From: Minisyncoccota bacterium
GTDB lineage: Bacteria > Patescibacteriota > Minisyncoccia > Phycocordibacterales > UBA9973
Length of the DNA stretch: 50,365 nucleotides
NCBI GenBank assembly: GCA_018060905.1
Contig: JAGOVD010000001.1
Span: 1 to 50,365, forward strand
Reading direction: 5' to 3'
Part shown: piece after piece, positions 1 to 50,365 of the stretch
How positions within the stretch are numbered: position 1 is the first letter of the stretch
Layout of the letters: each line of letters opens with the position of its first letter
Made by a program: the position numbers and the translations under genes
The notes under the pieces: generated by a model
Seen by the model: the letters and a program-made list of their open reading frames with translations, nothing else
Told to the model about the DNA's origin: nothing
Databases searched by the model: none

Positions 1-470
1 CCACCTACCAGTGCATCCACTGACTCAACAGCACGCAATTCCTTGTCACTCAGTTCTGTGATGAACTCAGTAACCATAAGGCAAAATATTGGTATGATCC
101 TATATTCTGAATGCATGATTTTGGCAGTGCCATATGCTTGTGCAAGCACCTTGCATCCTTGTGACTTAATGGTCTTGATTTGGTACGCCAGTGCCTCAGG
201 CACAAAGAGCATCTGAATCGGTGCACGACCAAACATATCGAACATGTCATTTCCAGTAGGGGCAGCACTTGCAGACCAGTCCATTTTAAATCCGGTCATA
301 ATATATCCTTGCTCTTTGGTGAATATATTTTTCTTATACCATCCGGGTTTTGCAGGAGTGCTGTCATAGGCGATCTTGGCCCAGTGTGATGCTGATTCCA
401 TAACGATTTTAAAATAGTCAGGACTCAGGATGCAGAAGGGTTCAGGGGTGAAAAGTTTTGTGAACTTCAT
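1..470 (-). CDS. hypothetical protein, C-terminal part cut by the window edge (ATG at 470-468)
   Basis: Hand translation of the minus strand from 470 gives MKFTKLFTPEPFCILSPDYFKIVMESASHWAKIAYDSTPAKPGWYKK... and stays open to position 1. It is absent from the ORF track because there is no stop inside the window. It has the same promoter/leader cassette as two other minus-strand accessory genes. Confidence 0.5.
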   Translation of the reverse strand, partial: MKFTKLFTPEPFCILSPDYFKIVMESASHWAKIAYDSTPAKPGWYKKNIFTKEQGYIMTGFKMDWSASAAPTGNDMFDMFGRAPIQMLFVPEALAYQIKTIKSQGCKVLAQAYGTAKIMHSEYRIIPIFCLMVTEFITELSDKELRAVESVDALVG

Positions 471-511
471 ATACAGTAGGTTTTAATTGTTTAGGAACGA
501 AAAGACTGAAT

Positions 512-536
512 ATATAATATCACATATATATTATAT
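512..536. promoter_or_regulatory. 9-bp inverted repeat ATATAATAT-N7-ATATTATAT in a divergent promoter region
   Basis: Perfect inverted repeat between the divergent genes 1..470(-) and 543..1226(+). It overlaps a minus-strand TTGACA (536-541) and a TGnTATTAT extended -10 (514-522), and also a plus-strand TATAAT (513-518). Confidence 0.4.
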
Positions 537-542
537 GTCAAT

Positions 543-1226
543 ATGCAATATATGCGATTAAGATATACTAGAGATATGAAAGCCATACTGAAATCTGGTC
601 GCAATTCCTACAATGCAATGAGCGAGGCAGAGCTCGAGAAGAAGAGAAAAGAGCTCATGGAGAGCCCTATATTTAAACAGGCTCAACAAACAGTCAGAGA
701 TGTGACTGAGCGTATGCAGAAGGTCACCGAAACGTTGAAACCCACACTTGAGCGTGTCGCACAAGTACGTGAACAAATTATTGCTTTGCAGCCCAACTTA
801 CTCTCTGATACCTTAGTTATACCAACTGATAATATTAACCACCTCATACTCAAAGAGCTACGAATATTAAATGCGAAAAAACCTGTATCAAAACAAAGTG
901 TCGGTACTGAAATTGTGATTTCATATGATATGCAGGAAAATACCTTGATGAGAACAGTAGATGGTACAGAGTACATCTATCACTTTAAAAATGATGCAAA
1001 ACGGAAAAAATTGTTTGATACATTGCGTTTAAAAAAATCCTATCTACAGCGCAAAGAGCTCAAAGTCCTGCTTGGTTCTCCAACCGCTGATGCTGTCTCA
1101 ACAATGGTTAAAACTCTTAATGAAAAAGTGGCCCAAAAACTACATCTCAATAAACTGAAAATTATTGTTGCTAAATCTGGATCAGGGTATCGGATTAATG
1201 CGAATGTGATAATCCAGCGAGTATAA
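543..1226 (+). CDS. hypothetical protein with a possible C-terminal OmpR/PhoB-like winged-helix DNA-binding domain
   Basis: The C-terminus ...LQRKELKVLLGSPTADAVSTMVKTLNEKVAQKLHLNKLKIIVAKSGSGYRIN resembles the trans_reg_C pattern that ends in G-Y-R-I/L. The N-terminal half looks like coiled coil. Confidence 0.45.
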   Translation: MQYMRLRYTRDMKAILKSGRNSYNAMSEAELEKKRKELMESPIFKQAQQTVRDVTERMQKVTETLKPTLERVAQVREQIIALQPNLLSDTLVIPTDNINHLILKELRILNAKKPVSKQSVGTEIVISYDMQENTLMRTVDGTEYIYHFKNDAKRKKLFDTLRLKKSYLQRKELKVLLGSPTADAVSTMVKTLNEKVAQKLHLNKLKIIVAKSGSGYRINANVIIQRV

Positions 1227-1309
1227 AAATAATGATATACCACAATTAACAGTTGATTTTGTCAAATTTTTATGTTAGAGTAAGGGAAATCACCTTTAAA
1301 TAAAACAAT

Positions 1310-2365
1310 ATGAGATATAATAAAATCATGGAATATAAAAAACCTCTACGGTTGAAATTAAGAGATACTGTTGGAATCGTGAGTCCCTCATGGGGCGGTC
1401 CAAGCATCTTTCCTCATATTTATGAGAATGGACTAAAGGTACTCAAAGAGTTAGGGCTTCAAATAAAAGAATATCCAACTGCGCGAGCAGACAATGATTT
1501 TCTTTCAAAAAATCCTGAAGCACGCGCAAAAGACATTAATGATGCTTTTGCGGATAGTGAAGTGAAAGCAATTTTTGCATCGATCGGAGGAGAAGATTCT
1601 GTACGAATTCTTCCATTTCTTAATAAAGAAGTAATACAGAATAATCCGAAAATACTGATAGGTTATTCAGATACCACTACACTTCTCACGTATCTTAATC
1701 AATTAGGATTGGTGACATTTCATGGTCCTTCAATCATGGCAGGATTCTCACAGGCTGAATCATTACCTGAGTCTTTTACCCAGCACATCCAACAGATGCT
1801 TTTCTCACCCCAAGAAACGTATGAGTACAGTAAGTATAGCGTTTATTGCGACGGTTATCTTGATTGGGGCCAAGAAGAAAATCTCGGAAAGACCAAAGAA
1901 CTTAAACAAGATAATGGTTGGAGATTTATTCAGGGTTCGAGCGTGGTAACCGGAGAGTTATATGGCGGATGTATTGAAGTATTGGAATTTATGAATGGTA
2001 CGGACTTTTGGCCAGAAAAGGATTTCTGGAACGGAAAGGTATTATTTTTCGAAACTTCAGAAGAAAAGCCTTCGATTCAGCAGGTACAATGGAAACTTCG
2101 CAATTATGGTATGCAGGGTATTTTTGATAAAGTAAGCGCGGTATTGTTTGGCAGAGCCAGGGATTACAGCGATGAAGAAAAGAATGAGCTGGATCTAATG
2201 ATCGTGAATGTTATCAAAGAGGAATTTGGAAATGCTGAAATACCTATTGTCACTAATATGGACTTCGGACATACAGATCCTCAAATTATCCTGCCATTAG
2301 GAATAAAAGCCGAAGTTGATTGTCTAAGTAAGACTTTCAAATTGATTGAATCACCACTGCAATAG
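1310..2365 (+). CDS. LD-carboxypeptidase / MccF-like serine peptidase (family S66)
   Basis: VGIVSPSWGG N-terminus, nucleophile motif GYSDTTTL, and the C-terminal MDFGHTDPQ His motif. Length 351 aa is typical. An alternative start is MEYKK at 1328. Confidence 0.85.
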   Translation: MRYNKIMEYKKPLRLKLRDTVGIVSPSWGGPSIFPHIYENGLKVLKELGLQIKEYPTARADNDFLSKNPEARAKDINDAFADSEVKAIFASIGGEDSVRILPFLNKEVIQNNPKILIGYSDTTTLLTYLNQLGLVTFHGPSIMAGFSQAESLPESFTQHIQQMLFSPQETYEYSKYSVYCDGYLDWGQEENLGKTKELKQDNGWRFIQGSSVVTGELYGGCIEVLEFMNGTDFWPEKDFWNGKVLFFETSEEKPSIQQVQWKLRNYGMQGIFDKVSAVLFGRARDYSDEEKNELDLMIVNVIKEEFGNAEIPIVTNMDFGHTDPQIILPLGIKAEVDCLSKTFKLIESPLQ

Positions 2366-2378
2366 AAATTGTTGCCAA

Positions 2379-2408
2379 AGTCTCACTATATGTGGGACTT
2401 TTATTTAT
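2379..2408 (+). terminator. intrinsic terminator after the S66 peptidase gene
   Basis: 8-bp stem AGTCTCAC/GTGGGACT (one G-U pair), loop TATAT, followed by TTTTATTTAT. Confidence 0.6.
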
Positions 2409-2447
2409 ATAATCTAAGTAGTCACTATCTTGTGTTAATAACTCTCC

Positions 2448-2476
2448 AAAACCGCTTATAGGATAAGCGGTTTTTT
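2448..2476. terminator. second, symmetric (bidirectional-type) hairpin terminator
   Basis: AAAACCGCTTAT-AGG-ATAAGCGGTTTTTT: perfect stem flanked by an A-run and a T-run. It sits at the left edge of the phage-like module. Confidence 0.6.
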
Positions 2477-2579
2477 GCCGTCCAGCTCAACTATATGACG
2501 ATTACATGACCCTGTACCTATTTGGTCTGATACTTAGGGGGACCAGTCATCCTTCATTTATTCCTTTAACAACATATAT

Positions 2580-3854
2580 ATGACCAAACTACACTGGACA
2601 ACCGTCCAAAGACGTGTCAACGAACTTGTGCCTCAGGAGATCAATCCTCGCACCATTAACGATAAACAGCTTGCAGATCTCACGAAGAGTTTGCAGAAAT
2701 ATGATCTTGTTGAGATTCCCGCTATAGACCTTGACGGACGCATACTCGCTGGGCATCAGCGCATCAAGGTGATGCAATTGCTTGGACGTGGAGAAGAAAT
2801 CATCGACGTGAGATTGCCAAACCGTAAATTGACGGATGATGAAGCAAAACAATATCTCATCGCAAGTAATGCGCTTGGCGGTGACTGGGACTTCACATCT
2901 CTGAAGTCCTTCGATCTCGATATTCTCACAAGTGCAGGCTTTGACGAAATTGAGCTTGCTAAATTCTGGGACGATGACAAGGAAATCAAAAATGATACCT
3001 TCGATGTCGATGCAGAATTGAAAAAGATCAAAACGCCCAAGACAAAGCTCGGAGATGTTATCAGACTCGGCAAACACAAGATCATCTGTGGCGACAGCAC
3101 CAAGCCCGAGATACTTACACGACTGCTTGGAGATGAACGCGCAAGCATGATCTACAGTGATCCCGTATATAACATTTCAGTGGACTACCGAGGCGGTATT
3201 GGTGGAAAGAAGGACTACGGCGGAGATGTAAATGATACTCGCACATATGATGAGTACAAGAAATTCATCGCCGACAGTCTCACTGCATCACTTACCGTAT
3301 CTCATCCAGACACACATGTTTTCTATTATTGTGACCAAATCTACATTGGTCTGATTCAAGACGTATACCGGACACTGGGCATTGCAAACAAGCGTGTATG
3401 TCTATGGCTCAAGAACTCACAGAATTGCGTGCCTAAAGTGTTTTGCAACAAAGCATACGAGCCTGCCGTTTATGGCACGCGCGGACGACCATATCTTGCA
3501 ACTTCTATGACTTCACTCACTGAAGTATTGAATCCAGAATTCGGTACTGGTAACGAACTCCTCGAACAAGTAGATGAGTTCATTGAAATCTGGACTGCAA
3601 AACGACTTTCCGCAAAGGATTACGAACACGCAACCTCAAAACCTATCTCGCTTCATGAGAAGGCGATAAAGCGATGCACGAAACCAGGAGATATCATCAT
3701 AGACAGCTTCCTGGGATCGGGTAGCACACTTCTGGCAGCAGAACAGCTTGATCGGCGCCTCTATGGCTGTGAGCTTGAAGAACGCTTTTGTGATCTCATC
3801 GTCAAGAGGTACGAAGCATTAACTGGCAACAAAGCAATATATGAAAAAGAATAA
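2580..3854 (+). CDS. ParB-like nuclease domain fused to a DNA methyltransferase (N6A/N4C, beta-class order)
   Basis: The N-terminus has the ParB-N-like GHQRIKV motif. Motif IV-like IYSDPVYN precedes the AdoMet motif DSFLGSGSTLLAAEQLDRRLYGCEL. This architecture is typical of phage ParB-MTases located next to terminase genes. Confidence 0.85.
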   Translation: MTKLHWTTVQRRVNELVPQEINPRTINDKQLADLTKSLQKYDLVEIPAIDLDGRILAGHQRIKVMQLLGRGEEIIDVRLPNRKLTDDEAKQYLIASNALGGDWDFTSLKSFDLDILTSAGFDEIELAKFWDDDKEIKNDTFDVDAELKKIKTPKTKLGDVIRLGKHKIICGDSTKPEILTRLLGDERASMIYSDPVYNISVDYRGGIGGKKDYGGDVNDTRTYDEYKKFIADSLTASLTVSHPDTHVFYYCDQIYIGLIQDVYRTLGIANKRVCLWLKNSQNCVPKVFCNKAYEPAVYGTRGRPYLATSMTSLTEVLNPEFGTGNELLEQVDEFIEIWTAKRLSAKDYEHATSKPISLHEKAIKRCTKPGDIIIDSFLGSGSTLLAAEQLDRRLYGCELEERFCDLIVKRYEALTGNKAIYEKE

Positions 3855-4236
3855 AAAACGAGACGAATTCCTAGATCAACTCAAAAAGATTCCCATTGTA
3901 CTCGTCGCATGTGAAAAAGTCGGGCTCTCACGCAACTCCATCTATCGCTGGCGCAAAGAAGATGAAGCCTTTTCCACTGTAATGGACGAGGCACTCACCG
4001 AAGGCGAAGCTCTCGTGAATGACATGAGTGAAAGCCAACTCCTCACGATGATCAAAGAAAAGAACTGGTCAGCTATCAGCTTCTGGTTGCGACACCGCAA
4101 TCCAAAATTCAGAGACAAAGTTGAAGTCACCACAAAAATCACTTCTGACATCTTAACGCCAGAGCAAGAAACACTCGTCAGAGAAGCATTAACATTAGCA
4201 GGTATTAACCAACATCAATCCAATGAACAATCATAA
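3841..4236 (+). CDS. terS: terminase small subunit (HTH type)
   Basis: 131 aa lying immediately upstream of and overlapping TerL. The N-terminal HTH is ACEKVGLSRNSIYRWRKEDEAF. Position and size are typical. Confidence 0.7.
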   Translation: MKKNKKRDEFLDQLKKIPIVLVACEKVGLSRNSIYRWRKEDEAFSTVMDEALTEGEALVNDMSESQLLTMIKEKNWSAISFWLRHRNPKFRDKVEVTTKITSDILTPEQETLVREALTLAGINQHQSNEQS

Positions 4237-5707
4237 TATTATCCCCGAAGAAACTATCAACGCTATGGTTCATGACAAGAAAGTGCGCATTGCAATCACG
4301 ACCCAAAGCCACCTCCACTTCTTTCACTTCTACTTCGCACACTACATCAAATATCCAACCGCAGACTTCCAACGGGAAATCATACAACTGACGGAAGATG
4401 AGACAGTGAAGAACTTTTGTGTCGTATCGTTTCGCGGATCTGCAAAATCTACAATCGTCACCACCTCATACCCAGTCTGGGCAATTCTTGGTCGTCAGCA
4501 AAAGAAATTTGTCTTGATCCTGTGTCAGACACAGATGCAGGCAAAACAGCACATGATGAACCTCCGTCGCGAACTTGAAACAAATAGTATTCTGAAAAAT
4601 GACCTCGGTCCCTTTAAAGAAGAATCAGACGAATGGGGTTCAACGTCAATCGTATTCTCAGAATCAAATGCGCGAATCACGGTTGCTTCTTCTGAGCAAA
4701 GTATCCGAGGGATTCGCCACAACCAACATCGCCCCGATCTCATCATTTGTGACGACGTGGAAGACATTGCTTCAACTAAAACGAGAGAAGGACGAAAAAA
4801 GACGTATCAATGGCTCACGTCTGAAATCATTCCCACAGGCGACCGTAACACCCGGTTAATCGTCATAGGGAACCTATTGCACGAAGACTCTCTCCTAATG
4901 CGCCTAAAGAGCGACATAGAGAATGGTCGTATCAATGGCGTATTCAAATCATACCCACTCGTCGATGCAGCAGGAAAAATTCTGTGGCCAGGGAAATACC
5001 CTACTCTTCTTGATATTGAAGAAGACAAGAAGAAAATGGGTAACGAGTATGCGTGGGAGCGTGAATATATGCTCAAGATTATCCCTACAGAAGACCAGGC
5101 TATTCACCGTGAATGGATCCAATACTATGACGACATCCCATACAACAAAAAAGATCAGGATGGATACAACGTCAATATGGGAACGTATATCGGTATTGAT
5201 CTTGCGATCTCACAGAGAGATACAGCGGACTACACCGCTATGGTGCCAGCACAGATCATCGGAAACGGTGACGAGGGAGTGTTCTATATTCTGCCAGGGA
5301 TTATTAACAAACGCATGACATTCCCAGAGACTATTGAGTTATGCAAAGTTCTTTACACGATGTATCACAAAGGTGGTCATCACCCAAAGCTCATCATCGA
5401 AGATGTTGCGTACCAACGATCGCTCCCGCAACAACTCAAACATGAGGGCGTACATAATGTACGAACCGTGCATCCTGGCAATCAGGACAAACGTAGTCGC
5501 CTAATTCTCACTGCGTATCTCATCAAATCAGGGAAGATACTATTTCCTCGCACAGGTGCAGAAGAGCTGATTAGTCAGATCGTGAACTTTGGCGTCGAAA
5601 AGCACGACGATCTCGCCGATGCATTTTCTAACTTAATACTTTGTATGGTTGAGAAGCCACCGATCATCCCAAAGATCACGTGGTTCAATACCCGCAGAAG
5701 TTATTAA
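4223..5707 (+). CDS. terL: terminase large subunit
   Basis: Walker A-like FRGSAKST, Walker B/coupling motif DLIICDDVED, and a C-terminal nuclease part with IIEDVAYQ and HDDLADAF. 494 aa. Confidence 0.9.
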   Translation: MNNHNIIPEETINAMVHDKKVRIAITTQSHLHFFHFYFAHYIKYPTADFQREIIQLTEDETVKNFCVVSFRGSAKSTIVTTSYPVWAILGRQQKKFVLILCQTQMQAKQHMMNLRRELETNSILKNDLGPFKEESDEWGSTSIVFSESNARITVASSEQSIRGIRHNQHRPDLIICDDVEDIASTKTREGRKKTYQWLTSEIIPTGDRNTRLIVIGNLLHEDSLLMRLKSDIENGRINGVFKSYPLVDAAGKILWPGKYPTLLDIEEDKKKMGNEYAWEREYMLKIIPTEDQAIHREWIQYYDDIPYNKKDQDGYNVNMGTYIGIDLAISQRDTADYTAMVPAQIIGNGDEGVFYILPGIINKRMTFPETIELCKVLYTMYHKGGHHPKLIIEDVAYQRSLPQQLKHEGVHNVRTVHPGNQDKRSRLILTAYLIKSGKILFPRTGAEELISQIVNFGVEKHDDLADAFSNLILCMVEKPPIIPKITWFNTRRSY

Positions 5708-5711
5708 GGTA

Positions 5712-6188
5712 TTACACTACCTTACAATTCCGCACGATCACTTTCCCAATAGTCGCTCCAGAAACCGTACCTTGTACGGTTATCTGTTGTCCTTTCTTGA
5801 GAGTAGCCAGCTGGGTTTCTTCAGTGGATTTAAACATACACTGTACGCTATCAAGTGAGTATGATTCAGGAGTTTCGAATGTGATGTATGCTTCATCAGT
5901 GATGTCTTTGCCGATGCTATCAATTGATCCAGAGATTTCAACAAGCTTTCCTTTGTATTGATTATCTCCGCTTACTTCGTTTGCTTTGTATGCCTGACGG
6001 AGTGTTTCAGAGTCGAGTTTTATAGCGGTAACTTCTTGTGCTGTTTGAGTATTATTAGATGATGTACTGCTTGTTGTCTTGTCATCACTTGATGCTGATA
6101 TAATCATCCCTAACAATACGAATACTCCGAGTGTTGTTAAAATCGGGTGTCGATTGATCCATGATTTCTTCGTTGGGTTTTGTTCCAT
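5712..6188 (-). CDS. membrane-anchored OB-fold protein (tRNA_anti-like family pattern)
   Basis: Preferred start is MEQNPTKKSW (ATG at 6188), followed by the TM helix ILTTLGVFVLLGMIISA and a Ser/Thr linker. Then comes L..AYKANEVSGDNQYKGKLVEISG...VQCMF...LKKGQQITVQGTV...VIVRNCKVV, the classic pattern of this OB family. Confidence 0.7.
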   Translation of the reverse strand: MEQNPTKKSWINRHPILTTLGVFVLLGMIISASSDDKTTSSTSSNNTQTAQEVTAIKLDSETLRQAYKANEVSGDNQYKGKLVEISGSIDSIGKDITDEAYITFETPESYSLDSVQCMFKSTEETQLATLKKGQQITVQGTVSGATIGKVIVRNCKVV

Positions 6189-6488
6189 AAATATAAAAAC
6201 TAGCTTATAAAGGCTAGACGGGGTATCTGTAGATGCACAGAACCCCGCGCCAGCTCGGACTTGCGTCCACATACCAGTTTCCCGATATGACCCAACGAAG
6301 AGTAAGCTGAACGCGGGGTTCAGTATCTTCGTTGGGATTTGCGACCATATCCTTTATTTCCAAAGGGGTTAGGTCGACTAATATTTAGTTGTAGCGAAAT
6401 AGTACCATTTTGACCGATACTATTCTAGGACATTGTATCGCAGTATCACTGGATCACAGAGGAAGTTACCAACAGCTTATTTTTGAAT

Positions 6489-6517
6489 TAAAAAAGCCCT
6501 GTTTCAATAACAGGGCT
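6489..6517 (-). terminator. intrinsic terminator of 6532..7191
   Basis: AGCCCTG/CAGGGCT stem; on the minus strand it is followed by a T-run. Confidence 0.7.
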
Positions 6518-6531
6518 TAGTAAATAACCTT

Positions 6532-7191
6532 TCACCAATTTAGCCTTTCGAGCTCTTTGGTTAACCAGTCAATTTGGGCAACAACTTCTTTCCGGCGTTG
6601 TCTAACTTCTTCGATAAGTCCTAATATTTCAGGAGCGACTGCTAGTATTGCGTCTGCGTTTGCTTCAATCTCATCATGAATAGAAACGACATTGTCTCTT
6701 TTACTAGAATACTTACGAAGTTCTTCCAGATCCTTAATTAGTTCATACTTTTGTTCCTGAATGAGCAGTGCTTTTGCTTCCTCAAACTTATCCTCAGCAA
6801 TATTCAGTAGATCAAGATAATTACATACCTCGATAAAATTTATTTTCCTTCTCTGGTCTATATTGCTGATAGACTGCATTTGCTTCAAAAGCTCAATTAT
6901 GTTGTCAGTATAGTCAATATTGATTTGCATCAACCCAGACTTTTCCCATACAAGAAATTGAATGTACTTTTTCTTTGATGCGTTTTTGAATGAGGAATAT
7001 GCATATACAGCGATGGCAACTGCGATAATAGCCGCACATATCCATAAGAACCAGTACGTGAGTTCACCGAAAGTCACCCTGTTTCCAAAATAGAAAAATA
7101 AACCAAGGACAACCAGACTTCCCAGAAGGGTATAGCCTTTCTCTTTATCAAGGCTCCTTAGAAAGAAATTCTGATAACTATAATATTTCAT
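6532..7191 (-). CDS. hypothetical 2-TM membrane protein with a C-terminal coiled coil
   Basis: Two hydrophobic helices (LLGSLVVLGLFFYF, WFLWICAAIIAVAIAVYAY) followed by about 140 aa of charged heptad-like sequence. It has its own promoter and terminator. Confidence 0.6.
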   Translation of the reverse strand: MKYYSYQNFFLRSLDKEKGYTLLGSLVVLGLFFYFGNRVTFGELTYWFLWICAAIIAVAIAVYAYSSFKNASKKKYIQFLVWEKSGLMQINIDYTDNIIELLKQMQSISNIDQRRKINFIEVCNYLDLLNIAEDKFEEAKALLIQEQKYELIKDLEELRKYSSKRDNVVSIHDEIEANADAILAVAPEILGLIEEVRQRRKEVVAQIDWLTKELERLNW

Positions 7192-7198
7192 ATGTTCA

Positions 7199-7261
7199 GT
7201 TTTAATTGTTTAAAGATCGAATATCTAGAATCATAATAACACATTATTATTGATATGTAAA
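7199..7261 (-). promoter_or_regulatory. promoter (TTTACA-17-TGtTATTAT) plus a conserved leader (cassette B)
   Basis: Minus strand: -35 at 7256-7261 and extended -10 at 7233-7241. The leader contains TTCGATCTTTAAACAATTAAAAC. Close copies of this cassette occur at 480-541 and 9178-9243. Confidence 0.5.
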
Positions 7262-7309
7262 TAGTCAGTATTTGTTATACAAAATCATAAATTCGCCACT
7301 CTATGGCAT

Positions 7310-7334
7310 TAAAAAAGGACCGTTTCCGGTCCTT
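7310..7334 (-). terminator. intrinsic terminator of 7341..8111
   Basis: GGACCG-TTTC-CGGTCC hairpin; on the minus strand it is followed by TTTTTT. Confidence 0.7.
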
Positions 7335-7340
7335 GTTGAT

Positions 7341-8111
7341 TTAGTTGTAGTTCTCCTGCAAAAAGTCCTCCCATTCTGCTGCTTGTGATTCGTATTTCTT
7401 TGCTACCTTTTCGACATCATTGTAATACTCCTCTACAAGTCGTTCGCGTGCAGTGAGTGCATACTCGATTCTTTCCTCACAGTCGGTAGATGTCGCTTCT
7501 CTCTTTTCTTTAAGGAGGGTGATCAATTCTTCCGTGCTTTGCAGGTGACTGTCGCTATACTGCTTATAGCGCTCTCTGATTTCTTCTTTTGTGTCATTGT
7601 CTTTCGTCTTTCGCAATGCCTCCTGTGCTGCGTTCCAGGCTTTTTCCAAAAGAGTTTTCATCTGAGAACGGATAGTTTCTTCTTCAACGTCGATATCTGC
7701 GAGTTGTGTTCCAAAATCATCGTTTATTTTTTTGAACACCGTCTCAGACGTCCCCACAATATCCTGTTTGTAGACTGCAACCTGGTCTCTAAAAAATTGA
7801 GCCATGCTTTTATTGCTTTTTATCATGTCTTTCACATATGCAATCTGCATCTTTTTGCTATTTCTGGCTATGAGCCTTGAAATAGGATGTGATAGCACAA
7901 GCGTAAACGCAATAATCGCAAACAGTATGACTACCCATGGGTGATTGATGGGGTTGAATACAAAAATAAACAGAAGGATACACACTAACCCCGTCAAAGA
8001 AAGAATGATGTACATTTTTCCATGAAGGAGTGAAGCAGTATTTTTACGTACTTTTTTAATGCTAATTTCGTTTTGCATGTTTATGTAGTTTTTGTGAATG
8101 AACAGATTCAT
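7341..8111 (-). CDS. hypothetical 2-TM membrane protein with a C-terminal coiled coil
   Basis: TM helices MYIILSLTGLVCILLFIFVF and WVVILFAIIAFTLVL, then about 170 aa of charged helical sequence. Same architecture as 6532..7191. Alternative start is MQNEIS at 8078. Confidence 0.6.
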   Translation of the reverse strand: MNLFIHKNYINMQNEISIKKVRKNTASLLHGKMYIILSLTGLVCILLFIFVFNPINHPWVVILFAIIAFTLVLSHPISRLIARNSKKMQIAYVKDMIKSNKSMAQFFRDQVAVYKQDIVGTSETVFKKINDDFGTQLADIDVEEETIRSQMKTLLEKAWNAAQEALRKTKDNDTKEEIRERYKQYSDSHLQSTEELITLLKEKREATSTDCEERIEYALTARERLVEEYYNDVEKVAKKYESQAAEWEDFLQENYN

Positions 8112-8190
8112 TTAGAGACCACGAAATATTCATGAGCTCTAAAATGTGGACGATTTTACTAGTAGGTATCGTCCATTTGACCTTTGGGAA

Positions 8191-8385
8191 TCAATTTCTT
8201 TTTTTCGCTTCCAGCACATGCTTCCCGGCATTGTGTGAAGTGTTGCGTGCTTGTACCTGAGCAATTGCGCCTCGTATCATCTGACTCCGCATTTGTTCTT
8301 GCTCGGACATGAACGCTTCACGTTCGTTTTCTGGAAGGGCGTCGTACGCCCTCTGCATAATGGGTGACAAGTCCCGTCGTGTCAT
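8191..8385 (-). CDS. small hypothetical protein (64 aa)
   Basis: Its start overlaps the stop of 8382..9176 by 4 nt (ATGA), suggesting translational coupling. No recognisable motif. Confidence 0.45.
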   Translation of the reverse strand: MTRRDLSPIMQRAYDALPENEREAFMSEQEQMRSQMIRGAIAQVQARNTSHNAGKHVLEAKKRN

Positions 8386-9176
8386 GGAGTAAACATTTTG
8401 GTTAAGAAATGAAACATCTGTTTGTCATACTGCTCGATGATTTCAGTTTTGTATACCTCATCATCGGTCATCATATAAAGAAACATCAATATCTTCGCAT
8501 CTTTGCGCTTTTGGGAAGCCTCCTTTGCATAGTGAATTGATTTTTCGTACTGTCCGATAAGACAATACATACTTGCTAAATTTTCTTTAACAAGAATCAT
8601 TTCAGGATATACAGAGAACGCTTCTTCCAAAATCGTTTGGTATGTTCTGACATTTGAAGTCCTATATGACAACGCCTGACTTACCAGGTATGAGCAATAT
8701 AACCCCTTCCATAAATCAAGCTTGCCTACTGAAGGGTGAGAGAGTTGGGTTGGCACAGCGCTTAGCTCTGCAAAAATCGGATCGAATTGTCTTCCTTGCT
8801 CATCTACAATCACAATATGAGGACTCTCATATTGTAGTAGTTCAGCAATGTAGGTTTCGTCGTTCCATTTTTCTGCACATGCTTGTTCTAATATCATTGA
8901 CCGCAGTAAATCTTCGCAAACCTCTCCTGCATACATCGTGTGTGTAGGAAAAAATTGTTCACATAATACTGCGGCTTTGAGTGCTCTACCAAAACAACCT
9001 GCATCATCAAAACCAATGTTCATTTCTGCAACTTTCTCTTCGGAGAATGCTACACCATTGGGAATATTCCATGATAGAGAATAAAGAAACGATATCGGAT
9101 CTTTGTACCCTGACTCAGTTCCTTTTACTCGGAATGTATCCATGGCTTTCGCCTTGAATTGATCGAAAGATATCAT
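8382..9176 (-). CDS. hypothetical protein; possible transglutaminase-like Cys-His-Asp peptidase core plus C-terminal TPR-like helices
   Basis: DAGCFGRALKAAVL (Cys), about 58 aa later SPHIVIVDEQGRQFDPIF (His...Asp). This mimics the G-C...H-x-W/V...D-P spacing of transglutaminase-like proteases. The C-terminus ENLASMYCLIGQYEKSIHYAKEA looks TPR-like. Confidence 0.4.
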   Translation of the reverse strand: MISFDQFKAKAMDTFRVKGTESGYKDPISFLYSLSWNIPNGVAFSEEKVAEMNIGFDDAGCFGRALKAAVLCEQFFPTHTMYAGEVCEDLLRSMILEQACAEKWNDETYIAELLQYESPHIVIVDEQGRQFDPIFAELSAVPTQLSHPSVGKLDLWKGLYCSYLVSQALSYRTSNVRTYQTILEEAFSVYPEMILVKENLASMYCLIGQYEKSIHYAKEASQKRKDAKILMFLYMMTDDEVYKTEIIEQYDKQMFHFLTKMFTP

Positions 9177-9214
9177 AGTTTATAATGTTTAAGGAACGTA
9201 ATTTATTGGAATAT

Positions 9215-9260
9215 ATTGTAGCACAAATGTCTTGACAAGTCAAGGTATTTCTGCTATACT
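9215..9260. promoter_or_regulatory. divergent promoter pair with abutting -35 boxes forming the palindrome CTTGACAAGTCAAG
   Basis: Plus strand: TTGACA (9232-9237), 17 nt, TATACT (9255-9260). Minus strand: TTGACT (9238-9243), 17 nt, TGcTACAAT (9215-9223). Confidence 0.6.
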
Positions 9261-9357
9261 TCATCCAGTTCTTTAATAAGCCTTTTTCGAGAATCGTTAG
9301 TACTTATTTGTCATAGAATTCAGGGTCTATTCCTTGAATTTACATATCTGAAAAATT

Positions 9358-9843
9358 ATGACAAACAATACTTCAAATCCAGTGACCGTAAATGGAGCTG
9401 GTGCCGATTCACAGAATCAGGTTAATACAGTTGAATTAGTTTTAACGTTCAATTTGATGGGTAGTGGATTCTTTGGGGACCAATACAGAGAAAGGCGAAT
9501 ATGGAAGTCAGGTGGTTCACACCTGCTTGCATTAAGTCCTATTTGTACCCCAGATGAGTTCAGTGACTCGAACTGTGATTGCAGGAGCTATTACTGTAAC
9601 GAGGTCCCAAAACAACTTAGTGGTGAGAAAAGTTTTGATAATGGAGGACGTACGTGTCTCTATCAATTCTGGGATGCATTTGTAAGAGCAACTAAACATT
9701 TTGACGACATTGTTCCCGAAATGTTTAGTACAGGCAATTACGGATGCAGGAGTATTTGGTTTGTAATGAGAACCAGTCGTGACCTTGAGTACATTAAGTC
9801 TGTTTTGAGAGAAGTGTTTGAACGTGAGATTAAGTTTAATTGA
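9358..9843 (+). CDS. hypothetical Cys-rich protein (161 aa)
   Basis: ORF downstream of a canonical promoter and followed by a hairpin. No recognisable domain. Confidence 0.5.
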   Translation: MTNNTSNPVTVNGAGADSQNQVNTVELVLTFNLMGSGFFGDQYRERRIWKSGGSHLLALSPICTPDEFSDSNCDCRSYYCNEVPKQLSGEKSFDNGGRTCLYQFWDAFVRATKHFDDIVPEMFSTGNYGCRSIWFVMRTSRDLEYIKSVLREVFEREIKFN

Positions 9844-9848
9844 ATTTT

Positions 9849-9879
9849 GGGCGAGCCTTAAAACTCGCCCTCATTATTC
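9849..9879 (+). terminator. hairpin GGGCGAG/CTCGCCC after 9358..9843
   Basis: 7-bp perfect stem, 8-nt loop, followed by a moderately T-rich tract. Confidence 0.4.
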
Positions 9880-9943
9880 AACCCATAAAGCAATTTGTGG
9901 TTTGATTGTGAAATACATTTGTTCATTCAAAAATCTAAATATA

Positions 9944-10876
9944 ATGAGTAAGCAAGAAATTCTGGATACCATAACTATCCTTTGCAGTAGCGAAAACGTT
10001 GCCGCTTCAATGAAACAAGCACTTCTCGAAAGTGATGTTGATATTGAGCCGATCAGTAATACAACAATCATTGCTGTAGAAAACACAATTGGTGGAGCGA
10101 AGATGCAGTCTTGTAAAGGAATTGTTATGGCACACAACATGCTTATCAATGACCAAAACTGCAAAATCATCCTGTACCACGTACTTCCAGTTGAGTACCT
10201 TCGCAAGAACCATCAAAAACTGGATATTGTACTGGCAAAGCCAAACGTACGATTGCTGGAAATGCCATTTTCGCTTGAAACACTTGCAACAGCATTTCAA
10301 ACAAAGAGCATAGATATTGACTCAAGTTCTACACAAGATGCCTTAAACAAGCACATTGCAGGAGAATTAAGCGGTATCTGGCATGACATTAAAAAGGCAC
10401 CGAATCCATTACAGCCACGAAATGACTGGGAAACGGATTGCGTAACAAATGGTATTGCAAAAGCAAAAGGAGCATTCCCAATGCTAGCCGATAAAGATGA
10501 TGCTTTCATTCTTCAATTCCTTGAAGAAACCTCCGCAAAACGCGAAGAGGTACGCAAAGGAGAAACCTTTTCAGGTATTTTCTGTGACATGGAAGGCACG
10601 CTTTTCAGCAATGGTACATTGAACAATGCGGTACTGGAATTTCTACGGAAGCACGAAGCCGAAGGGAAAGAAATCAGACTTTGGTCTGATGGAAACCTTT
10701 CAGAGCTTCAACCATTACTTGATGCTAATAACATCGCATATCAACTCAATGCAAAACGCGATTTTGCAGGAGCAATTGTCGAAATGGCGATTGATGATAT
10801 GGATGAGCATAGCTTTTCAGCAATTACGAAAGTATTTGCCAAAGAGTTCAAACAGGTAGGAAGCATCCTTGCTTAG
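9944..10876 (+). CDS. hypothetical protein with a C-terminal HAD-like phosphatase module
   Basis: Preferred start is MSKQEILD (ATG at 9944, after the upstream hairpin). GIFCDMEGTLF resembles HAD motif I (DxDGTL with the second Asp replaced by Glu). LWSDG and AIDDMDE follow later. The N-terminal ~200 aa are unassigned. Confidence 0.5.
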   Translation: MSKQEILDTITILCSSENVAASMKQALLESDVDIEPISNTTIIAVENTIGGAKMQSCKGIVMAHNMLINDQNCKIILYHVLPVEYLRKNHQKLDIVLAKPNVRLLEMPFSLETLATAFQTKSIDIDSSSTQDALNKHIAGELSGIWHDIKKAPNPLQPRNDWETDCVTNGIAKAKGAFPMLADKDDAFILQFLEETSAKREEVRKGETFSGIFCDMEGTLFSNGTLNNAVLEFLRKHEAEGKEIRLWSDGNLSELQPLLDANNIAYQLNAKRDFAGAIVEMAIDDMDEHSFSAITKVFAKEFKQVGSILA

Positions 10877-10894
10877 TCTCTGTACATTTTTACA

Positions 10895-10922
10895 AGCCGT
10901 TCCAATTGGGACGGCTTTTTTT
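10895..10922 (+). terminator. intrinsic terminator
   Basis: AGCCGTTCC-AATT-GGGACGGCT followed by TTTTTTT. Confidence 0.7.
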
Positions 10923-11005
10923 AATAAAAAACCTACACGACCACACTACGAATTCCTTAGTCTGCATAGCTATACACCCCCAACCAGTCTGTCATTAATA
11001 TAGGT

Positions 11006-12334
11006 ATGGAAACCGCCGTTATTGGCAAAATACATAGTCCAGTCTCAATGAGCGAGGTACGGATCAGATATTGTCTATATTGTAGAAAGTCGAGTGAATC
11101 GGATGAGCTCCAAGCGCTGTCTATTGAATCTCAAGCCAAAGAAATGACTGCTATAGCGGATCGTTTAAATCTAAATATAGTTGCTATTAAAAAAGAATCT
11201 CATTCAGCAAAACAATCAGGACAACGACCGATATTTAAAGAACTATTACAAGAAATAGAAAAAGGTATTTATAACGGCATCCTCACATGGGCACCTGATC
11301 GGTTGAGTAGAAACGCTGGTGATCTGGGTACCGTTGTCGATCTCATGGATCAGAAAAAACTGATTCATATTCAAACATATGGACAAACTTTTTCAAACTC
11401 TCCAAATGAGAAATTCCTATTGATGATCCTGTGTTCTCAAGCCAAGCTTGAGAACGATAACAAGAGCATCAATGTAAAGCGTGGACTTCGCGCGAGAGTT
11501 GAAATGGGTCTGTGGCCGTGCCGTCCACCAACAGGATATACAAAGTACAAACGCATTGACCAGAAGTGTGAATCCGTCATTGATCCAGATCGTGCCCCGA
11601 TCATCAAGCAAATCTTTGAGAAAGTCGGCTATGACGGGTGGAGCGGAAGAAAGATATACCATTGGCTCAAAGATGATATCGATTTCAAGACCGAAGCGAA
11701 TATGCACTTGAGTTTGGGTAACCTCTACAAAATCCTCGAAAATCACTTCTATTATGGTCGCTTTGAATTCCCAAAGGAATCAGGCAACTGGTATAACGGC
11801 GCACATGTACCGATCATCACCAAAGAACTCTTTGATCTTGTCCAAATACAGATTAAAAATCAAACACTCCAACCGAGGTCTGAACAAAAGGAGTTTGCCT
11901 TCACCAAGATCATGACGTGTGGACTTTGCGGTTCGGGCATCACTGCAGACGAGAAATTCAAAAAGCAGAAGAACGGCACTGTCCACCGCTATGTCTATTA
12001 CAAGTGCACACGCATACGGGACTCACAATGTTTATGCGGGTATGTCAATGAAGATGATCTAATCGTACAACTCCAAGGACTCATGGACGATCTGGAAATA
12101 CAGACCGTCCCAATGCGAGAGAAAATTACGGCAGAAGTGCATCGGTTCAAGAAGTTTGAACAGATGCTCCTTGGCACAAAGACGGCTGTGGCGGTGAAGG
12201 ATATTGATATACGGAACTATGCTAAGTTTATCCTGATCGAGGGAACAGTGGACGAGAAACGGGAGTTTCTGAGGTGTTTGAAGAGTGAGATCTGCCTTAA
12301 TAACAAGAAAATCTCCTTAAAGCAGAGAGTCTAG
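11006..12334 (+). CDS. large serine recombinase / integrase
   Basis: N-terminal resolvase catalytic motif YCRKSSESDELQALSIESQ and DRLSRN, a central recombinase domain, and a zinc ribbon CGLCGSG...YYKCTR...C.C. 442 aa. Confidence 0.9.
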   Translation: METAVIGKIHSPVSMSEVRIRYCLYCRKSSESDELQALSIESQAKEMTAIADRLNLNIVAIKKESHSAKQSGQRPIFKELLQEIEKGIYNGILTWAPDRLSRNAGDLGTVVDLMDQKKLIHIQTYGQTFSNSPNEKFLLMILCSQAKLENDNKSINVKRGLRARVEMGLWPCRPPTGYTKYKRIDQKCESVIDPDRAPIIKQIFEKVGYDGWSGRKIYHWLKDDIDFKTEANMHLSLGNLYKILENHFYYGRFEFPKESGNWYNGAHVPIITKELFDLVQIQIKNQTLQPRSEQKEFAFTKIMTCGLCGSGITADEKFKKQKNGTVHRYVYYKCTRIRDSQCLCGYVNEDDLIVQLQGLMDDLEIQTVPMREKITAEVHRFKKFEQMLLGTKTAVAVKDIDIRNYAKFILIEGTVDEKREFLRCLKSEICLNNKKISLKQRV

Positions 12335-12354
12335 AAAAATGGTAAAATGGGTAT

Positions 12355-12975
12355 ATGAAGCTCACGAAATTTGAACAATCAGGGTTTATCTTAGAGACTG
12401 AGAACGGTTTCCGTCTCGCCTTTGATATTGGCAACAAAACGCCTCTGGAGAAACTTGAAGGCATCGCCGCTGACGCGATGCTTATATCGCATATCCATGG
12501 TGATCATTTTTCTCTCGATCAGATCAAGAAAATCAACCCCAAGAAACTATATCTCAACCATGAGTGTATTGAAACACTCGGAGAAGAAAGTCTGACATCG
12601 GAAATAGTGCAAGTGAAAGTCGGTGACCTCATCACGATCGGCAATATTACCGTGCAATTTTTCAACGTCGATCATGGCCCAAATGTGTCAGTACCACTCC
12701 AAGAAAACTTCGGATTTCTCATCACTGCTGATAGTCAGAAAATATACTTTGCGGGTGATATGTTCTACGAGTCAGGGATTGATGTAACCAATTTCGAAGT
12801 GCACTACGCGCTTCTGCCGGTTGGCACGCACTATACGTTTGGCCCGCGCGAAGCGTTTGAGTTTGCAAAGAAATTCAAAAAGATTGGCAAGATCATTTCG
12901 ATGCACTATGCAAATAAGCCAGAGACACAGGGCGAGTTTTTGGAACTTGCGAGGGGGTCGTTTGAGGCGGAGTAA
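12355..12975 (+). CDS. MBL-fold metallo-hydrolase
   Basis: ISHIHGDHF (HxHxDH motif) and later DHGP and MHY. 206 aa, starting 20 nt after the recombinase stop. Confidence 0.8.
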   Translation: MKLTKFEQSGFILETENGFRLAFDIGNKTPLEKLEGIAADAMLISHIHGDHFSLDQIKKINPKKLYLNHECIETLGEESLTSEIVQVKVGDLITIGNITVQFFNVDHGPNVSVPLQENFGFLITADSQKIYFAGDMFYESGIDVTNFEVHYALLPVGTHYTFGPREAFEFAKKFKKIGKIISMHYANKPETQGEFLELARGSFEAE

Positions 12976-13061
12976 TCTAAAACCATTCCGTACTATGGCT
13001 AGCTCAAACGTTTCAGTTAAATATAGACCAATCAGAATCGGATTTTTGGTGAGAAGGAAAT

Positions 13062-13142
13062 ATGCTTGAGAAGAGAGATTTGCTGGGGTGTTTGAAGAGC
13101 AAGTTAGTACTGAAAGACAAGCAATTGAAACTACTAAGTTAG
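13062..13142 (+). pseudogene. remnant of the 3' end of a second serine recombinase gene
   Basis: The 26-codon ORF MLEKRDLLGCLKSKLVLKDKQLKLLS aligns with the recombinase C-terminus EKREFLRCLKSEICLNNKKISLK. The two share the 13-nt string GGTGTTTGAAGAG. Confidence 0.55.
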
Positions 13143-13144
13143 GA

Positions 13145-13912
13145 TTACCAATTCATGCCTATGGATTGCTTTATCTTCTGCAGATCATTACTGTAGGTAT
13201 CAGAAAATAGTTTAGTCTCTATAAGCTGTTGGTAAAATTTGATATAGATTTCTAAGAAATATTCTAAAGCCCAGCAGCTTAACAAATCAACATCATCAGT
13301 GATTGCATGCTGATTACCTAAACGGAGATGGTTTGACTCACTATAGAGAGCATAGATACTATACATACTTGATCCTTTTAAATCCTTAATATTAAGTGAG
13401 CTTTTATCACACAAATCTTTTATTGACGGGAACACTCTGGTGTTTGACTTTATTTTAGCTAAATCAAAATCAGTCTTGAGGATTTTATTTACAACGTCAA
13501 CAGCCTTTAGGGTTTTATGCATACTATGTTCTTCAGTTGGAGGAATTGCGACATCGAGTGCGGCTCCGATTTGTGCCATATCCCGAGAAAGTAACTCGAG
13601 TACTTTATGACTATTGTCCTTTGCCAATCTCAATACATATTCTAAGTAAAAAATAACTTCAAACGATCCTCTCACAGCAAAGAAAACGTACTTCTGGTTA
13701 AAATCATCTTTTAGAAGATATTGAAACAGATTTGAGAGACCGACAATTTCTTTATGGAAATGTTGAACATACGCATATTCGAGGTGACCACCATTAGCCT
13801 TGTGTTGATTAGAGATATTTTCTATTTGAGGACCAAACTCAGCAGAAAAATTATCTACTTTTTCAAGGGCAGTCTTGAGTAGGGAGATCTTATTTAGTGT
13901 AGAAAATTCCAT
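13145..13912 (-). CDS. hypothetical all-alpha protein (possible HEPN-like / DUF5677-like)
   Basis: 255 aa of helical-looking sequence. Contains R-x6-H (RLAKDNSH) and R-x4-H (RLGNQH) strings. Lies 4 nt downstream of the NUDIX gene. Confidence 0.5.
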   Translation of the reverse strand: MEFSTLNKISLLKTALEKVDNFSAEFGPQIENISNQHKANGGHLEYAYVQHFHKEIVGLSNLFQYLLKDDFNQKYVFFAVRGSFEVIFYLEYVLRLAKDNSHKVLELLSRDMAQIGAALDVAIPPTEEHSMHKTLKAVDVVNKILKTDFDLAKIKSNTRVFPSIKDLCDKSSLNIKDLKGSSMYSIYALYSESNHLRLGNQHAITDDVDLLSCWALEYFLEIYIKFYQQLIETKLFSDTYSNDLQKIKQSIGMNW

Positions 13913-13916
13913 GATT

Positions 13917-14402
13917 TTATAAAAACGAAATAGATCTCTCTACTATCCTGTTTCCTATATCTCCCCATTTTAAATATTCTTTATAATCTTCAGGAGTAAC
14001 TAGTTTTATTTCCACAATATCCCCCATAGGATCGCCGAGAAATGGACCGAGTGGCTTAACTACACACATGTATCTGAGTTGATATTTGAAACTTTGATCT
14101 TTCATATCTATCACCTTTTGATATCCTATTGGTTTAAATGAAAGTATTTCCATATTTGATTCTTCTTGTATTTCCCTTCTTAAGGATTGCTCAAATGATT
14201 CACCTTCTTCAATAGTTCCGCCAATGAGGCAATATTCTTTTCTTCCTCCACTATATCCAAAAACTATTTTTCCATCACAAAAACAAACTCCATATGTTTG
14301 AGTGCATTTCGTTTTATCTAAATGATCAAAGGAGTCTGCGTCGGTATACTCAAAGATGAATGTATTTCCTTTGTGATCTGTGTAAGTGTTAGCTAACTGC
14401 AT
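13917..14402 (-). CDS. NUDIX hydrolase
   Basis: Nudix box GGTIEEGESFEQSLRREIQEESN (G-x5-E-x7-REUxEExGU pattern). Confidence 0.85.
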   Translation of the reverse strand: MQLANTYTDHKGNTFIFEYTDADSFDHLDKTKCTQTYGVCFCDGKIVFGYSGGRKEYCLIGGTIEEGESFEQSLRREIQEESNMEILSFKPIGYQKVIDMKDQSFKYQLRYMCVVKPLGPFLGDPMGDIVEIKLVTPEDYKEYLKWGDIGNRIVERSISFL

Positions 14403-14730
14403 TTTTATATTGTAGCAAATTTTAACACAGCTCGGGCTAACTCAAACCCTACACCGTGTCACATATTAACCCCTCCTGGTCCTTCGATACTAAACTAAAC
14501 TGCTACCAACAAAGAGCTCGAACCATACCATCCGTATTGGCAGGATGAGGGTACTATTGATGCTGGCGTACCAGAGAGATACTCTAATTCATTAGAAGAG
14601 CTTTCTCGAAATTCTATCGCACGGTATCTAATGAAAAAAGTGGCTTAAGCCAGGTTCGATTCTCAAAAGGGTGCTAAAAATGGCAACCTAAAAAACCCTT
14701 TAAATTGAAGCTTCTCGTGCTAGCACGAGT

Positions 14731-14805
14731 TGGTGACCCTACGGAGAATCGAACTCCGATTTAAAGCTTGAAAAGCTTCTGTCCTAACCGTTAGACGATA
14801 GGGCC
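14731..14805 (-). tRNA. tRNA-Glu (anticodon UUC), CCA encoded
   Basis: Hand-folded cloverleaf: GGCCCTA acceptor, GTCT/GGAC D stem, GAAGC-TTTTCAA-GCTTT anticodon arm, CGGAG-TTCGATT-CTCCG T arm, TAGGGTC-A-CCA. Confidence 0.9.
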
Positions 14806-14830
14806 ATGTGCGTACTATTGTACAAATTTT

Positions 14831-14867
14831 TTATAAAAAAACAAGGAGCCTGTGAAAGCGCTCCTTG
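14831..14867 (-). terminator. intrinsic terminator of 14890..15372
   Basis: CAAGGAGC/GCTCCTTG 8-bp stem; on the minus strand it is followed by TTTTTTTATAA. Confidence 0.65.
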
Positions 14868-14889
14868 GTAAGCTAAATTAGGTTCCCCA

Positions 14890-15372
14890 CTAGTTCTTCC
14901 TTTCAGTAAAAGGGTCTTCGACGCGATATGTTCTGATCCTGCCATTTACTGTAACAGCGAACAAATGCTGTTCCTTCTGGAGTAAGGGGTCATGATAATA
15001 GATATCATTCTTACCTTCAAAACATTCATTTTTTAAGAAATTGTACACTGCCTGCGGAACAATATTCCATACCACAAAACGATTTTGTAATTCTTTGATT
15101 TTTTCCCAATACCCGAAAATATTTTTTGGGGACTGGTCTTCATCAATAGAAAATACAGAAAATACCAAGGCTTTCTTTTTGATCAACGTTTTACCTTCGG
15201 CTGCGGTAACTAGTATACGATGTGGAACTCTTTGCTCTAAAAGAGCAATACCTGCGAAAGATTCTTCGCGAGCTTTGTTTGGAATAATGTGTCTGTCTTT
15301 TGCCCCATAAATGATAGGGAAAAAAGCCATTGAAGCATCTGTAAGAAGAAGGGGGTTAGTTTGAAAGGACAT
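14890..15372 (-). CDS. hypothetical protein (160 aa) between two tRNA genes
   Basis: Clean ORF with its own terminator. No recognisable motif. Confidence 0.5.
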   Translation of the reverse strand: MSFQTNPLLLTDASMAFFPIIYGAKDRHIIPNKAREESFAGIALLEQRVPHRILVTAAEGKTLIKKKALVFSVFSIDEDQSPKNIFGYWEKIKELQNRFVVWNIVPQAVYNFLKNECFEGKNDIYYHDPLLQKEQHLFAVTVNGRIRTYRVEDPFTERKN

Positions 15373-15487
15373 AATGGTTGTTTTTTGTGAGATAAAAAGT
15401 TTTTTAAAATAGTACCATATTTACACGAAAAAGCAACTACAGTCGCAAAAGAGGGGAGAGTATGATATATTTTCCCTACAAAACCAG

Positions 15488-15561
15488 GCGCGGTTAGCTC
15501 ATATGGTTAGAGCGCAGCATTGACATTGCTGAGGTGAGAGGTTCGATCCCTCTACCGTGCA
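15488..15561 (+). tRNA. tRNA-Val (anticodon GAC)
   Basis: Hand-folded: GCGCGGT acceptor, GCTC/GAGC D stem, CAGCA-TTGACAT-TGCTG anticodon arm, AGAGG-TTCGATC-CCTCT T arm, ACCGTGC-A. Followed by CC but no complete CCA. Confidence 0.9.
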
Positions 15562-15576
15562 CCCGTTTAAAAATGA

Positions 15577-15602
15577 GCCCGTTCACACGGGCAATTTTTA
15601 TT
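15577..15602 (+). terminator. intrinsic terminator after tRNA-Val
   Basis: GCCCGT-TCAC-ACGGGC followed by AATTTTTATT. Confidence 0.65.
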
Positions 15603-15745
15603 GGGTGCACGGTAAGCAGGCAACCTGCGTTGCCTGCGTGAGGGAGCGAACGCCGGAGTCATGTTTCTTCAGCAGAAGAAACAGACGAGGCGGTGCCCAG
15701 CCCGAACTGCGCGACTGGCGCAGTGAGAGGCGAGGGAGATCCCTA
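15603..15745 (+). ncRNA. candidate structured RNA, family unassigned (GC-rich multi-hairpin element 1)
   Basis: Sharp local GC rise. Perfect hairpins at 15616-15637 (9 bp), 15663-15682 (8 bp, nested in CGCC/GGCG) and 15706-15724 (7 bp). It starts with the exact complement of the tRNA-Val 3' end. Strand is inferred only from the upstream terminator context. Confidence 0.4.
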
Positions 15746-15805
15746 CTTAGTGACTAGTGACCACAAAGTTTAAAATTTCAAGTCGAAGGCGATCCCTCTA
15801 TAATA

Positions 15806-15838
15806 TAAAAAGGGGCATTACCAAACGGTAATGCCCCT
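15806..15838 (-). terminator. strong orphan terminator on the minus strand
   Basis: 12-bp perfect stem AGGGGCATTACC-AAAC-GGTAATGCCCCT. The T-run lies on the minus-strand side. There is no minus-strand ORF of 60 aa or more upstream of it. Confidence 0.55.
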
Positions 15839-16037
15839 GTACTTACTAGCTCCCCAGCTAGTTTTAAACCCCACCTCGTGTCCTATCCAAAACAATATGT
15901 TGTTATCAAAAGATCGTTTTTTAAAAAAGGGTGTCCCAACAGAATTCTTTTTTCTCGTATTTTAGAAAACTATCGGGAGCACCCTTTTATCCAAATATCC
16001 GTTAAACTCTGCACCCATCGTAGCACCTTTTGCAGTA

Positions 16038-16076
16038 TTGTCAACTTTTGACTCTAGAAGATCTTTCCCGTAGTAT
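16038..16076 (+). promoter_or_regulatory. promoter with -35 embedded in the inverted repeat GTCAA-CTT-TTGAC
   Basis: TTGTCAACTTTTGACT, with -35 TTGACT (16048-16053), a 17-nt spacer and TAGTAT (16071-16076). A near-identical motif sits upstream of the next gene. Confidence 0.5.
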
Positions 16077-16093
16077 CAAAGAAAAAATTGCCT

Positions 16094-17266
16094 ATGAAGC
16101 AGTCTATGTTATTTGATTACCCAAAAACACGAACACATATTGATGTTCAAAATGGTAAAGAATTACCCTGGTATGAAAATACTATTTGCCCAAATCTCGA
16201 ATTCATTGCTGTTCCACACGCGTTATTGCTGGGTTCGCAAAGTAGATCTGAAGAATTACCAACTCTTTCTTGGGAAATAAAATTGAGACTTGTTAAACAA
16301 CTACTTTGGCCACTCAAAAAATATTCCCACGACAGTATTGAGCAACAAATTCATGTCTATCTCCAATCAGAATCACAGTGGCTTCGCAAAGATCACACAA
16401 AGCGTCTCAGGGCATTTAATCGAATGTCTGAAGATGAGTTTGTCGATCTCCTTGCGTATGGCGCATTTGAATTATCGAGACGAGCTACATCAATACGGTC
16501 GTTCAAACGGTCGCTTCGAAAACAGCTCCCGGAATCCTCTGATAAGCTCATGTTTTCTCGGCTCGGGAGGTATATCCTCAATGGAAGAGTTGATGAGCAT
16601 TGGTATCGGGATCTCACCAAAGAAATTACAGAATTGTTTCCTGAATTTGATCAGAAGCTTATCGCGTCACTCCTATCTATCACCTCAATCAGAAGTAGTC
16701 TCCCTACAAATATTGCAAAATTTTTTAAAGTACTACATCAATTTTTTGAAGAAAAAATTTACATGGTAGAAACTGGTAAAAAGGGACAAAAAATAAAGAA
16801 GGAGAGTATGTTCAAAGATGTACTTGATGCATCACTCGCCAATCTTGATTTACTAAAGAAAGGAGAATCACTGATTGATTCTGACAAGAAGAATGCACCT
16901 AAGATTCGGAGGTTTGCAGGAGCTATGGTGGGTGTTACCGAAGCAGTTGTTGCTGATATTTGGATTACACGAAGTTTTGGTTGCGACAACAAACGTCTCT
17001 ATAATGATAATTTTGTGAGTACCTCACCAACGCGGTCACTCTATGATGCTATCGAATGGTATTTCCAAGCACTTGGAGAATATATCAACAAGGAACCACG
17101 AGGTGTGTGTTCGATGGCGTGGTCTGGTATTAGATCGGAGACCAATACTGCTACGACTCGGTACTCTGATATTTTGCGCGGGCGGCTTGGTCACGGTATC
17201 TTTGAAGAGCAGTATGGGCAACTCATCGCCGTGTTGAAAAAAGGTATCAAATTTGAAGAAAGGTAG
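16094..17266 (+). CDS. hypothetical protein (390 aa), no recognisable domain
   Basis: ATG at 16094 (MKQSMLFDYPK). The ORF-track start at 16088 is a TTG codon. AT-rich gene with its own promoter and terminator. Confidence 0.6.
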   Translation: MKQSMLFDYPKTRTHIDVQNGKELPWYENTICPNLEFIAVPHALLLGSQSRSEELPTLSWEIKLRLVKQLLWPLKKYSHDSIEQQIHVYLQSESQWLRKDHTKRLRAFNRMSEDEFVDLLAYGAFELSRRATSIRSFKRSLRKQLPESSDKLMFSRLGRYILNGRVDEHWYRDLTKEITELFPEFDQKLIASLLSITSIRSSLPTNIAKFFKVLHQFFEEKIYMVETGKKGQKIKKESMFKDVLDASLANLDLLKKGESLIDSDKKNAPKIRRFAGAMVGVTEAVVADIWITRSFGCDNKRLYNDNFVSTSPTRSLYDAIEWYFQALGEYINKEPRGVCSMAWSGIRSETNTATTRYSDILRGRLGHGIFEEQYGQLIAVLKKGIKFEER

Positions 17267-17267
17267 T

Positions 17268-17296
17268 GTCCGGACAATATTGTGCCGGACTTTTTA
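17268..17296 (+). terminator. intrinsic terminator
   Basis: GTCCGG/CCGGAC stem followed by TTTTTATTT. Confidence 0.6.
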
Positions 17297-17315
17297 TTTC
17301 CTATTTTCCTCTATT

Positions 17316-17353
17316 TTGTCAACTTTGACCCACTCGAATTAATAGGAGACAAT
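17316..17353 (+). promoter_or_regulatory. promoter with the same GTCAA-CT-TTGAC motif
   Basis: TTGTCAACTTTGACC, with -35 TTGACC (17325-17330), a 17-nt spacer and GACAAT (17348-17353). Confidence 0.45.
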
Positions 17354-17393
17354 ACGTACAAAGCTCTATTACAATCACCTTAAACTAAATAAA

Positions 17394-18257
17394 ATGACAC
17401 TATTAAGCGATGAAATGCTTAATAGCATTTCATTTGAAACACTACAGTTCATCGAACCATTTTCTACGCAGTCTACTTTTTCTAATCAATACAAAGGGCA
17501 ACAAGTTTTCTTGGAGGGCGCAACAAAAAAACCAGGAATAATTGTTACTCGATATATTGATTATGTAGGAATCATGAGGTACAACTTCAACACCGTTGAA
17601 GCATGTCTCAACAGCGGTGCAAAAAGTATCTATAATTCTTTATTGAAAAATAAAGTTAAGAAGGTTGAATTTGCATTAGTCCCTACTCAAAAGAAAAATC
17701 ATTCTCGGATGTATAATCTTTTGAAGAGGCAATATTCTCGTATTAGACGAGATAGTCACTTTGAGATAGTAAAACCATGGTTAGAAGGAGAGCGGTCAGA
17801 CAACTTTCCTTTCAATGAGCTCACATGGAGAAGGCCGTTTATTGAATTTGAAGGTCATCGCCGCTCCTCATTCGGGGACTATGCTAATCGTGATGGATGG
17901 TACCTTATCAGAGAGTTTTTACCACTTGAAAATAAGATGATCAATGTATATGTCGGAAAAAGTATTAATATTATTTCGGACCGTATCCGGAATAAATTTT
18001 ATCCCAATCGACATATTTATTACGAGGAAATTCCTGGTGAAAGAGAATATCACATCACCGTTATTGAGATTCAAAAATCTATATTGTCACGCAATATAGT
18101 ATACAAAGACTTCATCAAAAGGTGTGAAGATACACTCATTGCAATTTTGGATCCGAGAGATAACACAAAGGGGAAAATCGTTACTTCTAGCGAAGAATGG
18201 TACGAAGGTGAGCCAGTAAAAAATTGGGAAGAAAAATTTCCCGTAAAAGCTTCTTGA
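17394..18257 (+). CDS. protein with a C-terminal GIY-YIG nuclease-like domain
   Basis: GWYLIREF...MINVYVGKSINIISDRIRNKF matches the GIY-(x10)-YIG...R pattern, with a later CEDTLIAIL (conserved Glu) and DNTKGK. The N-terminal ~165 aa are unassigned. Confidence 0.55.
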   Translation: MTLLSDEMLNSISFETLQFIEPFSTQSTFSNQYKGQQVFLEGATKKPGIIVTRYIDYVGIMRYNFNTVEACLNSGAKSIYNSLLKNKVKKVEFALVPTQKKNHSRMYNLLKRQYSRIRRDSHFEIVKPWLEGERSDNFPFNELTWRRPFIEFEGHRRSSFGDYANRDGWYLIREFLPLENKMINVYVGKSINIISDRIRNKFYPNRHIYYEEIPGEREYHITVIEIQKSILSRNIVYKDFIKRCEDTLIAILDPRDNTKGKIVTSSEEWYEGEPVKNWEEKFPVKAS

Positions 18258-18273
18258 AAAGGAGCTTTTTTTG
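18247..18273 (+). terminator. intrinsic terminator overlapping the stop codon and abutting tRNA-Ser
   Basis: AGCTTCT-TGAAA-AGGAGCT (one G-U pair) followed by TTTTTTT. Confidence 0.55.
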
Positions 18274-18360
18274 CGGAAAGGGAGGGATTCGAACCCTCGA
18301 TCAGGTTACCCCGATGTCACTTTTCGAAAGTGATGCATTCGACCACTCTGCCACCTTTCC
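18274..18360 (-). tRNA. tRNA-Ser (anticodon CGA), class II with a long variable arm
   Basis: Hand-folded: GGAAAGG acceptor, TCACT-TTCGAAA-AGTGA anticodon arm, 18-nt variable arm, GAGGG-TTCGAAT-CCCTC T arm, CCTTTCC-G. Confidence 0.9.
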
Positions 18361-18454
18361 AAATATACTTCGTATTTGTCATCCTCCGGAACGGTGACAT
18401 CGTGTTCGCCACCTTGCTCCGCTCGGATAAAACGCAAAGCAGTTTGCCTTTTAT

Positions 18455-18472
18455 CCACTCTGCCACCTTTCC
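18455..18472 (-). repeat. 18-nt exact duplicate of the tRNA-Ser 5' end
   Basis: CCACTCTGCCACCTTTCC at 18455-18472 is identical to 18343-18360. Identity stops inside the D-loop. Confidence 0.9.
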
Positions 18473-18488
18473 ATGTACTCACTTGGTT

Positions 18489-19430
18489 TTATTTACCAGT
18501 TTTCAGCCAAACGTACAAATCCTCGATGGCTTTGACGGCGTCGCCGGCTGCGATGTTGTTCTGGTGGTAGAGACCGTTGGTGCAGTCGCCAGCCGCCCAG
18601 ATACCCAACATCTTGGTGCGCTGATTCATCGAGTCTACAAAAATCTTGCCGTCTTGGGTGAGTGGGACGATGTCTTTCGCGAAACTCGTGCTTGGGATCT
18701 GGCCAATCTCGACAAAGACGCCACTTACAGGAAGCTCTGTTGCGTCAGTCGCATCCTTTTCTTTATACACAACCGCTGAGACAAATTGCTCACCTTTGAT
18801 TTCCATGAGCTCGATGTTGGTCTTGAGGGTGACGTTGGGGAGCTTGGCAACGTTGTCGACCGTGATTTGGTCCGCGCGATACTTTTCGCTTCGATGGAGG
18901 AGCGTCACATGCTCGGCATACTGTGAGAGTTGCAATACGGCTTCCAGAGCCGCGTTGCCACCACCAATGACCACAACCGGCATACCGGAGAAGAGGGGGC
19001 CGTCACAGGTCGCACAGTACATGATGCCCTTGTGCTCGAACTTGTCTGCGCCGGTGACTTCGAGTTTGCGGTGGCTTGAGCCCGTAGCGATGAGAACGCT
19101 TTTTGCAGTGAGTGGCTCTGGTGTACCATCTACAGTCACGAGGAATGTATCTGCAGTGTCTTTGCTCACTGCAGTGACCCGTTTGCCGAGCATGAGGGTG
19201 AGTGTGTGCTCAGGCTTCGCATATTCTTCGATATGAGCCTTGAAACTCTTGGCGAGGTCGGTCCCACTGATCTGGGGTGTGCCGATCCAGTTGTAGATGG
19301 TGTCTGAGACCGAGGATTGACCACCGACTTCTTCAGCGATGAGAAGTGTCTGGATGCGCTTGCGAGCTGCGTATACTGCCGCGGCACATGCTGCAGGGCC
19401 TCCACCGATGATGATGAGTTCGTAATTCAT
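18489..19430 (-). CDS. trxB: thioredoxin-disulfide reductase
   Basis: MNYELIIIGGGPAACAAAVYAARK (FAD GxGxxG), redox CATCDG, and a second GGGNAALE NADPH motif. Start set at ATG 19430 rather than the longer ORF-track start. Confidence 0.9.
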   Translation of the reverse strand: MNYELIIIGGGPAACAAAVYAARKRIQTLLIAEEVGGQSSVSDTIYNWIGTPQISGTDLAKSFKAHIEEYAKPEHTLTLMLGKRVTAVSKDTADTFLVTVDGTPEPLTAKSVLIATGSSHRKLEVTGADKFEHKGIMYCATCDGPLFSGMPVVVIGGGNAALEAVLQLSQYAEHVTLLHRSEKYRADQITVDNVAKLPNVTLKTNIELMEIKGEQFVSAVVYKEKDATDATELPVSGVFVEIGQIPSTSFAKDIVPLTQDGKIFVDSMNQRTKMLGIWAAGDCTNGLYHQNNIAAGDAVKAIEDLYVWLKTGK

Positions 19431-19696
19431 GACTTTGAGTATAGCAGGGTCGTTCACAAAATCGAAGTGTATTCTCAAAATGCACACATAAAAGCCTGCT
19501 GGCTTTTTGCTCTGCTCGGCTCAGTCAGCCTGCGCAAGGCATTTCTCGAGCACACTTCGATTTTGCTCACTCTTTTACTCGAGCGAAAAGCCAATGTATC
19601 GTTTTGCCGTCTTTCGCAAGACGACTGGTCTGAGAAGGAGCGATTTTTCAGCAGAAAAATACGCGACGGCAATAATGATACATTGGCTTTGAGCGA

Positions 19697-20869
19697 CTAC
19701 TTCTTGTTTCGTCGAAGAAACGCTGGGATTGCGCCAAAGTTATCGAGATCTTCATCAACACCTTCGGTGTCAGCGAGCTCTGCGTCCATGGGTTTGATTT
19801 CAGGTTTCTGTACCATTGGTTTTATTTCTTCGGATCGATCGCCATTAGCGGTATCTTGTCTGTTGAATAGTTCGCGACCACTTGGGCTAAAGAGCGTTCC
19901 TTTTTTGCCGCTATCGCTCGGGAAACCTGTCGCGATGACCGTGATTTTCATCTCACCCTTCTTGATGCGTTCGTCGAGGATTGTACCAATGATGACACGA
20001 GCATCTTTGTCGATAGATTCAGTGATGACCTTTGCAGCATCTTGGAACTCTGCCATGGTGAGGTCGTCGTTGGAAGAGATGGCAAAGAGGACACCCTTTG
20101 CGCCGTTGATGGAAATATCGAGGAGGGGAGAGTTGATGGCTTGGATCGCTGCCTTTTCAGCACGGCCGTCACCTGAAGCAAATCCAACACCCATGAGCGC
20201 AGTACCTGCGTCTGTAAGGACGCTTTTCATGTCGGCGAAGTCGACGTTGATGATACCAGGAGAGGCGATGAGCTCGGAGATACCCTCGACTGCTTGGCGG
20301 AGGACTTCGTCACATTTTGCAAATGCGTCTTTGAACGTCGTGTCTTTGCCAGCGATGGCGAGGAGGCGGTCGTTGGGGATGACGATGATCGCATCAACTT
20401 CCTTTTCAAGGTCTGCGATGCCTTGTTCTGCGATACGCATGCGTTGGTTGCCTTCAAAGAAGAATGGTTTGGTGACGACAGCGACAGTGAGTATTCCTTG
20501 CTCCTTTGCGGCTCGCGCAACAACTGATGCAGCACCAGTACCAGTGCCACCACCCATACCACAGGCGATGAAGACCATGTCAGCGCCTTTGACGGCATCT
20601 TGGATCTCAGCCTTGGTCTCTTCTGCAGCACGCGCACCGAGTTCTGGGTTCATACCTGCACCGAGTCCTTTGGTGAGGTTTTTGCCGAGGTGGATCTTTT
20701 TCTCTGCGAGTGAGTTGTGCAAATCCTGCACGTCAGTGTTCATCGCCACGAATTCAACCGCACGGACTTTGTTTTCCATCATGTGGTTTAGGGCGTTTTT
20801 ACCTGATCCACCAATACCAATAACTTTGATACGGGCTGCGGTTTCAATTTCGGGGATGATTTTTGCCAT
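19697..20869 (-). CDS. ftsZ: cell division protein FtsZ
   Basis: IKVIGIGGSGKNALNHM and the tubulin signature GMGGGTGTGA. Start placed at the ATG (MAKIIPE), since the ORF-track start at 20890 is GTG. Confidence 0.95.
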   Translation of the reverse strand: MAKIIPEIETAARIKVIGIGGSGKNALNHMMENKVRAVEFVAMNTDVQDLHNSLAEKKIHLGKNLTKGLGAGMNPELGARAAEETKAEIQDAVKGADMVFIACGMGGGTGTGAASVVARAAKEQGILTVAVVTKPFFFEGNQRMRIAEQGIADLEKEVDAIIVIPNDRLLAIAGKDTTFKDAFAKCDEVLRQAVEGISELIASPGIINVDFADMKSVLTDAGTALMGVGFASGDGRAEKAAIQAINSPLLDISINGAKGVLFAISSNDDLTMAEFQDAAKVITESIDKDARVIIGTILDERIKKGEMKITVIATGFPSDSGKKGTLFSPSGRELFNRQDTANGDRSEEIKPMVQKPEIKPMDAELADTEGVDEDLDNFGAIPAFLRRNKK

Positions 20870-20992
20870 ATGGTTTTTGTCCCTTTCCACGGGGAGTTAT
20901 TACTATAGACCATATACTAGCAGAACTGGCAAAGAGTGCAATGATACATTGACAATATAATTTTATATGCTAGAGTATAAAAAATAAAATTT

Positions 20993-21226
20993 ATGATAGC
21001 TACAAAACTTACTTTAAAAGAAACACTTGAGCATCTAAAAGAACTAGCAGATAGTGGGATGTATAAAACCAAGGCTTTCGATGATGCTCATAATGAATAT
21101 GTGAGCATGTTGTTAGAATGTTCTGATCGTGCTGAAATACACGATGCGCTCAATTACTTAACATCTATTGATTCAATCGGTATGCTCAATATCGAAAATA
21201 TGAAAGAACAATTAGAATGTGAGTGA
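20993..21226 (+). CDS. small hypothetical protein (77 aa) between ftsA and ftsZ on the opposite strand
   Basis: ORF preceded by TTGACA and a TGcTAGAGT-like -10, and followed by the hairpin CGTTACC/GGTGACG plus TTTTTT. Confidence 0.4.
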   Translation: MIATKLTLKETLEHLKELADSGMYKTKAFDDAHNEYVSMLLECSDRAEIHDALNYLTSIDSIGMLNIENMKEQLECE

Positions 21227-21275
21227 TACTCGAAGAAGTAAATCGTTACCTCCAAAAAGGGGTGACGGTTTTTTA

Positions 21276-22448
21276 TTACGGCATCAATTGTTTGAAAAAG
21301 TTTTTGATTGTTGCGAGGAATCCGTCGGCGTCGTTAGTCGTAATATGACCATTTTTTGTAGAGATGCGATCAATCGTAGCAGTGGCGACACCATAGGCAA
21401 CGAGCAGGCGTTGGTCTTTGGTTTTCGTACCGCTCTGGATAGGGAATTCGAGGAAGCCGATTTTGACCGGGAGCTTGAGCATGTGCTTTGCGACCTGTTC
21501 TATCATTTGTGTTTGTGCACCGCCACCGATGATGATAGCTCCCGCAGGGAGGAGTCCACTGCGACCAATCTTTTTAAAATATTTATCGATCAACTCGAAG
21601 ATATCAGAGAGGCGCGCCTCGACGATCTCATCGAGCTTTTTCTTTGGCGCAGAATTGAAGCTCACCACACCGAGTTTGATATTTTCTGCTTCTTCAGGGG
21701 TGACACGGAGTCCGAGCGCAATGTCTTTGGTGATGTCGAGGGACCCGATACCAAAGACATGGAGTGATGTGAGTGAGCTGTTTTCAAACACAGAAACCGA
21801 CACCGTCTCCGCGCCGATATCGATGAGTGCACAACCAAAGTTGCGCTGGATATCGGTCAGGAGGAGTTGCTCGCTCGCAATGGGTGTTGCGGTAAAGCTC
21901 GTCACTTTGATACCTGCATCAGTAACGACAGCCAGGAGATCGTCGAGGTGTTGCTGGAAACAAGTGATAAAAAGCACTTTGATTTCGAGTTTGAATCCCT
22001 GGATACCCTCGGGGCGAGTCGGGAGCTCTTTGCCGTCTACTTTAAAGAGAATAGGAAAGGCATGGAGGATGACTTTGTTTTTAAGTTCGAGTTTACTCTC
22101 TGCGTCGGCGATTGCCTTTTCTATATCGAGCTTGCTGATGATACTATCGGCACGCGTCACCATCGCGCTCCCGAGTGCGTACTCAGCGCCGAGGCCGATG
22201 CCACCAATAGCGAGACTCGCGGTACGAATGCGTTGCCCACTTTCTCGCTCCGCTTCTTGGAGCGCTTTTTTGACTGTTGCGACGGCTTCGTCTCTGTTGA
22301 TGATGTAGCCGTGACGAAGCCCTTTGGTTGGGACGATACTTGCACCGAGGATACTAGGAAGGTTCTCGCCGACTGCTTCAGCCTCGCATACAACAACACG
22401 TGTGAGGGATGTCCCGATATCAATACCGACGGCAATGGATTGTTTCAT
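21276..22448 (-). CDS. ftsA: cell division protein FtsA (actin-fold ATPase)
   Basis: VGIDIGTSLTRVVV phosphate-1 motif, ALIDIGAETVSV phosphate-2 motif, IIGGGAQT adenosine motif. Position next to ftsZ. Confidence 0.9.
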   Translation of the reverse strand: MKQSIAVGIDIGTSLTRVVVCEAEAVGENLPSILGASIVPTKGLRHGYIINRDEAVATVKKALQEAERESGQRIRTASLAIGGIGLGAEYALGSAMVTRADSIISKLDIEKAIADAESKLELKNKVILHAFPILFKVDGKELPTRPEGIQGFKLEIKVLFITCFQQHLDDLLAVVTDAGIKVTSFTATPIASEQLLLTDIQRNFGCALIDIGAETVSVSVFENSSLTSLHVFGIGSLDITKDIALGLRVTPEEAENIKLGVVSFNSAPKKKLDEIVEARLSDIFELIDKYFKKIGRSGLLPAGAIIIGGGAQTQMIEQVAKHMLKLPVKIGFLEFPIQSGTKTKDQRLLVAYGVATATIDRISTKNGHITTNDADGFLATIKNFFKQLMP

Positions 22449-22463
22449 TAAATATAAAAAAGT

Positions 22464-22853
22464 TTAGCGCACAGTGAAAAACGCAAGCAGTTGTCTTTCT
22501 GTACGTTCCATTGTACTCCCATGTGTCATTCCTTTCAAATGCAGCATGCTGTGAATCAAAATAAAGATGACGTACGTGTCAAAATCCATATCAAACTTTT
22601 TGTATTCTTTCTGCATTGCACTCTTGCACAAGATGATTTCACCAGATGTTGGCGTGAGAGAAAACGAAAGGGTGTTAGGAACGTAGTTTTTGTCGCGGTG
22701 TGCGATGTTGAGTGCTTGAGCTCGGGCGGGGGAGACAAAAGCGACAGAGAGCTCGTATCGTTTACCCAGCACTTTTTCTTTGATTGCCAAAAATGGCACG
22801 CTCGGGAGCGTACCATTTGCGGAGACAGTGAGGTTGTGTGCTTCGAGTGTCAT
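22464..22853 (-). CDS. ybeY: rRNA maturation endoribonuclease YbeY
   Basis: Zinc motif HSMLHLKGMTH (HxxxHxxGxxH), 129 aa. Confidence 0.85.
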   Translation of the reverse strand: MTLEAHNLTVSANGTLPSVPFLAIKEKVLGKRYELSVAFVSPARAQALNIAHRDKNYVPNTLSFSLTPTSGEIILCKSAMQKEYKKFDMDFDTYVIFILIHSMLHLKGMTHGSTMERTERQLLAFFTVR

Positions 22854-22856
22854 CGA

Positions 22857-23081
22857 TTACATCTTGCCTAGTTTTTTGAGACGTTCTACTTCTTTGCGAC
22901 GCACGAGGCTTTTGATGCGCATGTTCTTTTGGCCGAGCTTGGACATTGGGCGTACGGCATAGCGGATACTCTTCACTTTCGGGATAATCCCTGCTTCTTG
23001 CATCTTGCGCGAAAAACGACGCACGAGGCTGACGCCGTTTTCATGGAGGTTTTTCTTGAGTTCTACATTCGTTGTTGGCAT
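22857..23081 (-). CDS. rpsU: 30S ribosomal protein S21 (probable)
   Basis: 74 aa basic protein starting at ATG 23081 (MPTTNVELKK...). The VSLVRRFSRKMQEAGII...RKEVERLKK pattern resembles S21. Confidence 0.6.
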   Translation of the reverse strand: MPTTNVELKKNLHENGVSLVRRFSRKMQEAGIIPKVKSIRYAVRPMSKLGQKNMRIKSLVRRKEVERLKKLGKM

Positions 23082-23231
23082 GGGCGATATCGTACCATAC
23101 AGTGTTACCTCGCGCAAGATTAAATTACTGACAAACTTTTCTATTATTGACTTAATTCATACAATGTTGTAATTTCAGGGAAATTCATTAAAAACCCAGA
23201 GGAGCAGACTGGGATTCAAACTGCATAAATT

Positions 23232-23603
23232 ATGGCAAAAAAAGATGTTATTCTGCGGTTTTCAAAAATCCGCTGCGCTAAGAATTTTCAGCTCTATTTT
23301 GTAATCGGTAGTGATCAACAAGAGAATAAACTTGTTTGGGTAGAATTACCCAGTTATTACCCACATTTAGCTGGACATGAATTGACCACGATAACACAGA
23401 GGATTATTACGGCAATTAAAAATGTTTTTTCAAAATTCAAAGATGAGAATAAGGACACGCTATCTTACAGTGTAGAATTTTCAGACAAATTTATTGCGTA
23501 CGGGGAATTTCCTATTTTAACAGCAAGAAAATGGTCTGATTTAAAGTATCCTTTGACACAACAGGAAATCGAAATCTTTTTTAAAGCATTAGCTGAAGTT
23601 TAG
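23232..23603 (+). CDS. hypothetical protein (123 aa)
   Basis: AT-rich ORF followed by a terminator. No motif recognised. Confidence 0.45.
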   Translation: MAKKDVILRFSKIRCAKNFQLYFVIGSDQQENKLVWVELPSYYPHLAGHELTTITQRIITAIKNVFSKFKDENKDTLSYSVEFSDKFIAYGEFPILTARKWSDLKYPLTQQEIEIFFKALAEV

Positions 23604-23632
23604 GATTAGATTTTTTGTTTAAATAAATTAAG

Positions 23633-23659
23633 AACCCATTTTTTTATGGGTTTTTTTTA
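23633..23659. terminator. bidirectional hairpin terminator between 23232..23603 and priA
   Basis: AACCCAT-TTTTTT-ATGGGTT flanked by an A-rich and a T-rich run. Confidence 0.55.
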
Positions 23660-23660
23660 T

Positions 23661-25532
23661 TTAAAACCTATCGGGATTTTGTTCTATTTTATACGGGAAG
23701 CGCAATGTTTCGAGGAATGATTGGATGCGGCCTCCTTCTTCCTCTATATATGAGAGGGGTGCCTTGATGATCCAGACCATAAGGACCTTCATACTCCCGA
23801 GATCGATACGACGTGGGGCGAGCGCGGTGATATCGCTATCAGCAAAGAATGTTTCGATCGATTCTTTGACTTTCATGCGATGTCCTTCAGGGACCGTGAG
23901 CGATATTTTGACGAGGAGTCCATACGGCGGATAGCCGAGCTCTTTGCGTACGGCGAGCTCGTCGTGGATGATGGCGTTTATTTTCTGTGTCTCGAGCTGT
24001 TTGATGAGAGGGAACTGGGGATTGCGGGTGCAGACGATGACGCCTTCACTTGATTGCTCGTTGCACTCCATGATGAGACGGAGCGTTGTTTCAGTGGTCG
24101 AGAGCGCTGGTGTCGAGAGCATGCGGTCAAAGTATGGGAAGAGTGTGTAGTGAATACCTTTGAGGTAGGGCAATACTTTGACAGTGCCAACGACGATTGC
24201 GAACTTCTTTTGTTGGACGTTGCGAATCAGTGACTCAACATCCTTGCTATCAGGAGTGATGTCATCATCCACCGCAAAGACGTTGTCGGTACCAACGAGT
24301 GAGACTATTTCTTCATAGAGACTCTCGGTCCCTATGGCGAGTGGGGAGATGTTCCAGCTGCCACAGTAGCTACAGTGGTGTGTAGTTGGGAGTTCTTCGG
24401 CACAGTGCGTGCAGATAAAATACCGTTCACGATTGCCACCGGGCATGACTTTGTTGCGCAGTACCATCGGGAGTTCACAGGCAGGGCAGGAGACGACTGT
24501 CCCACAATCAGCACACCGAGAGAGTGGGGCAATCCCTTTGCGGTTCGTGTATATAAACAGACGAAACTTTTTCTTCTCTGCGTGTCGAATCAGATCCATG
24601 ACCTCACTTGGCAGGGTGGTGCGGTAGTGTTCGATCGGGACGATATGGAGCTTCGTCGGTGTGTAGGTACGAGGCAGATGATCGCCATCTAATCGTGCGA
24701 GCGTTTCTAGTCGTGGCATGGTGTCTCCCCATGTGAGATCGAGATGTGCCTGTTCGCAGAAGTGTTTGATAAGGATACGAGTATCGATCCCATAGCGATC
24801 ATTCGTTTTATAGAGGGTACTCCCTTCATCTTCGGCGATGACAAAACCGAGGTCGTTGCGTGGAATTAAAAAGAATCCCGGTGTTACAAAAACGAGTAGC
24901 GGACGATCAGAGGTCTTGATGAGAGAAAAGGAGCTACGCAAATTTTTCTTTGTGGTCTTGCTATGTAGGACGATGATGTGTTTCTGGATGCCTTTTTCAA
25001 GTCGAGTGCTCCATGTTTCGAGTGCGCGAATAGTGGGAGCGACAAAGTACACGCTTTTCTTTGCGGCAAATGCACCTCGAATGAGTCGTTTGTAGTGATC
25101 AGCGCGATCGAGGGTTCTTGCTGCGAGGACATGTTCTTCGAACGAACTGGTAGGGAGGGGGTGTTCACCGAGGACGTCATTTATTTTTTCACCTTGCATG
25201 TACTCAAAGAGAAACGGCGGAATCGTACTACCGGCAACGGCACCAACCGGTGCAAGTGTCTGAGTTGCGGTTGCGCTTAGTGCGAGGATAGCTTGTTCAA
25301 AATAGGGTAGATGGCCGAGCACGAGCTTTACCTTTTTTAAAGCGAACGCTGCCTGCTTGATAAGTGACTTTGCTTCAGCGAGAGGGATACTTTCGATGAC
25401 GATACCGACAATGAGTTGCCGGCCAAATGGTATTGAGACGAGGGTTCCGAGAGGGATCAGGGACGCAGCGTAGTACGTCAGTGTGTCAAACGGAATACCG
25501 CGGGCAATAGGGATGATTGTTGCGACATACAT
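23661..25532 (-). CDS. priA: primosomal protein N' (PriA), reduced form
   Basis: N-terminal 3'-DNA-binding-like region VATIIPIARGIPFDTLTYY. Cys-rich zinc module CADCGTVVSCPACELP...CTHCAEE...CSYCGS. The C-terminal KELGYPPYG is typical of PriA. Confidence 0.8.
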   Translation of the reverse strand: MYVATIIPIARGIPFDTLTYYAASLIPLGTLVSIPFGRQLIVGIVIESIPLAEAKSLIKQAAFALKKVKLVLGHLPYFEQAILALSATATQTLAPVGAVAGSTIPPFLFEYMQGEKINDVLGEHPLPTSSFEEHVLAARTLDRADHYKRLIRGAFAAKKSVYFVAPTIRALETWSTRLEKGIQKHIIVLHSKTTKKNLRSSFSLIKTSDRPLLVFVTPGFFLIPRNDLGFVIAEDEGSTLYKTNDRYGIDTRILIKHFCEQAHLDLTWGDTMPRLETLARLDGDHLPRTYTPTKLHIVPIEHYRTTLPSEVMDLIRHAEKKKFRLFIYTNRKGIAPLSRCADCGTVVSCPACELPMVLRNKVMPGGNRERYFICTHCAEELPTTHHCSYCGSWNISPLAIGTESLYEEIVSLVGTDNVFAVDDDITPDSKDVESLIRNVQQKKFAIVVGTVKVLPYLKGIHYTLFPYFDRMLSTPALSTTETTLRLIMECNEQSSEGVIVCTRNPQFPLIKQLETQKINAIIHDELAVRKELGYPPYGLLVKISLTVPEGHRMKVKESIETFFADSDITALAPRRIDLGSMKVLMVWIIKAPLSYIEEEGGRIQSFLETLRFPYKIEQNPDRF

Positions 25533-25558
25533 AGAATCACTATACTATTTGTACTACT

Positions 25559-26578
25559 ATGTGGAAACTAGGCACCAGCAAGAAAATCGGTATCGATTTG
25601 GGAACGACAAATACGTTGGTATACGTTGCTGGCAAGGGCGTCGTCCTCAATGAACCAACCGTGGTTGCGGTCGACCGCACGACAAAGACGATTGTCGCTA
25701 TCGGTCTAGAGGCCAAGGACATGATCGGTAAGACTCCTGATACGATCACAGTCTATCGTCCGATGCAGGATGGTGCGATTGCTGATTACAACATCACGTA
25801 CGCATTGTTGCGGTATTTTTTGACCAAGGCACTTGGGCGAAGCTCTCTGTTTAAACCCGACGTACTTGTCTCTGTCCCAGCCGGTATTACATCCACGGAA
25901 CGTCGAGCAGTGATTGAAGCGACTATGAAGGCCGGTGCAAAGAGTGCCATCATCGTCAAAGAAGCAATCCTCGCAGCGCTCGGTGCGGGTGTTTCTATCA
26001 ACGATGCAAAAGGTTGCATGATCATTGACTCAGGTGGAGGGACGACTGACATCGCGGTGATATCACTTGGTGGCATCGTCGCGTCGACGTCGGTCAAATG
26101 TGGTGGCAACAAACTCGACCAAGCAATTATCGACTACATCAAACGCACCTACAACGTCATCATCGGAGACCAGACTGCCGAAGAAGTAAAGAAAACACTT
26201 GCTGCAGCACTTCCTATCACACCCGATAGTACGGGTTCGGTCAAAGGTCGCGATACTGTCGCAGGACTCCCGGTGACACTCTCGATCACGACCAACGAAC
26301 TCGTCAAAGCGATTGACTATGAGTTGAAACTCATCATCAAGGCTATCAAGAGTGTGCTTGAACAGACACCTCCCGAGCTTGCGAGTGACATCATCGACAA
26401 CGGTATTGTCATGACCGGTGGAACAAGCGGACTTGCGCACTTGCCCGCGCTCATCGAACAGCAGACAGGGATCAAGGTACGTGTCGCTGACGATGCATCA
26501 TATGCGGTCGTCAAAGGCACCGGTATCCTTCTCGACCACCTCGATGATTACAAACGTTCTATTTTAGTGAAGAGATAA
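25559..26578 (+). CDS. mreB: rod shape-determining protein MreB
   Basis: IGIDLGTTNTLVYV, DSGGGTTDIAV, MTGGTSGL. 339 aa. Confidence 0.95.
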   Translation: MWKLGTSKKIGIDLGTTNTLVYVAGKGVVLNEPTVVAVDRTTKTIVAIGLEAKDMIGKTPDTITVYRPMQDGAIADYNITYALLRYFLTKALGRSSLFKPDVLVSVPAGITSTERRAVIEATMKAGAKSAIIVKEAILAALGAGVSINDAKGCMIIDSGGGTTDIAVISLGGIVASTSVKCGGNKLDQAIIDYIKRTYNVIIGDQTAEEVKKTLAAALPITPDSTGSVKGRDTVAGLPVTLSITTNELVKAIDYELKLIIKAIKSVLEQTPPELASDIIDNGIVMTGGTSGLAHLPALIEQQTGIKVRVADDASYAVVKGTGILLDHLDDYKRSILVKR

Positions 26579-26671
26579 AAGGTATTTATACCCCAACTTT
26601 TTTGACAAAAAATACTCCACGAGTACTATAAAAAATGACACTAATTTCGTTCATTTTAAAACTTCATACAT

Positions 26672-27136
26672 ATGACAACTTTAACACTCTCGGCAGGTGT
26701 ATATACATTACAACTACAAGGAGAAGTCACGCACTACACCTGGACAGGTGGAAATGCTGAAATAGGAGATTGCGACTGTTCAAATACATATTGGAAGGGA
26801 CAGGCAAGACTTTCAATTGAATCGAGCGATGTTTTTTTTAATTTCGAAACGAGAAAACATCGTGAAATATCCACCAATCAAATTGAGTCACTAGAAAAAG
26901 AATTTGTGGTGATATCCGGGATATCTGAAAATGCCGCGATTGCGAACAGAGAAGAAATCCTTATAGATTTCTGCGAAGCATTATGGGAGAAAATCTGGGA
27001 TGAATTTAATAACCAGAAAGAAGAGAAAAAGTTATTCTTTATTACAACCACTCCTCCTGTTATCGATGGACTACCCTTTGTAAACAAGGGAATCATTATT
27101 GAGCCAGGCCACCAAATGAAAGTATTTACTGATTGA
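26672..27136 (+). CDS. hypothetical protein (154 aa)
   Basis: AT-rich ORF followed by a terminator at 27153-27177. No motif recognised. Confidence 0.45.
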   Translation: MTTLTLSAGVYTLQLQGEVTHYTWTGGNAEIGDCDCSNTYWKGQARLSIESSDVFFNFETRKHREISTNQIESLEKEFVVISGISENAAIANREEILIDFCEALWEKIWDEFNNQKEEKKLFFITTTPPVIDGLPFVNKGIIIEPGHQMKVFTD

Positions 27137-27152
27137 TTTTTTTAGAAACTGT

Positions 27153-27177
27153 AAAGCCCTATTTTGGGCTTTTTTTA
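27153..27177 (+). terminator. intrinsic terminator
   Basis: AGCCC-TATTTT-GGGCT followed by TTTTTTT. Confidence 0.6.
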
Positions 27178-27201
27178 TTCCAATATTAGAAAATATTAGA
27201 A

Positions 27202-27831
27202 ATGTGCTTGATGCGTTACAATACTTCTATGATTAACTTTGCATCTTACAAACCACAGCGGATATTTCTCGTTCAGGGAAATGAAGAAACATACGAAGGT
27301 ATCGTTCGAGATGTAGATACTGCCATTGTGCAGAAACTTTCTGTCTCACGATTTACTGTTGATCATGCGCACGTAGTTGCTTCGTTTGCGACTGAGGGCG
27401 ACGGGAGAGAGCGAATGCTCATCGTGTATTTCTCTATATTTTCCCCGGACGCAGCACAGATACTTTTGAAATCTCTCGAAGAACCGGATGAACAGACAAC
27501 GATTATTTTCGTCACCCCGTATCCTTATATCGTACCGATCACGATTCGTTCTCGAGTCATGCTGATCCAGACAGAGCGATCAACTATCGTTCCGGTGAAG
27601 CGGACGCGTGAGCAAGCTCTGCAGTATGTCAAAGATGAGCTTTCGAGCGAAAGTGAAGATGATGCAGCGACCCGTCGGGCGAAGGCAGTGGTATTTCTCG
27701 ATGAGCTTGAGACACTCTATAAGTCCGACTCTCGCAAATCACAGACAATCTACGAAGCGAAGCACATGCTGTTTGCCGCGAATCTCCCCACCAAATACGT
27801 CATGGAGTATGTCGTGAGTGCTGTGATATAA
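27202..27831 (+). CDS. holB: DNA polymerase III delta'-like protein (short, no P-loop)
   Basis: AAQILLKSLEEPDEQTTIIFVT....VPITIRSRV matches the clamp-loader sensor region NALLKTLEEP...TI.SRC. No Walker A is visible. Confidence 0.6.
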   Translation: MCLMRYNTSMINFASYKPQRIFLVQGNEETYEGIVRDVDTAIVQKLSVSRFTVDHAHVVASFATEGDGRERMLIVYFSIFSPDAAQILLKSLEEPDEQTTIIFVTPYPYIVPITIRSRVMLIQTERSTIVPVKRTREQALQYVKDELSSESEDDAATRRAKAVVFLDELETLYKSDSRKSQTIYEAKHMLFAANLPTKYVMEYVVSAVI

Positions 27832-27838
27832 TGACGGT

Positions 27839-28375
27839 ATGTATACGTTAGAAGTATTTAAAGCAGAAGCAAAGCAAGCCGAAGAATGGCTTACCAAAGA
27901 GTACGCGCAGATTCACACGGGGCGTGCAGCACCGGCACTCCTCGATGGTGTGCAGACTGAGAGCTATGGCGCCTACCAACCACTCAAAAATGTTGCGAGT
28001 GTTTCTATCGAAGACCCCAAGACACTGCGCGTCGTCCCATGGGACAAATCTCAGATCAAAGATATCGAGCGCGCACTCCATGGTGCAAATCTCGGCTTCT
28101 CTGTGGCGTCTGATGATCAAGGTGTGCGCGTGATCATCCCAGCACTCACGACTGAGACTCGCAACCAACTTGCAAAGATCGCCAAAGACAAACTCGAAGA
28201 CGCACGCATCACAATCCGCAAGGCTCGCGAAGCCATGCTCAACGAGCTCAAAGACCTGAAACTCCCCGAAGACACCTTCCGCAATGCCAAAGACGACCTC
28301 CAAAAACTCGTCGATGCCGCCAACGACACCCTCGAAGCACAACTCAAACGTAAAGAAGGGGAGATACAGAGCTAG
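27839..28375 (+). CDS. frr: ribosome recycling factor
   Basis: HTGRAAPALLDGV....LRVVPWDKSQIKDIERAL....RVIIPALTTETR...AKD..E.ARI.IR..R. 178 aa. Confidence 0.95.
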   Translation: MYTLEVFKAEAKQAEEWLTKEYAQIHTGRAAPALLDGVQTESYGAYQPLKNVASVSIEDPKTLRVVPWDKSQIKDIERALHGANLGFSVASDDQGVRVIIPALTTETRNQLAKIAKDKLEDARITIRKAREAMLNELKDLKLPEDTFRNAKDDLQKLVDAANDTLEAQLKRKEGEIQS

Positions 28376-28486
28376 GTAAAACAAGCGTGCTTATTGATAC
28401 GTGGTTGTGGCTGCTGTATAATATTGATGCGTAATATTTGTTTTAGATTTGTGCTTAAGATAAGCGACTAGATTTTGTTTCAATAA

Positions 28487-29035
28487 ATGCACGAAAAGCC
28501 TCAATTGAATAAAAAAGAATCAACTCTTGAAAACAAAGAGGTTTTTATAGACACACTCAAGATAGATAGTGAAGTAAATCCCACCATTGGTTTCTCTGAA
28601 CTTATTCAAAAAAGAAAAGAGAATGATCTAGTGGAGATCGAAAGGTTAACAAAGGAACTCAAAGGGACAAGTCTTATTGAAGAAAAACCTTCTGTAGAAA
28701 AAGATTTCAGTTCAAAAGAAATTGCGCAAAGAATTTCCGATGAGAGGGATATACATAAACTAGGACAAGAGCAACAGCGGCAAACAGAACGATATAATGT
28801 CAGCCCAGAAGAACAAGGAATTTTGGCATGGGAAGATAAGGCAAGAAAAGCACAACAAACTATCGATATAGCAGAAAGCCGGCTTGCTCTTGGGGAGACT
28901 GAGTTTAAAGAAATGTTCGGGGAGCTAGCTGATACAATGAAAGAATCAATCCCGCGTACCATTGAGGAAAATAGAAAACATATTGAAGAATATACATCAA
29001 TAGCGAAAGGGTTGCGGGAGAAAAAGAATGAATGA
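28487..29035 (+). CDS. hypothetical charged/coiled-coil protein
   Basis: 182 aa rich in E, K and Q. Its stop overlaps the next start (ATGA). Confidence 0.45.
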   Translation: MHEKPQLNKKESTLENKEVFIDTLKIDSEVNPTIGFSELIQKRKENDLVEIERLTKELKGTSLIEEKPSVEKDFSSKEIAQRISDERDIHKLGQEQQRQTERYNVSPEEQGILAWEDKARKAQQTIDIAESRLALGETEFKEMFGELADTMKESIPRTIEENRKHIEEYTSIAKGLREKKNE

Positions 29036-29343
29036 ATATGAATTTGAAAAACGATCAACAAAAGAATAACTTTATTGTGGGCGGTACATTGTTTGTGGTA
29101 GGTAGTGTTTTGTTCTGGTTTAGTACCTCAAAAACCAATCTTCCATGGGAAACATCTCTAAAAGCAACATACTTTTTAGGAATAATTTGCTTTACACTTC
29201 TTTTTATATTTCAAAGATTATTTATAGAATTGAAATTAGTCACCAATGTGAAAAAGAAGGTAGGTATGTATACCCTGATTTTAGCAACTGGAATTTTAGG
29301 GTACCTGCTTCTAATTTTTGTATTGGACTTATTTCCCTTGTAA
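29032..29343 (+). CDS. hypothetical small membrane protein (about 3 TM)
   Basis: Hydrophobic helices FIVGGTLFVVGSVLFWF, YFLGIICFTLLFIF and LILATGILGYLLLIFVL. Translationally coupled to the upstream ORF. Confidence 0.45.
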   Translation: MNMNLKNDQQKNNFIVGGTLFVVGSVLFWFSTSKTNLPWETSLKATYFLGIICFTLLFIFQRLFIELKLVTNVKKKVGMYTLILATGILGYLLLIFVLDLFPL

Positions 29344-29393
29344 TAGCGCTAAAAGTCTTTATGTACCAAGAGTAAAGGGGACTTAGGGAGATA

Positions 29394-29422
29394 TTGACAA
29401 AAAGGTATTTTTAGTATATAAT
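29394..29422 (+). promoter_or_regulatory. perfect consensus sigma-70-type promoter TTGACA-17-TATAAT
   Basis: TTGACA at 29394-29399, exactly 17 nt, TATAAT at 29417-29422. About 115 nt upstream of the next ATG. Confidence 0.7.
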
Positions 29423-29536
29423 ATGTACAAGTTAGTGCGTAAACCAGCGGCACTTTAAAGTCATCTGCGGATGGCCACAAACTACTCCAAGCGAGTGAAA
29501 AGTCTGGATTTTCTTTCAAAATAAAATAATTAAAAA

Positions 29537-30220
29537 ATGAACACAAAAAAATTTTACGAGAATGTAATGTCTCGCCAAACACTTATCACTACTGTCATCT
29601 TAGTGGTAATTACATCTACTTCTTTTACACATTTTGTGTTAGGAGGATCTATGGGATGGGTACTTTTGTCGATCCCTATAATGATGGTAGCCATGGCTTT
29701 CATCATATGTATGAACTATGCGATTCGGAAAACAATATGGTTGTATTCGGATGAAAGAAAACAATTGTTGAAACAACAAGAAATAGAAAAGGTTCAACAA
29801 GAGCGAGCTACAAAAGCACAGGAATTGCTTACAAAGATCAATGATTCAGAATACAAACCAACATGGAATGATGTTTGTTTCATCTTAAAAGTGTTAGATT
29901 GTTCAGAATTATCAGAATTGAACAGAGCCATTCTTATCACGAAAGTGAATTTTGTGGATCTGTTTGATATATCTGACATCAAACAGCACATGAAATGGCA
30001 ATCCACAGAATCTTTCGGAAATGCTTTATGGCATATTGAGAGAGCGTTGAAATGTACTTTCAATGATTCAATTCTCAAAACTCTTATTGCAAGCATTCAA
30101 GAAATTGAACGATGTAAAGAGTACAAAGGCTACGAGGCGTTATGTGGTCAGCTTAAGTATCATAAGTGTGAGACATTGATAAGATTAGCACTACCAACAA
30201 CAAAAGAGTTAGCTTATTAA
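29537..30220 (+). CDS. hypothetical membrane protein (2 N-terminal TM)
   Basis: LITTVILVVITSTSF and WVLLSIPIMMVAMAFIICM, followed by a soluble C-terminal domain. Terminator follows. Confidence 0.5.
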   Translation: MNTKKFYENVMSRQTLITTVILVVITSTSFTHFVLGGSMGWVLLSIPIMMVAMAFIICMNYAIRKTIWLYSDERKQLLKQQEIEKVQQERATKAQELLTKINDSEYKPTWNDVCFILKVLDCSELSELNRAILITKVNFVDLFDISDIKQHMKWQSTESFGNALWHIERALKCTFNDSILKTLIASIQEIERCKEYKGYEALCGQLKYHKCETLIRLALPTTKELAY

Positions 30221-30239
30221 GAAACTAATTCAAAGATGT

Positions 30240-30276
30240 TACCCCTTCGTTTATACGAAGGGGTATTTTTATTTTT
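30240..30276 (+). terminator. intrinsic terminator
   Basis: 10-bp stem TACCCCTTCG/CGAAGGGGTA followed by TTTTTATTTTT. Confidence 0.75.
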
Positions 30277-30296
30277 ATACGGTATAATACCTCTTC

Positions 30297-31346
30297 ATGA
30301 CTATCATCTTATTTATCCTCGTCCTCTTGGTAACCGTCCTTGTGCATGAATGGGGGCATTTTATCGCGGCCAAAAAGAGTGGCATGCTCGTCGAAGAATT
30401 TGGCTTCGGTATACCGCCGAGACTGTGGAGTTTCAAAAAAGGCGAGACGAAGTATTCTATCAACGCACTTCCGATCGGTGGCTTTGTCAAAATAGCAGGG
30501 GAAAATGGTGCCGAAAACACTGTTCCGTATGAACGTCAGTTTGAAAGCAAGCCGTGGTACATCAAAAGCATCGTGCTCGTTGCGGGGGTTGTCTGCAACT
30601 TTGTTCTCGGACTCGTCCTCTTTACTATTGCGTATACGATCGGCATGCCGGGTATGACACCAACAGGAACGCCGACAGTCATCGGTGTCGTCGCAGGAAG
30701 TCCAACTGAAGCATCGGGTATCACCGTGGGCGATACGATCCAATCATTATCAGTCGGCGGAGTGATGCTCACCACGGTTGATACTGATCAGGTTCGCACT
30801 GCGATTCAAACATCAGATGGTCCGGTTACTGTCGCGTACACACATGATGGAGTACCTCGTGTTGCGACTATTGAGCCGGCAGTATCTGATACAGGGCGAC
30901 TCATGGGTATCGGTATTGAGCGGATCGGCATCGTCAAGGAACCGTTCTTTGGCGCTATTGCAACGGCATGGAAACAATCCGTCGCACTCACCGGCAATAT
31001 CTTTTCTGCGATCGGCACACTTGTCGGAGGGTTGCTCACTGGTCATGGATCGACAGCGGGACTCATTGGCCCAGTCGGTCTCGCAAAAGAAGTGGGCAAT
31101 GCGGCGACGTTTGGTGCGACATATCTCCTTGCCTTTGTCGCAACTATCTCACTCAATTTGGCAGTGCTCAACATCATGCCATTTCCTGCGCTCGATGGGG
31201 GACGACTCCTCGTCGTGTGGGGAGAGGCGCTGACTCGACGCAAATTTTCAGCAACGACGGTGGGTATTATTCATACCATCGGCTTCCTTGTTTTGATCGG
31301 CTTGATGATTGTCCTAACGATTGGAGACATACGGAGGGCCTTGTAA
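30297..31346 (+). CDS. rseP: RIP metalloprotease RseP (site-2 protease, M50)
   Basis: HEWGHF (HExxH) in the first TM, a central PDZ-like region, and the C-terminal NIMPFPALDGG (NxxPxxxLDG). Confidence 0.9.
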   Translation: MTIILFILVLLVTVLVHEWGHFIAAKKSGMLVEEFGFGIPPRLWSFKKGETKYSINALPIGGFVKIAGENGAENTVPYERQFESKPWYIKSIVLVAGVVCNFVLGLVLFTIAYTIGMPGMTPTGTPTVIGVVAGSPTEASGITVGDTIQSLSVGGVMLTTVDTDQVRTAIQTSDGPVTVAYTHDGVPRVATIEPAVSDTGRLMGIGIERIGIVKEPFFGAIATAWKQSVALTGNIFSAIGTLVGGLLTGHGSTAGLIGPVGLAKEVGNAATFGATYLLAFVATISLNLAVLNIMPFPALDGGRLLVVWGEALTRRKFSATTVGIIHTIGFLVLIGLMIVLTIGDIRRAL

Positions 31347-31450
31347 TACAAGGGTCAAATACGAGGATATGGTATAGTTTGACATTTCTTGCATCCATGA
31401 TAGAGTGAATCTATAGTATTTTAGAGTAATTCATAATCCACCACAAATTT

Positions 31451-32482
31451 ATGGCAGTTATCAGTTTCAAACCAAAACAAGTCACCAAACGGCTATTGTC
31501 GAATCTCCAAGATCGTGCACATGATATTATTGTCAATCGATATGGACTTACCGACACTGCGGACTCAAAGACGCTCGAAGCGATCGGCAAGAAATACGGC
31601 ATCACTCGTGAGCGTGTTCGTCAGATAGAAAATGCGGCACTAACTGCTATTCGCAAAAGTGATGCGTTTAAGACGGAGCACAAAACATTTACCGAACTTA
31701 AGGCGCTCATGGAAACTACCGGTGCGATGGTGCATGAAGATGATTTTCTCTCGTTTATTTCAAAAGACAAATCAGTGCAAAACCATGTTCGGTTCTACCT
31801 TGTTCTTGGGGATGAATTCAAAAACCTCAAAGAAGACGAACATTTTCACGGACGATGGTCTGTCGATGAAAGTCTCTCTACTGCAGTACATGAGGCACTC
31901 CACAGTGTATATCGCACACTCGATGACAAAGAACTCCTTTCACAAGAAGATCTCGTCACTCGATTTTTGAAAGAAATCAAAGATGTTGCTGATCAGTATA
32001 AAAACGAAGAAGTCGCACGTCGATGGCTCAACATCTCAAAGAAAATTGCTCAGAACCCACTTGGTGAATGGGGTCCTGCTGATAGTCAAAATATCAAAAC
32101 TCGTGGCATCAAAGACTATGCATTCCTTATGATGCGCAAACATGGTTCTCCTATGCACTTCCGTGAAGTCGCAAAAGCTATCGTCGACACCTTTGGTCGC
32201 AAGACACATGTCGCAACGACACACAACGAGCTCATCAAAGATCCACGATTCGTTCTCGTTGGTCGCGGATACTACGCACTTGCAGAATGGGGATACAAGC
32301 CAGGCATCGTACGTGATGTCATCAAAGAAATCCTCGTCAAAGAAGGACCACTCAGCAAAGAAGACGTCATCGAACGAGTGTTGAAAGAACGTTTCCTCAA
32401 AAAGAACACGATTCTTGTTAACCTTCAGAATGCAAAATATTTCAAGAAGCTTGCAGACGGACGATATACAGTAGCTAAATAA
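31451..32482 (+). CDS. sigma-70 region-4-like HTH plus HARE-HTH domain protein
   Basis: TLEAIGKKYGITRERVRQIENAAL is a region 4.2 signature. The C-terminal MHFREVAKAIVDTF......HNELIKDPRFVLVGRGYYALAEWGY fits the HARE-HTH pattern. Confidence 0.6.
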   Translation: MAVISFKPKQVTKRLLSNLQDRAHDIIVNRYGLTDTADSKTLEAIGKKYGITRERVRQIENAALTAIRKSDAFKTEHKTFTELKALMETTGAMVHEDDFLSFISKDKSVQNHVRFYLVLGDEFKNLKEDEHFHGRWSVDESLSTAVHEALHSVYRTLDDKELLSQEDLVTRFLKEIKDVADQYKNEEVARRWLNISKKIAQNPLGEWGPADSQNIKTRGIKDYAFLMMRKHGSPMHFREVAKAIVDTFGRKTHVATTHNELIKDPRFVLVGRGYYALAEWGYKPGIVRDVIKEILVKEGPLSKEDVIERVLKERFLKKNTILVNLQNAKYFKKLADGRYTVAK

Positions 32483-32508
32483 ACAACGGTGTGTCAAAAT
32501 AGTCGTAT

Positions 32509-33027
32509 ATGGCAGATGACAAAGGAGGAGGTGGAGGTAGCTCGTGGGAACCCTTCGAGATTATTATCGTAATACTGCTTATTGTGGCGTTGTTATCGCG
32601 ACTTCCAGGTGGTGCACCTGCGACAACACAGGAGCAGCAGACACCGAAACCAAAGGTTGTCACTACGCCAAAACCTGATCCAGCTATGTGTGGAATCACG
32701 ATTGCGCGACCGCATGCACTTGAGAGGGTGGCGAACTTTGTTACGCTCATTGGGTCTACACAAGGGTGCAACTGGCCTATAGGTAGTGATGGTGTCGCAC
32801 TCTATGCACAAGTCATCGACGCTCGCGGTATGCCAGTGTCGGCATATACGACCGTGGTAGCTACAACAACCGATCTCCCAACTGTTGGTGGTAGTACATC
32901 CGTACATTTTGACACCGCGATTCAACTTATCGATGCGCCGGCAACGGCGACAGGGTACGTCATCCTCATTCCGGCGACCAATCCCAGTGATCAATCTCTT
33001 ACGATGCGGATTCCAATCAAGTTTTAA
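32509..33027 (+). CDS. hypothetical membrane-anchored protein (possible Ig-like Gmad2-type domain)
   Basis: Gly-rich N-terminus, TM helix IIIVILLIVALL, Pro/Thr linker, then a beta-rich ~110 aa domain. Confidence 0.45.
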   Translation: MADDKGGGGGSSWEPFEIIIVILLIVALLSRLPGGAPATTQEQQTPKPKVVTTPKPDPAMCGITIARPHALERVANFVTLIGSTQGCNWPIGSDGVALYAQVIDARGMPVSAYTTVVATTTDLPTVGGSTSVHFDTAIQLIDAPATATGYVILIPATNPSDQSLTMRIPIKF

Positions 33028-33068
33028 TACAAGTACTGAAAATAATACACGAGTGCTATACTACAGGC

Positions 33069-34346
33069 ATGCAATCTGCATCACTTTTTGATCTCATCAT
33101 GCGCCACATCGGCGTGTACATTGCTCTCGTTGTTGTTGTGATGATCGGATGGAATCTTTGGGTTACGTATCTGAACATGCTCTACCTCCGATCGATTGAT
33201 TGGATTATGCTTGAGATCGTCCCTCCAAAAGATGTCTTCAAATCTCCTGCAGCGATGGAGCTCGTCTTCAATGCGCTCCACGGTGGTGGATCAGGTAACT
33301 GGTATGAGAAATACTGGAAGGGTGAACTCGCCCAATACTACTCACTCGAGATTGTCTCAACCGAAGGTAAGGTGCATTTCTATGTACGGTTCCACAAGAA
33401 GTTTCGCAAAGTTTTTGAAGCTCAACTGTACGCACAGTATCCGCAGGCAGAAGTCAAAGAAGTCGAAGACTACACCAAGAAGATTCCGAATTCTGATTTC
33501 AAGAAAAATAGCCCAATCAGTATGTTCGCGTATAACCTCAAGCTTGAAAAAGCGGATCCATATCCAATCAAGACGTATGTGGATTTTGGCCTCGACAAAG
33601 CTATTGGTTCTCTGGAAGAAGAACAGCGTATTGATCCCATGACTCCCACGATTGAGACCATGGGCTCGATCGGTATCGGGGAGCATATTTGGGTTCAGAT
33701 CAACATCAGACAAGCGATCAAACGTCATGAGGTCAAGAAAGGCGACGCCATTGAAAAAGAAAAAAGCTGGAAAGACAAGAGTCGTGAGGTCATCGAAGAG
33801 ATCAAATCCAAGGCCAATACCAAAGATGCCGAAGGTAAAACAGTCGTCGGTAAACTTGGGCGAGGCGAGCAGGGGGTGATCGAAGCGATTGAGCGTCATC
33901 GCAACAAACCTGGTTTTGATACAGGGATTCGCGTACTTTATATTGCAGACAAAGAACATTTTAGTGGCAACACGATTACTGCATTTACAAGTATGTGGCG
34001 TCAGTACAACACCGAAGACCTCAATGCGTGGAAGATGTCTGATTTGACCAAAGTTACTGAACCATGGAAAGATATTACACTCAAAGAAACAGGGAGCGTC
34101 GTTTCCAATATGAAAAAGGGTTACCTCGATGATTACAAATCTCGCTCGTTCTTTTATGGCGGGTTTAGTTTTGACAAGATTGGCAAGTATTTTACCCACC
34201 CTGAAGCATCTGGCTCCAAAGGCTTTGTACTCTCGAGTGAAGAGCTCGCCACTATCTACCACTTGCCGGGTCGTGTCGCTGAAACTCCGAACGTTCTTCG
34301 TGTTGAGTCCAAGAAAGGGGAGCCGCCAGCAAATCTTCCTATTTAA
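33069..34346 (+). CDS. hypothetical membrane-anchored protein (425 aa)
   Basis: N-terminal TM helix VYIALVVVVMIGW. The sequence looks protein-like, whereas the antisense ORF 33357..34361 looks like junk. Confidence 0.55.
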   Translation: MQSASLFDLIMRHIGVYIALVVVVMIGWNLWVTYLNMLYLRSIDWIMLEIVPPKDVFKSPAAMELVFNALHGGGSGNWYEKYWKGELAQYYSLEIVSTEGKVHFYVRFHKKFRKVFEAQLYAQYPQAEVKEVEDYTKKIPNSDFKKNSPISMFAYNLKLEKADPYPIKTYVDFGLDKAIGSLEEEQRIDPMTPTIETMGSIGIGEHIWVQINIRQAIKRHEVKKGDAIEKEKSWKDKSREVIEEIKSKANTKDAEGKTVVGKLGRGEQGVIEAIERHRNKPGFDTGIRVLYIADKEHFSGNTITAFTSMWRQYNTEDLNAWKMSDLTKVTEPWKDITLKETGSVVSNMKKGYLDDYKSRSFFYGGFSFDKIGKYFTHPEASGSKGFVLSSEELATIYHLPGRVAETPNVLRVESKKGEPPANLPI

Positions 34347-34349
34347 TAT

Positions 34350-35318
34350 ATGGATTTTCAATTTTCTTACAAACGGCGGATGCGCTACCTGATTGTTTTT
34401 GTCGGTGCTGTTGCTCTACTTGTGATCTTTTCCCGTTCATTCCTCATCGCACCAACTGATTTTCCCGTACCATATCGACTCACGATTGAGCCAGGACAAA
34501 CATTGTTCTCAGTCTCACGCGAACTCACTGATGCTTCAGCGATTCGCTCACCGCGATTTTTTGAAATATTTATGATTGCATTGGGAAGCGAAAAGAGAGT
34601 GAGTCAGGGAGAGTACTATTTTGCGCAACCGGTGTCATCGTTTGAGATCGCACTTCGGATATCAGGACGACAGTTTGGTATCGACCGAAAAAAAGTCACC
34701 TTCCCCGAAGGGTTTACCAACAAACAAATAGCGGCTCGCCTCGCACAAACATTTGATTCATTTGATGTGTCACTATTTTTGACGCTTGCCAACGATTACG
34801 AAGGGTACCTCTTTCCTGATACATACGGATTTTTCCCATCGGTGACACCTGATGCCATCGTGGCGACACTTCGTCGTAATTTCACTACCAAGACCGCTCG
34901 GCTCGAAAAAGATATCATAGCATCATCCCGATCAAAAAAGGATCTCATCATCATGGCATCAATCATTGAAAAAGAAGCTCGTGGTGAAAACGATCGTGCC
35001 ATCATATCTGGTATCCTCTGGAAACGTATCGATAGTGGTATCCCACTACAAGTCGATGCGCCATTCCTTTATCTTTTGGGGAAAGAAAGCAAGGATCTCA
35101 CGAGGGCTGATCTCGCCACAAACTCACCGTATAATACGTACAAAAACAAAGGCTTGCCTCCGGCACCGATTGGGAACCCAGGGCTTGCATCGATTGAGGC
35201 AGCACTCTATCCTGAGAGTTCTCCGTATCTCTACTACCTCCATGACGACGATGGAGCGATTCATTATGCGAAAACATATATTGAACATAAGCAAAATATC
35301 GCAAAATATTTAAAATGA
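34350..35318 (+). CDS. mltG: endolytic murein transglycosylase MltG (YceG-like)
   Basis: N-terminal TM helix, ASIIEKEA catalytic Glu region, LQVDAPFLY, and YNTYKNKGLPPAPIGNPG. Confidence 0.9.
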   Translation: MDFQFSYKRRMRYLIVFVGAVALLVIFSRSFLIAPTDFPVPYRLTIEPGQTLFSVSRELTDASAIRSPRFFEIFMIALGSEKRVSQGEYYFAQPVSSFEIALRISGRQFGIDRKKVTFPEGFTNKQIAARLAQTFDSFDVSLFLTLANDYEGYLFPDTYGFFPSVTPDAIVATLRRNFTTKTARLEKDIIASSRSKKDLIIMASIIEKEARGENDRAIISGILWKRIDSGIPLQVDAPFLYLLGKESKDLTRADLATNSPYNTYKNKGLPPAPIGNPGLASIEAALYPESSPYLYYLHDDDGAIHYAKTYIEHKQNIAKYLK

Positions 35319-35857
35319 TCCTCCAACAACCACTTGCATTTGTCGATATAGAAACGACCGGTATTGACCGCGATGATTTTGAAATTATCGAACTCGGTGT
35401 TGTCATCGCGCGCCTCAAAGATGACGTACTAACGGTCATCGATGAGATCGATCTCAAGATTGCGCCCAAACGTATCGAAGACGCGGACCCTATCGCACTG
35501 CGGGTCAACGGCTATGATCCTGCTGATTGGATATTTGCAGTCAGTATCGAAGAAGCACTCAAAATATTTGTGGAGAAAACCGCCGGTGCAGTATTTGTTG
35601 CGCACAATGTGACCTTTGACTACGGATTCATCGAGGCCAACCTCAAGCGCTATGGTATGGAGAGTAAAATGCACTATCACAAGCTCGACACCATCGCGCT
35701 CGCATTTGGTGTACTCCACAACAACGACGATATGGGCAAGCTTTCACTTCGCTCACTGTGTGAGCGGTTTGAAATCGAAAATAAAAAAGCCCATAGTGCG
35801 TTTGCTGATGCATATGCAACCTATGAGCTGTTTAAGAAATTGTTGAATTTGGAATAA
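35315..35857 (+). CDS. DEDDh 3'-5' exonuclease (DnaQ/epsilon-like)
   Basis: Exo I FVDIETTG, Exo II AHNVTFDYGF, Exo III HSAFADAYATYELF. Confidence 0.85.
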   Translation: MILQQPLAFVDIETTGIDRDDFEIIELGVVIARLKDDVLTVIDEIDLKIAPKRIEDADPIALRVNGYDPADWIFAVSIEEALKIFVEKTAGAVFVAHNVTFDYGFIEANLKRYGMESKMHYHKLDTIALAFGVLHNNDDMGKLSLRSLCERFEIENKKAHSAFADAYATYELFKKLLNLE

Positions 35858-35885
35858 TGTATTCCGTGGTAGTATCATTTTTGTA

Positions 35886-36932
35886 ATGAAAAAGAAGCAG
35901 AAAATATTTGTGGGGGTTTCGGGCGGGGTCGACTCGTCTGTTGTTGCACACCTTCTCAAAAAAGAGGGACATGAAGTTCATGGTGTCTTTGTGAAGACGT
36001 GGTCACCAGAATGGATGCCGTGTACGTGGCTTGCCGAGAAGCGCGATGCGATGCGAGTCTGCGCAGCGCTCGACATACCATTTCATTTTCTCGATGCAGA
36101 GCAGGTATATAAGGATGGTGTGGCGGACTATATGATTGCCGAATACAAAATGGGTCGCACGCCAAACCCTGACGTACTATGCAACCGTGTCATCAAGTTC
36201 GGGGCACTCTGGGACTATGCCAAGGCTCATGGCGCAGATGTAGTCGCAACCGGACACTATGCTCGTGTTGAGAATAATCGTCTGGTGAAGGGTATTGATA
36301 CTGCAAAAGATCAGTCCTATTTCCTCTGGATGCTCACCAAAGAGGAACTTGGGCATGTGCGATTTCCGATTGGGCATCTCGACAAGGGCGAGGTGCGTCG
36401 CATCGCTGAACGAGCCGATTTATTTACTGCAGTCAAAAAAGATAGTCAGGGGATTTGCTTCCTCGGCGACGTCGACATGCGCGAATTCCTCTCTCACTAT
36501 ATAGAGATGAAGCAGGGAGACGTCGTGGACGAACGTGGGGAAGTCATCGGCACACACGATGGTGTATGGTTCTATACACTCGGCGAACGGCATGGCTTTA
36601 CTATCTCGACAACCACTACCCATACGACACCGTACTATGTTATCGCAAAAAATATCCAAGAGAACCAACTCGTCGTATCTACAAAACCGAAGAAGGCAAA
36701 GACGGGCAAAGTGACGATTGCACTTCGTGACACAAACTGGATTGAATCTATCGACCATAGGCATACGTATACTGTACAGATTCGCTATCACGGTGAGTTT
36801 ATTCCAGTAAAGGTTGCAAAGAGTGGGGACGTTACGATGAAATACGATGGATTGATTGCGCTCGGCCAATCTCTCGTCATCTATGACGGAGACCTACTTG
36901 TTGGGGGCGGGGTCATCGATAGTGTGGAATAA
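35886..36932 (+). CDS. mnmA: tRNA 2-thiouridine(34) synthase MnmA
   Basis: PP-loop VGVSGGVDSSV, NPDVLCN, TGHYAR, DQSYFL. Confidence 0.9.
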   Translation: MKKKQKIFVGVSGGVDSSVVAHLLKKEGHEVHGVFVKTWSPEWMPCTWLAEKRDAMRVCAALDIPFHFLDAEQVYKDGVADYMIAEYKMGRTPNPDVLCNRVIKFGALWDYAKAHGADVVATGHYARVENNRLVKGIDTAKDQSYFLWMLTKEELGHVRFPIGHLDKGEVRRIAERADLFTAVKKDSQGICFLGDVDMREFLSHYIEMKQGDVVDERGEVIGTHDGVWFYTLGERHGFTISTTTTHTTPYYVIAKNIQENQLVVSTKPKKAKTGKVTIALRDTNWIESIDHRHTYTVQIRYHGEFIPVKVAKSGDVTMKYDGLIALGQSLVIYDGDLLVGGGVIDSVE

Positions 36933-37003
36933 AAACTGTATTTCACGTGCGTATATTTGCTACTATAATATAAAAAGAATTTTCAAAACTAAATCAAGAC
37001 GCA

Positions 37004-37411
37004 ATGAAATATCTTTTATGTATTGCGACACTTTTTGTAGTCGTTGCCTGTAAAAAGGAAATACGCGTCTCTCTGGCAGTGCCGTGCCATGGCGATACCG
37101 CCAAACCTCTCGTCATCACCGCACCGTATTTTGCAGATACGCTGCGCTACGGTCAGATGTATGAGACGACCTGGATCGGCAAGATTGGTGGTGCCACCAA
37201 GTACGCAGTCATACTTCACTGGAAGGACTACTCTACAAGTGAGTCATTTTTTCAGATGGTGGGAGATGTCCATCCATCCGAATGTTCTTTTGCGTGGAAG
37301 GTGCATTCGGATATGTTTGGGACTATCCACAATGATAACTGCTACATACTATTTGCCGGCAACTCAGTACCGGGCTATGTGGAGAGTGTTCGTTTTTCAA
37401 TCAGGCCATAG
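37004..37411 (+). CDS. hypothetical lipoprotein
   Basis: Signal peptide with lipobox MKYLLCIATLFVVVAC. Confidence 0.55.
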   Translation: MKYLLCIATLFVVVACKKEIRVSLAVPCHGDTAKPLVITAPYFADTLRYGQMYETTWIGKIGGATKYAVILHWKDYSTSESFFQMVGDVHPSECSFAWKVHSDMFGTIHNDNCYILFAGNSVPGYVESVRFSIRP

Positions 37412-37481
37412 CAACACGAACCTGAAGCTATATACACAGTTTCGGGTTCTTCTTTTATATGAACTACAGTATACTTGTAGC

Positions 37482-37949
37482 ATGCAAAACATCATCAATG
37501 ATCCCATGATTATCAGTCTCGCTATTGCAATGCTCCTCGGCATGCTCTTAGGTATCGAACGATTCGTCGCACACAAGACTGCTGGCATGCGCACGTATAC
37601 GCTCATATCTATGGGTTCTGCGATGTTTGTTATTATTTCGCAAATGGTTGCCGCCCAGAGCTCTACCGGCCTCTTTGATCCACTTCGTATGGCTGCTCAA
37701 GTTGTCGCAGCTGCAGGGTTCCTCGGTGTTGGTGTTATCTTTCACAAAGACCAACGCGTGAGCGGTATTACGACTGCTAGCGGTATGTGGGTGGCAGCAG
37801 GGATAGGTATGGCATGTGGATTTGGACTCTATAAACTCGCGATTGTCGTCACGATTCTCTCCCTCTTTACCTTCATCGTTATGTGGTTCCTCGAAGCCCA
37901 GATCCGCAAGATTTCTATCGGTAACGACCAAGAAAACACACCGCTCTAA
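37482..37949 (+). CDS. MgtC/SapB family membrane protein
   Basis: Start at ATG 37482 (MQNIIND). LLGMLLGIER....AGMRTY and ITTASGMWVAAGIGMACG are typical MgtC motifs. The ORF-track extension back to 37044 overlaps the lipoprotein gene. Confidence 0.8.
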   Translation: MQNIINDPMIISLAIAMLLGMLLGIERFVAHKTAGMRTYTLISMGSAMFVIISQMVAAQSSTGLFDPLRMAAQVVAAAGFLGVGVIFHKDQRVSGITTASGMWVAAGIGMACGFGLYKLAIVVTILSLFTFIVMWFLEAQIRKISIGNDQENTPL

Positions 37950-37983
37950 AGCGGTTTTTGTTTTGTGTTATGATGGACTCACT

Positions 37984-39711
37984 ATGGCTTATTCAGCAGA
38001 TATAAAAAAGATAGGACGTCATTTTTTGCCTCAAGATTTTAAGATAATTACCTGGGAAACTCTGGAGCCTTATTTCAAAAATCTTACCGAGAGAAACATA
38101 TCTACCAAAGAAGGGCTCGAGCAATGGTTAAAAGATCAAAGCGAGCTAGAAGCAGTTATTGATGAAGATGCTTCTTGGAGACAGATTAACATGACGCGCG
38201 ATACAGAAAATAAAGAACTTCAGGAATCTTTTAATTATTTTCATCTCCAGATACAACCTCATATTGAGCCATATATTGATGCGCTTAATAAAAAACTTCT
38301 GAGTAACCCGCTTCTCAAGGGTTTTGATACAGAGAAATACAATACGTATATACGCAATATTCGTAAGGATAGAGAGCTTTTTCGAGAACAAAATATTCCA
38401 TTACAGGCAGAAATATCTGTGTTGCAGCAAGAATTTGGTCAAATCACAGGTGCGATGACAGCGAGTGTTAATGGTCAGGAGTACACACTTCAACAAGCGG
38501 CAAAATTTCTGGAAAACGAAGATCGTACTTTACGTGAAGAAGTGTATATGAAAGTACAAGAACGCCGACTCCAGGATAAAGATAAGCTCGATGAACTCTT
38601 CAATAAACTAATTGCTCTAAGAGATCAAGAAGCTCAGAATGCCGGATTCGATAATTTCCGGGATTACCAGTTCAAAGAACTTGGCAGGTTTGATTATACA
38701 AAAGAAGACTGCTTTAAATTTCATGAAGCGGTAAAGCAGCACGTACTTCCTTTGGTAAAAGAAATTTATTTGAAGAAAAAAGAAAAGTTGGGCGTTGATT
38801 CGTTGCGCCCATGGGATCTTGAAGCAGAACCTGAAGGTGTTGAAGCGTTAAAGCCATTTGATACCGGAGAAGAGTTGTTGGAAAAATCCATACTCTGCAT
38901 GAAAAAACTCTCACCTTTTTTTGGAGAGTGCCTTCAGAAAATGAAAGCAATGGGAAATCTTGATCTTGAAAGTAGGAAAGGGAAAGCACCCGGTGGCTAT
39001 AACTGTCCACTTCTTGAAACAGGAGCTCCTTTTATTTTTATGAATGCGGCGGGGCAAATGCACGATGTAACGACTATGGTGCATGAGGGAGGTCATGCCG
39101 TACACTCATTTCTTTCGCACGATTTAGAGTTGACTGGATTCAAAGCATATCCAATGGAAATCGCAGAAGTTGCAAGTATGAGTATGGAGCTTTTTACTAT
39201 GGATTATTGGGATACATTCTTCTCAAATCCTGATGAGCTCACTAGAGCCAAAGAGCATCAGCTAGAGAGAGTGATCACTCTTTTCCCATGGGTTGCGATT
39301 ATAGATAAATTTCAACATTGGGTATATGAGAATCCACAACATACTCTTGAGCAACGAACATCTGAGTGGTTAAAAATATTGGAAGAATTTAAAGAGGGTA
39401 TTGTTGATTATAGTGGACTTGAAAAATTTAGAGCAAACATGTGGCAAAAACAACTCCATCTCTTTGAAGTGCCCTTTTATTACATAGAATACGGTATCGC
39501 ACAGCTCGGTGCTATTGGGTTATGGATGCAATACAAGAAAAATCCTGACAAAGCTATCAAAAATTATTGCGACGCACTAAGTCTTGGGGCAACGCGTACA
39601 CTCCCAGAATTATATAAGACCGCAGGATTAGAATTTGACTTCTCACCCTCACACATAAAAGTTTTGATGGATTTTGTTTCTGAAGAGATGAAAAAACTGG
39701 GTGAAAAATAA
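37984..39711 (+). CDS. pepF: oligoendopeptidase F-like M3B metallopeptidase
   Basis: Start at ATG 37984 (MAYSADIKK). Zinc motif HEGGHAVH with a downstream E (EIAEVASM). The gene is noticeably AT-rich. Confidence 0.85.
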   Translation: MAYSADIKKIGRHFLPQDFKIITWETLEPYFKNLTERNISTKEGLEQWLKDQSELEAVIDEDASWRQINMTRDTENKELQESFNYFHLQIQPHIEPYIDALNKKLLSNPLLKGFDTEKYNTYIRNIRKDRELFREQNIPLQAEISVLQQEFGQITGAMTASVNGQEYTLQQAAKFLENEDRTLREEVYMKVQERRLQDKDKLDELFNKLIALRDQEAQNAGFDNFRDYQFKELGRFDYTKEDCFKFHEAVKQHVLPLVKEIYLKKKEKLGVDSLRPWDLEAEPEGVEALKPFDTGEELLEKSILCMKKLSPFFGECLQKMKAMGNLDLESRKGKAPGGYNCPLLETGAPFIFMNAAGQMHDVTTMVHEGGHAVHSFLSHDLELTGFKAYPMEIAEVASMSMELFTMDYWDTFFSNPDELTRAKEHQLERVITLFPWVAIIDKFQHWVYENPQHTLEQRTSEWLKILEEFKEGIVDYSGLEKFRANMWQKQLHLFEVPFYYIEYGIAQLGAIGLWMQYKKNPDKAIKNYCDALSLGATRTLPELYKTAGLEFDFSPSHIKVLMDFVSEEMKKLGEK

Positions 39712-39768
39712 AAAGAAGAAATAGTTGCAAAAGATTCACACTGTTGTATAGTCGTGAAAATACATACT

Positions 39769-39900
39769 ATGCATCAAGATAAAGCCATGTTTGCTATAGT
39801 GGGGATATCAAGCGGTTCCTATGGATTATTGATAATAATGCTTATCCTTTTAGGTATTAGACAAAGTCAGACCATAGCGGAAAACTATCCACAGAAGTAA
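39769..39900 (+). CDS. possible small hydrophobic peptide (43 aa)
   Basis: Hand-found ORF MHQDKAMFAIVGISSGSYGLLIIMLILLGIRQSQTIAENYPQK with one TM helix. Below the ORF-track size cutoff. Confidence 0.3.
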   Translation: MHQDKAMFAIVGISSGSYGLLIIMLILLGIRQSQTIAENYPQK

Positions 39901-39960
39901 TTTATTAAAAGCAGTCTTAATTCAAGGCCGCTTTTTTTATTACCCATTTTTTGCTAGAGT

Positions 39961-41712
39961 ATGCGCATGACTTCAGCTGAAATCCGCAAACGATTCCTCG
40001 ATTTCTTTGCCGCACGCGGACACGCTATTTTGCCGTCTGCGTCGCTCGTGCCCAAGAACGACCCTTCGGTACTCTTTAATACTGCGGGTATGCAACCACT
40101 CGTCCCATACCTCATGGGTGAGCCACATCCATTGGGCAACCGTCTCGCGAGCTGTCAAAAATGCGTCCGCACTGGAGACATTGATGATGTCGGTGATGCG
40201 CGACACCTCACCTTTTTTGAAATGCTTGGTAACTGGTCGCTTGGAGATTATTTTAAAGCAGATGCGATCAAATGGAGTTATGAATTCCTCACGTCAAAAG
40301 AAGAAGGGCTTGGACTTGATCCGTCACGTCTCTACGTCACGGTCTTTGAAGGCGATGCAGATGCACCGCGCGATATGGAAGCGGTGGAGATATGGAAGCA
40401 ATACATCCCCGAGAACCGTATTTATTTCTTGCCCAAAGCCAATAACTGGTGGAGTCCTGGCGACAATGGCCCATGTGGCCCTGATACCGAAATGTTTTAT
40501 GACGTGACGACTGCCGGACTTGGAGACATGTCACACGACGAATACGTCACAGCTGATGATCGAGGAGATGTCGTAGAGATCTGGAACGACGTGTTCATGG
40601 AATACGAGAAACGTGATGGCAAAGTCATCGGCAAGCTGTCACAGAAAAATGTCGATACCGGAAGCGGACTTGAGCGTATCTCGATGATCGTACAGGGCAA
40701 GTCAAATGTCTACGAAGCCGATATGTTCGCAACAGTGTTCTATGCTATCAAAGAAAAATCTGAGAAATATGATGAACGTGCAGCACGCATTGTTGCCGAT
40801 CATGCACGCAGTGCAATGTTTTTGATCGCGGATGGGGTACTCCCAGGTAACAAAGATCAAGGCTATGTATTGCGACGACTCATCCGTCGTGCAGTCATGC
40901 AGGCAAAAAAGTTGGGGCTCCCTGCACATTTTCTCGCAGATACAGTCGCGCTCTATGGAGAGATATACAAAGACGCATATCCTGAAGTGGTGAGTATCGA
41001 TATTGAGGCTGTTGTTACTCAAGAAGAAAATAAGTTTTCAAAAACGCTCGAATCAGGACTCAAAGAGTTTGAAAAAGGTGCAGATCCATTTATTCTTGCC
41101 ACAACCTATGGATTTCCTATTGAGCTTACAATCGAGTTGGCACAAGAAAAGGGGATACTGATAGATAGACAGAAGTTTGATATTGAAATGAAAGCACACC
41201 AGGACGCATCGCGCGCAGGTGCAGAACAAAAGTTCAAAGGTGGACTTGCTAATACGAACGAGCAGACGACGAAGCTCCATACCGCGCATCATTTACTCTT
41301 GAAAGCGCTCCAAGAAGTCGTTAGTCCCGACATTCACCAAAAGGGAAGTAATATCACCGAAGAGCGTCTCCGTATCGACTTCAACTTTGACCGGAAACTC
41401 ACCGATGATGAGAAGCGGGCAGTCGAGGATAAAGTGAATGAATGGATCAACAAAGACCTCTGTGTCGTCAAACGTGATTTACCCAAAGCTGAAGCCGAAG
41501 CGCTCGGGGCTGAAATGGAATTTGGGACAACATATCCCGACGTAGTATCTGTCTATTTCATCGAAGATGTTGATGGCAACACCATATCCAAAGAATTTTG
41601 TGGTGGCCCACATGTCACGAGCACGAAAAGTCTCGGTGTATTCAAAATCCAAAAAGAAGAAGCATCATCTGCGGGTATTCGTCGCATCAAAGCAACATTG
41701 AGCTACTACTAA
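39961..41712 (+). CDS. alaS: alanine--tRNA ligase, short form (583 aa)
   Basis: IRKRFLDFFAARGH, FNTAGMQ, WSPGDNGPCGP and GSGLERI form the catalytic core. HTAHHLL and CGGPHV mark the editing/second-additional-domain motifs. It ends without the usual C-terminal C-Ala domain. Confidence 0.9.
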   Translation: MRMTSAEIRKRFLDFFAARGHAILPSASLVPKNDPSVLFNTAGMQPLVPYLMGEPHPLGNRLASCQKCVRTGDIDDVGDARHLTFFEMLGNWSLGDYFKADAIKWSYEFLTSKEEGLGLDPSRLYVTVFEGDADAPRDMEAVEIWKQYIPENRIYFLPKANNWWSPGDNGPCGPDTEMFYDVTTAGLGDMSHDEYVTADDRGDVVEIWNDVFMEYEKRDGKVIGKLSQKNVDTGSGLERISMIVQGKSNVYEADMFATVFYAIKEKSEKYDERAARIVADHARSAMFLIADGVLPGNKDQGYVLRRLIRRAVMQAKKLGLPAHFLADTVALYGEIYKDAYPEVVSIDIEAVVTQEENKFSKTLESGLKEFEKGADPFILATTYGFPIELTIELAQEKGILIDRQKFDIEMKAHQDASRAGAEQKFKGGLANTNEQTTKLHTAHHLLLKALQEVVSPDIHQKGSNITEERLRIDFNFDRKLTDDEKRAVEDKVNEWINKDLCVVKRDLPKAEAEALGAEMEFGTTYPDVVSVYFIEDVDGNTISKEFCGGPHVTSTKSLGVFKIQKEEASSAGIRRIKATLSYY

Positions 41713-41730
41713 CTACTAACTACTAACTGA
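41710..41730 (+). repeat. three tandem heptamers TAACTAC-TAACTAC-TAACTGA starting at the alaS stop codon
   Basis: The 7-nt period places TAA in all three frames (41710, 41717, 41724). Confidence 0.9.
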
Positions 41731-41748
41731 CTCTGCTATACTTTAGTA

Positions 41749-42924
41749 ATGATACGATCAGCGAAAGCGCACGGCAAAGTTTTTGCCGTTTATGATATGA
41801 GTTCCAGTTCTGTTGCTGGTGCGCATGTACTAGCCACGACGACAGAAGGAAAACCAAAAACTGTTTTTCTCGCATCATCTCGAGTCAATGCACCTCTCCA
41901 AGAAGACATGGACATGCAACGCTTCGTCGAAGAAACCATCAAACACCTTGGCCAAGTAGTAGCAAATATTCGCAAAGCAGATGTGCACCACCCATCGTAT
42001 ATCCAAGTGACGCTTGCTTCACCATGGTATACATCCCAGACCCGAACTATCCTCTACAAAAAGGACGTGCCGTTTGTTTGTACACAGAAACTTATTGATA
42101 CGATTATTGCGGATGAGATCGATCACATCCTTTCCAAGGAGGAAGGATCATTTGGTGTCTTTGGCACAGAGTCAGTCATTGTTGAAAAACAATTGTCTGC
42201 CATTATTCTCAATGGTTACCACACGACGAATCCGTTTGGTAAAAAAGCAACGACGCTTGAGCTTTCTTTGACGATTACGATTGCTCCAAAAGCGATACTC
42301 GACCGGTTTACTGATGTGTTGAGACGTGTCTACGGGACTACGCATATCGGCTTTACGACGAGTCCGTTTACCACGTTTGTTGTTATGCGCGATCTGAATC
42401 CTGCCACCGAAGACTGTGTGGTCATCGATGTCGGTGAGGAAGTAACCGATGTTGCCTTTATCAAGCATGGGATTGTGCTCTACCAACACTCCTTTCCTGT
42501 AGGCACCTATGGGCTTTACCGCGCCCTTGCTGGACAGAGTTCCAATACTGCGCGCGAATCCATGACACTCCTTGAGTCATATCGCCTCGGCAAACTCTCT
42601 CCACGAGCAGCACAAGGTATCGAAACTTCAATTACAGCATTCGCGACACACTGGCAGTCATGGTTTCATCAAATCCTTGATACTGGCGAGTATGGTTTTT
42701 GTATTCCGGAACACTGTATCGTCACGACTGATCCTCGGTTTGAACTCCTCTTTGCGCAAACCCTAGGCAAAGATATGTTTGTGCAACAGTGTTGCTCAAC
42801 AGGTGCAGTGCGGGTACTTGTTACCAACGAAGAGCTTTTTAGATCACAGGTGAGTACGCTCGATCAGACACCGCTTGATATTCCTCTTGCGACGGCGGCA
42901 CTCTTTGTCGAACGACTGGTATAG
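41749..42924 (+). CDS. actin-fold ATPase-like protein (PilM/FtsA-like)
   Basis: FAVYDMSSSSVAGAHVL resembles phosphate-1 (DIGSSSIK in PilM). VVIDVGEEVTDVAFIKHG resembles phosphate-2. Confidence 0.45.
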   Translation: MIRSAKAHGKVFAVYDMSSSSVAGAHVLATTTEGKPKTVFLASSRVNAPLQEDMDMQRFVEETIKHLGQVVANIRKADVHHPSYIQVTLASPWYTSQTRTILYKKDVPFVCTQKLIDTIIADEIDHILSKEEGSFGVFGTESVIVEKQLSAIILNGYHTTNPFGKKATTLELSLTITIAPKAILDRFTDVLRRVYGTTHIGFTTSPFTTFVVMRDLNPATEDCVVIDVGEEVTDVAFIKHGIVLYQHSFPVGTYGLYRALAGQSSNTARESMTLLESYRLGKLSPRAAQGIETSITAFATHWQSWFHQILDTGEYGFCIPEHCIVTTDPRFELLFAQTLGKDMFVQQCCSTGAVRVLVTNEELFRSQVSTLDQTPLDIPLATAALFVERLV

Positions 42925-43042
42925 TTTCTCTCTAGTGCGAGTATGTTGAAAAATGAGGTATACTACTATCTATGTCTTGTGTCGAAACAATAGCTACCTC
43001 GCGGAGTAATCAGTTTTTGACTGAGTATTCCTTTCTCGGCAT

Positions 43043-44299
43043 ATGAAACTCTACGATGTTATCCGCAAAGAAGATATCGAGCGAGGTACTCCACTCAAGG
43101 AAATCTCAAAAGATGACCTCAATCCGCACCACGACCATCATCGTGGCTCACGCAAGCCAACAAATATTCGCCGCTTTATTATTATTGGACTTGCCCTGCT
43201 GTTTCTGGTGATTTTATATATTACTGGAATGAAAGTTGCTCGTGCCAAAGTAGTTATCACTGAACGACATATTCCATTTTCGCTTGAGGGTGTTGAATTT
43301 GAGCTTGTTCATGAAGAAAACGCTACTGGTGAACGGCTCGCATTTCAAACAATGATTGTTACGACAGAAGTTACTCGCCAGGTGTACGGTTCCGAGATAC
43401 AACCAAGCTCCAGTAGTGCAAAAGGCAAGGTTGTCTTTTTCAATGAGTACAGCACCAAAGCTCAAACAGTCAAAAGTGGCACTACGGTTACAGGCGCCAA
43501 TGGCAAGACATACAAAACACAGGCTGCCGTGACAGTACCGGGGTATACGACCAAAAATAAAGTCAAAACAGCGGGAACATCCACCTCAGTTGCAGTAGTC
43601 GCAACTGGTATCGGGGAGAGTTATAACACCACAGGGACCACATTTAAAGTTGCTGGATGGTCAAATGCAAAGACGTTTTATGCACAATCTGCAGGCGCCA
43701 TTGTTGGAGGAGAGAGTGGTGCTTCGCATACCGTATCTGAAGCTGAAAAGCCGGATATTATCGCTACACTTCAGGCGCAACTTGTTGAGCGATTGAAACG
43801 CGAGACTCGATCACAGATCCCCGAACAACTCATTGCATTTCCTGATCTACAGGTTACAACGATAGAGAGTGATTCGATTACGTTACGTGGTGACAGTATT
43901 AAGTTTCCAGCACGTATTGCGGGAACTATGGTTTCCTATCTCATTCCGCGCAAATTACTCGAAACAGCGATTGCCCAGGAGGCACTGTCCGGACACACAT
44001 ATGCTAGCGTGAGTATTCCAGCACTCGGGGACATCGTGGTTGAGCCTCTGACCGCACTACCGACTGATGCCAAAAATGTCCCCGAGACTATTAAGGTCAA
44101 GGTTTCAGGCAAGGGAACCATCATCACCAAGGCCCCTGTAGAACATATTCGAGAAGCATTGGTAGGTAGTCCCAAGCGCGATTTTGCTCGCATACTCCAA
44201 GGCGTTCCCGAAGTTGATACGGCCCAATATCATTTTTATCCATTTTGGGCACTCTTTTTTCCAACAAAAGACAGTAGGATTACTATAGAGGTCAGCTAG
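43043..44299 (+). CDS. hypothetical single-pass membrane protein (418 aa)
   Basis: Basic N-terminus, TM helix FIIIGLALLFLVILYI, and a large beta-rich extracytoplasmic part. Confidence 0.5.
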   Translation: MKLYDVIRKEDIERGTPLKEISKDDLNPHHDHHRGSRKPTNIRRFIIIGLALLFLVILYITGMKVARAKVVITERHIPFSLEGVEFELVHEENATGERLAFQTMIVTTEVTRQVYGSEIQPSSSSAKGKVVFFNEYSTKAQTVKSGTTVTGANGKTYKTQAAVTVPGYTTKNKVKTAGTSTSVAVVATGIGESYNTTGTTFKVAGWSNAKTFYAQSAGAIVGGESGASHTVSEAEKPDIIATLQAQLVERLKRETRSQIPEQLIAFPDLQVTTIESDSITLRGDSIKFPARIAGTMVSYLIPRKLLETAIAQEALSGHTYASVSIPALGDIVVEPLTALPTDAKNVPETIKVKVSGKGTIITKAPVEHIREALVGSPKRDFARILQGVPEVDTAQYHFYPFWALFFPTKDSRITIEVS

Positions 44300-44347
44300 A
44301 GATTTGACCACTTTTTAGTCTTGTAGTATTATTACATTCCGTAACCT

Positions 44348-44557
44348 ATGGCAACAGCAAATGACGCAGTAAAAGCGAACGTCGCAGAGGCACTTCCAAA
44401 CGCTATGTTTCGAGTAACTCTGGAAAATGGAGATGTAATCGTTGCGTATCTTGCCGGTAAAATGAGGCTTCACCGTATCAAGGTATTGGTGGGGGATACG
44501 GTTGACGTACTCCTGGATCCGTATGGCGGCAAGGGACGTATTGTCAGGAGATCATAA
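44348..44557 (+). CDS. infA: translation initiation factor IF-1
   Basis: FRVTLENGDVIVAYLAGKMRLHRIKVLVGDTVDVLLDPYGGKGRIVRR. Confidence 0.95.
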   Translation: MATANDAVKANVAEALPNAMFRVTLENGDVIVAYLAGKMRLHRIKVLVGDTVDVLLDPYGGKGRIVRRS

Positions 44558-44606
44558 GTAGTGTATACTCTCCCCGCTACAAATTTGTGCGCAATTTTTT
44601 ATTTTT

Positions 44607-44717
44607 ATGAAAATCAGATCAACTGTCAAAAAAATGTGTGATAAATGCAAGATTGTAAAGCGCAATCGCCATTTGCACGTTATTTGCGACAACCCAAAAC
44701 ATAAACAAAAACAATAG
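44607..44717 (+). CDS. rpmJ: 50S ribosomal protein L36
   Basis: Hand-translated 36 aa: [36 protein letters not shown]. Below the ORF-track cutoff. Canonical position between infA and rpsM. Confidence 0.9.
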
Positions 44718-44731
44718 ACCTATATATTTAT

Positions 44732-45112
44732 ATGCGTATCCTCGGAATCACTATCCCCAACGAAAAAAGACTCGACATTGGACTCACCACACTCTATGGT
44801 ATTGGCACGGCTACTGCTACCAAGATTTTGAAGCAAGTCGGTGTTGAACCAAACACCAAAGCAAAAGATGTCTCAATTGATCAAGAAAATGACATTCGCA
44901 AGATCGTAGAAGAACGAACAATCGAAGGAAACCTCAAGCGTGAAATCGCAAGTAACATTAAACGATTGAAGGATATCAAGGCATACCGCGGAGTTCGCCA
45001 CATGCGTCGATTACCAGTCAAAGGCCAGCGTACCAAAACGAACTCTCGAACTGTTCGAGGAAACGTTCGAAACACTATGGGAAGCGGTCGTCGTAAGGAG
45101 AGTAAAACATAA
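44732..45112 (+). CDS. rpsM: 30S ribosomal protein S13
   Basis: MRILGITIPNEKRLDIGLTTLYGIG...YRGVRHMRRLPVKGQRTKTN. Confidence 0.95.
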   Translation: MRILGITIPNEKRLDIGLTTLYGIGTATATKILKQVGVEPNTKAKDVSIDQENDIRKIVEERTIEGNLKREIASNIKRLKDIKAYRGVRHMRRLPVKGQRTKTNSRTVRGNVRNTMGSGRRKESKT

Positions 45113-45118
45113 ACCACT

Positions 45119-45550
45119 ATGGGAAAGAAACGAATTACAACCCAAGAAGGACATGACGCTGCGGGCAACGGTGGCCGTGCTCCAGCGCGCACCGCTAAAA
45201 AGAAGCTCACCACAGCTATTCTTGCTATTGAAGCTACCTTTAACAACACCAAGGCAGTAGTTTCTGATGTGAAAGGCAACGTACTCTTTTGGTCTTCATC
45301 AGGTTCCCTTGGTTTTAAGGGTGCAAAAAAGGGAACACCTTTTGCGGCCTCAAAAGTAGGTGAAATCCTCGCCGAAAAGGCAACCACTGCTGGTATCAAA
45401 GAAGTATCTGCTGTTGTTACTGGTGTCGGTTCAGGTCGCGAACCGTTGATCCGAGCATTTATCGGTACCGGGATCGAGCTTTTATCAATCAAGGATCGAA
45501 CGCCAGTGCCGCACAACGGACCAAAGGCCAAGAAACCACGAAGAGTATAG
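45119..45550 (+). CDS. rpsK: 30S ribosomal protein S11
   Basis: ATFNNTKAVVSDVKGNVLFWSSSGSLGFKGAKKGTPFAA...IKDRTPVPHNGPKAKKPRRV. Confidence 0.95.
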   Translation: MGKKRITTQEGHDAAGNGGRAPARTAKKKLTTAILAIEATFNNTKAVVSDVKGNVLFWSSSGSLGFKGAKKGTPFAASKVGEILAEKATTAGIKEVSAVVTGVGSGREPLIRAFIGTGIELLSIKDRTPVPHNGPKAKKPRRV

Positions 45551-45554
45551 TCAT

Positions 45555-46160
45555 ATGAAATTAGGAGCAAAATACAAAATGTGTCGTCGGTTGGGATCTG
45601 GAGTATTTGAGAAATGCCAGACGTCAAAATACACGCAATCAGAAATGAAAAAGAGTAAGACTTCCGGTAAGCGACCGAAGCAGCTTTCTGACTACGGCCG
45701 ACAGCTCATTGAGAAGCAAAAAGTTCGTTTTTCATATGGTATTTCAGAACGGCAACTCGGTAACTATGTTGAAAAGGCGACCAACGTGAAGGGTATGCCA
45801 GTTACTGACAAGCTCTACGAACTCCTTGAGACTCGTCTCGACAATGTCATTTATCGTCTCGGCTATGCACCAACCCGACGGTTTGCACGTCAGCTCGCTT
45901 CGCACGGGCACTTCACCGTCAACGGCACCAAGGTGACGATTCCGTCGCTTGAGGTGAAGATAGGGGACGTGATCGCAGTGCGCGAAGGTTCAAAGAAAAG
46001 TGTTGTGTTCGGAGATATCAAGAAAAAGCTCGAAACGTACACCTGGCCAACATGGCTCAAGTTTACGCCTGAGGCACTCTCCGCAGAGATAGTGGCAAAG
46101 CCAAAAAATGACGAGCAGTTCTTGCAGTTAGAGACGGTGCTTGAGTTCTACAGTCGTTAG
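45555..46160 (+). CDS. rpsD: 30S ribosomal protein S4
   Basis: KMCRRLG N-terminus and the S4 domain RLDNVIYRLGYAPTRRFARQLASHGHFTVNG. Confidence 0.95.
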   Translation: MKLGAKYKMCRRLGSGVFEKCQTSKYTQSEMKKSKTSGKRPKQLSDYGRQLIEKQKVRFSYGISERQLGNYVEKATNVKGMPVTDKLYELLETRLDNVIYRLGYAPTRRFARQLASHGHFTVNGTKVTIPSLEVKIGDVIAVREGSKKSVVFGDIKKKLETYTWPTWLKFTPEALSAEIVAKPKNDEQFLQLETVLEFYSR

Positions 46161-46211
46161 TAGGACACGGACTTGGAGAATTTACAAATTAATGGTACAA
46201 TTGATTTTCAT

Positions 46212-47219
46212 ATGAGTGAACAAAAAATAATCCTTCCATCAAAGCCTAAAGCAACCTTCGAGGAAGGCCATAAAGGGGTATTCGAAATTGACGGTCTCGT
46301 ACCGGGATACGGCTACACTCTCGGCAACAGCCTCCGCCGTATCATCCTCTCGTCTTTGACTGGTGCTGCCGTTACTGCAGTCAAAATCGATGGTGTGAGC
46401 CACGAATTTGCAACCATGGAAGGTGTCAAAGAAGACGTCATCACACTATTGCTCAATCTCAAGAATGTTCGTTTTGAACTCACTACTGACGAACCACAAA
46501 AAGTCACTCTCTCAGTCAAAGGTCCGAAAATGGTCACCGCGGCTGACATCTCAGCAAAAGGAGCTGCTCGTATCGTGAACGCTGACCAGTACATTTGTGA
46601 AATCACTGGCAAAGTCACTCTCACCATTGAACTCACGATTGAACGAGGGCTCGGATTTGTTCCTCGCGAAGCACACCACAAACAGAAAGCCGATATCGGT
46701 ACAATATTCCTCGATGCAATCTTTTCTCCGATCCGTCGCGTGAGCTACGATGTTGAAGAAATGCGTGTTGGAGACAAGACCAACTTCAACCGCCTTCGTT
46801 TGACCATTGAAACTGATGGTACTATCTCTCCAAGAGAAGCACTCGAACAGTCAGTACAGACCATGATTGAACAGCTCGCTGCAATTGTCTCTGTTGATGC
46901 GCAAGCAGCAATAGACGAAGTACAATCTCGCATGACCATAAAGGCACCACTCCTAGCTGAAGAATCTTCCAAAGAAGAGTCACCAGAAGGAAGTGAAGAT
47001 GATAGTGTCGATGTCACTGATGTACTCAAAAACCGCATCGACTCGATCGGTCTCTCAACTCGCACGCTCAACGCACTCTCAGCGGCAAATATCCGCACCG
47101 TAGGGGGTATTGCGCGCAAGCATGTCAACGACCTCCTCGAGATTGACGGTATTGGCGACAAGGGGATTACAGAGATTAAGGAAGCGCTTGCAGCCTTCGA
47201 CTTGTCTTTGAAGGATTAA
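46212..47219 (+). CDS. rpoA: DNA-directed RNA polymerase subunit alpha
   Basis: Start at ATG 46212 (MSEQKII), since the ORF-track start at 46173 is TTG. GYGYTLGNSLRRILLSS, and the C-terminal domain LSTRTLNALSAANIRTVG. Confidence 0.95.
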   Translation: MSEQKIILPSKPKATFEEGHKGVFEIDGLVPGYGYTLGNSLRRIILSSLTGAAVTAVKIDGVSHEFATMEGVKEDVITLLLNLKNVRFELTTDEPQKVTLSVKGPKMVTAADISAKGAARIVNADQYICEITGKVTLTIELTIERGLGFVPREAHHKQKADIGTIFLDAIFSPIRRVSYDVEEMRVGDKTNFNRLRLTIETDGTISPREALEQSVQTMIEQLAAIVSVDAQAAIDEVQSRMTIKAPLLAEESSKEESPEGSEDDSVDVTDVLKNRIDSIGLSTRTLNALSAANIRTVGGIARKHVNDLLEIDGIGDKGITEIKEALAAFDLSLKD

Positions 47220-47239
47220 TAGAGTATAAAGAGGTACTT

Positions 47240-47593
47240 ATGCGACACGCAAACAATGTGAGAAAATTTGGACGAGAAAAGAACGGACGCATCGCGCTCA
47301 TCCGGGGTCTTGCTGCGTCGCTTATATCACACGGTCGTATCCTCACCACCGAAGCAAAGGCAAAGGAAATCCGCCCAACAGTTGAAAAGATGGTCACCAA
47401 GGCCAAGAACCCAACGCTTGCAAATCGTCGCAACCTCCTCGCTGGTCTCTACAACAACGAGCTCGTCGTTTCAAAACTCATTGATGATCTCGCACCAAAG
47501 TACACAGAACGTGCAGGTGGCTACACTCGCATCACCAAACTCGTCGCACGCAAGAGTGATGGAAGCCCGATGGCAGTTATCGAATTCGTGTAA
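47240..47593 (+). CDS. rplQ: 50S ribosomal protein L17
   Basis: MRHANNVRKFGREKNGRIALIRGLAASLI.HGRI.TT.AKAKE.RP.VEK. Confidence 0.95.
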   Translation: MRHANNVRKFGREKNGRIALIRGLAASLISHGRILTTEAKAKEIRPTVEKMVTKAKNPTLANRRNLLAGLYNNELVVSKLIDDLAPKYTERAGGYTRITKLVARKSDGSPMAVIEFV

Positions 47594-47612
47594 TATATAC
47601 AGAAATATTTTT

Positions 47613-47957
47613 ATGAACTACACTATAGATGCAACAAACAAATCTCTCGGTCGTCTCGCTTCAGAAGTAGCGGCGCTCTTGATCGGCAAGGATTCTCCAA
47701 CGTATACACGCAACAATGTGTCAGAGAACACCGTGACTGTCACCAATGCCTCAAAGATCAAGCAAGATCCTCGCAAGATGCTCACCAAGACGTACAAGAG
47801 TTTTTCAGGATACCCAGGTGGACTCAAGCTCTCGACAATGGCAAAGGTAACTGCGACCAAGGGCTTCGGCGACGTTATCGCAACGGCAGTCAAAGGCATG
47901 CTCCCTGACAACAAGCTCAAGAAAGAAATGATGAAGCACCTAACAATCACCGAATAA
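47613..47957 (+). CDS. rplM: 50S ribosomal protein L13 (short, 114 aa)
   Basis: Start at ATG 47613 (MNYTIDATNKSLGRLASEVAALLIGK). SGYPGGLK and GMLP.NKL motifs. The ORF-track extension back to 47268 overlaps rplQ. Confidence 0.9.
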   Translation: MNYTIDATNKSLGRLASEVAALLIGKDSPTYTRNNVSENTVTVTNASKIKQDPRKMLTKTYKSFSGYPGGLKLSTMAKVTATKGFGDVIATAVKGMLPDNKLKKEMMKHLTITE

Positions 47958-47960
47958 TAT

Positions 47961-48365
47961 ATGGCAACTACTACAGACAAAAAGAAATACATCGAAACTA
48001 TCGGCCGACGCAAGACCGCTACTGCTCGCGTCCGTATTACTCCAGCAGCAAAGGCAAGCTATGTGATCAACGACCTCGCGCTTGAAACATACTTCCCAAC
48101 AGCAGAACTCCAAAAGATCGTCACCGATCCATTCAAGGTAGCTGACAAGGCATATGCAGTCACCGTCCTCGTCAAAGGCTCTGGTATCCACTCACAGGCC
48201 GAAGCAGTACGACACGGTATTTCTCGCGGACTCGTCAAAGAAGATGAATCTGACAAGACTAAGCTCAAATCAGAAGGATTCCTCAAGCGTGACCCACGAT
48301 CCAAGGAACGTCGCAAATTCGGTCTCAAAAAGGCTCGAAAAGCACCGCAATGGTCCAAACGTTAG
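47961..48365 (+). CDS. rpsI: 30S ribosomal protein S9
   Basis: GRRKTATARVRI...GGG-like core and the C-terminal RDPRSKERRKFGLKKARKAPQWSKR. Confidence 0.95.
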   Translation: MATTTDKKKYIETIGRRKTATARVRITPAAKASYVINDLALETYFPTAELQKIVTDPFKVADKAYAVTVLVKGSGIHSQAEAVRHGISRGLVKEDESDKTKLKSEGFLKRDPRSKERRKFGLKKARKAPQWSKR

Positions 48366-48369
48366 TATA

Positions 48370-48403
48370 AAAAATATCTCCAAGAAATTGGGGATATTTT
48401 TTT
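48370..48403 (+). terminator. intrinsic terminator of the rplM-rpsI operon
   Basis: ATATCTCC-AAGAAATT-GGGGATAT (one G-U pair) followed by TTTTTTT. Confidence 0.7.
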
Positions 48404-48647
48404 GGACCATTGCGGTGGGAGAAGGGGGTCGGGGAAACTCCGGTTTCCCCGTGGAGGAAGGCAGGCGAAGCCGTTGGAAAACCGTGGGTTTCCAAAGAGC
48501 CGGAGGCGACCTCATTGGAGTAAACGATAACTGCTTATCGTTTACTCCGGTGCCCGAAGGGCAGCAGCCGATGTCGTCAGACAGGCCGCAGGTGGACAAA
48601 GCGATAAGGAAAAGAGAAATCCCCCGAAAGGGGTTTTCTTATTTTTA
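48404..48647 (+). ncRNA. candidate structured RNA, family unassigned (GC-rich multi-hairpin element 2)
   Basis: Begins with the exact complement of 48343-48356. Perfect hairpins at 48430-48451 (9 bp), 48474-48495 (7 bp) and 48517-48548 (14 bp). Ends in CCCC-CGAAA-GGGG plus TTTTCTTATTTTT. Very GC-rich relative to its flanks. Confidence 0.45.
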
Positions 48648-48755
48648 AAATATGATATAGTTTGAATCCGCATAAGGGAGTAGGTTTTACCGAACAACGA
48701 GGCGTGCGAGTACGCCTACAATTTCATATCGAAAAGAGACCCTTAGACATTTCCA

Positions 48756-48781
48756 AGCCTGATCACAAACAGGCTTTTTTT
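48756..48781 (+). terminator. intrinsic terminator closing a ~130-nt non-coding unit
   Basis: AGCCTG-ATCACAAA-CAGGCT followed by TTTTTTT. There is no ORF between 48648 and this point. Confidence 0.6.
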
Positions 48782-48840
48782 ATTGCAACGATCGATTTGA
48801 CTTGTGTTCAAAAAGGAGTAGTCTGATGAAAAACTAACGT

Positions 48841-49242
48841 ATGAAAAATAAAAAATATGTTCTCCATTTTAAGCTGGCATTCCCGTCGAAAGGTATTACC
48901 TCAAAATTCAACGGTATAACTCCCAACTTTGATTTCATCACTGAACATGAATCAGTCGGGAGCGTCACCAACAATGACTACCTTCTCCACAAGAAAAAGC
49001 TCGTCATTACTTCAACCAAGGATTTTTCTCAACTTGATACCCTCGACACTTCTTTTTCCCAAGCAATCTGGAGTAGTACCGTCGATTTTCTAAAAGGTGC
49101 GTTTGCTCCGGACTATAGCAAAAAATTGCACTTCGCCGGATATTTAAGTGTACGAGAATCACAAGTAAAAGATTTGCCTCGGATCAAATACGAAGTGTAT
49201 TATGGGTCACAGTTGGTGTGCTACATAGTAGATGAAAAGTAA
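48841..49242 (+). CDS. hypothetical protein (133 aa)
   Basis: ORF preceded by TTGACT-16-TAGTCT and followed by a hairpin plus T-run. No motif recognised. Confidence 0.45.
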   Translation: MKNKKYVLHFKLAFPSKGITSKFNGITPNFDFITEHESVGSVTNNDYLLHKKKLVITSTKDFSQLDTLDTSFSQAIWSSTVDFLKGAFAPDYSKKLHFAGYLSVRESQVKDLPRIKYEVYYGSQLVCYIVDEK

Positions 49243-49301
49243 TATTCCAATCCACGAATCCCTGAAAAGGGGTTCTTTTCTTATCTCTAATTTTCAGTAT
49301 A

Positions 49302-49868
49302 ATGTGCCGTATGAAAGACGATGAAGATGTAATGGTAGAGCCTGAATTTGTCGAGTCCAATGAGGATGGCGATGAGCTTGCCGGTTCTGACAAGATCAAG
49401 AAGCTCCAGGAAAAGATCAAAACTCTAGAGAAAGAAAAGACCGAGTATCTCGACGGCTGGCAGCGTGCGCGTGCCGACTATGCGAACCTCCAGAAGTCTA
49501 CTGACGAAGACAAGAAACGCTTTCGCGAGCACTTCGCACAACGATTCGTGGAGGACTTGCTTCCAGTGGTTGATAGTTTTTCTATGGCCATGTCCAACAA
49601 AGAAGCATGGGAGAAAGTCGATGCCAACTGGCGCACCGGTGTGGAGTACATTTACAACCAGCTCATGACAGCACTCAGTGAGCACGACCTCGAAGTATTT
49701 GGCAAGGTAGGGGAGACGTTCGACCCGACGCTCCACGAAGCCGTTTCAGATACTGAGACTGATGATACCAAGCTCGATCATACGATTGCCTCAGTCCTTC
49801 AGCAAGGCTACAAACTCGGCGACAACATCCTCCGCGCAGCAAGAGTCAACGTCTATAAAGCAAAATAA
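49302..49868 (+). CDS. grpE: nucleotide exchange factor GrpE
   Basis: GWQRARADYANLQK, LLPVVDSF, FDPTLHEAV, GYKLGDNILRAARVNV. The ATG at 49311 (MKDDED) may be the true start, because TATAAT (49298-49303) overlaps the first ATG. Confidence 0.9.
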   Translation: MCRMKDDEDVMVEPEFVESNEDGDELAGSDKIKKLQEKIKTLEKEKTEYLDGWQRARADYANLQKSTDEDKKRFREHFAQRFVEDLLPVVDSFSMAMSNKEAWEKVDANWRTGVEYIYNQLMTALSEHDLEVFGKVGETFDPTLHEAVSDTETDDTKLDHTIASVLQQGYKLGDNILRAARVNVYKAK

Positions 49869-50365
49869 TTATTTCGCCAATTTTAGAAATGCTTCTTCGG
49901 TTGCAGGATCGAGTGTGTCGGTGACAAATATCATGAGTTCTGTGGTGAGCCCGAGATCTTTTTTGATATTCATGAACATGTATTCAAACGGGTACATGGA
50001 GATCCAGACAGAGTTTTTGGCAGCGACGAAGCCTGCCTTTTTTAATATATAGCGGAGTCCATCTCGCTCGGTCTTGTGGTCTTCTGGGACGTCGAGGATG
50101 ATGACGCGCCATTTGCCATCCCAGTGAGGGTTGATGAGGCCGGTGTCAGAGTCGAGTTTGGCACTATGTGCTTTCTTGCGGCCGTCTCTAGTGAGGCGTG
50201 CGTACTCCTGTTGTCCCGAATGGTGGTATTCGACCAGTCCTGCATCCTTGAGGCCCTTGAGCGAGCGTGTAAACGCGTATAAGGACTTTTTATCGGCATC
50301 AGCGCCCATTTCTCCAGCGAGTTTTGGAACTGCGATAGCGGGCTTTTTAGAGAGAAGGCCCAATA
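49869..50365 (-). CDS. PaaX-like transcriptional regulator, N-terminus probably beyond the window edge
   Basis: Winged-helix part LKGLKDAGLVEY, then WDGKWRVIILDVPEDHKTERDGLRYILKKAGFVAAKNSVWISMYP, the typical PaaX C-terminal pattern. The ORF is open to the window end. Confidence 0.7.
   Translation of the reverse strand, partial: LGLLSKKPAIAVPKLAGEMGADADKKSLYAFTRSLKGLKDAGLVEYHHSGQQEYARLTRDGRKKAHSAKLDSDTGLINPHWDGKWRVIILDVPEDHKTERDGLRYILKKAGFVAAKNSVWISMYPFEYMFMNIKKDLGLTTELMIFVTDTLDPATEEAFLKLAK

What the first reader, a model, noticed from the sequence alone, without database searches (positions are those of the whole stretch)
7341..9176. Operon of a putative transglutaminase-like protease-TPR protein, a 64-aa protein and a 2-TM coiled-coil membrane protein
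Three co-directional genes follow one promoter (cassette C). In the first, GCFG...(58 aa)...PHIVIV...FDP mimics a papain/transglutaminase-type Cys-His-Asp triad, followed by TPR-like helices. It is translationally coupled (ATGA overlap) to a 64-aa ORF. An 8-bp hairpin (8147-8175) then precedes a protein with two TM helices and a long coiled coil. A repeat-domain protease next to a membrane-active protein recalls protease-activated pore or abortive-infection logic, as in bacterial gasdermin systems. None of the proteins resembles those families by eye.
Basis: inference. Interest (0 to 1): 0.62.

Follow-up and report, generated by a model that had tools for sequence, protein, structure and literature searches.

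The report
Enzyme–partner gene pair with RNA punctuation
An uncultured ultra-small (CPR) bacterium carries a rare mobile two-gene unit, a predicted Cys-His-Asp enzyme with a TPR tail plus a 64-residue partner, that ends in a conserved double-hairpin RNA "punctuation mark", and the membrane gene behind that mark is a separate, swappable cassette, not the enzyme's pore-forming effector.

Summary
The three minus-strand genes, the ATGA overlap, the promoter, the hairpin and the terminator are all present.

- **Candidate triad:** Cys61, His120 and Asp132 are invariant in 33 close homologues. They are complete in 66 of 88 family representatives. Where lost, Cys61, Asp89 and His120 go together.
- **Fold:** AlphaFold (pLDDT 96) puts the Cys at a helix N-terminus and the His and Asp on a β-hairpin, ahead of a real TPR domain. 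No Pfam, PDB or profile match places the N-domain in a known family. Foldseek gives only weak transglutaminase-fold hits.
- **Conserved unit:** this is the enzyme plus the 64-aa partner, which carries an invariant R-N-x-S-H-x-x-G motif. The partner follows the enzyme gene in 19 of 19 distinct loci.
- **Membrane gene:** the coiled-coil membrane gene occurs only in near-identical relatives.
- **The hairpin:** it is stem 1 of a ~105-nt structured RNA, and 18 of its 20 base pairs covary. This RNA follows the pair. It also precedes the enzyme gene and a HAD-like gene in other loci. Type III hammerhead ribozymes take the place of its second hairpin in two junctions.

The gasdermin-like reading is not supported. 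The pair's biochemical role is unknown.

The parts
9215..9243 (-). Sigma-70-type promoter of the pair (TTGACT, 17 nt, TACAAT with TG extension). Its -35 box is back-to-back with the -35 box of the divergent plus-strand promoter.
   Evidence: sequence read
8382..9176 (-). 264-aa cytoplasmic protein. The N-terminal alpha/beta domain (about residues 1-155) carries conserved Cys61, Asp89, His120 and Asp132, plus Glu85, Glu117, His147 and Trp156. The C-terminal part is a TPR domain (about 160-262).
   Evidence: conservation and model; TPR
8191..8385 (-). 64-aa partner protein, translationally coupled by an ATGA overlap. Arg47, Ser50, His51 and Gly54 are invariant and Asn48 nearly so (motif aRNxSHNxGKH). 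It has no family match.
8087..8192 (-). Structured RNA junction (model R1).
   Evidence: no Rfam match
7341..8078 (-). Next cassette: a 245-aa protein with two transmembrane helices and a coiled-coil tail. The ORF can be read from ATG 8111, but that codon lies inside P2. It is present only in near-identical relatives.
7315..7334 (-). Intrinsic terminator (8-bp GC-rich stem plus T-run) that ends the unit.
9831..9933 (+). Second copy of the R1 junction (58 bits). It starts at the stop codon of the 161-aa gene and ends 10 nt before the ATG of the HAD-like gene. Its P1 is 9849-9870.
9944..10876 (+). 310-aa protein with a receiver-like N-terminal domain lacking the acceptor Asp and a minimal HAD-like C-terminal domain (CDxEGT, W[ST]DG, K, IDDxDE). 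It is the most frequent neighbour of the pair, seen in 7 of about 16 loci in varying position and orientation.

Best explanation
The region holds two cassettes of a CPR-type "RNA-punctuated" accessory island, not one three-gene system.

**Cassette 1** is a fixed pair.
- The first gene encodes a cytoplasmic enzyme-like protein. Its novel alpha/beta domain has a papain/transglutaminase-like arrangement: Cys61 at a helix N-terminus, then His120 and Asp132 on a beta-hairpin. A TPR peptide-binding domain is fused to it.
- The second gene encodes a translationally coupled 64-aa helical partner. Its invariant R-N-x-S-H-x-x-G loop is most likely what the enzyme binds. I infer that the TPR domain holds the partner and presents this loop to the Cys-His site. 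The partner would then be either a substrate (cleaved, deamidated or cross-linked) or an active-site-blocking regulator.

**The junction.** The pair ends in a ~105-nt double-hairpin RNA (P1, U-run, P2, GUUCUUU box). This junction most likely separates and stabilises the upstream and downstream messages. Type III hammerhead ribozymes occupy the place of P2 in two junctions of related loci.

**Cassette 2** is the gene behind the junction. It is swappable, and here it is the 2-TM coiled-coil gene.

The whole unit is rare, patchy and sits among recombinases, so it is an accessory, probably conflict-related, module.

**Shown:** the conservation of the pair, the residue pattern, the TPR, the RNA structure and its copies, the hammerhead substitution, and the lack of linkage to the membrane gene.

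**Inferred:** catalysis, enzyme-partner contact, RNA processing and a conflict role.
For: **The pair**
- The partner follows the enzyme gene in 19 of 19 distinct triad-bearing loci with downstream DNA. This includes members of about 21-29% identity.
- The motif occurs exactly once per locus.

**The triad**
- It is invariant in 33 homologues.
- It is complete in 66 of 88 representatives.
- Cys61, Asp89 and His120 are lost together, while Glu85, Glu117, Asp132, His147 and Trp156 stay.
- The one triad-less member whose locus could be read has no partner gene.

**Model and fold**
- The full-length model has pLDDT 96, with Cys61 at the start of helix 61-75 and His120 at the start of strand 121-125.
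- The TPR is confirmed.
- Nine of 43 weak Foldseek hits are transglutaminase-fold enzymes: vasohibin, PeiW and arylamine N-acetyltransferase.

**RNA element**
- Nucleotide identity is 77-88% against 45-78% in most coding windows.
- 95% of cells are paired against 74% in shuffles and 55% or less in slid controls. 18 of 20 pairs change on both sides.
- Copies lie after the partner gene, before the enzyme gene (L001, L003, L005, L006, L010) and before the HAD-like gene.
- Hammerhead_3 takes the place of P2 in L005 (48.8 bits) and L001 (36.6 bits).
- Both the pair and the R1 element are found in only 1 of 401 Patescibacteria genomes.

**Context**
- Neighbours include a serine recombinase, integrases, a transposase and AbiEii or RelB/YafQ genes.
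Against: - No sequence or profile method links the N-domain to any peptidase or transglutaminase family.
- Foldseek has no hit with E below 1 in PDB or BFVD.
- I could not measure 3-D distances between the triad residues.
- No complex model of enzyme and partner could be made, so their contact is inferred from linkage only.
- The link between triad loss and partner loss rests on one locus.
- The structure counts were made on an alignment fitted to the model.
- RNA processing at the junction is not demonstrated. The RNA-labelled runs gave only short low-depth contigs.
Confidence: 0.6

Rival explanations
1. First reader's model. The three genes form one system in which the Cys protease, on a trigger, cleaves or activates the 2-TM coiled-coil protein to damage the membrane, as in gasdermin-like or abortive-infection systems.
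For: - The three genes lie between one promoter and one strong terminator.
- In locus L031 the block of HAD-like gene, pair and membrane gene sits in different flanks, as if moved together.
- In about 6 of 8 independent lineages the co-directional downstream gene encodes a membrane or secreted protein.
Against: - The membrane protein has no homologue next to the pair outside relatives of 86% DNA identity or more.
- It has no phage hit and only coiled-coil-type noise against ZorA in PADLOC.
- The downstream proteins are mostly unrelated to one another. The 151- and 164-aa proteins of L010 and L012 look alike by eye.
- The gene is separated from the pair by a terminator-like stem and a junction that also precedes unrelated genes.
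- RNA-labelled runs gave contigs over the partner gene but none over the membrane gene.
Confidence: 0.1
2. Toxin-antitoxin-like addiction module. The enzyme is a toxin that modifies an essential cell protein. The 64-aa protein is its cognate inhibitor, made by translational coupling.
For: - The two-gene linkage is strict and the genes overlap.
- The distribution is rare and patchy.
- Two divergent copies occur in one MAG (L008 and L009).
- The module sits in islands beside other TA or Abi genes and recombinases.
- The partner is absent where the triad is dead.
Against: - The gene order (large gene first) and sizes are atypical for type II systems.
- No DNA-binding fold was detected in the partner.
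- There is no PADLOC or Pfam toxin hit.
- Toxicity is untested.
Confidence: 0.2
3. The 264-aa protein is a non-catalytic TPR scaffold (a pseudo-enzyme like E. coli SirB1/YchA), and the conserved residues are structural.
For: - It has the same size and two-domain layout as SirB1, which is 269 aa, is annotated transglutaminase-like plus TPR, and lacks the Cys and His.
- About a quarter of family representatives lack the triad.
Against: - The triad is kept in 75% of representatives across deep divergence, and Cys61, Asp89 and His120 decay together. This is the pattern of a working active site.
- No homology to SirB1 is detectable.
- PF13369 is absent from this genome.
Confidence: 0.1

Closest known systems
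Vasohibin-SVBP (transglutaminase-like Cys protease with a 66-aa helical partner; PDB 6j4u, 6j7b, 6och, 7zcw)
   Same: Both have a Cys-His catalytic pair on a transglutaminase-type core that works with a dedicated helical partner of about 65 residues. Vasohibins are among the best, though weak, Foldseek hits.
   Different: Vasohibin is eukaryotic and has no TPR. There is no sequence similarity, Foldseek probability is 0.04 or less, and SVBP has no RNxSH motif. The resemblance is an analogy.
SirB1/YchA family (Pfam Transglut_core2 PF13369 + TPR_9 PF13371)
   Same: Both are about 265-aa cytoplasmic proteins with an N-terminal alpha/beta domain followed by TPR.
   Different: The E. coli protein has Ser and Thr where this family has Cys and His. 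Profile comparisons find nothing. SirB1 has no coupled small partner; its neighbours in E. coli are prmC, ychQ and kdsA.
Hammerhead-punctuated gene cassettes of prophages and CPR islands (Rfam RF00008), and the 'HP1-HP2-GUUCUUU' double-hairpin junctions noted elsewhere in this scan
   Same: A double hairpin starts at the stop codon. A GUUCUUU box lies 10-30 nt before the next start codon. Hammerhead ribozymes sit in place of the second hairpin in relatives. TrmB-type regulators and receiver-like proteins are nearby.
   Different: This sequence family of the junction (model R1) was found only in loci that also carry the enzyme-partner pair: the fetched loci of the pair and the one genome of 401 that has it. 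Processing is not demonstrated.
Bacterial gasdermin plus protease systems
   Same: Both have a predicted protease gene upstream of a membrane-associated protein gene.
   Different: There is no gasdermin-like protein, no conserved linkage and no defence-model match.

Membership tests
Transglutaminase-like core (Pfam PF01841, papain-like clan) | Significant match to the family profile | tested here: not met
   No Pfam hit for the window protein or any of 88 relatives. hhalign of the family's N-domain profile against 27 CPR Transglut_core domains gave 0.3% probability.
Transglutaminase-like core (Pfam PF01841, papain-like clan) | Cys at the N-terminus of a helix, then His and Asp on successive strands of an antiparallel sheet, all conserved | tested here: met
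   Cys61 starts helix 61-75. His120 starts strand 121-125. Asp132 follows the hairpin. Conservation is 76%, 86% and 98% (Asp or Glu) in 88 representatives, with correlated loss. 3-D distances were not measurable.
Transglutaminase-like core (Pfam PF01841, papain-like clan) | Fold similarity to solved members | tested here: inconclusive
   The N-domain model has pLDDT 87. Foldseek against PDB gave no hit with E below 1. Vasohibin (4 hits), PeiW (3) and arylamine N-acetyltransferase (2) are among 43 weak hits, with TM-score 0.37 or less.
SirB1/YchA (PF13369 + PF13371) | Profile match to Transglut_core2 and TPR_9 | tested here: not met
   There is no PF13369 hit. TPR_9 matches weakly in 4 of 88 members. 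hhalign against E. coli YchA and against a 15-sequence SirB1 profile found nothing.
TPR repeat proteins | Helix-turn-helix repeats matching TPR profiles and structures | tested here: met
   Residues about 165-245 match consensus TPR proteins and OGT, with E down to 1e-38 for the family profile. Foldseek probability is 1.0.
Gasdermin-type protease-pore defence system | Conserved linkage of the protease gene to a pore-forming effector gene | tested here: not met
   No homologue of the membrane protein was found in any locus outside near-identical relatives. PADLOC gave only weak ZorA coiled-coil hits.
Type II toxin-antitoxin module | Toxic protein neutralised by a co-transcribed cognate partner | not testable with these tools
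   Only linkage, overlap and patchy distribution are shown.
RNA-punctuated (double-hairpin or hammerhead) cassette junctions of CPR bacteria | Conserved covarying double hairpin right after a stop codon, with a GUUCUUU box before the next start | tested here: met
   (95% of cells paired; 18 of 20 pairs with changes on both sides).
RNA-punctuated (double-hairpin or hammerhead) cassette junctions of CPR bacteria | A hammerhead ribozyme in the same position in related loci | tested here: met
   Hammerhead_3 in L005 at 4736-4791 (48.8 bits, above gathering) and in L001 at 5925-5979 (36.6 bits, E 1e-6). Both run straight into UGUUCUUUAC and the next gene.

The most novel reading that the evidence does not exclude
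The pair is a previously unknown protein-modification system. A Cys-His-Asp enzyme of a new fold variant, guided by its TPR domain, covalently processes the invariant Asn-x-Ser-His loop of its dedicated 64-aa partner by cleavage, deamidation or cross-linking. In the same reading, the double-hairpin junction that travels with the pair is a self-processing RNA functionally interchangeable with hammerhead ribozymes.
Probability: 0.12. Interest if true: 0.85.

Novelty: new variant of a known kind. Interest (0 to 1): 0.55.

Why it matters
CPR (Patescibacteria) genomes are tiny, and most of their accessory genes have no known function.

This region gives a cleanly delimited and very confidently folded enzyme-like family. 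It has an obligate small partner and a clear, testable active-site hypothesis (Cys61 and His120). No database currently annotates it.

It also adds an independent case to an emerging pattern in CPR islands. Genes come as cassettes separated by structured RNA junctions or hammerhead ribozymes. Here one sequence family of the junction co-travels with one cargo. That offers a natural system for asking what bacterial hammerheads and their hairpin substitutes do.

Finally, it corrects a tempting defence-system reading.

Tried and rejected
**Family and defence libraries**
- Pfam, PHROGs and PADLOC scans of all three proteins gave nothing meaningful.

**Searches against solved and predicted structures**
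- PDB sequence and profile searches returned only TPR hits.
- Foldseek of the full model was swamped by TPR. I therefore folded residues 1-170 alone. That gave no significant PDB or viral hit.

**Homology to SirB1 and Transglut_core**
- I fetched E. coli ychA and its relatives for profile comparison, with no result. The relatives found were all enterobacterial, so that profile was narrow.
- hhalign against 27 CPR Transglut_core domains also found nothing.

**Searches for the region and the family elsewhere**
- Phage DNA and protein searches gave no match.
- Viral contigs hold no relative.
- A broad family-profile scan of 401 Patescibacteria genomes returned only TPR-only proteins apart from the window's own genome.

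**The partner and the RNA**
- The partner's motif resembles a histidine-kinase H-box and an N-x-S sequon by eye. No profile or PDB support was found, and a literature string search found nothing.
- An integron attC reading of the RNA was considered because some copies have GCCTAAC in a loop. I dropped it: there is no complementary core site, the element has two hairpins, and its G-U pairs are specific to the sense strand.
- A weak third R1 hit on contig 13 lies between secA and an ordinary gene and looks like chance.
Full report
**What is there**

All genes of the finding are on the minus strand.
- A 264-aa gene lies at 9176..8382.
- A 64-aa gene lies at 8385..8191. Its ATG overlaps the first gene's TGA as ATGA.
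- An ORF at 8111..7341 has two hydrophobic segments and a long charged helical tail.
- A good promoter (TTGACT-17-TACAAT with TG) lies at 9243-9215. A strong terminator lies at 7334-7315. No canonical terminator separates the second and third genes.

The window is contig 1 of a 516-kb, 84%-complete Patescibacteria (CPR) genome from wastewater. The genes sit in an AT-rich island. The island also holds an orphan terminase, a ParB-methylase, an Sie-like OB-fold gene and a serine recombinase.

**The 264-aa protein**

It matches nothing in Pfam, PHROGs, PADLOC or PDB by sequence, except TPR in residues ~165-245.

It has 33 close homologues, mostly from Parcubacteria/Paceibacteria-type MAGs. An exhaustive profile search finds about 105 clusters at E ≤ 1e-10.

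Residue conservation:
- Cys61, His120 and Asp132 are invariant in the close set.
- In 88 full-length representatives they are kept in 76%, 86% and 98% (Asp or Glu).
- 66 of the 88 have the whole triad.
- In the other 22, Cys61, Asp89 and His120 tend to be lost together. Glu85, Glu117, Asp132, His147 and Trp156 persist.

This is the pattern expected when a catalytic site decays as a unit on a retained scaffold.

AlphaFold2 gives a very confident model (pLDDT 96, pTM 0.92). Cys61 is at the N-terminus of helix 61-75. His120 is at the start of strand 121-125. Asp132 follows the hairpin. Seven helices then form the TPR. This is the order and placement of a papain/transglutaminase-type triad.

Membership of a known family could not be shown.
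- Foldseek of the full model sees only TPR.
- The N-domain folded alone (pLDDT 87) has no PDB or BFVD hit with E below 1.
- Nine of the 43 weak PDB hits are transglutaminase-fold enzymes: vasohibin-SVBP, PeiW and arylamine N-acetyltransferases.
- Profile-profile comparison finds nothing against E. coli SirB1/YchA, which has the same size and two-domain layout but lacks the Cys and His.
- It also finds nothing against 27 CPR Transglut_core domains.

So this is a new family with a papain/transglutaminase-like active-site layout. It is not a demonstrable member of those families.

**The partner**

A 61-67-aa ORF follows the enzyme gene immediately, usually overlapping it. This holds in every one of 19 distinct triad-bearing loci that have downstream DNA. 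It includes members as distant as about 21-29% identity, and one locus whose neighbours look non-CPR.

Its alignment has invariant Arg47, Ser50, His51 and Gly54, and nearly invariant Asn48 (aRNxSHNxGKH). The motif occurs exactly once per locus. It matches no Pfam family or solved structure.

The single triad-less family member whose locus I could read has no partner gene. This is suggestive, but it is one case.

**The membrane gene is not part of the conserved unit**

tblastn finds the 2-TM coiled-coil protein only in the window and in relatives of about 86-90% DNA identity. It has no phage homologue. Its only defence-model hits are weak coiled-coil matches to ZorA.

In other lineages the gene after the pair is different:
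- a 96-aa 2-TM protein;
- a 151-164-aa polytopic protein;
- a 242-aa single-TM protein;
- a trypsin-like lipoprotein;
- an ABC substrate-binding protein;
- a soluble 190-aa protein;
- or a convergent gene.

Roughly 6 of 8 independent lineages have a membrane or secreted protein there.

In L031, the block of HAD-like gene, pair and membrane gene is conserved while both flanks differ. In this lineage the block therefore moved or was retained as a piece.

**The hairpin belongs to a conserved structured RNA**

A sliding identity profile shows that the ~110 nt after the partner's stop codon are 77-88% identical between loci. In most coding windows the same comparisons give 45-78%.

Read 5' to 3', the element has these parts:
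- a mini-stem UUCC/GGAA;
- the linker ACAUUUU;
- a 14-bp stem P2 at 8111-8143;
- the box AAAUGAAAUUGUUCUUUMAC.

P1 covaries: GGACGA/UCGUCC, GGGCGA/UCGCCC, GAACGA/UCGUUC, GAACAA/UUGUUC and GGGGAC/GUCCCC.

A covariance model (R1) finds copies in three positions:
- after the partner gene in at least 13 loci;
- directly upstream of the enzyme gene, 1-35 nt before its ATG, in L001, L003, L005, L006 and L010;
- upstream of the HAD-like gene in the window (9831-9933, ATG at 9944) and its relatives.

On the 20-copy alignment, 95% of cells pair, against 74% in shuffles and 55% or less when partners are slid. 18 of 20 pairs change on both sides. That alignment is fitted to the model, so the counts lean towards the structure.

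Recurrent G-U pairs on the sense strand argue for RNA rather than a DNA operator. Rfam has no match.

In two junctions a type III hammerhead replaces P2 and runs straight into the same UGUUCUUUAC box:
- L005 before the HAD-like gene, at 48.8 bits, above the gathering score;
- L001 before the enzyme gene, at 36.6 bits, E 1e-6.

In L011, L015 and L021, where no co-directional gene follows closely, P2 is replaced by an ordinary terminator.

I therefore read the element as an intercistronic junction. It has a 3' stem for the upstream message, a processing or 5'-protecting stem for the downstream message, and a leader box.

Both the protein family and R1 are found in only 1 of 401 sampled Patescibacteria genomes, the window's own.

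Notes from other agents of this scan describe the same HP1-HP2-GUUCUUU and hammerhead "punctuation" in other CPR islands, often beside TrmB regulators and receiver-like proteins. I reached the element independently before reading them. They are leads, not evidence.

Here too, TrmB-like genes lie near the pair in at least six loci. A receiver-like plus HAD-like protein lies near it in 7 of about 16 loci.

**Weak expression evidence**

Four RNA-labelled wastewater runs each give short contigs covering 8171-8600. That region is the partner gene plus the 3' end of the enzyme gene, and the contigs end at P1. None covers the membrane gene.

Depths are low and DNA carry-over is possible. The same segment is also where two paralogous copies in one MAG break their contigs. 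It may simply be the most widely shared piece.

**Verdict**

- The enzyme-plus-TPR reading and the coupling to the 64-aa ORF are supported.
- The protease-activates-pore reading is not supported.

The best description is a rare, mobile enzyme-partner cassette of CPR bacteria with its own RNA punctuation. The membrane gene is the next, swappable cassette. What the enzyme does to or with its partner remains to be tested.

Noticed in passing
window 6256-6375 (-): A LOOT RNA (Rfam RF03000, 82.7 bits against a gathering score of 46.4) lies in the leader of the tRNA_anti-like / Sie-like OB-fold membrane gene (6272..5712). It covers the palindromes another reader flagged at 6240-6336.
   Followed up: no
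L005 4736-4791; L001 5925-5979: Unannotated type III hammerhead ribozymes lie in the sense strand just before the HAD-like gene (L005) and the enzyme gene (L001). Each is fused to the UGUUCUUUAC leader box.
   Followed up: partly
window 9818-10876 (+): The 352-aa TTG ORF is an artefact. The R1 copy at 9831-9933 occupies its first part, and the real gene is 9944-10876 (310 aa). The protein has a receiver-like domain without the acceptor Asp and a minimal HAD-like domain with Asp-x-Glu in motif I. 8 of 10 homologues weakly hit Hydrolase_6.
   Followed up: partly
L008 and L009 (two contigs of one MAG): Two paralogous copies of the enzyme gene (98% and 82% identical to the window's) both end their contigs at residue 208 (window ~8552). 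This suggests that the 3' part of the gene plus the partner gene is near-identical between the copies, as a repeat or by gene conversion.
   Followed up: no
L005 ~4333-4614; L010 5652-6107; L012 7065-7559: A small polytopic membrane protein family (N-terminus MKKI..ICL.GGLL.SALYAYLTV, judged by eye) recurs inside the punctuated array in three loci that also have the HAD-like gene. The L005 copy is not called as a gene.
   Followed up: no
family representatives P0125, P0131, P0142, P0144: One sub-branch has His in place of the catalytic Cys while keeping His120, Asp132 and His147. This could be a switch to a metal site.
   Followed up: no
L001 7152-7724; L015 4110-4685: Two ~190-aa proteins near the pair share SxKRLLFR[IL]L by eye. 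The L001 protein carries AAHEVRHRFQH, an HExxH-like metalloprotease motif.
   Followed up: no
window 9159-9260: Divergent promoters share a palindrome (CTTGACAAGTCAAG) so that the two -35 boxes abut. The 5' UTR of the enzyme gene keeps only a GUUCCUUAAAC remnant of the junction's leader box.
   Followed up: partly
window 6532-7191 (-): A second gene for a membrane protein with a coiled-coil tail has its own promoter (7261-7233) and terminator (6518-6494). My hydropathy scan merges its hydrophobic stretch into one segment. It has no detectable similarity to the first such gene (BLASTP E above 0.01).
   Followed up: partly

What the first reader, a model, noticed from the sequence alone, without database searches (positions are those of the whole stretch)
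15553..15698. Same unusual architecture at two distant loci: gene 3' end, intrinsic terminator, exact reverse complement, then GC-rich multi-hairpin RNA
At 15553-15745 and again at 48343-48647 the layout is the same. (1) The 12-14 nt just before an intrinsic terminator are TACCGTGCACCC (the tRNA-Val 3' end) and CACCGCAATGGTCC (the last codons of rpsI). (2) A terminator hairpin and T-run follow. (3) Immediately after the T-run comes the perfect reverse complement (GGGTGCACGGTA at 15603-15614; GGACCATTGCGGTG at 48404-48417). (4) A strongly GC-rich element follows, and the two copies share collinear pieces: a perfect 9-bp hairpin with a 4-nt loop, purine-rich GTGAGGGAGCGAA versus GTGGAGGAAGGCAGGCGAA, GCCGGAG, TCAT, a second perfect tetraloop hairpin, and CGGTGCCC. 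The two hairpin pairs have different sequences but both remain perfectly paired. In a read-through transcript the flanking complement would clamp the terminator inside a 12-14 bp helix. That could be an RNase III-type processing stem that releases a co-transcribed RNA, or a read-through switch. Alternatively it could be the footprint of a selfish element that homes to terminators, as class C group II introns do. I do not recognise this as a described RNA family. The shared 7-8-mers alone could arise by chance in GC-rich sequence; the argument rests on their shared order plus the clamp geometry.
Basis: partly seen in the sequence, partly recalled or inferred. Interest (0 to 1): 0.78.

Follow-up and report, generated by a model that had tools for sequence, protein, structure and literature searches.

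The report
Small tRNA-homing structured RNA element
The two loci are one typical and one degraded copy of an uncatalogued 150-250 bp element, common in Parcubacteria (CPR) genomes, that sits directly behind tRNA, tmRNA and a few protein genes, carries a short "guide" complementary to its own insertion site plus a conserved folded RNA core, and looks like a new kind of site-programmable mobile element.

Summary
The inverted repeats are real and non-random: 12 nt at tRNA-Val, and 17 nt (not 14) at rpsI. The "collinear shared pieces" between the two loci are no better than shuffled controls and lie at non-equivalent positions.

Locus 1 is a clear member (52.8 bits, E 1e-11, independent model) of a family with more than 120 copies in Parcubacteria genomes and metagenomes. 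The family is absent from Rfam 15. Its ~100-nt core has five helices with strong covariation and a conserved G.U pair, so the + strand folds.

Copies lie co-oriented behind tRNAs of 18 amino-acid types, tmRNA, rpsI, csp and topA. Just 5' of the core lies X', the reverse complement of the host gene spanning a fixed junction (G-N-N-C|R; C56|R57 of the T-loop, or after nt 72). After the core's 3' GUGACC comes a second copy of the gene's 3' end.

Both copies of protein-gene ends differ mostly synonymously. Distribution is patchy, tandem arrays occur, and no protein is encoded.

Best reading: a non-autonomous mobile element that integrates at a base-pairing-defined site and supplies a replacement gene end. 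The enzyme or ribozyme chemistry is unknown. Locus 2 is a divergent, composite relative.

The parts
15488..15563 (+). Host gene tRNA-Val(GAC). The predicted element junction lies between C56 (15544) and G57 (15545) of the T-loop. The acceptor stem has a G3.U70 pair.
   Evidence: ARAGORN and Rfam. Junction inferred from the family rule and from X'b.
15542..15564 (+). X: the target segment, from the T-loop through the T-stem 3' strand, the acceptor 3' strand and the discriminator. It is complementary to X'b (15542-15552) and X'a (15553-15564).
   Evidence: Sequence; the repeat finder I4.
15577..15602 (.). Bidirectional intrinsic-terminator-like hairpin GCCCGT/ACGGGC with an A-tract and a T-run.
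15603..15614 (+). X'a: GGGTGCACGGTA, the exact reverse complement of the tRNA-Val acceptor 3' strand plus ACCC.
15616..15637 (+). hp1: a perfect 9-bp hairpin with a CTGC loop. This is a family-wide 5' module.
   Evidence: In the family, 105 of 120 copies have such a hairpin and the loop is CTGC in 63.
15640..15650 (+). X'b: GAGGGAGCGAA, the reverse complement (10 of 11) of the T-loop and T-stem 3' strand TTCGATCCCTC. It is followed by a 1-nt linker (15651).
   Evidence: family rule.
15652..15762 (+). Conserved core C1. It contains the GCCGGAG motif, the P-a hairpin at 15663-15682 (AGCA loop), the CGAG/GGUGCC mid motif, a hairpin at 15706-15724, and the 3' GTGACC at 15757-15762.
   Evidence: Independent model R2: 15643-15743, 52.8 bits, E 1.2e-11. 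R1.
15790..15800 (+). Remnant direct repeat CGATCCCTCTA, a second copy of tRNA-Val positions 56-66. It marks the right boundary of the insertion.
   Evidence: Sequence compared with 15544-15554.
47961..48365 (+). Host gene rpsI (ribosomal protein S9).
   Evidence: PF00380.
48343..48359 (+). X at rpsI: the last codons, CACCGCAATGGTCCAAA.
48369..48402 (+). rpsI terminator hairpin and T-run.
   Evidence: the repeat finder I18; sequence.
48401..48417 (+). X' at rpsI: TTTGGACCATTGCGGTG, a perfect 17-nt complement of X.
   Evidence: Homologous elements in L093 and L079 carry an X' matched to their own rpsI codons.
48418..48511 (+). Variant core C2, bounded by GGGGGUCGG (48424-48432) and GGCGACC (48505-48511), with hairpins at 48431-48450 and 48474-48495. 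It is 87% identical to the element behind rpsI in L093.
   Evidence: The R2 hit at 48455-48561 scores only 10.4 bits, E 0.53, so membership rests on the shared layout and not on score.
48477..48530 (+). Relic of an rpsI 3' end (..ENRGFPKSRRRPHWSKR*): a displaced or foreign second copy of the gene end.
   Evidence: BLASTP alignment to the RpsI C-terminus, end to end, E 2e-4. It is 14 of 15 nt identical to L093-type rpsI ends.
48517..48548 (+). Perfect 14-bp hairpin with a CTGC loop. Its 5' arm is the end of the rpsI relic and its 3' arm is the reverse complement of that end, forming a second X-loop-X' unit.
   Evidence: the repeat finder I15. Strain variants carry two substitutions that both give G.U on the + strand.
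48549..48645 (+). Degenerate remainder: GGTGCCC..., then GGCCGCAG..GTGGAC|AAAGCGATAA, which resembles the GTGACC|AAAGAGATAA junction of L034. It ends with a terminator at 48616-48645.
   Evidence: This interpretation is an inference.

Best explanation
Both loci carry copies of a non-autonomous mobile element of ~150-250 bp that is widespread in Parcubacteria/Paceibacterota. C1 is canonical. C2 is divergent and composite.

Layout, 5' to 3', co-oriented with the host gene:
1. A copy of the host gene's 3' remainder (R'), so the gene stays intact.
2. A spacer that is often a terminator.
3. A guide X', sometimes split as X'a - hp1 (CTGC-loop hairpin) - X'b.
4. One linker base, usually A.
5. A ~100-nt conserved folded core ending in GUGACC.
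6. The displaced old gene end (R).

X' is the reverse complement of the target across the junction. It covers exactly 3 nt on the left and 8-20 nt on the right of a G-N-N-C|R site. That site is C56|R57 in the T-loop, or after nt 72 of tRNA and tmRNA, and equivalent sites occur in rpsI, csp and topA.

Inferred mechanism. The element is transcribed by read-through from its highly expressed host gene. Its + strand, as RNA or possibly as single-stranded DNA, folds. X' selects the target by base pairing. The core either recruits an unknown trans-acting enzyme or is itself catalytic. The result is joining of the element's 3' C to the R side of the junction, which integrates the element together with its own copy of the gene end.

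Status of each step. Shown: the family, its structure, the guide, the repeat rule, the duplicated gene ends and the patchy, arrayed distribution. Inferred: mobility via guide pairing, the strand and chemistry involved, and any enzyme.
For: Family and structure.
- C1 scores 52.8 bits, E 1.2e-11, with model R2, which was built without any window sequence.
- On 122 aligned copies, 96.5% of cells are paired. There are 461 double-sided changes against 120.6 in shuffles (0 of 500 reach it), and slid controls give 25-52% paired.
- A conserved G.U pair (112 of 121) puts the structure on the + strand.
- No Rfam family matches, even at E <= 1.

Context.
- 87 of 129 pattern matches have a same-strand tRNA, covering 18 amino-acid types, ending 24-147 nt upstream.
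- tmRNA is the upstream gene in L097, L138, L159 and L170.
- rpsI, csp and topA are also hosts.

Guide.
- An exact reverse-complement match of >= 8 nt, ending within 3 nt of the core, is present in 75 of 114 copies. Non-cognate pairings give 6.9%.
- X' follows each genome's own rpsI codons, unusual T-loops and topA codons.

Junction.
- X reaches exactly 3 nt left of the repeat start in 25 of 32 copies.
- Target position -4 is G in 73 of 74 copies, -1 is C in 71 of 74, and +1 is a purine in 66 of 74.
- The first 3 nt after the core equal R' in 52 of 74 copies.

Gene-end copies.
- The two topA ends differ by 31 synonymous against 9 nonsynonymous codon changes.
- rpsI relics also keep K-R-stop with different codons.

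Mobility.
- Most relatives have an empty rpsI site, for example L018.
- Only 6 of 80 sampled relatives carry canonical copies.
- C2's module is 87% identical to L093's, although the RpsI proteins are only 63% identical.
- Tandem arrays occur in L063, L100, L107 and L051.
- Near-identical atypical cores sit behind different tRNAs in one genome, each with its cognate X'.
- No recurrent neighbouring protein was found.
Against: - No trans-acting enzyme, excised form or transcript was observed.
- No filled/empty allele pair was found in near-identical strains, so the exact inserted segment is inferred.
- In L063 the repeats are perfect (20 of 20) but X' is imperfect. In L105 X' is perfect while the downstream repeat has decayed. 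X'.X pairing may therefore be maintained in place for an RNA-level role or by gene conversion, and not only for targeting.
- C2 and its closest relatives do not score significantly with the family model (E 0.53).
- The metagenome copies were found with a pattern that fixes several core motifs, so the invariance of those motifs is partly by construction. The covarying pairs, X' and the repeats were not part of the pattern.
- Mismatches in extended X.X' helices show no G.U bias: 12 G.T against 11 A.C.
Confidence: 0.55

Rival explanations
1. A host-serving cis element. The small RNA is co-transcribed with the tRNA or mRNA, as in dicistronic tRNA-snoRNA genes processed by RNase Z. Its 5' segment pairs with the upstream gene's 3' end, forming a long duplex that directs RNase III or RNase Z processing, strengthens termination, or gates read-through.
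For: X.X' plus the terminator forms a near-continuous 30-40 bp hairpin with very low folding energy. X'.X complementarity is kept even where the downstream repeat has decayed. The element is always co-oriented with a highly expressed gene. The core has conserved structure, as expected of a functional RNA. A dicistronic tRNA-small-RNA precedent is cited in PMC12045711, references 66-67.
Against: It does not explain the direct repeat that begins exactly 3 nt inside X, the G-N-N-C|R rule, the xenologous second copies of topA and rpsI ends, the tandem arrays, or the patchy presence among close relatives. Pairing with the T-arm and acceptor strand would compete with tRNA folding. A third of copies have no T-run between gene and element.
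Confidence: 0.15
2. A miniature derivative of a single-strand-DNA transposon of the IS200/IS605 type (or IS91-like), moved in trans by a HUH transposase. Under this reading hp1 and the core hairpins are the subterminal hairpins, GGUCGC-hairpin-GUGACC| is a right end in which a guide pairs with its cleavage site, and X' is an unusually long left guide.
For: The structure lies on one strand only and includes a conserved G.T(U) pair. The order GGUCGC, then a hairpin, then GUGACC| mimics the IS608 right-end order of guide, hairpin, cleavage site (my knowledge of IS608). Insertion is 3' of a short motif, G-N-N-C, which is GTTC in the T-loop. hp1 stems are perfect and hypervariable while the loop is conserved. 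There is no classical short target duplication.
Against: No Y1 or Y2 HUH transposase was seen near any copy. Known guides in that family are ~4 nt, not 9-25 nt. The elements carry a replacement gene end, which PATEs do not. All copies are co-oriented with host transcription, which a replication-strand-driven mechanism does not require.
Confidence: 0.1
3. A CIME-like mini integrative element, moved in trans by tyrosine integrases of tRNA-targeting islands. The direct repeats would then be attL/attR, and the inverted segment part of the att site.
For: The T-loop and the extreme 3' end are the classic integrase sublocations in tRNA and tmRNA genes (Williams 2002, my knowledge). The element restores the gene's 3' end. 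There are direct repeats of 17-23 nt that end near the tRNA 3' end, and tandem arrays.
Against: There are at least 18 different tRNA types plus tmRNA and three protein genes, each with its own matched sequences and one shared core. That would need many integrases or a sequence-independent one. No integrase lies nearby. A covarying single-strand fold with a conserved G.U is not expected of duplex arm sites. The topA gene-end copies are only ~67% identical in nucleotides, yet the junction is precise.
Confidence: 0.08
4. A retroelement-type satellite. Under this reading X'a and X'b act as a primer-binding site for the tRNA 3' end, the gene-end copies act as terminal repeats, and a reverse transcriptase encoded elsewhere copies the RNA.
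For: In T-type copies, X'a plus X'b complement up to the last ~22 nt of the tRNA, the same span as a retroviral primer-binding site. The repeated gene-end segments flank the RNA like R regions. The hosts are abundant RNAs.
Against: The rpsI, csp and topA copies have guides against internal mRNA sequence, where no 3'-OH primer exists. X'a pairs with genomic trailer bases and not with CCA. No reverse transcriptase was seen nearby.
Confidence: 0.05
5. Chance or a purely mutational by-product. Hairpin-templated (quasi-palindrome) repair extends terminator arms, and the GC-rich parts are unrelated.
For: The direct C1-C2 similarity is at chance level. Hairpins are often perfect.
Against: Clamps occur only next to the elements in the window. 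More than 120 homologous cores share the same flank rules. In topA copies X and X' are ~100 nt apart with no palindrome between them.
Confidence: 0.02

Closest known systems
Group I intron internal guide sequence (P1/P10) and mobility by reverse splicing
   Same: A guide near the element's 5' side is complementary to both sides of the junction (short left part, then right part). The junction lies inside a continuous helix. The element's 3' terminal nucleotide ends up joined to the right-hand target. The hosts are abundant RNAs (tRNA, tmRNA).
   Different: The core is ~100 nt and has no match to RF00028. There is no terminal G and no U.G at the junction, which reads G-N-N-C|R. The element carries a duplicate of the 3' exon-like segment, and the host gene is complete without splicing. 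No splicing has been shown.
Class C (IIC) group II introns
   Same: They insert just downstream of intrinsic terminators or hairpins, and recognise the target partly by base pairing.
   Different: There is no six-domain structure, no domain V, no ORF, and the size is roughly a tenth. The target is a defined junction inside the gene's 3' part and not the terminator. Rfam finds no group II hit.
tRNA/tmRNA-targeting genomic islands and their CIME derivatives (tyrosine integrases)
   Same: The sublocations are the same (T-loop, 3' end). The element supplies a replacement 3' end. The displaced old end remains as a direct repeat. Tandem accretion occurs.
   Different: The element is 150-250 bp and encodes no integrase. 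One conserved folded core serves many different targets. An inverted guide is present. Junctions remain precise even where the two gene-end copies are strongly diverged.
IS110/IS1111 bridge (seek) RNA systems
   Same: A structured non-coding RNA of ~100-180 nt whose sequence specifies the insertion target by base pairing. It is in principle reprogrammable.
   Different: No DEDD/serine recombinase gene lies in or near the element. The guide is one contiguous stretch of 9-25 nt (or two stretches around a hairpin) rather than split loops. A gene-end copy is carried along.
IS200/IS605 elements and their PATE miniatures
   Same: Folding is strand-specific. The order is guide, hairpin, cleavage site at the 3' end. 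Insertion is 3' of a short motif.
   Different: The guide is much longer. A replacement gene end is carried. No TnpA was seen. Orientation is strictly tied to host transcription.
Folded single-strand att sites (CTX phage / XerCD, integron attC)
   Same: After integration the layout is site - spacer - inverted site - cargo - site, as expected when a hairpin-folded single strand recombines with a duplex target.
   Different: Target sequences vary widely instead of being one dif or attI site. The conserved part is the cargo-like core and not the site.
R2 retrotransposon 5' HDV-like ribozyme; dicistronic tRNA-snoRNA genes
   Same: A promoterless element co-transcribed with a highly expressed RNA gene. 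Pairing occurs between host and element sequence at the 5' junction. Release by RNA processing is plausible.
   Different: No ribozyme family match, no ORF, and a bacterial (CPR) host.

Membership tests
New family defined here (core model R2) | Significant match to the covariance model built from 122 metagenome copies | tested here: met
   C1: 52.8 bits, E 1.2e-11.
New family defined here (core model R2) | Same test applied to locus 2 (C2) | tested here: not met
   C2: 10.4 bits, E 0.53. Its relatives L093 and L079 are also not significant. C2 is filed as a divergent relative on layout only: X', GGGGGUCGG...GGCGACC, a gene-end relic, and the same site as the canonical copies L034 and L039.
New family defined here | Guide X' ends 1 nt before the core and is complementary to the upstream gene across a G-N-N-C|R junction | tested here: met
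   C1: X'b GAGGGAGCGAA against TTCGATCCCTC, with G53 at -4 and C56 at -1. Family statistics. C2: 17-nt X'.
New family defined here | A second copy of the gene's 3' remainder lies after the core | tested here: met
   C1: CGATCCCTCTA at 15790-15800, though 27 nt beyond GTGACC. C2: rpsI relic directly after GGCGACC.
Group II intron (class C) | Domain structure, domain V and 5' GUGYG recognisable by Rfam group II models | tested here: not met
   No hit at gathering threshold or at E <= 10 at either locus, nor on canonical members at E <= 1.
Group II intron (class C) | Size >= ~600 nt, with or without an RT ORF | tested here: not met
   The element is ~150-250 nt and has no ORF.
Group I intron | Catalytic core (P3-P9) matching RF00028, with a terminal G | tested here: not met
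   No RF00028 hit on the elements. The 3' end is ..GACC.
Known self-cleaving ribozymes (HDV-like, hammerhead, twister, pistol, hatchet) | Match to the Rfam model | tested here: not met
   No such hit at E <= 1 on seven canonical loci.
IS200/IS605 (PATE) | A Y1 HUH transposase in the genome acting on the hairpin ends | not testable with these tools
   Only windows around copies were available, and no recurrent neighbouring protein was found. Whole genomes were not scanned.
IS110 bridge-RNA elements | A DEDD/Tnp recombinase gene adjacent to the RNA | tested here: not met
   No ORF lies inside the units, and the neighbours are housekeeping genes.
Integrase-driven tRNA-targeting island / CIME | A cognate tyrosine integrase, with att sites specific to one tRNA | tested here: inconclusive
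   No integrase was found in Pfam or PHROGs scans of flanking ORFs or in neighbour clusters. At least 18 tRNA types are targeted. Action in trans cannot be excluded.
TIGR-Tas arrays | Short (~36-nt) tigRNA units in arrays next to a Nop-domain Tas gene | tested here: not met
   Units here are 170-330 nt with a ~100-nt core and no adjacent gene. Paper read.

The most novel reading that the evidence does not exclude
The ~100-nt core is itself a small catalytic RNA, a minimal self-inserting 'mini-intron'. Its 5' guide X' aligns a target RNA (tRNA, tmRNA or an abundant mRNA) across a G-N-N-C|R junction, as a group I P1/P10 pairing does. Its 3'-terminal C is then joined to the R side by reverse-splicing-like transesterification. 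The RNA product, carrying a copy of the target's 3' end, is later fixed in DNA. This would be a new, easily reprogrammable ribozyme class and a protein-free targeting module.
Probability: 0.12. Interest if true: 0.95.

Novelty: categorically new. Interest (0 to 1): 0.82.

Why it matters
If correct, this is an abundant and previously uncatalogued class of tiny, protein-less elements whose insertion site is written in a short complementary guide next to a conserved RNA scaffold.

- It would explain much of the unexplained GC-rich "junk" behind tRNA genes in CPR genomes.
- It would explain contig breaks and chimeric tRNA 3' halves in CPR assemblies.
- It would give a natural example of site-programmable integration that preserves the target gene by bringing a spare 3' end.
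- Finding the partner enzyme, or showing ribozyme activity, could yield a compact programmable insertion or RNA-joining tool.
- It makes the old idea of intron-like mobility through abundant RNAs directly testable.
- Even in the most conservative reading, it is a new, strongly covarying RNA family with more than 120 members.

Tried and rejected
- Rfam at gathering and permissive thresholds, on both loci and on canonical members: only tRNA, tmRNA, LOOT and one unrelated group I intron.
- Direct C1-C2 homology: rejected by shuffle controls.
- The pattern GCCGGAG..TCAT..GGTGCCC matched only the two loci. It was derived post hoc, and the CM later showed it joins non-equivalent motifs.
- Pfam and PHROGs scans of ORFs flanking both loci: no integrase, transposase or RT.
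- Clustering of 740 ORFs within 4 kb of copies: only housekeeping families recur.
- A kissing interaction between the hp1 loop (CTGC) and the P-a loop (AGCA): no loop-loop covariation.
- G.U bias in X.X' mismatches as a test of RNA-level pairing: uninformative, 12 against 11.
- Deciding which gene-end copy is native by testing stem pairing of the upstream and downstream tRNA 3' copies: uninformative, because the upstream copy is always the functional one.
- Viral contigs: one false positive in a GC-rich coding region.
- Strain contigs for an empty tRNA-Val allele: contigs break in the T-arm, and one shows a different T-arm, but no full empty site was recovered.
- Literature searches found no description of the family. 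TIGR-Tas was checked and is different.
- Reading the C2 14-bp hairpin as the family's 3' hairpin (CM alignment, E 0.53), against reading it as an rpsI relic plus its complement: the second reading is preferred, but the question is not settled.
Full report
**1. The observation**

tRNA-Val(GAC) lies at 15488-15563. Its last 12 encoded bases, TACCGTGCACCC (15553-15564), are followed by a bidirectional terminator-like hairpin (15577-15592). After the T-run comes the exact reverse complement GGGTGCACGGTA (15603-15614).

CACCGCAATGGTCCAAA (48343-48359) pairs perfectly over 17 nt with 48401-48417, around a terminator at 48369-48402.

Perfect 12-mers in inverted orientation with a 10-60 nt spacer occur nowhere else in the 50 kb. 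Dinucleotide shuffles give a mean of 0.3 such windows. Both regions fold far better than shuffles, with z = -10.0 and -7.6.

The two GC-rich parts do not align better than shuffled sequence: local score 16 against 17.0 +/- 2.4, with 360 of 500 shuffles at least as good. The shared 7-8-mers fall at different positions of the family model.

**2. What the window is**

RpsI is found with identical sequence in two MAGs (GCA_017992135.1, GCA_020050275.1) and in several metagenomes. The nearest genomes are Parcubacteria/Paceibacterota ("Nomurabacteria"-like) MAGs.

Rfam finds no family at either locus, at gathering threshold or at E <= 10.

**3. Relatives of the elements**

Most related genomes have rpsI, a plain terminator and then the next gene. 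In L018, for example, the grpE promoter follows directly, so this is an empty site.

Sequence searches of the 80 related loci found homologues directly behind rpsI in L093, L079, L034 and L039, behind tRNAs in L051 and L063, and behind a cold-shock gene in L090 and L080.

In each case the segment just upstream of the conserved part is the reverse complement of that genome's own upstream gene sequence. L093, for example, has CGCTTACTCCATTGTGGAG against its rpsI codons CTCCACAATGGAGTAAGCG. The adjacent module is nevertheless 87% identical to C2, although the two RpsI proteins share only 63% identity.

**4. A large family**

A degenerate pattern taken from the core was scanned against metagenome contigs. 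Three GC-rich coding false positives were set aside.

A covariance search over 100 of these loci gave 122 copies, often several per contig.

The consensus has five helices.
- 96.5% of cells are paired.
- There are 461 cells with changes on both sides, against 120.6 in shuffles (0 of 500 reach it).
- Sliding the partners drops pairing to 25-52%.
- One pair is G.U in 112 of 121 sequences and another alternates G-C with G.U (65 and 38). The fold is therefore on the + strand, the strand transcribed with the host gene.

One caveat applies. The pattern fixed several motifs (GSCRSAG, CGAG..GRGUCG, UGACC), so their invariance is partly by construction. The covarying pairs, the P-a hairpin and all flanks were unconstrained.

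No Rfam family, ribozymes included, matches canonical copies even at E <= 1.

**5. Membership of the two window loci**

Model R2, built only from metagenome copies, scores C1 (15643-15743) at 52.8 bits, E 1.2e-11. Its 3' half is atypical.

C2 scores 10.4 bits, E 0.53. Its close relatives L093 and L079 are also not significant. C2 is therefore filed as a divergent relative on layout alone:
- X';
- a variant core bounded by GGGGGUCGG and GGCGACC;
- a relic of an rpsI 3' end;
- the same site as the canonical copies in L034 and L039.

**6. Layout of the family**

Of 129 pattern matches, 87 have a same-strand tRNA ending 24-147 nt upstream, and 18 amino-acid types are represented. Others follow tmRNA (L097, L138, L159, L170), rpsI, a csp gene, or sit in the 3' part of topA.

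Guide:
- Immediately 5' of the core, separated by one base (A in 54 and G in 16 of 74 copies), lies X'.
- An exact reverse-complement match of >= 8 nt to upstream sequence is present in 75 of 114 copies, and >= 10 nt in 53.
- Non-cognate pairings give 6.9% and 1.2%.

Repeat:
- After the core's 3' GUGACC the sequence repeats the upstream gene.
- The repeat is >= 8 nt in 31 copies (null 1.9%) and >= 12 nt in 23 (null 0.2%).
- Typical lengths are 17-23 nt, ending at or just past the tRNA 3' end.
- The first 3 nt after the core equal the upstream copy in 52 of 74 copies.

Junction:
- In 25 of 32 copies X reaches exactly 3 nt to the left of the repeat start.
- The junction reads G(-4) in 73 of 74, C(-1) in 71 of 74 and R(+1) in 66 of 74 copies.
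- In "T-type" copies this is G53-T-T-C56|R57 of the T-loop. In "A-type" copies it follows nt 72.
- The element's own 3' end, GACC|, fits the same motif.

Upstream module:
- A perfect hairpin (median 9 bp) is present in 105 of 120 copies, and its loop is CTGC in 63.
- In T-type copies this hairpin splits the guide into X'a (anti-acceptor strand) and X'b (anti-T-loop and T-stem).
- A T-run between gene and element is present in only 56 of 87 tRNA cases. The terminator is therefore not a defining part.

**7. Re-reading locus 1**

C1 is a T-type copy:
- X'a at 15603-15614;
- hp1 at 15616-15637 (CTGC loop);
- X'b, GAGGGAGCGAA, at 15640-15650, which matches the complement of TTCGATCCCTC at 10 of 11 positions;
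- the linker at 15651;
- the core from 15652 to GTGACC at 15757-15762;
- a remnant second copy of tRNA positions 56-66 (CGATCCCTCTA) at 15790-15800.

**8. Re-reading locus 2**

After X' (48401-48417) comes a variant core ending in GGCGACC (48505-48511). The following sequence encodes ..RRRPHWSKR*, which aligns end to end with the RpsI C-terminus (E 2e-4). It is 14 of 15 nt identical to the rpsI ends of L093-type genomes.

The last 14 nt of this relic, a CTGC loop and their exact complement form the "second perfect hairpin" (48517-48548). This is therefore another X-loop-X' unit.

In strain variants this hairpin carries two substitutions (A>G in the 5' arm, C>T in the 3' arm). Both give G.U on the + strand.

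The rest (48549-48607) looks like a deleted core joined to AAAGCGATAA, as at the L034 junction GTGACC|AAAGAGATAA, followed by a terminator. The most economical reading is serial insertions that each displaced the previous gene end. This is an inference.

**9. Evidence for mobility and for a carried gene end**

- Presence is patchy. Canonical copies occur in 6 of 80 sampled relatives, and empty sites exist.
- Tandem arrays with perfect unit repeats occur: L063 with 20-nt repeats, and L100, L107 and L051.
- In L099, near-identical atypical cores follow different tRNAs, each with an X' matching that tRNA's unusual T-loop. One copy combines the 5' module of one unit with the core of another.
- In three genomes the element sits at the same topA position. 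The upstream (functional) and downstream copies of the last ~19 codons differ by 31 synonymous and 9 nonsynonymous changes. Between genomes the downstream copies also differ mostly synonymously.
- Both copies therefore evolved as coding sequence, so one of them is foreign. This is what an element carrying a replacement gene end predicts, and a simple target-site duplication does not predict it.
- Clustering of 740 neighbouring ORFs shows only housekeeping genes. Pfam and PHROGs scans of flanking ORFs in the window show no integrase, transposase or RT.

**10. Mechanism**

Shown: a conserved folded + strand core; a cognate guide spanning a fixed junction; a second gene-end copy; and a patchy, arrayed, intragenomically spreading distribution.

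Inferred: the element is non-autonomous and mobile. X' selects the site by pairing with 3 nt on the left and 8-20 nt on the right of G-N-N-C|R. The core is either the handle for an unknown trans-acting enzyme or is itself catalytic. Integration brings the element's own copy of the gene end, so the host gene survives and the old end decays downstream. Expression is by read-through from very highly expressed genes.

The geometry resembles P1/P10 of group I introns and, more loosely, the guide logic of IS605 and IS110. None of these families' defining features is met.

Points that do not fit neatly:
- L063 has perfect repeats but an imperfect guide, while L105 has a perfect guide and a decayed repeat. 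X'.X pairing is therefore maintained in place, by selection or by conversion, and is not simply made at insertion.
- No G.U bias is seen in X.X' mismatches.

**11. Rivals**

A host-serving processing or termination clamp is not excluded for the X.X' helix. It leaves the repeat rule, the duplicated gene ends, the arrays and the patchiness unexplained.

An IS200/IS605-like single-strand DNA miniature, an integrase-driven CIME, and a retroelement with a primer-binding-site-like guide each explain part of the pattern and conflict with other parts. Details are in the rival entries.

Chance is excluded.

**12. Novelty**

Neither Rfam 15 nor three full-text searches returned this family. TIGR-Tas, which also occurs in Parcubacteria, is different.

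I rate it as a new kind of element, with the reservation that a known enzyme class acting in trans may yet be found. That would move it to "new variant of a known kind".

Noticed in passing
window 6256-6375 (-): A full-length LOOT RNA (RF03000, 82.7 bits against a gathering score of 46.4). It is another structured RNA of unknown function in this window.
   Followed up: no
window 14654-14729 (-), downstream of tRNA-Glu 14731-14805: tRNA-Glu is followed by a perfect palindrome, CTCGTGC-TA-GCACGAG (14714-14729). Then comes ACCCTTTTGAGAATCGAAC (14654-14672), an 84% reverse complement of its own T-arm and acceptor strand, including a perfect 10-nt GAGAATCGAA. No core follows. This looks like a core-less relic of the same element type.
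   Followed up: partly
window 15488-15563: The acceptor stem of tRNA-Val(GAC) has a G3.U70 pair (5' GCGCGGT / 3' ACCGTGC). G3.U70 is the classic alanine identity element. It may be a side effect of a foreign 3' half brought in by the element.
   Followed up: no
L012-L014 (strain contigs of the tRNA-Val locus): Three independent assemblies break inside the tRNA-Val T-arm. L013 carries a different 3' half (..GGTCGGAAGTTCGAATCT). Strain-level variation therefore starts within the tRNA, as expected if the element is polymorphic.
   Followed up: partly
window 18455-18472 (-), upstream of tRNA-Ser 18273-18360: An 18-nt duplicate of the tRNA-Ser 5' end (GGAAAGGTGGCAGAGTGG) sits ~95 nt upstream of the real gene, followed by tRNA-like but non-scoring sequence. 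It is a pseudo-tRNA fragment.
   Followed up: no
window 19587-19690 (+): A 17-nt inverted repeat (AAAGCCAATGTATCGTT / AATGATACATTGGCTTT) encloses a nested hairpin and a half-core-like motif, GGAGCGAU-UUUUC AGCA GAAAA-AUACGCGA. R2 scores it at 14.5 bits, E 0.048. It may be a truncated copy or an unrelated small RNA.
   Followed up: partly
window 13-18 kb against 18.4-20.8, 21.3-23.1, 23.7-26.5 and 30.3-31.3 kb: Base composition is mosaic, with blocks of ~33-40% GC alternating with blocks of ~50-55% GC. The AT-rich block between tRNA-Val and tRNA-Ser holds two ORFs (392 and 287 aa) with no family match. It may be an islet.
   Followed up: no
L016 10400-10800 and the rpsI-grpE spacers of L017-L032: The spacer between the rpsI terminator and the grpE promoter is hypervariable among close relatives. 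It ranges from nothing (L018), through small ORFs, to a ~370-nt non-coding insert with its own promoter-like TTGACC-17-TAGTAT in L016.
   Followed up: no
L101, L121, L155 (near the elements): A second recurrent small motif, GGGUACUG-[5-bp stem]-GUAA-[stem]-CGAAUC, abuts T-loop-like sequence. It may be another small element or ribozyme-like motif associated with tRNA 3' halves.
   Followed up: no
L117 and L187, ~100-220 nt upstream of their elements: The two loci share a conserved structured-looking RNA (..CACCACGCAAUC.GAGCG.ACG..) that ends in a tRNA-like 3' end. The element has inserted at this end. Rfam does not recognise the RNA at gathering threshold.
   Followed up: no
L107 4331-4534: A group I intron (RF00028, 58.6 bits) lies close to a tRNA cluster that also carries three copies of the element.
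   Followed up: no

What the first reader, a model, noticed from the sequence alone, without database searches (positions are those of the whole stretch)
15603..15745. Element 1: GC-rich hairpin array directly behind the tRNA-Val terminator
About 140 nt that are far more GC-rich than the surrounding AT-rich island. It contains hairpins GCAGGCAAC-CTGC-GTTGCCTGC (15616-15637) and GTTTCTTC-AGCA-GAAGAAAC (15663-15682). The latter is nested in CGCC/GGCG (15651-15654 with 15689-15692) and GTC/GAC. A third hairpin is ACTGCGC-GACTG-GCGCAGT (15706-15724). The only ORF here (15557..15757) starts inside the tRNA and is Arg/Gly/Cys-rich junk. The element is not a tRNA, and I see no tmRNA, SRP or RNase P hallmark.
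Basis: partly seen in the sequence, partly recalled or inferred. Interest (0 to 1): 0.6.

Follow-up and report, generated by a model that had tools for sequence, protein, structure and literature searches.

The report
Structured repeat cassette behind tRNA genes
The GC-rich hairpins behind tRNA-Val are one copy of a seemingly undescribed, protein-less, strongly structured repeat element of ultra-small (CPR) bacteria that sits behind tRNA and tmRNA genes and carries arms copied from the end of whichever tRNA it follows, so that it folds like the top half of that tRNA.

Summary
All three hairpins, the nested CGCC/GGCG helix and the GC jump are at the stated coordinates, and no Rfam family matches. 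The stretch is one of at least four copies in this genome of a roughly 145-165-nt structured element. I found it in 32 of 51 genomes of the genus (0-11 copies each) and patchily across Patescibacteria/CPR.

In 77 of 98 copies with enough upstream sequence, a co-oriented tRNA or tmRNA (18 tRNA amino-acid identities plus tmRNA) ends within 140 nt upstream. The conserved core (HP1 plus a three-way junction) shows strong covariation: 96% of cells paired, and 31 of 35 pairs have compensatory changes.

The core is framed by an inverted and a direct copy of the 3' end of the tRNA in front, giving an acceptor/T-arm minihelix mimic. G-U outnumbers A-C 44 to 9, which points to the tRNA-sense strand.

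No conserved neighbouring protein was found. This genome has no reverse transcriptase hit, and the element has no phage or plasmid match. I found no paper describing it.

My best reading is a non-autonomous, selfish, tRNA-like RNA cassette. Its expression and its way of spreading are inferred, not shown.

This scan had already noted the same family on other CPR genomes (e1-1542051, e1-703596). Those notes also called it undescribed.

The parts
15488..15563 (+). Host gene, tRNA-Val(GAC). Its T-loop, T-stem 3' strand and acceptor 3' strand (15541-15561) are the template of the element's arms.
   Evidence: ARAGORN; Rfam tRNA, 60.5 bits.
15564..15602 (+). Trailer, then A-run, GC hairpin and T-run forming a bidirectional intrinsic terminator (stem 15577-15592). 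It is the apex of a long imperfect palindrome spanning 15553-15614.
   Evidence: Terminator scan on both strands; self-match G000:C1:15553-15614 on the minus strand; sequence.
15603..15614 (+). Inverted arm, acceptor part (GGGTGCACGGTA). 15603-15613 is the exact reverse complement of the tRNA's acceptor 3' strand, discriminator and CCC (15554-15564). It carries A where the tRNA's own 5' strand has the G of a G:U pair.
   Evidence: Sequence. An inverted copy of 9 nt or more is present in 79% of 66 family copies, against 6% with other tRNAs' ends as control.
15616..15637 (+). HP1: a 9-bp hairpin with a CUGC loop. It sits where a tRNA has its D and anticodon arms.
   Evidence: All 9 pairs covary and 97.9% of cells are paired.
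15640..15651 (+). Inverted arm, T part (GAGGGAGCGAAC). It matches the reverse complement of the tRNA T-loop/T-stem 3' strand (15541-15552) at 11 of 12 bases.
   Evidence: Sequence; the same feature occurs in the other copies.
15651..15692 (+). Core module A: helix CGCC/GGCG, a conserved GGA/GA internal loop, GUC/GAC, and the hairpin 15663-15682 with an AGCA loop.
   Evidence: Covariation in helices 2-4; CM R1 alignment, 139.2 bits.
15693..15736 (+). Core module B: the near-invariant GGUGCCCAG, helix CCC/GGG, helix GCC/GGC, and the hairpin 15706-15724 with a GACUG loop.
   Evidence: Helices 5-6: 10 of 12 pairs have compensatory changes.
15737..15746 (+). Direct arm, T part only (AGATCCCTAC). 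It copies the tRNA's CGATCCCTCTAC (15544-15555) with 2 nt missing and pairs with 15640-15645.
   Evidence: Sequence. A direct copy of 9 nt or more is present in 74% of 66 copies, against 1% in the control.
15747..15764 (+). 18-nt box TTAGTGACTAGTGACCAC, standing where other copies have the acceptor-strand copy. It is predicted to pair with the inverted arm over 12 bp with bulges. The box also closes other core types of the family.
   Evidence: MFE structure; the same box in G050, G045, G020, G009, G007 and G017 copies; a second copy in this genome at C42:2265; isolated 92-96% matches in relatives.
15781..15800 (+). Remnant of a second cassette end: AGTCGAAGG (resembling the core's 3' end GAGTCGAGGG) followed by CGATCCCTCTA, an exact 11-nt direct copy of tRNA 15544-15554.
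   Evidence: Sequence; direct-repeat scan of the genome's tRNAs.

Best explanation
The stretch is an intact-core copy of a family of small, protein-less, structured repeat cassettes of Patescibacteria/CPR. These cassettes live immediately 3' of tRNA and tmRNA genes, in the same orientation.

What is shown: each cassette has a conserved core (hairpin HP1 plus a three-way junction of two hairpin-bearing modules). The core is enclosed by two arms, which are an inverted and a direct copy of the last roughly 20 nt (T-loop, T-stem 3' strand, acceptor 3' strand) of the tRNA in front. The single strand in tRNA sense can therefore close into an acceptor/T-arm minihelix, with HP1 in the place of the D and anticodon arms and the core inside the 'T-loop'.

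What is inferred about how it works:
1. It is transcribed in tRNA sense, either by read-through of the tRNA terminator or directly with the tRNA in copies that lack a terminator.
2. It folds into this tRNA top-half mimic and is trimmed by the tRNA-processing enzymes (RNase P at the 5' arm, RNase Z or exonucleases after the 3' arm) into a stable small RNA.
3. At the DNA level it behaves as a selfish, non-autonomous repeat. Cores and terminators are exchanged between copies by conversion tracts bounded by the near-universal T-loop box and shared acceptor ends. The arms are kept identical to the tRNA by template switching across two nested quasi-palindromes: tRNA end/terminator/inverted arm, and inverted arm/core/direct arm.

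The window copy has lost its acceptor-strand direct copy to an 18-nt box shared with other family members.
For: Family and position:
- CM R1 finds 4 copies in this genome, behind tRNA-Val, tmRNA, tRNA-Arg(gcg) and tRNA-Asp. It finds 0-11 copies in 32 of 51 genomes of the genus.
- A pattern scan plus nhmmer finds the core in many CPR lineages.
- In 77 of 98 copies with enough upstream sequence, a co-oriented tRNA or tmRNA (18 tRNA amino-acid identities plus tmRNA) ends within 140 nt upstream. Most of the remaining copies are tmRNAs that ARAGORN missed or second units of tandem arrays.

Structure:
- 35 pairs, 96% of cells paired, 528 double-change cells against 146 in shuffles. The covariation score is 0.70 against 0.20 in shuffles, and 0.07-0.12 when the partners are slid.

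Strand:
- G-U 44 against A-C 9 on the tRNA-sense strand.

Arms:
- Host-specific inverted and direct copies of 9 nt or more occur in 79% and 74% of 66 copies. With other tRNAs' ends as control the figures are 6% and 1%.
- The inverted arm is the Watson-Crick complement of the 3' strand, not a copy of the tRNA 5' strand. The G3:U70 pair of tRNA-Val and tmRNA becomes A:U.

Concerted evolution and mosaicism:
- Orthologous tRNA-Arg(gcg) copies follow the tRNA's own T-stem change.
- Two G006 copies at different tRNAs have identical cores but different arms and HP1.

Decay and duplication:
- A remnant in G003, tandem arrays, and a whole unit duplicated at a non-tRNA site in G056.

Patchiness with multi-copy presence:
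- Only 5 of 150 evenly drawn phylum genomes have it, with 1-8 copies each, three of them 6-8.

No protein partner:
- No conserved neighbouring protein family.

Some copies have no terminator between the tRNA and the cassette, so they must be co-transcribed with it.
Against: - No expression evidence. The RNA-labelled runs gave only a few contigs of doubtful RNA origin.
- Most copies sit behind a strong terminator, which argues against abundant read-through.
- The G-U excess would also fit a folded single DNA strand.
- Processing by RNase P and RNase Z is pure inference from shape.
- How arms for a new tRNA first arise is not explained. The one recent duplication seen (G056) carried its old arms along.
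- A conserved, covarying core implies a selected function that the word 'selfish' does not name.
Confidence: 0.45

Rival explanations
1. It is a DNA-level mobile element whose functional form is a folded single DNA strand, as in IS200/IS605 ends, REP/RAYT elements, integron attC or CTX-phage attP. A host or trans-encoded HUH or tyrosine recombinase would recognise the hairpins. The inverted arm would act as a long guide that pairs with the tRNA gene's 3' end to choose the insertion point.
For: - The orientation relative to the tRNA is strict and the element lies exactly at the tRNA 3' boundary.
- The structure is strand-specific.
- The direct/inverted/direct geometry resembles integrated CTX-type hairpin att sites (my own knowledge).
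- This genome has one tyrosine recombinase and one IS200-like Y1 gene.
- The Y1 gene occurs in 18 of 21 Y1-positive genomes that bear the element, against 14 of 30 Y1-negative ones; Fisher p = 0.007.
- A whole unit was copied to a site resembling the tRNA end, GGATCAC|AAC.
Against: - The Y1 gene is flanked by its own, unrelated REP-like hairpins, which occur nowhere else in the genome.
- 14 element-bearing genomes lack the Y1 gene, among them genomes with 9, 7 and 6 copies.
- The genomes are related, so the test overstates the association.
- Known HUH guides are 4 nt long, not 10-20.
- No circular junction or clean empty/filled allele pair was found.
Confidence: 0.22
2. It is a host cis-acting RNA element that serves the tRNA locus. 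Possible roles are a tRNA-like 'punctuation' or insulator that separates the tRNA from the downstream mRNA, a 3'-end protection or termination module, or a sensor that switches between pairing with the tRNA 3' end and pairing with its own direct arm.
For: - Position and orientation are fixed relative to tRNAs.
- Downstream co-oriented ORFs often start within 30-60 nt of the direct arm.
- A second terminator often follows the direct arm.
- The inverted arm can pair either with the tRNA's 3' end or with the direct arm.
- The arms track tRNA changes in orthologous loci.
Against: - It is dispensable and patchy: 19 of 51 genomes of the genus and 145 of 150 sampled phylum genomes have none. Within a genome only some tRNAs carry it, and which ones differs between species.
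- Copy number is 0-11, and there are tandem arrays, decayed remnants and non-tRNA copies. These are the marks of a repeat, not of a conserved regulator.
Confidence: 0.15
3. The repeats are attL/attR-type scars (or CIME-like leftovers) of integrase-borne islands that inserted into the tRNA 3' end. The GC-rich part would be what remains of the island's att arm.
For: - A direct repeat of the T-loop-to-3'-end piece of a tRNA or tmRNA is the classic footprint of tyrosine-integrase integration (my own knowledge; PMC9897764 on tRNA gene fragments left by integrating elements, abstract only).
Against: - The same core occurs behind 18 different tRNA identities and tmRNA, each time with matching arms.
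- An inverted copy is always present as well.
- The core shows RNA-type compensatory covariation.
- The distance between the repeats is only 140-200 nt, and no integrase is nearby.
- Some copies have no island next to them.
Confidence: 0.05
4. It is a fragment of a degraded GC-rich gene from another genome, or a chance run of hairpins.
For: The GC content is higher than in the surroundings, and an ORF of 66 aa overlaps it.
Against: - The ORF has no Pfam match.
- Conservation is by base pairing, not by codons.
- There are hundreds of homologous copies at tRNA 3' ends.
- The fold z-score is -4.8.
Confidence: 0.01

Closest known systems
attL/attR tRNA-fragment repeats of tyrosine-integrase elements (T-loop-to-3'-end sublocation) and CIME-type non-autonomous leftovers
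   Same: The same targets (tRNA and tmRNA genes). The same duplicated piece (T-loop, T-stem 3' strand, acceptor 3' strand, ending at the discriminator or CCA). The functional tRNA stays intact.
   Different: Here the unit is only 140-200 nt and has no integrase. One conserved covarying core serves 18 tRNA identities and tmRNA, each with matching arms. An inverted copy of the tRNA end is always present too.
tRNA-like structures that borrow tRNA processing (tmRNA tRNA-like domain, MALAT1 mascRNA, plant-virus 3' TLS, RNase P external-guide substrates)
   Same: An acceptor/T-arm coaxial helix with a continuous 3' strand. The other arms are replaced by a foreign insert. The 3' end looks like a tRNA 3' end.
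   Different: Processing has not been shown here. The big insert sits in the T-loop rather than between the acceptor and T stems. The helix sequence is copied from the neighbouring tRNA. The element is multi-copy and dispensable.
Bacterial non-autonomous structured intergenic repeats (REP/BIME-REPIN with RAYT, Correia/NEMIS, RUP/BOX, Rickettsia palindromic elements, IS200/IS605-derived PATEs)
   Same: Small, protein-less, hairpin-rich, multi-copy and patchy between related genomes. They sit next to gene 3' ends and terminators.
   Different: Those repeats have fixed ends. None carries arms templated on the flanking gene, none is tied to tRNA 3' ends, and none has a roughly 95-nt three-way-junction core with this degree of covariation.
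Guide-bearing transposon RNAs (TnpB/IscB omega RNA, IS110 bridge RNA)
   Same: A conserved structured scaffold joined to segments that match the DNA at the insertion site.
   Different: No TnpB, IscB or IS110-type gene was noticed next to the copies, though those families were not searched by name. The two matching segments are complementary to each other and form a stem. The target sequence persists intact in the tRNA, so a nuclease guide would attack its own host gene. Rfam's models for such RNAs do not match.

Membership tests
tRNA (Rfam RF00005 / ARAGORN) | Cloverleaf with D arm, anticodon arm with a 7-nt loop, and T arm with a 7-nt T-loop. | tested here: not met
   ARAGORN and Rfam call only 15488-15563 and nothing in 15603-15764. 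A single hairpin with a 4-nt loop replaces the D and anticodon arms, and a roughly 95-nt core fills the T-loop.
tRNA-like top-half mimic (acceptor/T-arm minihelix) | A 5' strand paired to a continuous T-stem-3'/acceptor-3' strand, ending like a tRNA 3' end. | tested here: met
   This holds for the family: the arms are complementary and equal the host tRNA's 3' end in 74-79% of 66 copies. The window copy keeps the T part and replaces the acceptor strand with an 18-nt box that still pairs over 12 bp.
tRNA-like top-half mimic (acceptor/T-arm minihelix) | Recognition and cleavage by RNase P or RNase Z, and CCA addition. | not testable with these tools
   This needs enzyme assays or RNA end mapping. 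The public RNA runs gave no usable data.
Any curated RNA family (Rfam 15, 4227 models, including tmRNA, SRP, RNase P, 6S, ribozymes, HEARO, IS605-orfB, group II intron) | Covariance-model match at the gathering score. | tested here: not met
   No match at the gathering score, and no match over 15603-15764 at E up to 10 apart from an edge overlap by chance-level microRNA models. Related loci show only tRNA, tmRNA and one group I intron.
Integrase att-site scar / CIME | Direct repeat of the tRNA 3' part flanking integrated DNA. | tested here: met
   A direct copy is present.
Integrase att-site scar / CIME | One att sequence specific for one tRNA; an integrase or island remnant between the repeats; no requirement for a conserved RNA-type structure. 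| tested here: not met
   The same core occurs at 18 tRNA identities plus tmRNA. No integrase or other conserved protein is nearby. Compensatory covariation is strong.
IS200/IS605-REP/RAYT type single-strand hairpin elements | A cognate Y1 (HUH) transposase whose own flanking hairpins are the dispersed repeat. | tested here: not met
   The genome's only Y1-like gene (C4:12449-13093) is flanked by a different hairpin, which occurs only there. 14 element-bearing genomes lack the gene.
Retroelement (group II intron, retron, retroplasmid-like) | A reverse transcriptase in the genome or next to the element. | tested here: not met
   No RVT_1 match in this 84%-complete genome, and none among the neighbours. 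Rfam's group II intron models are silent.
Intrinsic terminator | A GC hairpin followed by a T-run. | tested here: met
   Only 15577-15599 qualifies, on both strands. The GC-rich array itself has no T-run.

The most novel reading that the evidence does not exclude
The cassette is a new kind of mobile genetic element that needs no protein of its own. Its conserved RNA (or folded single DNA strand) would use tRNA top-half mimicry to recruit ubiquitous host enzymes that recognise tRNA ends. It would use arms templated on the target to home to, and be copied at, the 3' end of tRNA and tmRNA genes. The core could be a ribozyme or a guide scaffold. This would be a present-day analogue of the 'genomic tag' idea, in which a tRNA-like end marks a replicating nucleic acid.
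Probability: 0.15. Interest if true: 0.92.

Novelty: categorically new. Interest (0 to 1): 0.78.

Why it matters
CPR/Patescibacteria are a very large, mostly uncultured branch of bacteria with tiny genomes in which every intergenic base is costly. Even so, up to a quarter of their tRNA loci can carry this cassette.

A conserved RNA-type fold that is framed by sequence copied from its host gene has no described counterpart that I could find. If it is processed like a tRNA, it is a new class of abundant small RNA. If it moves, it is a new mode of site-specific spread without an element-encoded enzyme.

There are practical consequences too. The cassettes mimic att-site scars and tRNA fragments in annotation, break assemblies at tRNA loci, and generate spurious small ORFs.

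Tried and rejected
- Rfam at the gathering score and at E up to 10 on the window and on 25 related loci: only tRNA, tmRNA, LOOT and one group I intron elsewhere.
- Phage and plasmid collections (blastn, distant mode): no match. Three viral-contig pattern hits were not confirmed by the nhmmer core profile.
- Public RNA runs: only four runs with small shares and a handful of contigs, with no strand or end information. One 222-nt contig of a related variant spans tRNA T-arm to core at depth 20, in a library that is probably DNA. I do not count this as expression.
- Conserved neighbouring proteins: none. The largest real cluster covers 9 of about 100 loci; larger clusters are spurious ORFs across the element itself.
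- The 392-aa ORF downstream as a TnpB- or IscB-like partner: only a sub-threshold DUF7178 match.
- Reverse transcriptase: none in this genome.
- Y1/RAYT link: there is a statistical association, but the hairpins do not match and many genomes are exceptions.
- CCA asymmetry (tRNA copy with CCA, direct arm without) as a sign of an RNA intermediate: 4 loci against 0 the other way. At the tRNA-Arg locus, however, the extra CA is part of the trailer palindrome and varies among orthologues, so I dropped this.
- Loop-loop pairing between the HP1 loop CUGC and the AGCAG loop: no covariation by eye across.
- Tree of 63 cores of the genus: poorly resolved. Copies group neither by genome nor cleanly by tRNA.
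- DNA-level synteny search for empty sites around tRNA-His: the species are too divergent.
- Literature: six full-text searches found no description.

Full report
**What is in the window**

tRNA-Val(GAC) lies at 15488-15563. It is followed by a trailer and a bidirectional terminator with its stem at 15577-15592. From 15603 the sequence turns GC-rich, 0.48-0.52 against 0.33-0.40 around it.

The + strand folds at -78.9 kcal/mol, z = -4.8. The minus strand folds almost as well, as expected for hairpins. The overlapping 66-aa ORF has no Pfam match. No Rfam family matches, even at E up to 10.

- 15603-15613 is the exact reverse complement of the tRNA's own acceptor 3' strand, discriminator and the next three bases, 15554-15564. 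The terminator is therefore the apex of a long palindrome.
- 15640-15651 matches the reverse complement of the tRNA's T-loop/T-stem 3' strand at 11 of 12 bases.
- After the last hairpin comes a direct copy of that T piece (15738-15746).
- This is followed by an 18-nt box, TTAGTGACTAGTGACCAC (15747-15764), which the MFE fold pairs with the inverted arm.
- A further fragment at 15781-15800 looks like the 3' end of a second cassette and carries an exact 11-nt copy of tRNA 15544-15554.

**It is a family**

BLAST and then a covariance model (R1, built from 58 copies) find four copies in this 0.52-Mb genome. They lie behind tRNA-Val, behind tmRNA (C9; the tmRNA was called by Rfam), behind tRNA-Arg(gcg) and behind tRNA-Asp.

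In the genus, 32 of 51 genomes have 1-11 copies and 19 have none.

A degenerate pattern from the core, scanned over one genome per prokaryotic species, returned more than 120 loci. An nhmmer profile of the core confirmed those from MAGs labelled Saccharibacteria, Paceibacterota/Parcubacteria and Kaiser-, Taylor-, Nomura-, Yanofsky-, Uhr-, Vogel- and Moranii-bacteria, together with a few unclassified or differently labelled MAGs (Gammaproteobacteria, Bdellovibrionales). It did not confirm the hits in GC-rich non-CPR genomes such as Streptomyces, nor the viral hits.

In an even draw of 150 genomes of the phylum, only 5 have the core, with 1-8 copies each, three of them 6-8. That search used strict filters, so the figure is a lower bound. 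The element is thus patchy, and usually multi-copy where present.

**Position**

In 77 of 98 copies with at least 230 nt of upstream sequence, a co-oriented tRNA or tmRNA (18 tRNA amino-acid identities plus tmRNA) ends within 140 nt upstream. Most of the remaining 21 copies fall into three groups:
- copies behind tmRNAs that ARAGORN missed;
- second units of tandem arrays;
- one copy whose upstream tRNA is interrupted by a run of N (L077).

**Architecture**

From 25 and then 88 copies the order of parts is:
1. tRNA.
2. In most copies, an A-run, GC hairpin and T-run.
3. The complement of that tRNA's trailer and acceptor 3' strand.
4. HP1.
5. The complement of that tRNA's T-stem 3' strand and T-loop, ending in GAAC.
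6. The conserved core.
7. A direct copy of that tRNA's T-loop 3' part, T-stem 3' strand and acceptor 3' strand. It ends at the discriminator or CCA, plus 0-3 nt.

In 66 copies, the inverted copy is 9 nt or longer in 79% and the direct copy in 74%. With the 3' ends of other tRNAs as control the figures are 6% and 1%.

The inverted arm is a Watson-Crick complement of the 3' strand, not a duplicate of the tRNA's 5' strand. The G3:U70 pair of tRNA-Val and of tmRNA appears as A:U, and the arm runs on into the complement of the trailer.

Short forms lack the acceptor complement, HP1 and the terminator. Other core types use the same frame, including several behind other tRNAs of this genome.

**Structure and strand**

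On the 58-copy alignment, RNAalifold predicts 35 pairs, and 31 of them have compensatory changes. Counted formally:
- 96% of cells are paired, against 69% in shuffles.
- 528 cells have changes on both sides, against 146 in shuffles.
- The covariation score is 0.70, against 0.20 in shuffles and 0.07-0.12 with slid partners. None of 500 shuffles reaches the observed value.

The alignment is of related sequences, and the structure was derived from it, so these figures lean towards the structure. The margin is nonetheless very large. Two columns of helix 2 were also fixed by my search pattern.

G-U cells number 44 and A-C cells 9. The tRNA-sense strand is therefore the one that folds, as RNA or as a single DNA strand.

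Topologically the fold is a tRNA top half: acceptor-like and T-like helices on a continuous 3' strand, HP1 where the D and anticodon arms would be, and the core in the T-loop.

**Dynamics**

- The tRNA-Arg(gcg) cassette is orthologous in five species (shared terminator) and absent from four others. Its T arms follow the tRNA's own CCTAT/CCTAC difference, so the arms evolve in concert with the tRNA.
- G002 carries two different cassettes in tandem at this locus.
- G003 keeps only a 30-nt remnant plus the direct repeat behind tRNA-Val.
- G006 has two copies 3 kb apart, behind tRNA-Val(tac) and tRNA-Leu(gag). Their cores are 100% identical and their terminators nearly identical, but HP1 differs and the arms are tRNA-specific. 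The identical tracts end in the T-loop box and in the acceptor sequence that both tRNAs share.
- G056 has a complete unit with tRNA-Glu arms duplicated 900 bp away, behind a non-tRNA site that resembles the tRNA end.
- Tandem arrays occur.
- A tree of cores groups them neither by genome nor by tRNA.

Together these observations show a repeat that is gained, lost, duplicated and homogenised. They do not show how arms for a new tRNA are first made.

**Partners**

- No protein family recurs next to the copies.
- This genome (84% complete) has no reverse transcriptase match, one tyrosine recombinase and one IS200-like Y1 gene.
- The Y1 gene is commoner in element-bearing genomes: 18 of 21 against 14 of 30, p = 0.007. 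However, related genomes are not independent, 14 element-bearing genomes lack the gene, and its own flanking hairpins are unrelated and unique.
- No copy is found in the phage or plasmid collections.

**Interpretation**

The family, its position, its frame, its fold and its strand are shown. Its mode of action is inferred.

I favour (0.45) a non-autonomous cassette that is expressed in tRNA sense, closes into a tRNA top-half mimic, and is handled by the tRNA-processing enzymes. At the DNA level, template switching across the two nested quasi-palindromes and short conversion tracts bounded by the near-universal T-loop box would keep the arms matched and spread the cores.

The main rival (0.22) is a DNA-level element acting as a folded single strand with a trans-acting recombinase. 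A host cis-regulatory role gets 0.15, because of the patchiness and the repeat-like decay. The att-scar reading (0.05) is contradicted by the inverted arm, the many tRNA identities and the covariation.

**Comparison with what is known, and novelty**

The element shares the duplicated tRNA piece with integrase att sites, the shape with tRNA-like structures, and the lifestyle with REP/MITE-type repeats. It fails the defining tests of each (see Membership tests).

Six full-text literature searches found no description.

Earlier notes of this scan had independently described the same family on other CPR genomes as undescribed (e1-1542051, e1-703596). I reproduced their central claims here on independent loci.

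Noticed in passing
window 6256-6375 (-): A full-length LOOT RNA (Rfam RF03000, 82.7 bits against a gathering score of 46.4).
   Followed up: no
window 15811-15838 (-): A 12-bp perfect hairpin with its T-run on the minus strand and no minus-strand gene upstream. Promoter-like hexamers on the minus strand lie at 16044-16017 and 16079-16051. This may be a small antisense or convergent transcript ending just short of the cassette (also noted in e1-3837207).
   Followed up: partly
G000 contigs C10:41460, C23:2626, C42:1968, C16:2481 (tRNA-Glu-ctc, Lys-ctt, Arg-cct, Thr-ggt): Other core types sit behind these tRNAs. One type reads NNCGGAG-hairpin-CGAGGCGG-GGUCGCGA...GUGACCAC; a further type lies behind tRNA-Thr. 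Each begins with the complement of that tRNA's last bases as an extension of the terminator palindrome. About a third of this genome's tRNA loci carry some such cassette. Parts of three downstream stretches read N (withheld).
   Followed up: partly
G000 tRNA-Gly(gcc) C27:12708, tRNA-Phe C42:2676, tRNA-Met C16:7469: Even tRNAs without a cassette are followed by unusually long perfect palindromic terminators (21-25 bp, including the A and T runs) that start at the first base after the tRNA.
   Followed up: no
G000:C4:12449-13093 (-), locus L245: An IS200/RAYT-like Y1 (HUH) transposase gene (motifs HFHLLL, Y...Q). It is flanked on both sides by the hairpin ATATAGACCTCCGAGGTCTATAT and inserted upstream of a dnaJ-like gene. 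Relatives carry 0-4 copies, each with its own flanking hairpin.
   Followed up: partly
L024:941-1205 (G061): A group I intron (Rfam, 76 bits) lies about 170 nt upstream of a cassette-bearing tRNA-Asn and not inside any called gene.
   Followed up: no
window 14654-14664 (-), about 66 nt behind tRNA-Glu(ttc): GAGAATCGAAC, the complement of that tRNA's T-loop/T-stem, may be a decayed cassette start. However, other tRNAs' ends give matches of the same length (control maximum 11), so it may be chance.
   Followed up: partly
G000:C23, about 50-85 nt downstream of tRNA-Leu(taa) (gene called at 2943, minus strand): A 17-nt direct copy of the tRNA-Leu(taa) T-arm (GGGTTCGAGTCCCGCCC) lies behind that tRNA without a recognisable core.
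   Followed up: no

What the first reader, a model, noticed from the sequence alone, without database searches (positions are those of the whole stretch)
16038..18273. tRNA-bracketed two-gene island: unknown 390-aa protein plus GIY-YIG nuclease under a shared operator-like promoter motif
Two AT-rich monocistronic genes lie between tRNA-Val and tRNA-Ser, each with its own terminator. Both are preceded by nearly the same 15-16-nt motif, TTGTCAAC(T)TTTGAC (16038-16052 and 17316-17330). In it the -35 hexamer forms an inverted repeat with an upstream GTCAA, which suggests common regulation. The second protein carries a GIY-YIG-like core (GWYLI...VYVGKSINIISDRIR...E) behind an unassigned N-terminal domain. 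The first has no motif I can name. A nuclease plus an unknown partner in a tRNA-flanked islet is a typical context for defence, toxin or selfish-element modules. Candidate novel system.
Basis: partly seen in the sequence, partly recalled or inferred. Interest (0 to 1): 0.65.

Follow-up and report, generated by a model that had tools for sequence, protein, structure and literature searches.

The report
Glycosylase-like plus GIY-YIG nuclease islet
Between two tRNA genes of a tiny-genome (CPR/Paceibacteria) bacterium sits an accessory two-gene insert, absent from its closest relatives, that encodes a phage-type protein resembling a DNA base-excision enzyme and a UvrC-type GIY-YIG DNA-cutting enzyme; it is a plausible but unproven DNA-targeting defence or repair module.

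Summary
Two monocistronic genes (16094-17266 and 17394-18257) lie between tRNA-Val and tRNA-Ser. Each has a sigma-70-like promoter and a terminator. The motif TTGTCAAC(T)TTTGAC occurs exactly twice in 50 kb, with 0 expected.

Gene B has a real GIY-YIG domain at its C-terminus. A 54-sequence family profile matches the UvrC nuclease domain (hhalign 94.6%), and Y170, Y186, R197, E245 and N257 are in place.

Gene A is not motif-free. It is a divergent DUF7178 protein, a domain otherwise found in actinophage proteins and giant phage "polyvalent" proteins. Several weak lines agree that DUF7178 resembles Ogg2/HhH-GPD glycosylase-AP lyases, with invariant K270 and D288 spaced 18 residues apart.

The islet is accessory. 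The closest relatives lack it, and in one the two tRNAs are 263 bp apart. Across related genomes the same site next to trxB carries A+B (7 loci), A+ParB-like (4) or a PD-(D/E)xK/Zn-ribbon/Toprim protein+B (about 7), so the pairing is frequent but not obligate. There are no PADLOC hits.

My best reading is a base-excision plus incision cassette, probably aimed at foreign DNA (about 0.4). Accessory repair is the main rival. I rate it a new variant of known kinds, of moderate interest.

The parts
15488..15563 (+). tRNA-Val(gac), the left landmark of the islet
   Evidence: ARAGORN and Rfam. In relative L034 this tRNA lies 263 bp from tRNA-Ser with no A or B between them.
16038..16076 (+). Gene A promoter. 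Palindrome TTGTCAAC-TTTTGAC (16038-16052) overlaps the -35 TTGACT (16048-16053); the -10 is TAGTAT (16071-16076).
   Evidence: A GTCAA-N(3-18)-TTGACT arrangement with a 16-17-nt spacer to a TA-rich -10 (TAGTAT in three loci, TAATAT and TACCAT in the other two) recurs upstream of A orthologues in L001, L002, L007 and L008. On the minus strand the same palindrome gives TTGACA-16-TGcTACGAT.
16094..17266 (+). Gene A, 390 aa: an N-terminal helical extension (about residues 1-150) plus a divergent DUF7178 core
   Evidence: There are 12 homologues at 35-96% identity, all from CPR bacteria. All 13 family members hit Pfam DUF7178 (best E 2.3e-6; the window protein scores 19.1 bits, below the 27-bit cut-off). 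The AF2 model has pLDDT 80 and pTM 0.80. The 13 best-ranked BFVD matches, at probability 0.92-1.00 (12 of them 1.00), are mostly segments of phage proteins of 670-1,385 residues, three of which carry names typical of polyvalent proteins, plus four shorter phage proteins.
16541..17149 (+). DUF7178 core of A (about residues 150-352), with putative catalytic Lys270 (codon 16901-16903) and Asp288 (codon 16955-16957)
   Evidence: K and D are invariant across CPR, actinophage and polyvalent-protein DUF7178 sequences and lie 18 residues apart. DUF7178 profiles hit Ogg2-type 8-oxoG glycosylase/AP lyases in the PDB (E 0.008-0.03), aligned through K, D and the C-terminal helix. Foldseek's top PDB hits are OGG1 but weak. 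Some phage homologues are annotated 'glycosylase' or 'N-glycosylase/DNA lyase'.
17268..17299 (+). Intrinsic terminator of gene A
   Evidence: Hairpin of -12.6 kcal/mol followed by UUUUUAUUU. An equivalent GC hairpin plus T-run directly follows the A stop codon in L001, L002, L005, L006 and L008.
17316..17353 (+). Gene B promoter. Second palindrome copy TTGTCAAC-TTTGAC (17316-17329); -35 TTGACC (17325-17330); -10 GACAAT (17348-17353).
   Evidence: This palindrome is not found upstream of B orthologues in other loci.
17394..17870 (+). Gene B N-terminal domain (about residues 1-159), function unknown
   Evidence: The domain is conserved through the 54-member family (G48, L17, F19, R166). It has no Pfam or PDB match. 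The AF2 model is poor (pLDDT 50) and predicts beta-beta-alpha-beta-alpha.
17871..18179 (+). Gene B C-terminal GIY-YIG nuclease domain (about residues 160-262): Y170 (17901-17903), Y186, R197, E245 (18126-18128), N257
   Evidence: 15 of 54 family members hit Pfam GIY-YIG and 3 hit GIY_YIG_2. hhalign against the T. maritima UvrC N-domain gives 94.6% (P 6.6e-8) over 82 columns. hmmsearch against the PDB ranks UvrC first (4.3e-7), then T4 endonuclease II. Conservation: Y170 52/52, G188 54/54, E245 54/54, N257 53/54.
18242..18272 (+). Intrinsic terminator of gene B, abutting the 3' end of tRNA-Ser
   Evidence: Hairpin of -11.3 kcal/mol followed by U7.
18273..18360 (-). tRNA-Ser(cga), the right landmark of the islet
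   Evidence: The same tRNA follows B in L001, L005 and L015. A 19-nt copy of its 5' end lies at 18455-18473.

Best explanation
What it is. The islet is an accessory two-gene DNA-processing cassette. It sits in a recombination-prone slot between a tRNA cluster and trxB-ftsZ-ftsA in a Paceibacteria (CPR) chromosome.

Protein A. It is a stand-alone, N-terminally extended member of the DUF7178 family, which is otherwise found in phages. It most likely adopts an Ogg2/HhH-GPD-like fold. I infer that it acts as a DNA glycosylase/AP lyase: Asp288 activates base excision and Lys270 forms the Schiff base.

Protein B. It carries an intact UvrC-type GIY-YIG nuclease domain behind an uncharacterised N-terminal domain.

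Proposed mechanism (inferred, not shown). A recognises and excises a non-canonical base, most likely a hypermodified base in invading phage DNA, leaving AP sites or nicks. B then incises at or near these lesions and turns base excision into lethal strand breaks.

Regulation. The two genes are transcribed separately. In this genome their promoters share a palindrome over the -35 hexamer, which could be an operator for common repression. The binding factor is unknown.

Shown: the gene structures, the GIY-YIG identity, the DUF7178 identity, the accessory and patchy distribution, and the partner swapping. Inferred: glycosylase activity, cooperation of A and B, and a foreign-DNA target.
For: - GIY-YIG identity of B.
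- A is homologous to DUF7178.
- DUF7178 resembles Ogg2/HhH-GPD. Two different profiles place Ogg2-type glycosylase/AP lyases among the top 7-11 of 177,635 PDB sequences, with the catalytic K and D aligned. Foldseek's top hits are OGG1. One family member hits Pfam HhH-GPD at E 0.008. hhalign against E. coli Nth aligns K120/D138 with K270/D288, but weakly. Depositors annotated phage homologues as glycosylases.
- The cassette is accessory. In a survey of 80 species representatives seeded with the window's FtsZ, 42 loci with at least 3 kb beyond trxB carry none of the four genes. The closest relatives (FtsZ 88-94% identical) carry none either, though four of these ten loci have under 1.3 kb of sequence beyond trxB. 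Empty sites exist in L034 and L031.
- Cassettes are shuffled at one site: A+B in 7 loci, A+ParB-like in 4, BIG+B in about 7. All four gene types are DNA-binding or nuclease-type, a pattern typical of conflict loci.
- A and B evolve faster than their neighbours, and discordantly. A is 40-61% and B 26-50% identical to the window proteins, against TrxR 57-61% and FtsZ 82-85%.
- Partial tRNA copies lie nearby, and an integrase lies 4 kb upstream in L001.
- HhH-superfamily glycosylases are experimentally shown single-gene antiphage defences (bioRxiv 10.1101/2025.10.29.685425; Brig1, PMC11078745).
Against: - No PADLOC model hits A, B or the alternative partners.
- The A-Ogg2 link rests on marginal E-values (0.008-0.03) and weak Foldseek scores (E about 0.7, TM 0.22-0.26). 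hhalign against hOGG1 found nothing, and against Nth only 1.6% probability. A profile of the CPR family alone finds nothing in the PDB.
- A and B each occur without the other, so cooperation is not required.
- The genes are separated by a conserved terminator and have separate promoters, unlike most two-gene defence operons.
- The neighbourhood has a repair and oxidative-stress flavour: NUDIX, TrxR, and an Ogt-like gene next to B in L017.
- The window protein B has Lys where most of its family has His (position 201).
- The AF2 model of B is unreliable.
- No phage or host data exist for these uncultured organisms.
Confidence: 0.4

Rival explanations
1. Accessory DNA-repair cassette acting on the cell's own DNA. 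A removes an endogenous lesion such as 8-oxoG or another oxidised or alkylated base, as Ogg2 does. B supplies the strand incision or end-cleaning step, an AP-endonuclease-like or UvrC/Cho-like role, in a reduced genome that may lack standard BER nucleases.
For: The closest structural and sequence analogues of A are 8-oxoG glycosylase/AP lyases. The GIY-YIG domain of B is closest to the repair nuclease UvrC. The neighbours include NUDIX (a MutT-like family), thioredoxin reductase and, in L017, an Ogt/Ada-type DNA_binding_1 gene directly upstream of B. The chromosomal position is fixed, with no mobility genes in the window. There are no defence-model hits.
Against: The cassette is missing from the closest relatives and from about 80% of surveyed species at this site. 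Partner genes are swapped (ParB-like, PD-(D/E)xK-Toprim). Outside CPR bacteria, the relatives of A found here are in phages, including polyvalent proteins. Divergence is fast and discordant. These are features of conflict genes rather than of a maintained repair pathway.
Confidence: 0.27
2. Two functionally independent accessory genes that merely share a recombination hotspot next to trxB. The A-B adjacency reflects the insertion site, not cooperation.
For: Each gene has its own promoter and terminator. A occurs with a ParB-like partner and B with BIG or alone. A and B divergences are discordant: for example, window versus L001 is 61% for A and 26% for B. The shared palindrome is not conserved upstream of B elsewhere.
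Against: Of 11 A loci with readable downstream sequence, all have a co-oriented DNA-binding or nuclease-type gene immediately downstream (7 B, 4 ParB-like) and none has anything else. Gene order and orientation are invariant. In this genome both genes carry the same rare promoter palindrome.
Confidence: 0.2
3. Remnant or domesticated piece of a mobile element, or a selfish nuclease gene. A phage or integrative-element fragment carrying a polyvalent-protein-type domain, or a free-standing GIY-YIG homing endonuclease, landed at a tRNA site.
For: DUF7178 is a module of giant phage polyvalent proteins and of small actinophage proteins. The site lies between tRNAs and has partial tRNA copies. An integrase lies 4 kb upstream of A in L001. 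GIY-YIG is a classic homing-endonuclease fold.
Against: The window has no integrase, no att-type direct repeats bracketing A-B, and no other phage genes. tblastn of A and B against 50,697 phage genomes finds nothing. The domain order of B (unknown domain first, then GIY-YIG) is the reverse of I-TevI/Seg-type homing enzymes. Both families are full-length with conserved catalytic residues across deep divergence, which indicates selection for function.
Confidence: 0.1

Closest known systems
UvrC/Cho-type GIY-YIG nuclease domain (Pfam PF01541; PDB 1ycz, 1yd6)
   Same: All signature positions and spacings agree. GxY170 matches UvrC Y19, Y186-V-G188 matches Y29-I-G31, R197 matches R39, and E245-x2-LI-x4-P-x2-N257 matches E76...N88. 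The profile-level match is 94.6% by hhalign and 4.3e-7 by hmmsearch.
   Different: The domain is C-terminal, behind a 160-aa unknown domain. There is no UvrBC-binding, Endo V or HhH region. Position 201 is Lys (His in most of the family, Tyr43 in UvrC). The window protein alone does not reach any Pfam threshold. The family is small, with 56 clusters at 50% identity among 1.84 billion representatives.
Ogg2/AGOG-type 8-oxoguanine DNA glycosylase/AP lyases of the HhH-GPD superfamily (PDB 9o00, 3fhf, 3knt, 3n0u)
   Same: Mainly alpha-helical. An invariant Lys lies 18 residues before an invariant Asp within a G-x-K-[TI]-x2-F ... [VI]-D-x-[WH]-x2-R segment, matching EndoIII K120/D138. A conserved C-terminal helix aligns as well.
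   Different: Similarity is marginal (E 0.008-0.03). A carries a 150-aa N-terminal extension and beta-hairpin inserts. No canonical Gly/Pro-rich loop is recognisable by eye. Activity and substrate are unknown.
Pfam DUF7178 (PF23802): small actinophage proteins and modules of giant phage 'polyvalent' proteins (Iyer et al. 2017, PMC5512222)
   Same: Homologous core. All A-family members hit the model. The A profile hits polyvalent ORFs at about 1e-11. Foldseek probability is 0.92-1.00 for the 13 best-ranked matches. WY, S, N, K, F, D, Y and W are invariant.
   Different: A is chromosomal, stand-alone and twice as long, and it is found in CPR bacteria paired with a nuclease-type gene. The window protein scores below the Pfam gathering cut-off.
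Glycosylase-based antiphage defences: Dag1/Dag2 (HhH superfamily; bioRxiv 10.1101/2025.10.29.685425), Brig1 (UDG-like; PMC11078745), and PabI-type restriction glycosylases (PMC4615327, PMC10273834)
   Same: A divergent glycosylase-like protein in an accessory, somewhat AT-rich, recombination-prone locus. The concept is the same: excising a base from foreign DNA as immunity.
   Different: The known systems are single-gene. Homology to Dag or Brig1 was not tested directly. Here a separate GIY-YIG (or ParB-like) gene always follows. No phage-protection data exist.

Membership tests
GIY-YIG nuclease superfamily (PF01541) | GIY and YIG motifs on two adjacent beta strands, 10-16 residues apart | tested here: met
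   G168-W-Y170 and Y186-V-G188. In the 54-member family, Y170 is 52/52, Y186 46/54 and G188 54/54.
GIY-YIG nuclease superfamily (PF01541) | Catalytic Arg about 10 residues after YIG, a metal-binding Glu, and a conserved Asn 12-15 residues after the Glu | tested here: met
   R197 (34/54; the others may be alignment slips), E245 (54/54) and N257 (53/54). The spacing is identical to UvrC R39/E76/N88. PDB mutant entries confirm which residues are catalytic.
GIY-YIG nuclease superfamily (PF01541) | Significant profile match to the family | tested here: met
   The window protein alone gets no Pfam hit. At family level, 15/54 members hit PF01541 (best E 2.2e-5) and 3 hit PF20815. hhalign gives 94.6%. 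hmmsearch against the PDB gives UvrC at 4.3e-7.
GIY-YIG nuclease superfamily (PF01541) | Alpha/beta sandwich fold and nuclease activity | tested here: inconclusive
   The AF2 model has pLDDT 50. Its secondary structure (beta-beta-alpha-beta-alpha) is compatible, but Foldseek finds nothing. Activity cannot be tested with these tools.
DUF7178 (PF23802) | Match to the Pfam model at the gathering threshold (27 bits) | tested here: not met
   Window A scores 19.1 bits (E 0.0013), covering only profile positions 113-191.
DUF7178 (PF23802) | Homology of the family to bona fide DUF7178 domains | tested here: met
   13/13 A-family members hit the model (best E 2.3e-6). The A-family HMM hits viral ORFs that carry PF23802 at 1e-11 to 1e-8. 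The 13 best-ranked BFVD Foldseek matches have probability 0.92-1.00. The joint alignment has 9 invariant columns.
HhH-GPD DNA glycosylases (Ogg2/EndoIII type) | Catalytic Asp following a helix-hairpin-helix, with a Lys 18-19 residues upstream in bifunctional enzymes | tested here: met
   K270 and D288 are invariant and 18 residues apart. They align to the Ogg2 K/D pair and to Nth K120/D138. This is motif-level evidence only.
HhH-GPD DNA glycosylases (Ogg2/EndoIII type) | Statistically significant sequence or fold match | tested here: inconclusive
   The best PDB hmmsearch E-values are 0.008-0.03, but Ogg2-type entries take 4-5 of the top 7-11 hits. Foldseek gives OGG1 at E about 0.7 and TM 0.22-0.26. 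hhalign gives 1.6% against Nth and nothing against hOGG1.
HhH-GPD DNA glycosylases (Ogg2/EndoIII type) | Base-excision or AP-lyase activity | not testable with these tools
   This needs enzyme assays and borohydride trapping.
Known anti-phage defence systems (PADLOC-DB 2.0) | Match of any component to a defence-system model | tested here: not met
   A and B get no hit at E<=1. Relatives, the ParB-like partner and BIG get only trivial hits (E >= 0.001, short HTH or Zn-ribbon stretches).
tRNA-targeted integrative island | Integrase plus direct att repeats (a partial tRNA copy) bracketing the insert, and an empty site in relatives | tested here: inconclusive
   Empty sites exist in L034 and L031. 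The window has no integrase and no repeat pair bracketing A-B. The partial tRNA-Ser and tRNA-Glu copies lie outside the pair.
Toxin-antitoxin module | Co-transcribed, usually overlapping small gene pair | tested here: not met
   The intergenic gap is 127 bp, with a terminator and a second promoter. The proteins are 390 and 287 aa.
GIY-YIG homing endonucleases (I-TevI/Seg type) | N-terminal GIY-YIG domain linked to a C-terminal DNA-binding domain, in a phage or intron context | tested here: not met
   The domain order is reversed. hhalign against I-TevI gives only 65%. tblastn against the phage collection finds nothing.

The most novel reading that the evidence does not exclude
A previously undescribed, modular two-gene immune system of CPR bacteria. 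A DUF7178 glycosylase recognises hypermodified bases in phage DNA. An exchangeable nuclease partner (GIY-YIG or ParB-like) then converts the lesions into lethal breaks. The same DUF7178 domain, carried in phage polyvalent proteins and actinophage genomes, would be the phage-side counterpart, for repair or counter-attack. This would give DUF7178 a function and show combinatorial cassette exchange at a dedicated chromosomal slot next to trxB.
Probability: 0.3. Interest if true: 0.75.

Novelty: new variant of a known kind. Interest (0 to 1): 0.55.

Why it matters
If the reading is right, three things follow.
- It assigns a testable biochemical function (DNA glycosylase/AP lyase) to DUF7178. This domain is spread through actinophages and giant phage polyvalent proteins and has no literature.
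- It adds a two-component, partner-swapping version to the newly recognised class of glycosylase-based antiviral defences.
- It would be one of few candidate immune or repair modules defined in ultra-small CPR/Paceibacteria genomes, whose defence repertoire is poorly known.

If the repair reading is right instead, the islet shows how reduced genomes patch base-excision repair with non-canonical nucleases.

Either way, the locus is a clean natural experiment. The same slot is empty in some relatives and carries three alternative cassettes in others.

Tried and rejected
- Direct Pfam, PHROG, NCBIfam and PADLOC scans of A and B gave only sub-threshold DUF7178 and phrog_3842 hits for A and nothing for B.
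- The A-family profile against the PDB gave no hits.
- An early B profile (5 sequences) against the PDB gave only a spurious interferon-gamma match.
- The AF2 model of B (4 sequences) was too poor (pLDDT 50). Its Foldseek hits, Y-family polymerase little-finger domains at E>0.5, were discarded.
- hhalign of the A family against E. coli Nth and against hOGG1 gave no usable signal on its own. The glycosylase link appeared only after phage DUF7178 sequences were added.
- I tested whether A is related to the N-terminal part of the 921-950-aa BIG protein, and whether B is related to the ParB-like partner. Neither is.
- tblastn of A and B against 50,697 phage genomes found no match.
- I considered the palindrome as an RNA hairpin or terminator and rejected it (-2.9 kcal/mol, z 0.25).
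- I considered the palindrome as back-to-back divergent -35 elements. This is plausible in the window and in L001, where a DUF6496 gene lies on the other strand. It does not fit L008, where nothing is there to transcribe.
- I looked for att-type repeats bracketing A-B and found none.
- The search for related loci with the 54-sequence B alignment failed because no block was conserved enough.
- Cluster look-ups gave no source names.
- A literature search for DUF7178 returned 0 papers.


Full report
**1. What is in the sequence**

ARAGORN and Rfam place tRNA-Glu at 14731-14805 (-), tRNA-Val(gac) at 15488-15563 (+) and tRNA-Ser(cga) at 18273-18360 (-). Between the last two lie two plus-strand ORFs:
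- A, 16094-17266, 390 aa.
- B, 17394-18257, 287 aa.

Downstream on the minus strand are thioredoxin reductase (18489-19487), FtsZ (19697-20890) and an ORF whose orthologues in relatives are FtsA.

The motif TTGTCAACN{1,3}TTGAC occurs exactly twice in the window, at 16038-16052 and 17316-17329. None of 100 shuffles had a match. Each copy overlaps a sigma-70-like promoter: TTGACT-17-TAGTAT for A and TTGACC-17-GACAAT for B. Each gene ends in a hairpin plus U-tract, of -12.6 and -11.3 kcal/mol.

- The second motif copy is 14 nt.
- The AT-richness is modest.
- About 475 bp with an unrelated structured RNA separate tRNA-Val from the A promoter.

**2. Protein B is a GIY-YIG nuclease**

The window protein alone hits nothing in Pfam, PHROGs, NCBIfam or PADLOC. 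The word-indexed search found only two or three relatives. An exhaustive profile search found 56 clusters at E<=1e-3, mostly 245-325 aa and matching full-length.

The evidence from 54 aligned members:
- 15 hit Pfam GIY-YIG (best E 2.2e-5) and 3 hit GIY_YIG_2.
- The family profile aligns with the T. maritima UvrC nuclease domain at 94.6% hhalign probability (P 6.6e-8, 82 columns). I verified that this UvrC sequence is identical to PDB 1ycz. The match to I-TevI is 65%.
- hmmsearch against the PDB ranks UvrC domains first (4.3e-7, 9.2e-6) and then T4 endonuclease II.

The catalytic map is Y170=Y19, Y186=Y29, R197=R39, E245=E76 and N257=N88, with the same E-x2-LI-x4-P-x2-N spacing as UvrC. Conservation in the family is Y170 52/52, G188 54/54, E245 54/54 and N257 53/54.

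Position 201 is Lys in the window protein, where most of the family has His (I-TevI H31; UvrC Y43).

The N-terminal 160 residues are conserved within the family but match nothing. The AF2 model built from 4 sequences is unreliable (pLDDT 50).

**3. Protein A is a divergent DUF7178 protein with a glycosylase-like signature**

Twelve homologues (35-96% identity) come from CPR/Paceibacterota assemblies. All 13 family members hit Pfam DUF7178. The best E is 2.3e-6, and the window protein scores 19.1 bits, below the 27-bit cut-off.

The AF2 model is good (pLDDT 80, pTM 0.80). In BFVD its 13 best-ranked matches have probability 0.92-1.00. Most are segments of phage proteins of 670-1,385 residues, and three of those carry names typical of "polyvalent" proteins. 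In IMG/VR the homologous domain sits inside ORFs of 865-1750 aa. One of them also carries LPD38.

A DUF7178 domain from such an ORF finds stand-alone actinophage proteins of 190-205 aa. These score 1e-57 to 1e-74 on PF23802. A few were annotated by their depositors as "glycosylase", "N-glycosylase/DNA lyase" or "endonuclease".

A joint alignment shows nine invariant residues. They include a Lys (K270 in A) exactly 18 residues before an Asp (D288) within G-x-K-[TI]-x2-F ... [VI]-D-x-[WH]-x2-R. E. coli EndoIII has the same spacing between K120 and D138, and hhalign aligns them in that register, though at only 1.6% probability.

Further lines of evidence:
- Two different DUF7178 profiles, one with and one without the CPR sequences, each place Ogg2-type 8-oxoG glycosylase/AP lyases (9o00, 9o01, 9o02, 3fhf, 3knt, 3n0u) among their top 7-11 hits out of 177,635 PDB sequences. 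The best E-values are 0.03 and 0.008. The alignments run through the Lys, the Asp and a C-terminal helix.
- Foldseek of the A model against the PDB returns OGG1 in ten of its eleven best-ranked hits, but weakly (E about 0.7-1.7, TM 0.20-0.27).
- One A-family member hits Pfam HhH-GPD at E 0.008.

Each line is marginal, but they agree. I treat "Ogg2/HhH-GPD-like glycosylase/AP lyase" as the most likely fold and chemistry of A, not as established. A literature search for DUF7178 returned nothing.

**4. Genomic behaviour**

Looking up homologues in their contigs gives these arrangements:
- A followed by B, same order and orientation, in 7 distinct loci: the window, L001, L002, L005, L006, L019 and L023.
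- A followed by a roughly 400-aa ParB_N+HTH_ParB protein in 4 loci: L007, L008, L009 and L021.
- B preceded by a 921-950-aa protein ("BIG") in L015, L016 and L018. BIG has a PD-(D/E)xK-like motif, a CHC2 zinc ribbon and a Toprim-like region.
- B preceded by a small Ogt-type gene in L017.

In the loci long enough to show it, the cassette lies at the 3' end of trxB, upstream of trxB-ftsZ-ftsA. A tRNA-Ser(cga) often lies in between, and its position and orientation vary.

The organisms carrying these loci are about equally distant from the window organism (TrxR 57-61%, FtsZ 82-85% identity). A is 40-61% and B 26-50% identical, and the two rank the loci in discordant order.

An unbiased survey seeded with the window's FtsZ returned 80 species representatives. 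Their records are titled Paceibacterota, Nomurabacteria, "Minisyncoccia", or "Saccharibacteria" in some TPA records. The results:

| Content of the slot after trxB | Loci |
|---|---|
| None of the four genes, with at least 3 kb of sequence beyond trxB | 42 |
| BIG+B | 5 |
| A+ParB-like | 4 |
| Partial cassette at a contig end | 2 |
| A+B | 0 |

The ten closest relatives (FtsZ 88-94% identical) carry none of the four genes, though four of these loci have under 1.3 kb of sequence beyond trxB. Two of them show empty sites:
- In L034 (89%), tRNA-Val and tRNA-Ser are 263 bp apart.
- In L031 (92%), tRNA-Val lies about 350 bp from trxB.

The islet is therefore a genuine accessory insertion in a recombination-prone slot. 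Partial tRNA copies nearby fit this. However, the window has no integrase and no repeats that bracket A-B.

**5. Regulation**

The A promoter, including GTCAA upstream of and inverted relative to the -35 TTGAC, recurs in L001, L002, L007 and L008. The arm spacing varies from 3 to 18 nt. The proximal 120 bp are alignable between the window and L001.

The B-promoter copy is unique to this genome. It looks like a lineage-specific duplication of the A promoter core.

The palindrome is not a stable RNA hairpin. In the window it also forms a good minus-strand promoter (TTGACA-16-TGcTACGAT) facing a strong minus-strand terminator at 15838-15811. Back-to-back promoters are thus an alternative to an operator.

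A conserved terminator directly after the A stop codon in most loci shows that A and its partner are usually transcribed separately.

**6. Interpretation**

The firm results are:
- B is an intact UvrC-type GIY-YIG nuclease.
- A is a DUF7178 protein.
- The pair is an accessory cassette with exchangeable partners at a fixed slot.

The most likely mechanism is base excision by A followed by incision by B.

Four points favour a conflict (defence) role:
- Distribution is patchy, with shuffling among four DNA-binding or nuclease-type genes.
- Outside CPR bacteria, the relatives of A found here are all in phages.
- Divergence is fast and discordant.
- HhH-superfamily glycosylases (Dag1/Dag2) and Brig1 act as antiphage defences.

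Four points count against it:
- There are no PADLOC hits.
- The genes are transcribed separately.
- The pairing is not obligate.
- The neighbourhood has a repair and oxidative-stress flavour (NUDIX, TrxR, Ogt-like).

I give defence-type base excision plus incision about 0.4, accessory self-DNA repair about 0.27, independent neighbours about 0.2, and mobile-element remnant or selfish nuclease about 0.1.

**7. Novelty**

Both enzyme kinds are known, and glycosylase-based defence is known as a single-gene system. A DUF7178 glycosylase-like protein coupled to a GIY-YIG or ParB-like partner in CPR genomes is not described in the libraries or papers I could search. I rate it a new variant of a known kind, of moderate interest, pending biochemical tests.

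Noticed in passing
window 15600-15790 (+), with L007:795-945, L008:1100-1262 and L030:11469-11650: A GC-rich structured RNA candidate lies directly after tRNA-Val. It has three hairpins, an MFE z-score of -8.0, and 25 of 41 RNAalifold pairs with compensatory changes among three genomes. Rfam gives no hit at E<=1. In L030 its ends (GGGTGCACGGTA ... TACCGTGCAC) mirror the 3' end of tRNA-Val, which suggests a tRNA-derived or tRNA-like RNA. It travels with the tRNA cluster, not with genes A and B.
   Followed up: partly
window 15805-16044 (-): A minus-strand promoter-like site (TTGACA-16-TGcTACGAT, 16044->16017) shares the gene-A palindrome. A strong minus-strand terminator follows at 15838->15811 (12-bp stem plus T-run). 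No ORF of 25 aa or more lies fully between the predicted start and the terminator. This could be a divergent small RNA of about 200 nt (fold z-score -6.2). In L001 a DUF6496 gene occupies the equivalent position.
   Followed up: partly
window 18343-18361 and 18455-18473: An exact 19-nt direct repeat, CCACTCTGCCACCTTTCCA, occurs twice. One copy is the 5' end of tRNA-Ser(cga) and the other lies 112 bp away towards trxB. It is a partial tRNA copy or recombination scar, and it sits outside the A-B pair.
   Followed up: no
window 14654-14672 / 14736-14754 and 15553-15575 / 15592-15614: There are inverted partial copies of the 3' part of tRNA-Glu and of the 3' end of tRNA-Val. Relatives L031 and L034 carry similar partial tRNA-Val copies, and in L030 the tRNA-Glu/ORF/tRNA-Val segment is inverted. 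Together these point to repeated rearrangement at these tRNAs.
   Followed up: partly
window 6256-6375 (-): A LOOT RNA (Rfam RF03000) matches full-length at 82.7 bits, against a gathering score of 46.4.
   Followed up: no
L015:149-3001, L016:2136-4901, L018:1-915 (also L042, L045, L046, L060, L070): In some relatives a 921-950-aa protein replaces gene A upstream of B. It has a PD-(D/E)xK-like motif (GRIDIF...DWKF), a CHC2 DnaG-type zinc ribbon and a Toprim-like C-terminal region. It is uncharacterised and has no PADLOC match.
   Followed up: partly
L007:2624-3940, L008:6154-7338, L009:6057-7301, L021:5171-6361: In other relatives an atypical ParB-like protein of about 400 aa replaces gene B downstream of A. 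It has ParB_N with the GERRxRAH motif, a Cys-rich insert and HTH_ParB.
   Followed up: partly
window 14890-15372 (-) and 13917-14402 (-): A 160-aa ORF with no Pfam match lies between tRNA-Glu and tRNA-Val and is conserved in relatives (L007, L031). A NUDIX hydrolase lies just upstream and also recurs near the slot in L016.
   Followed up: no
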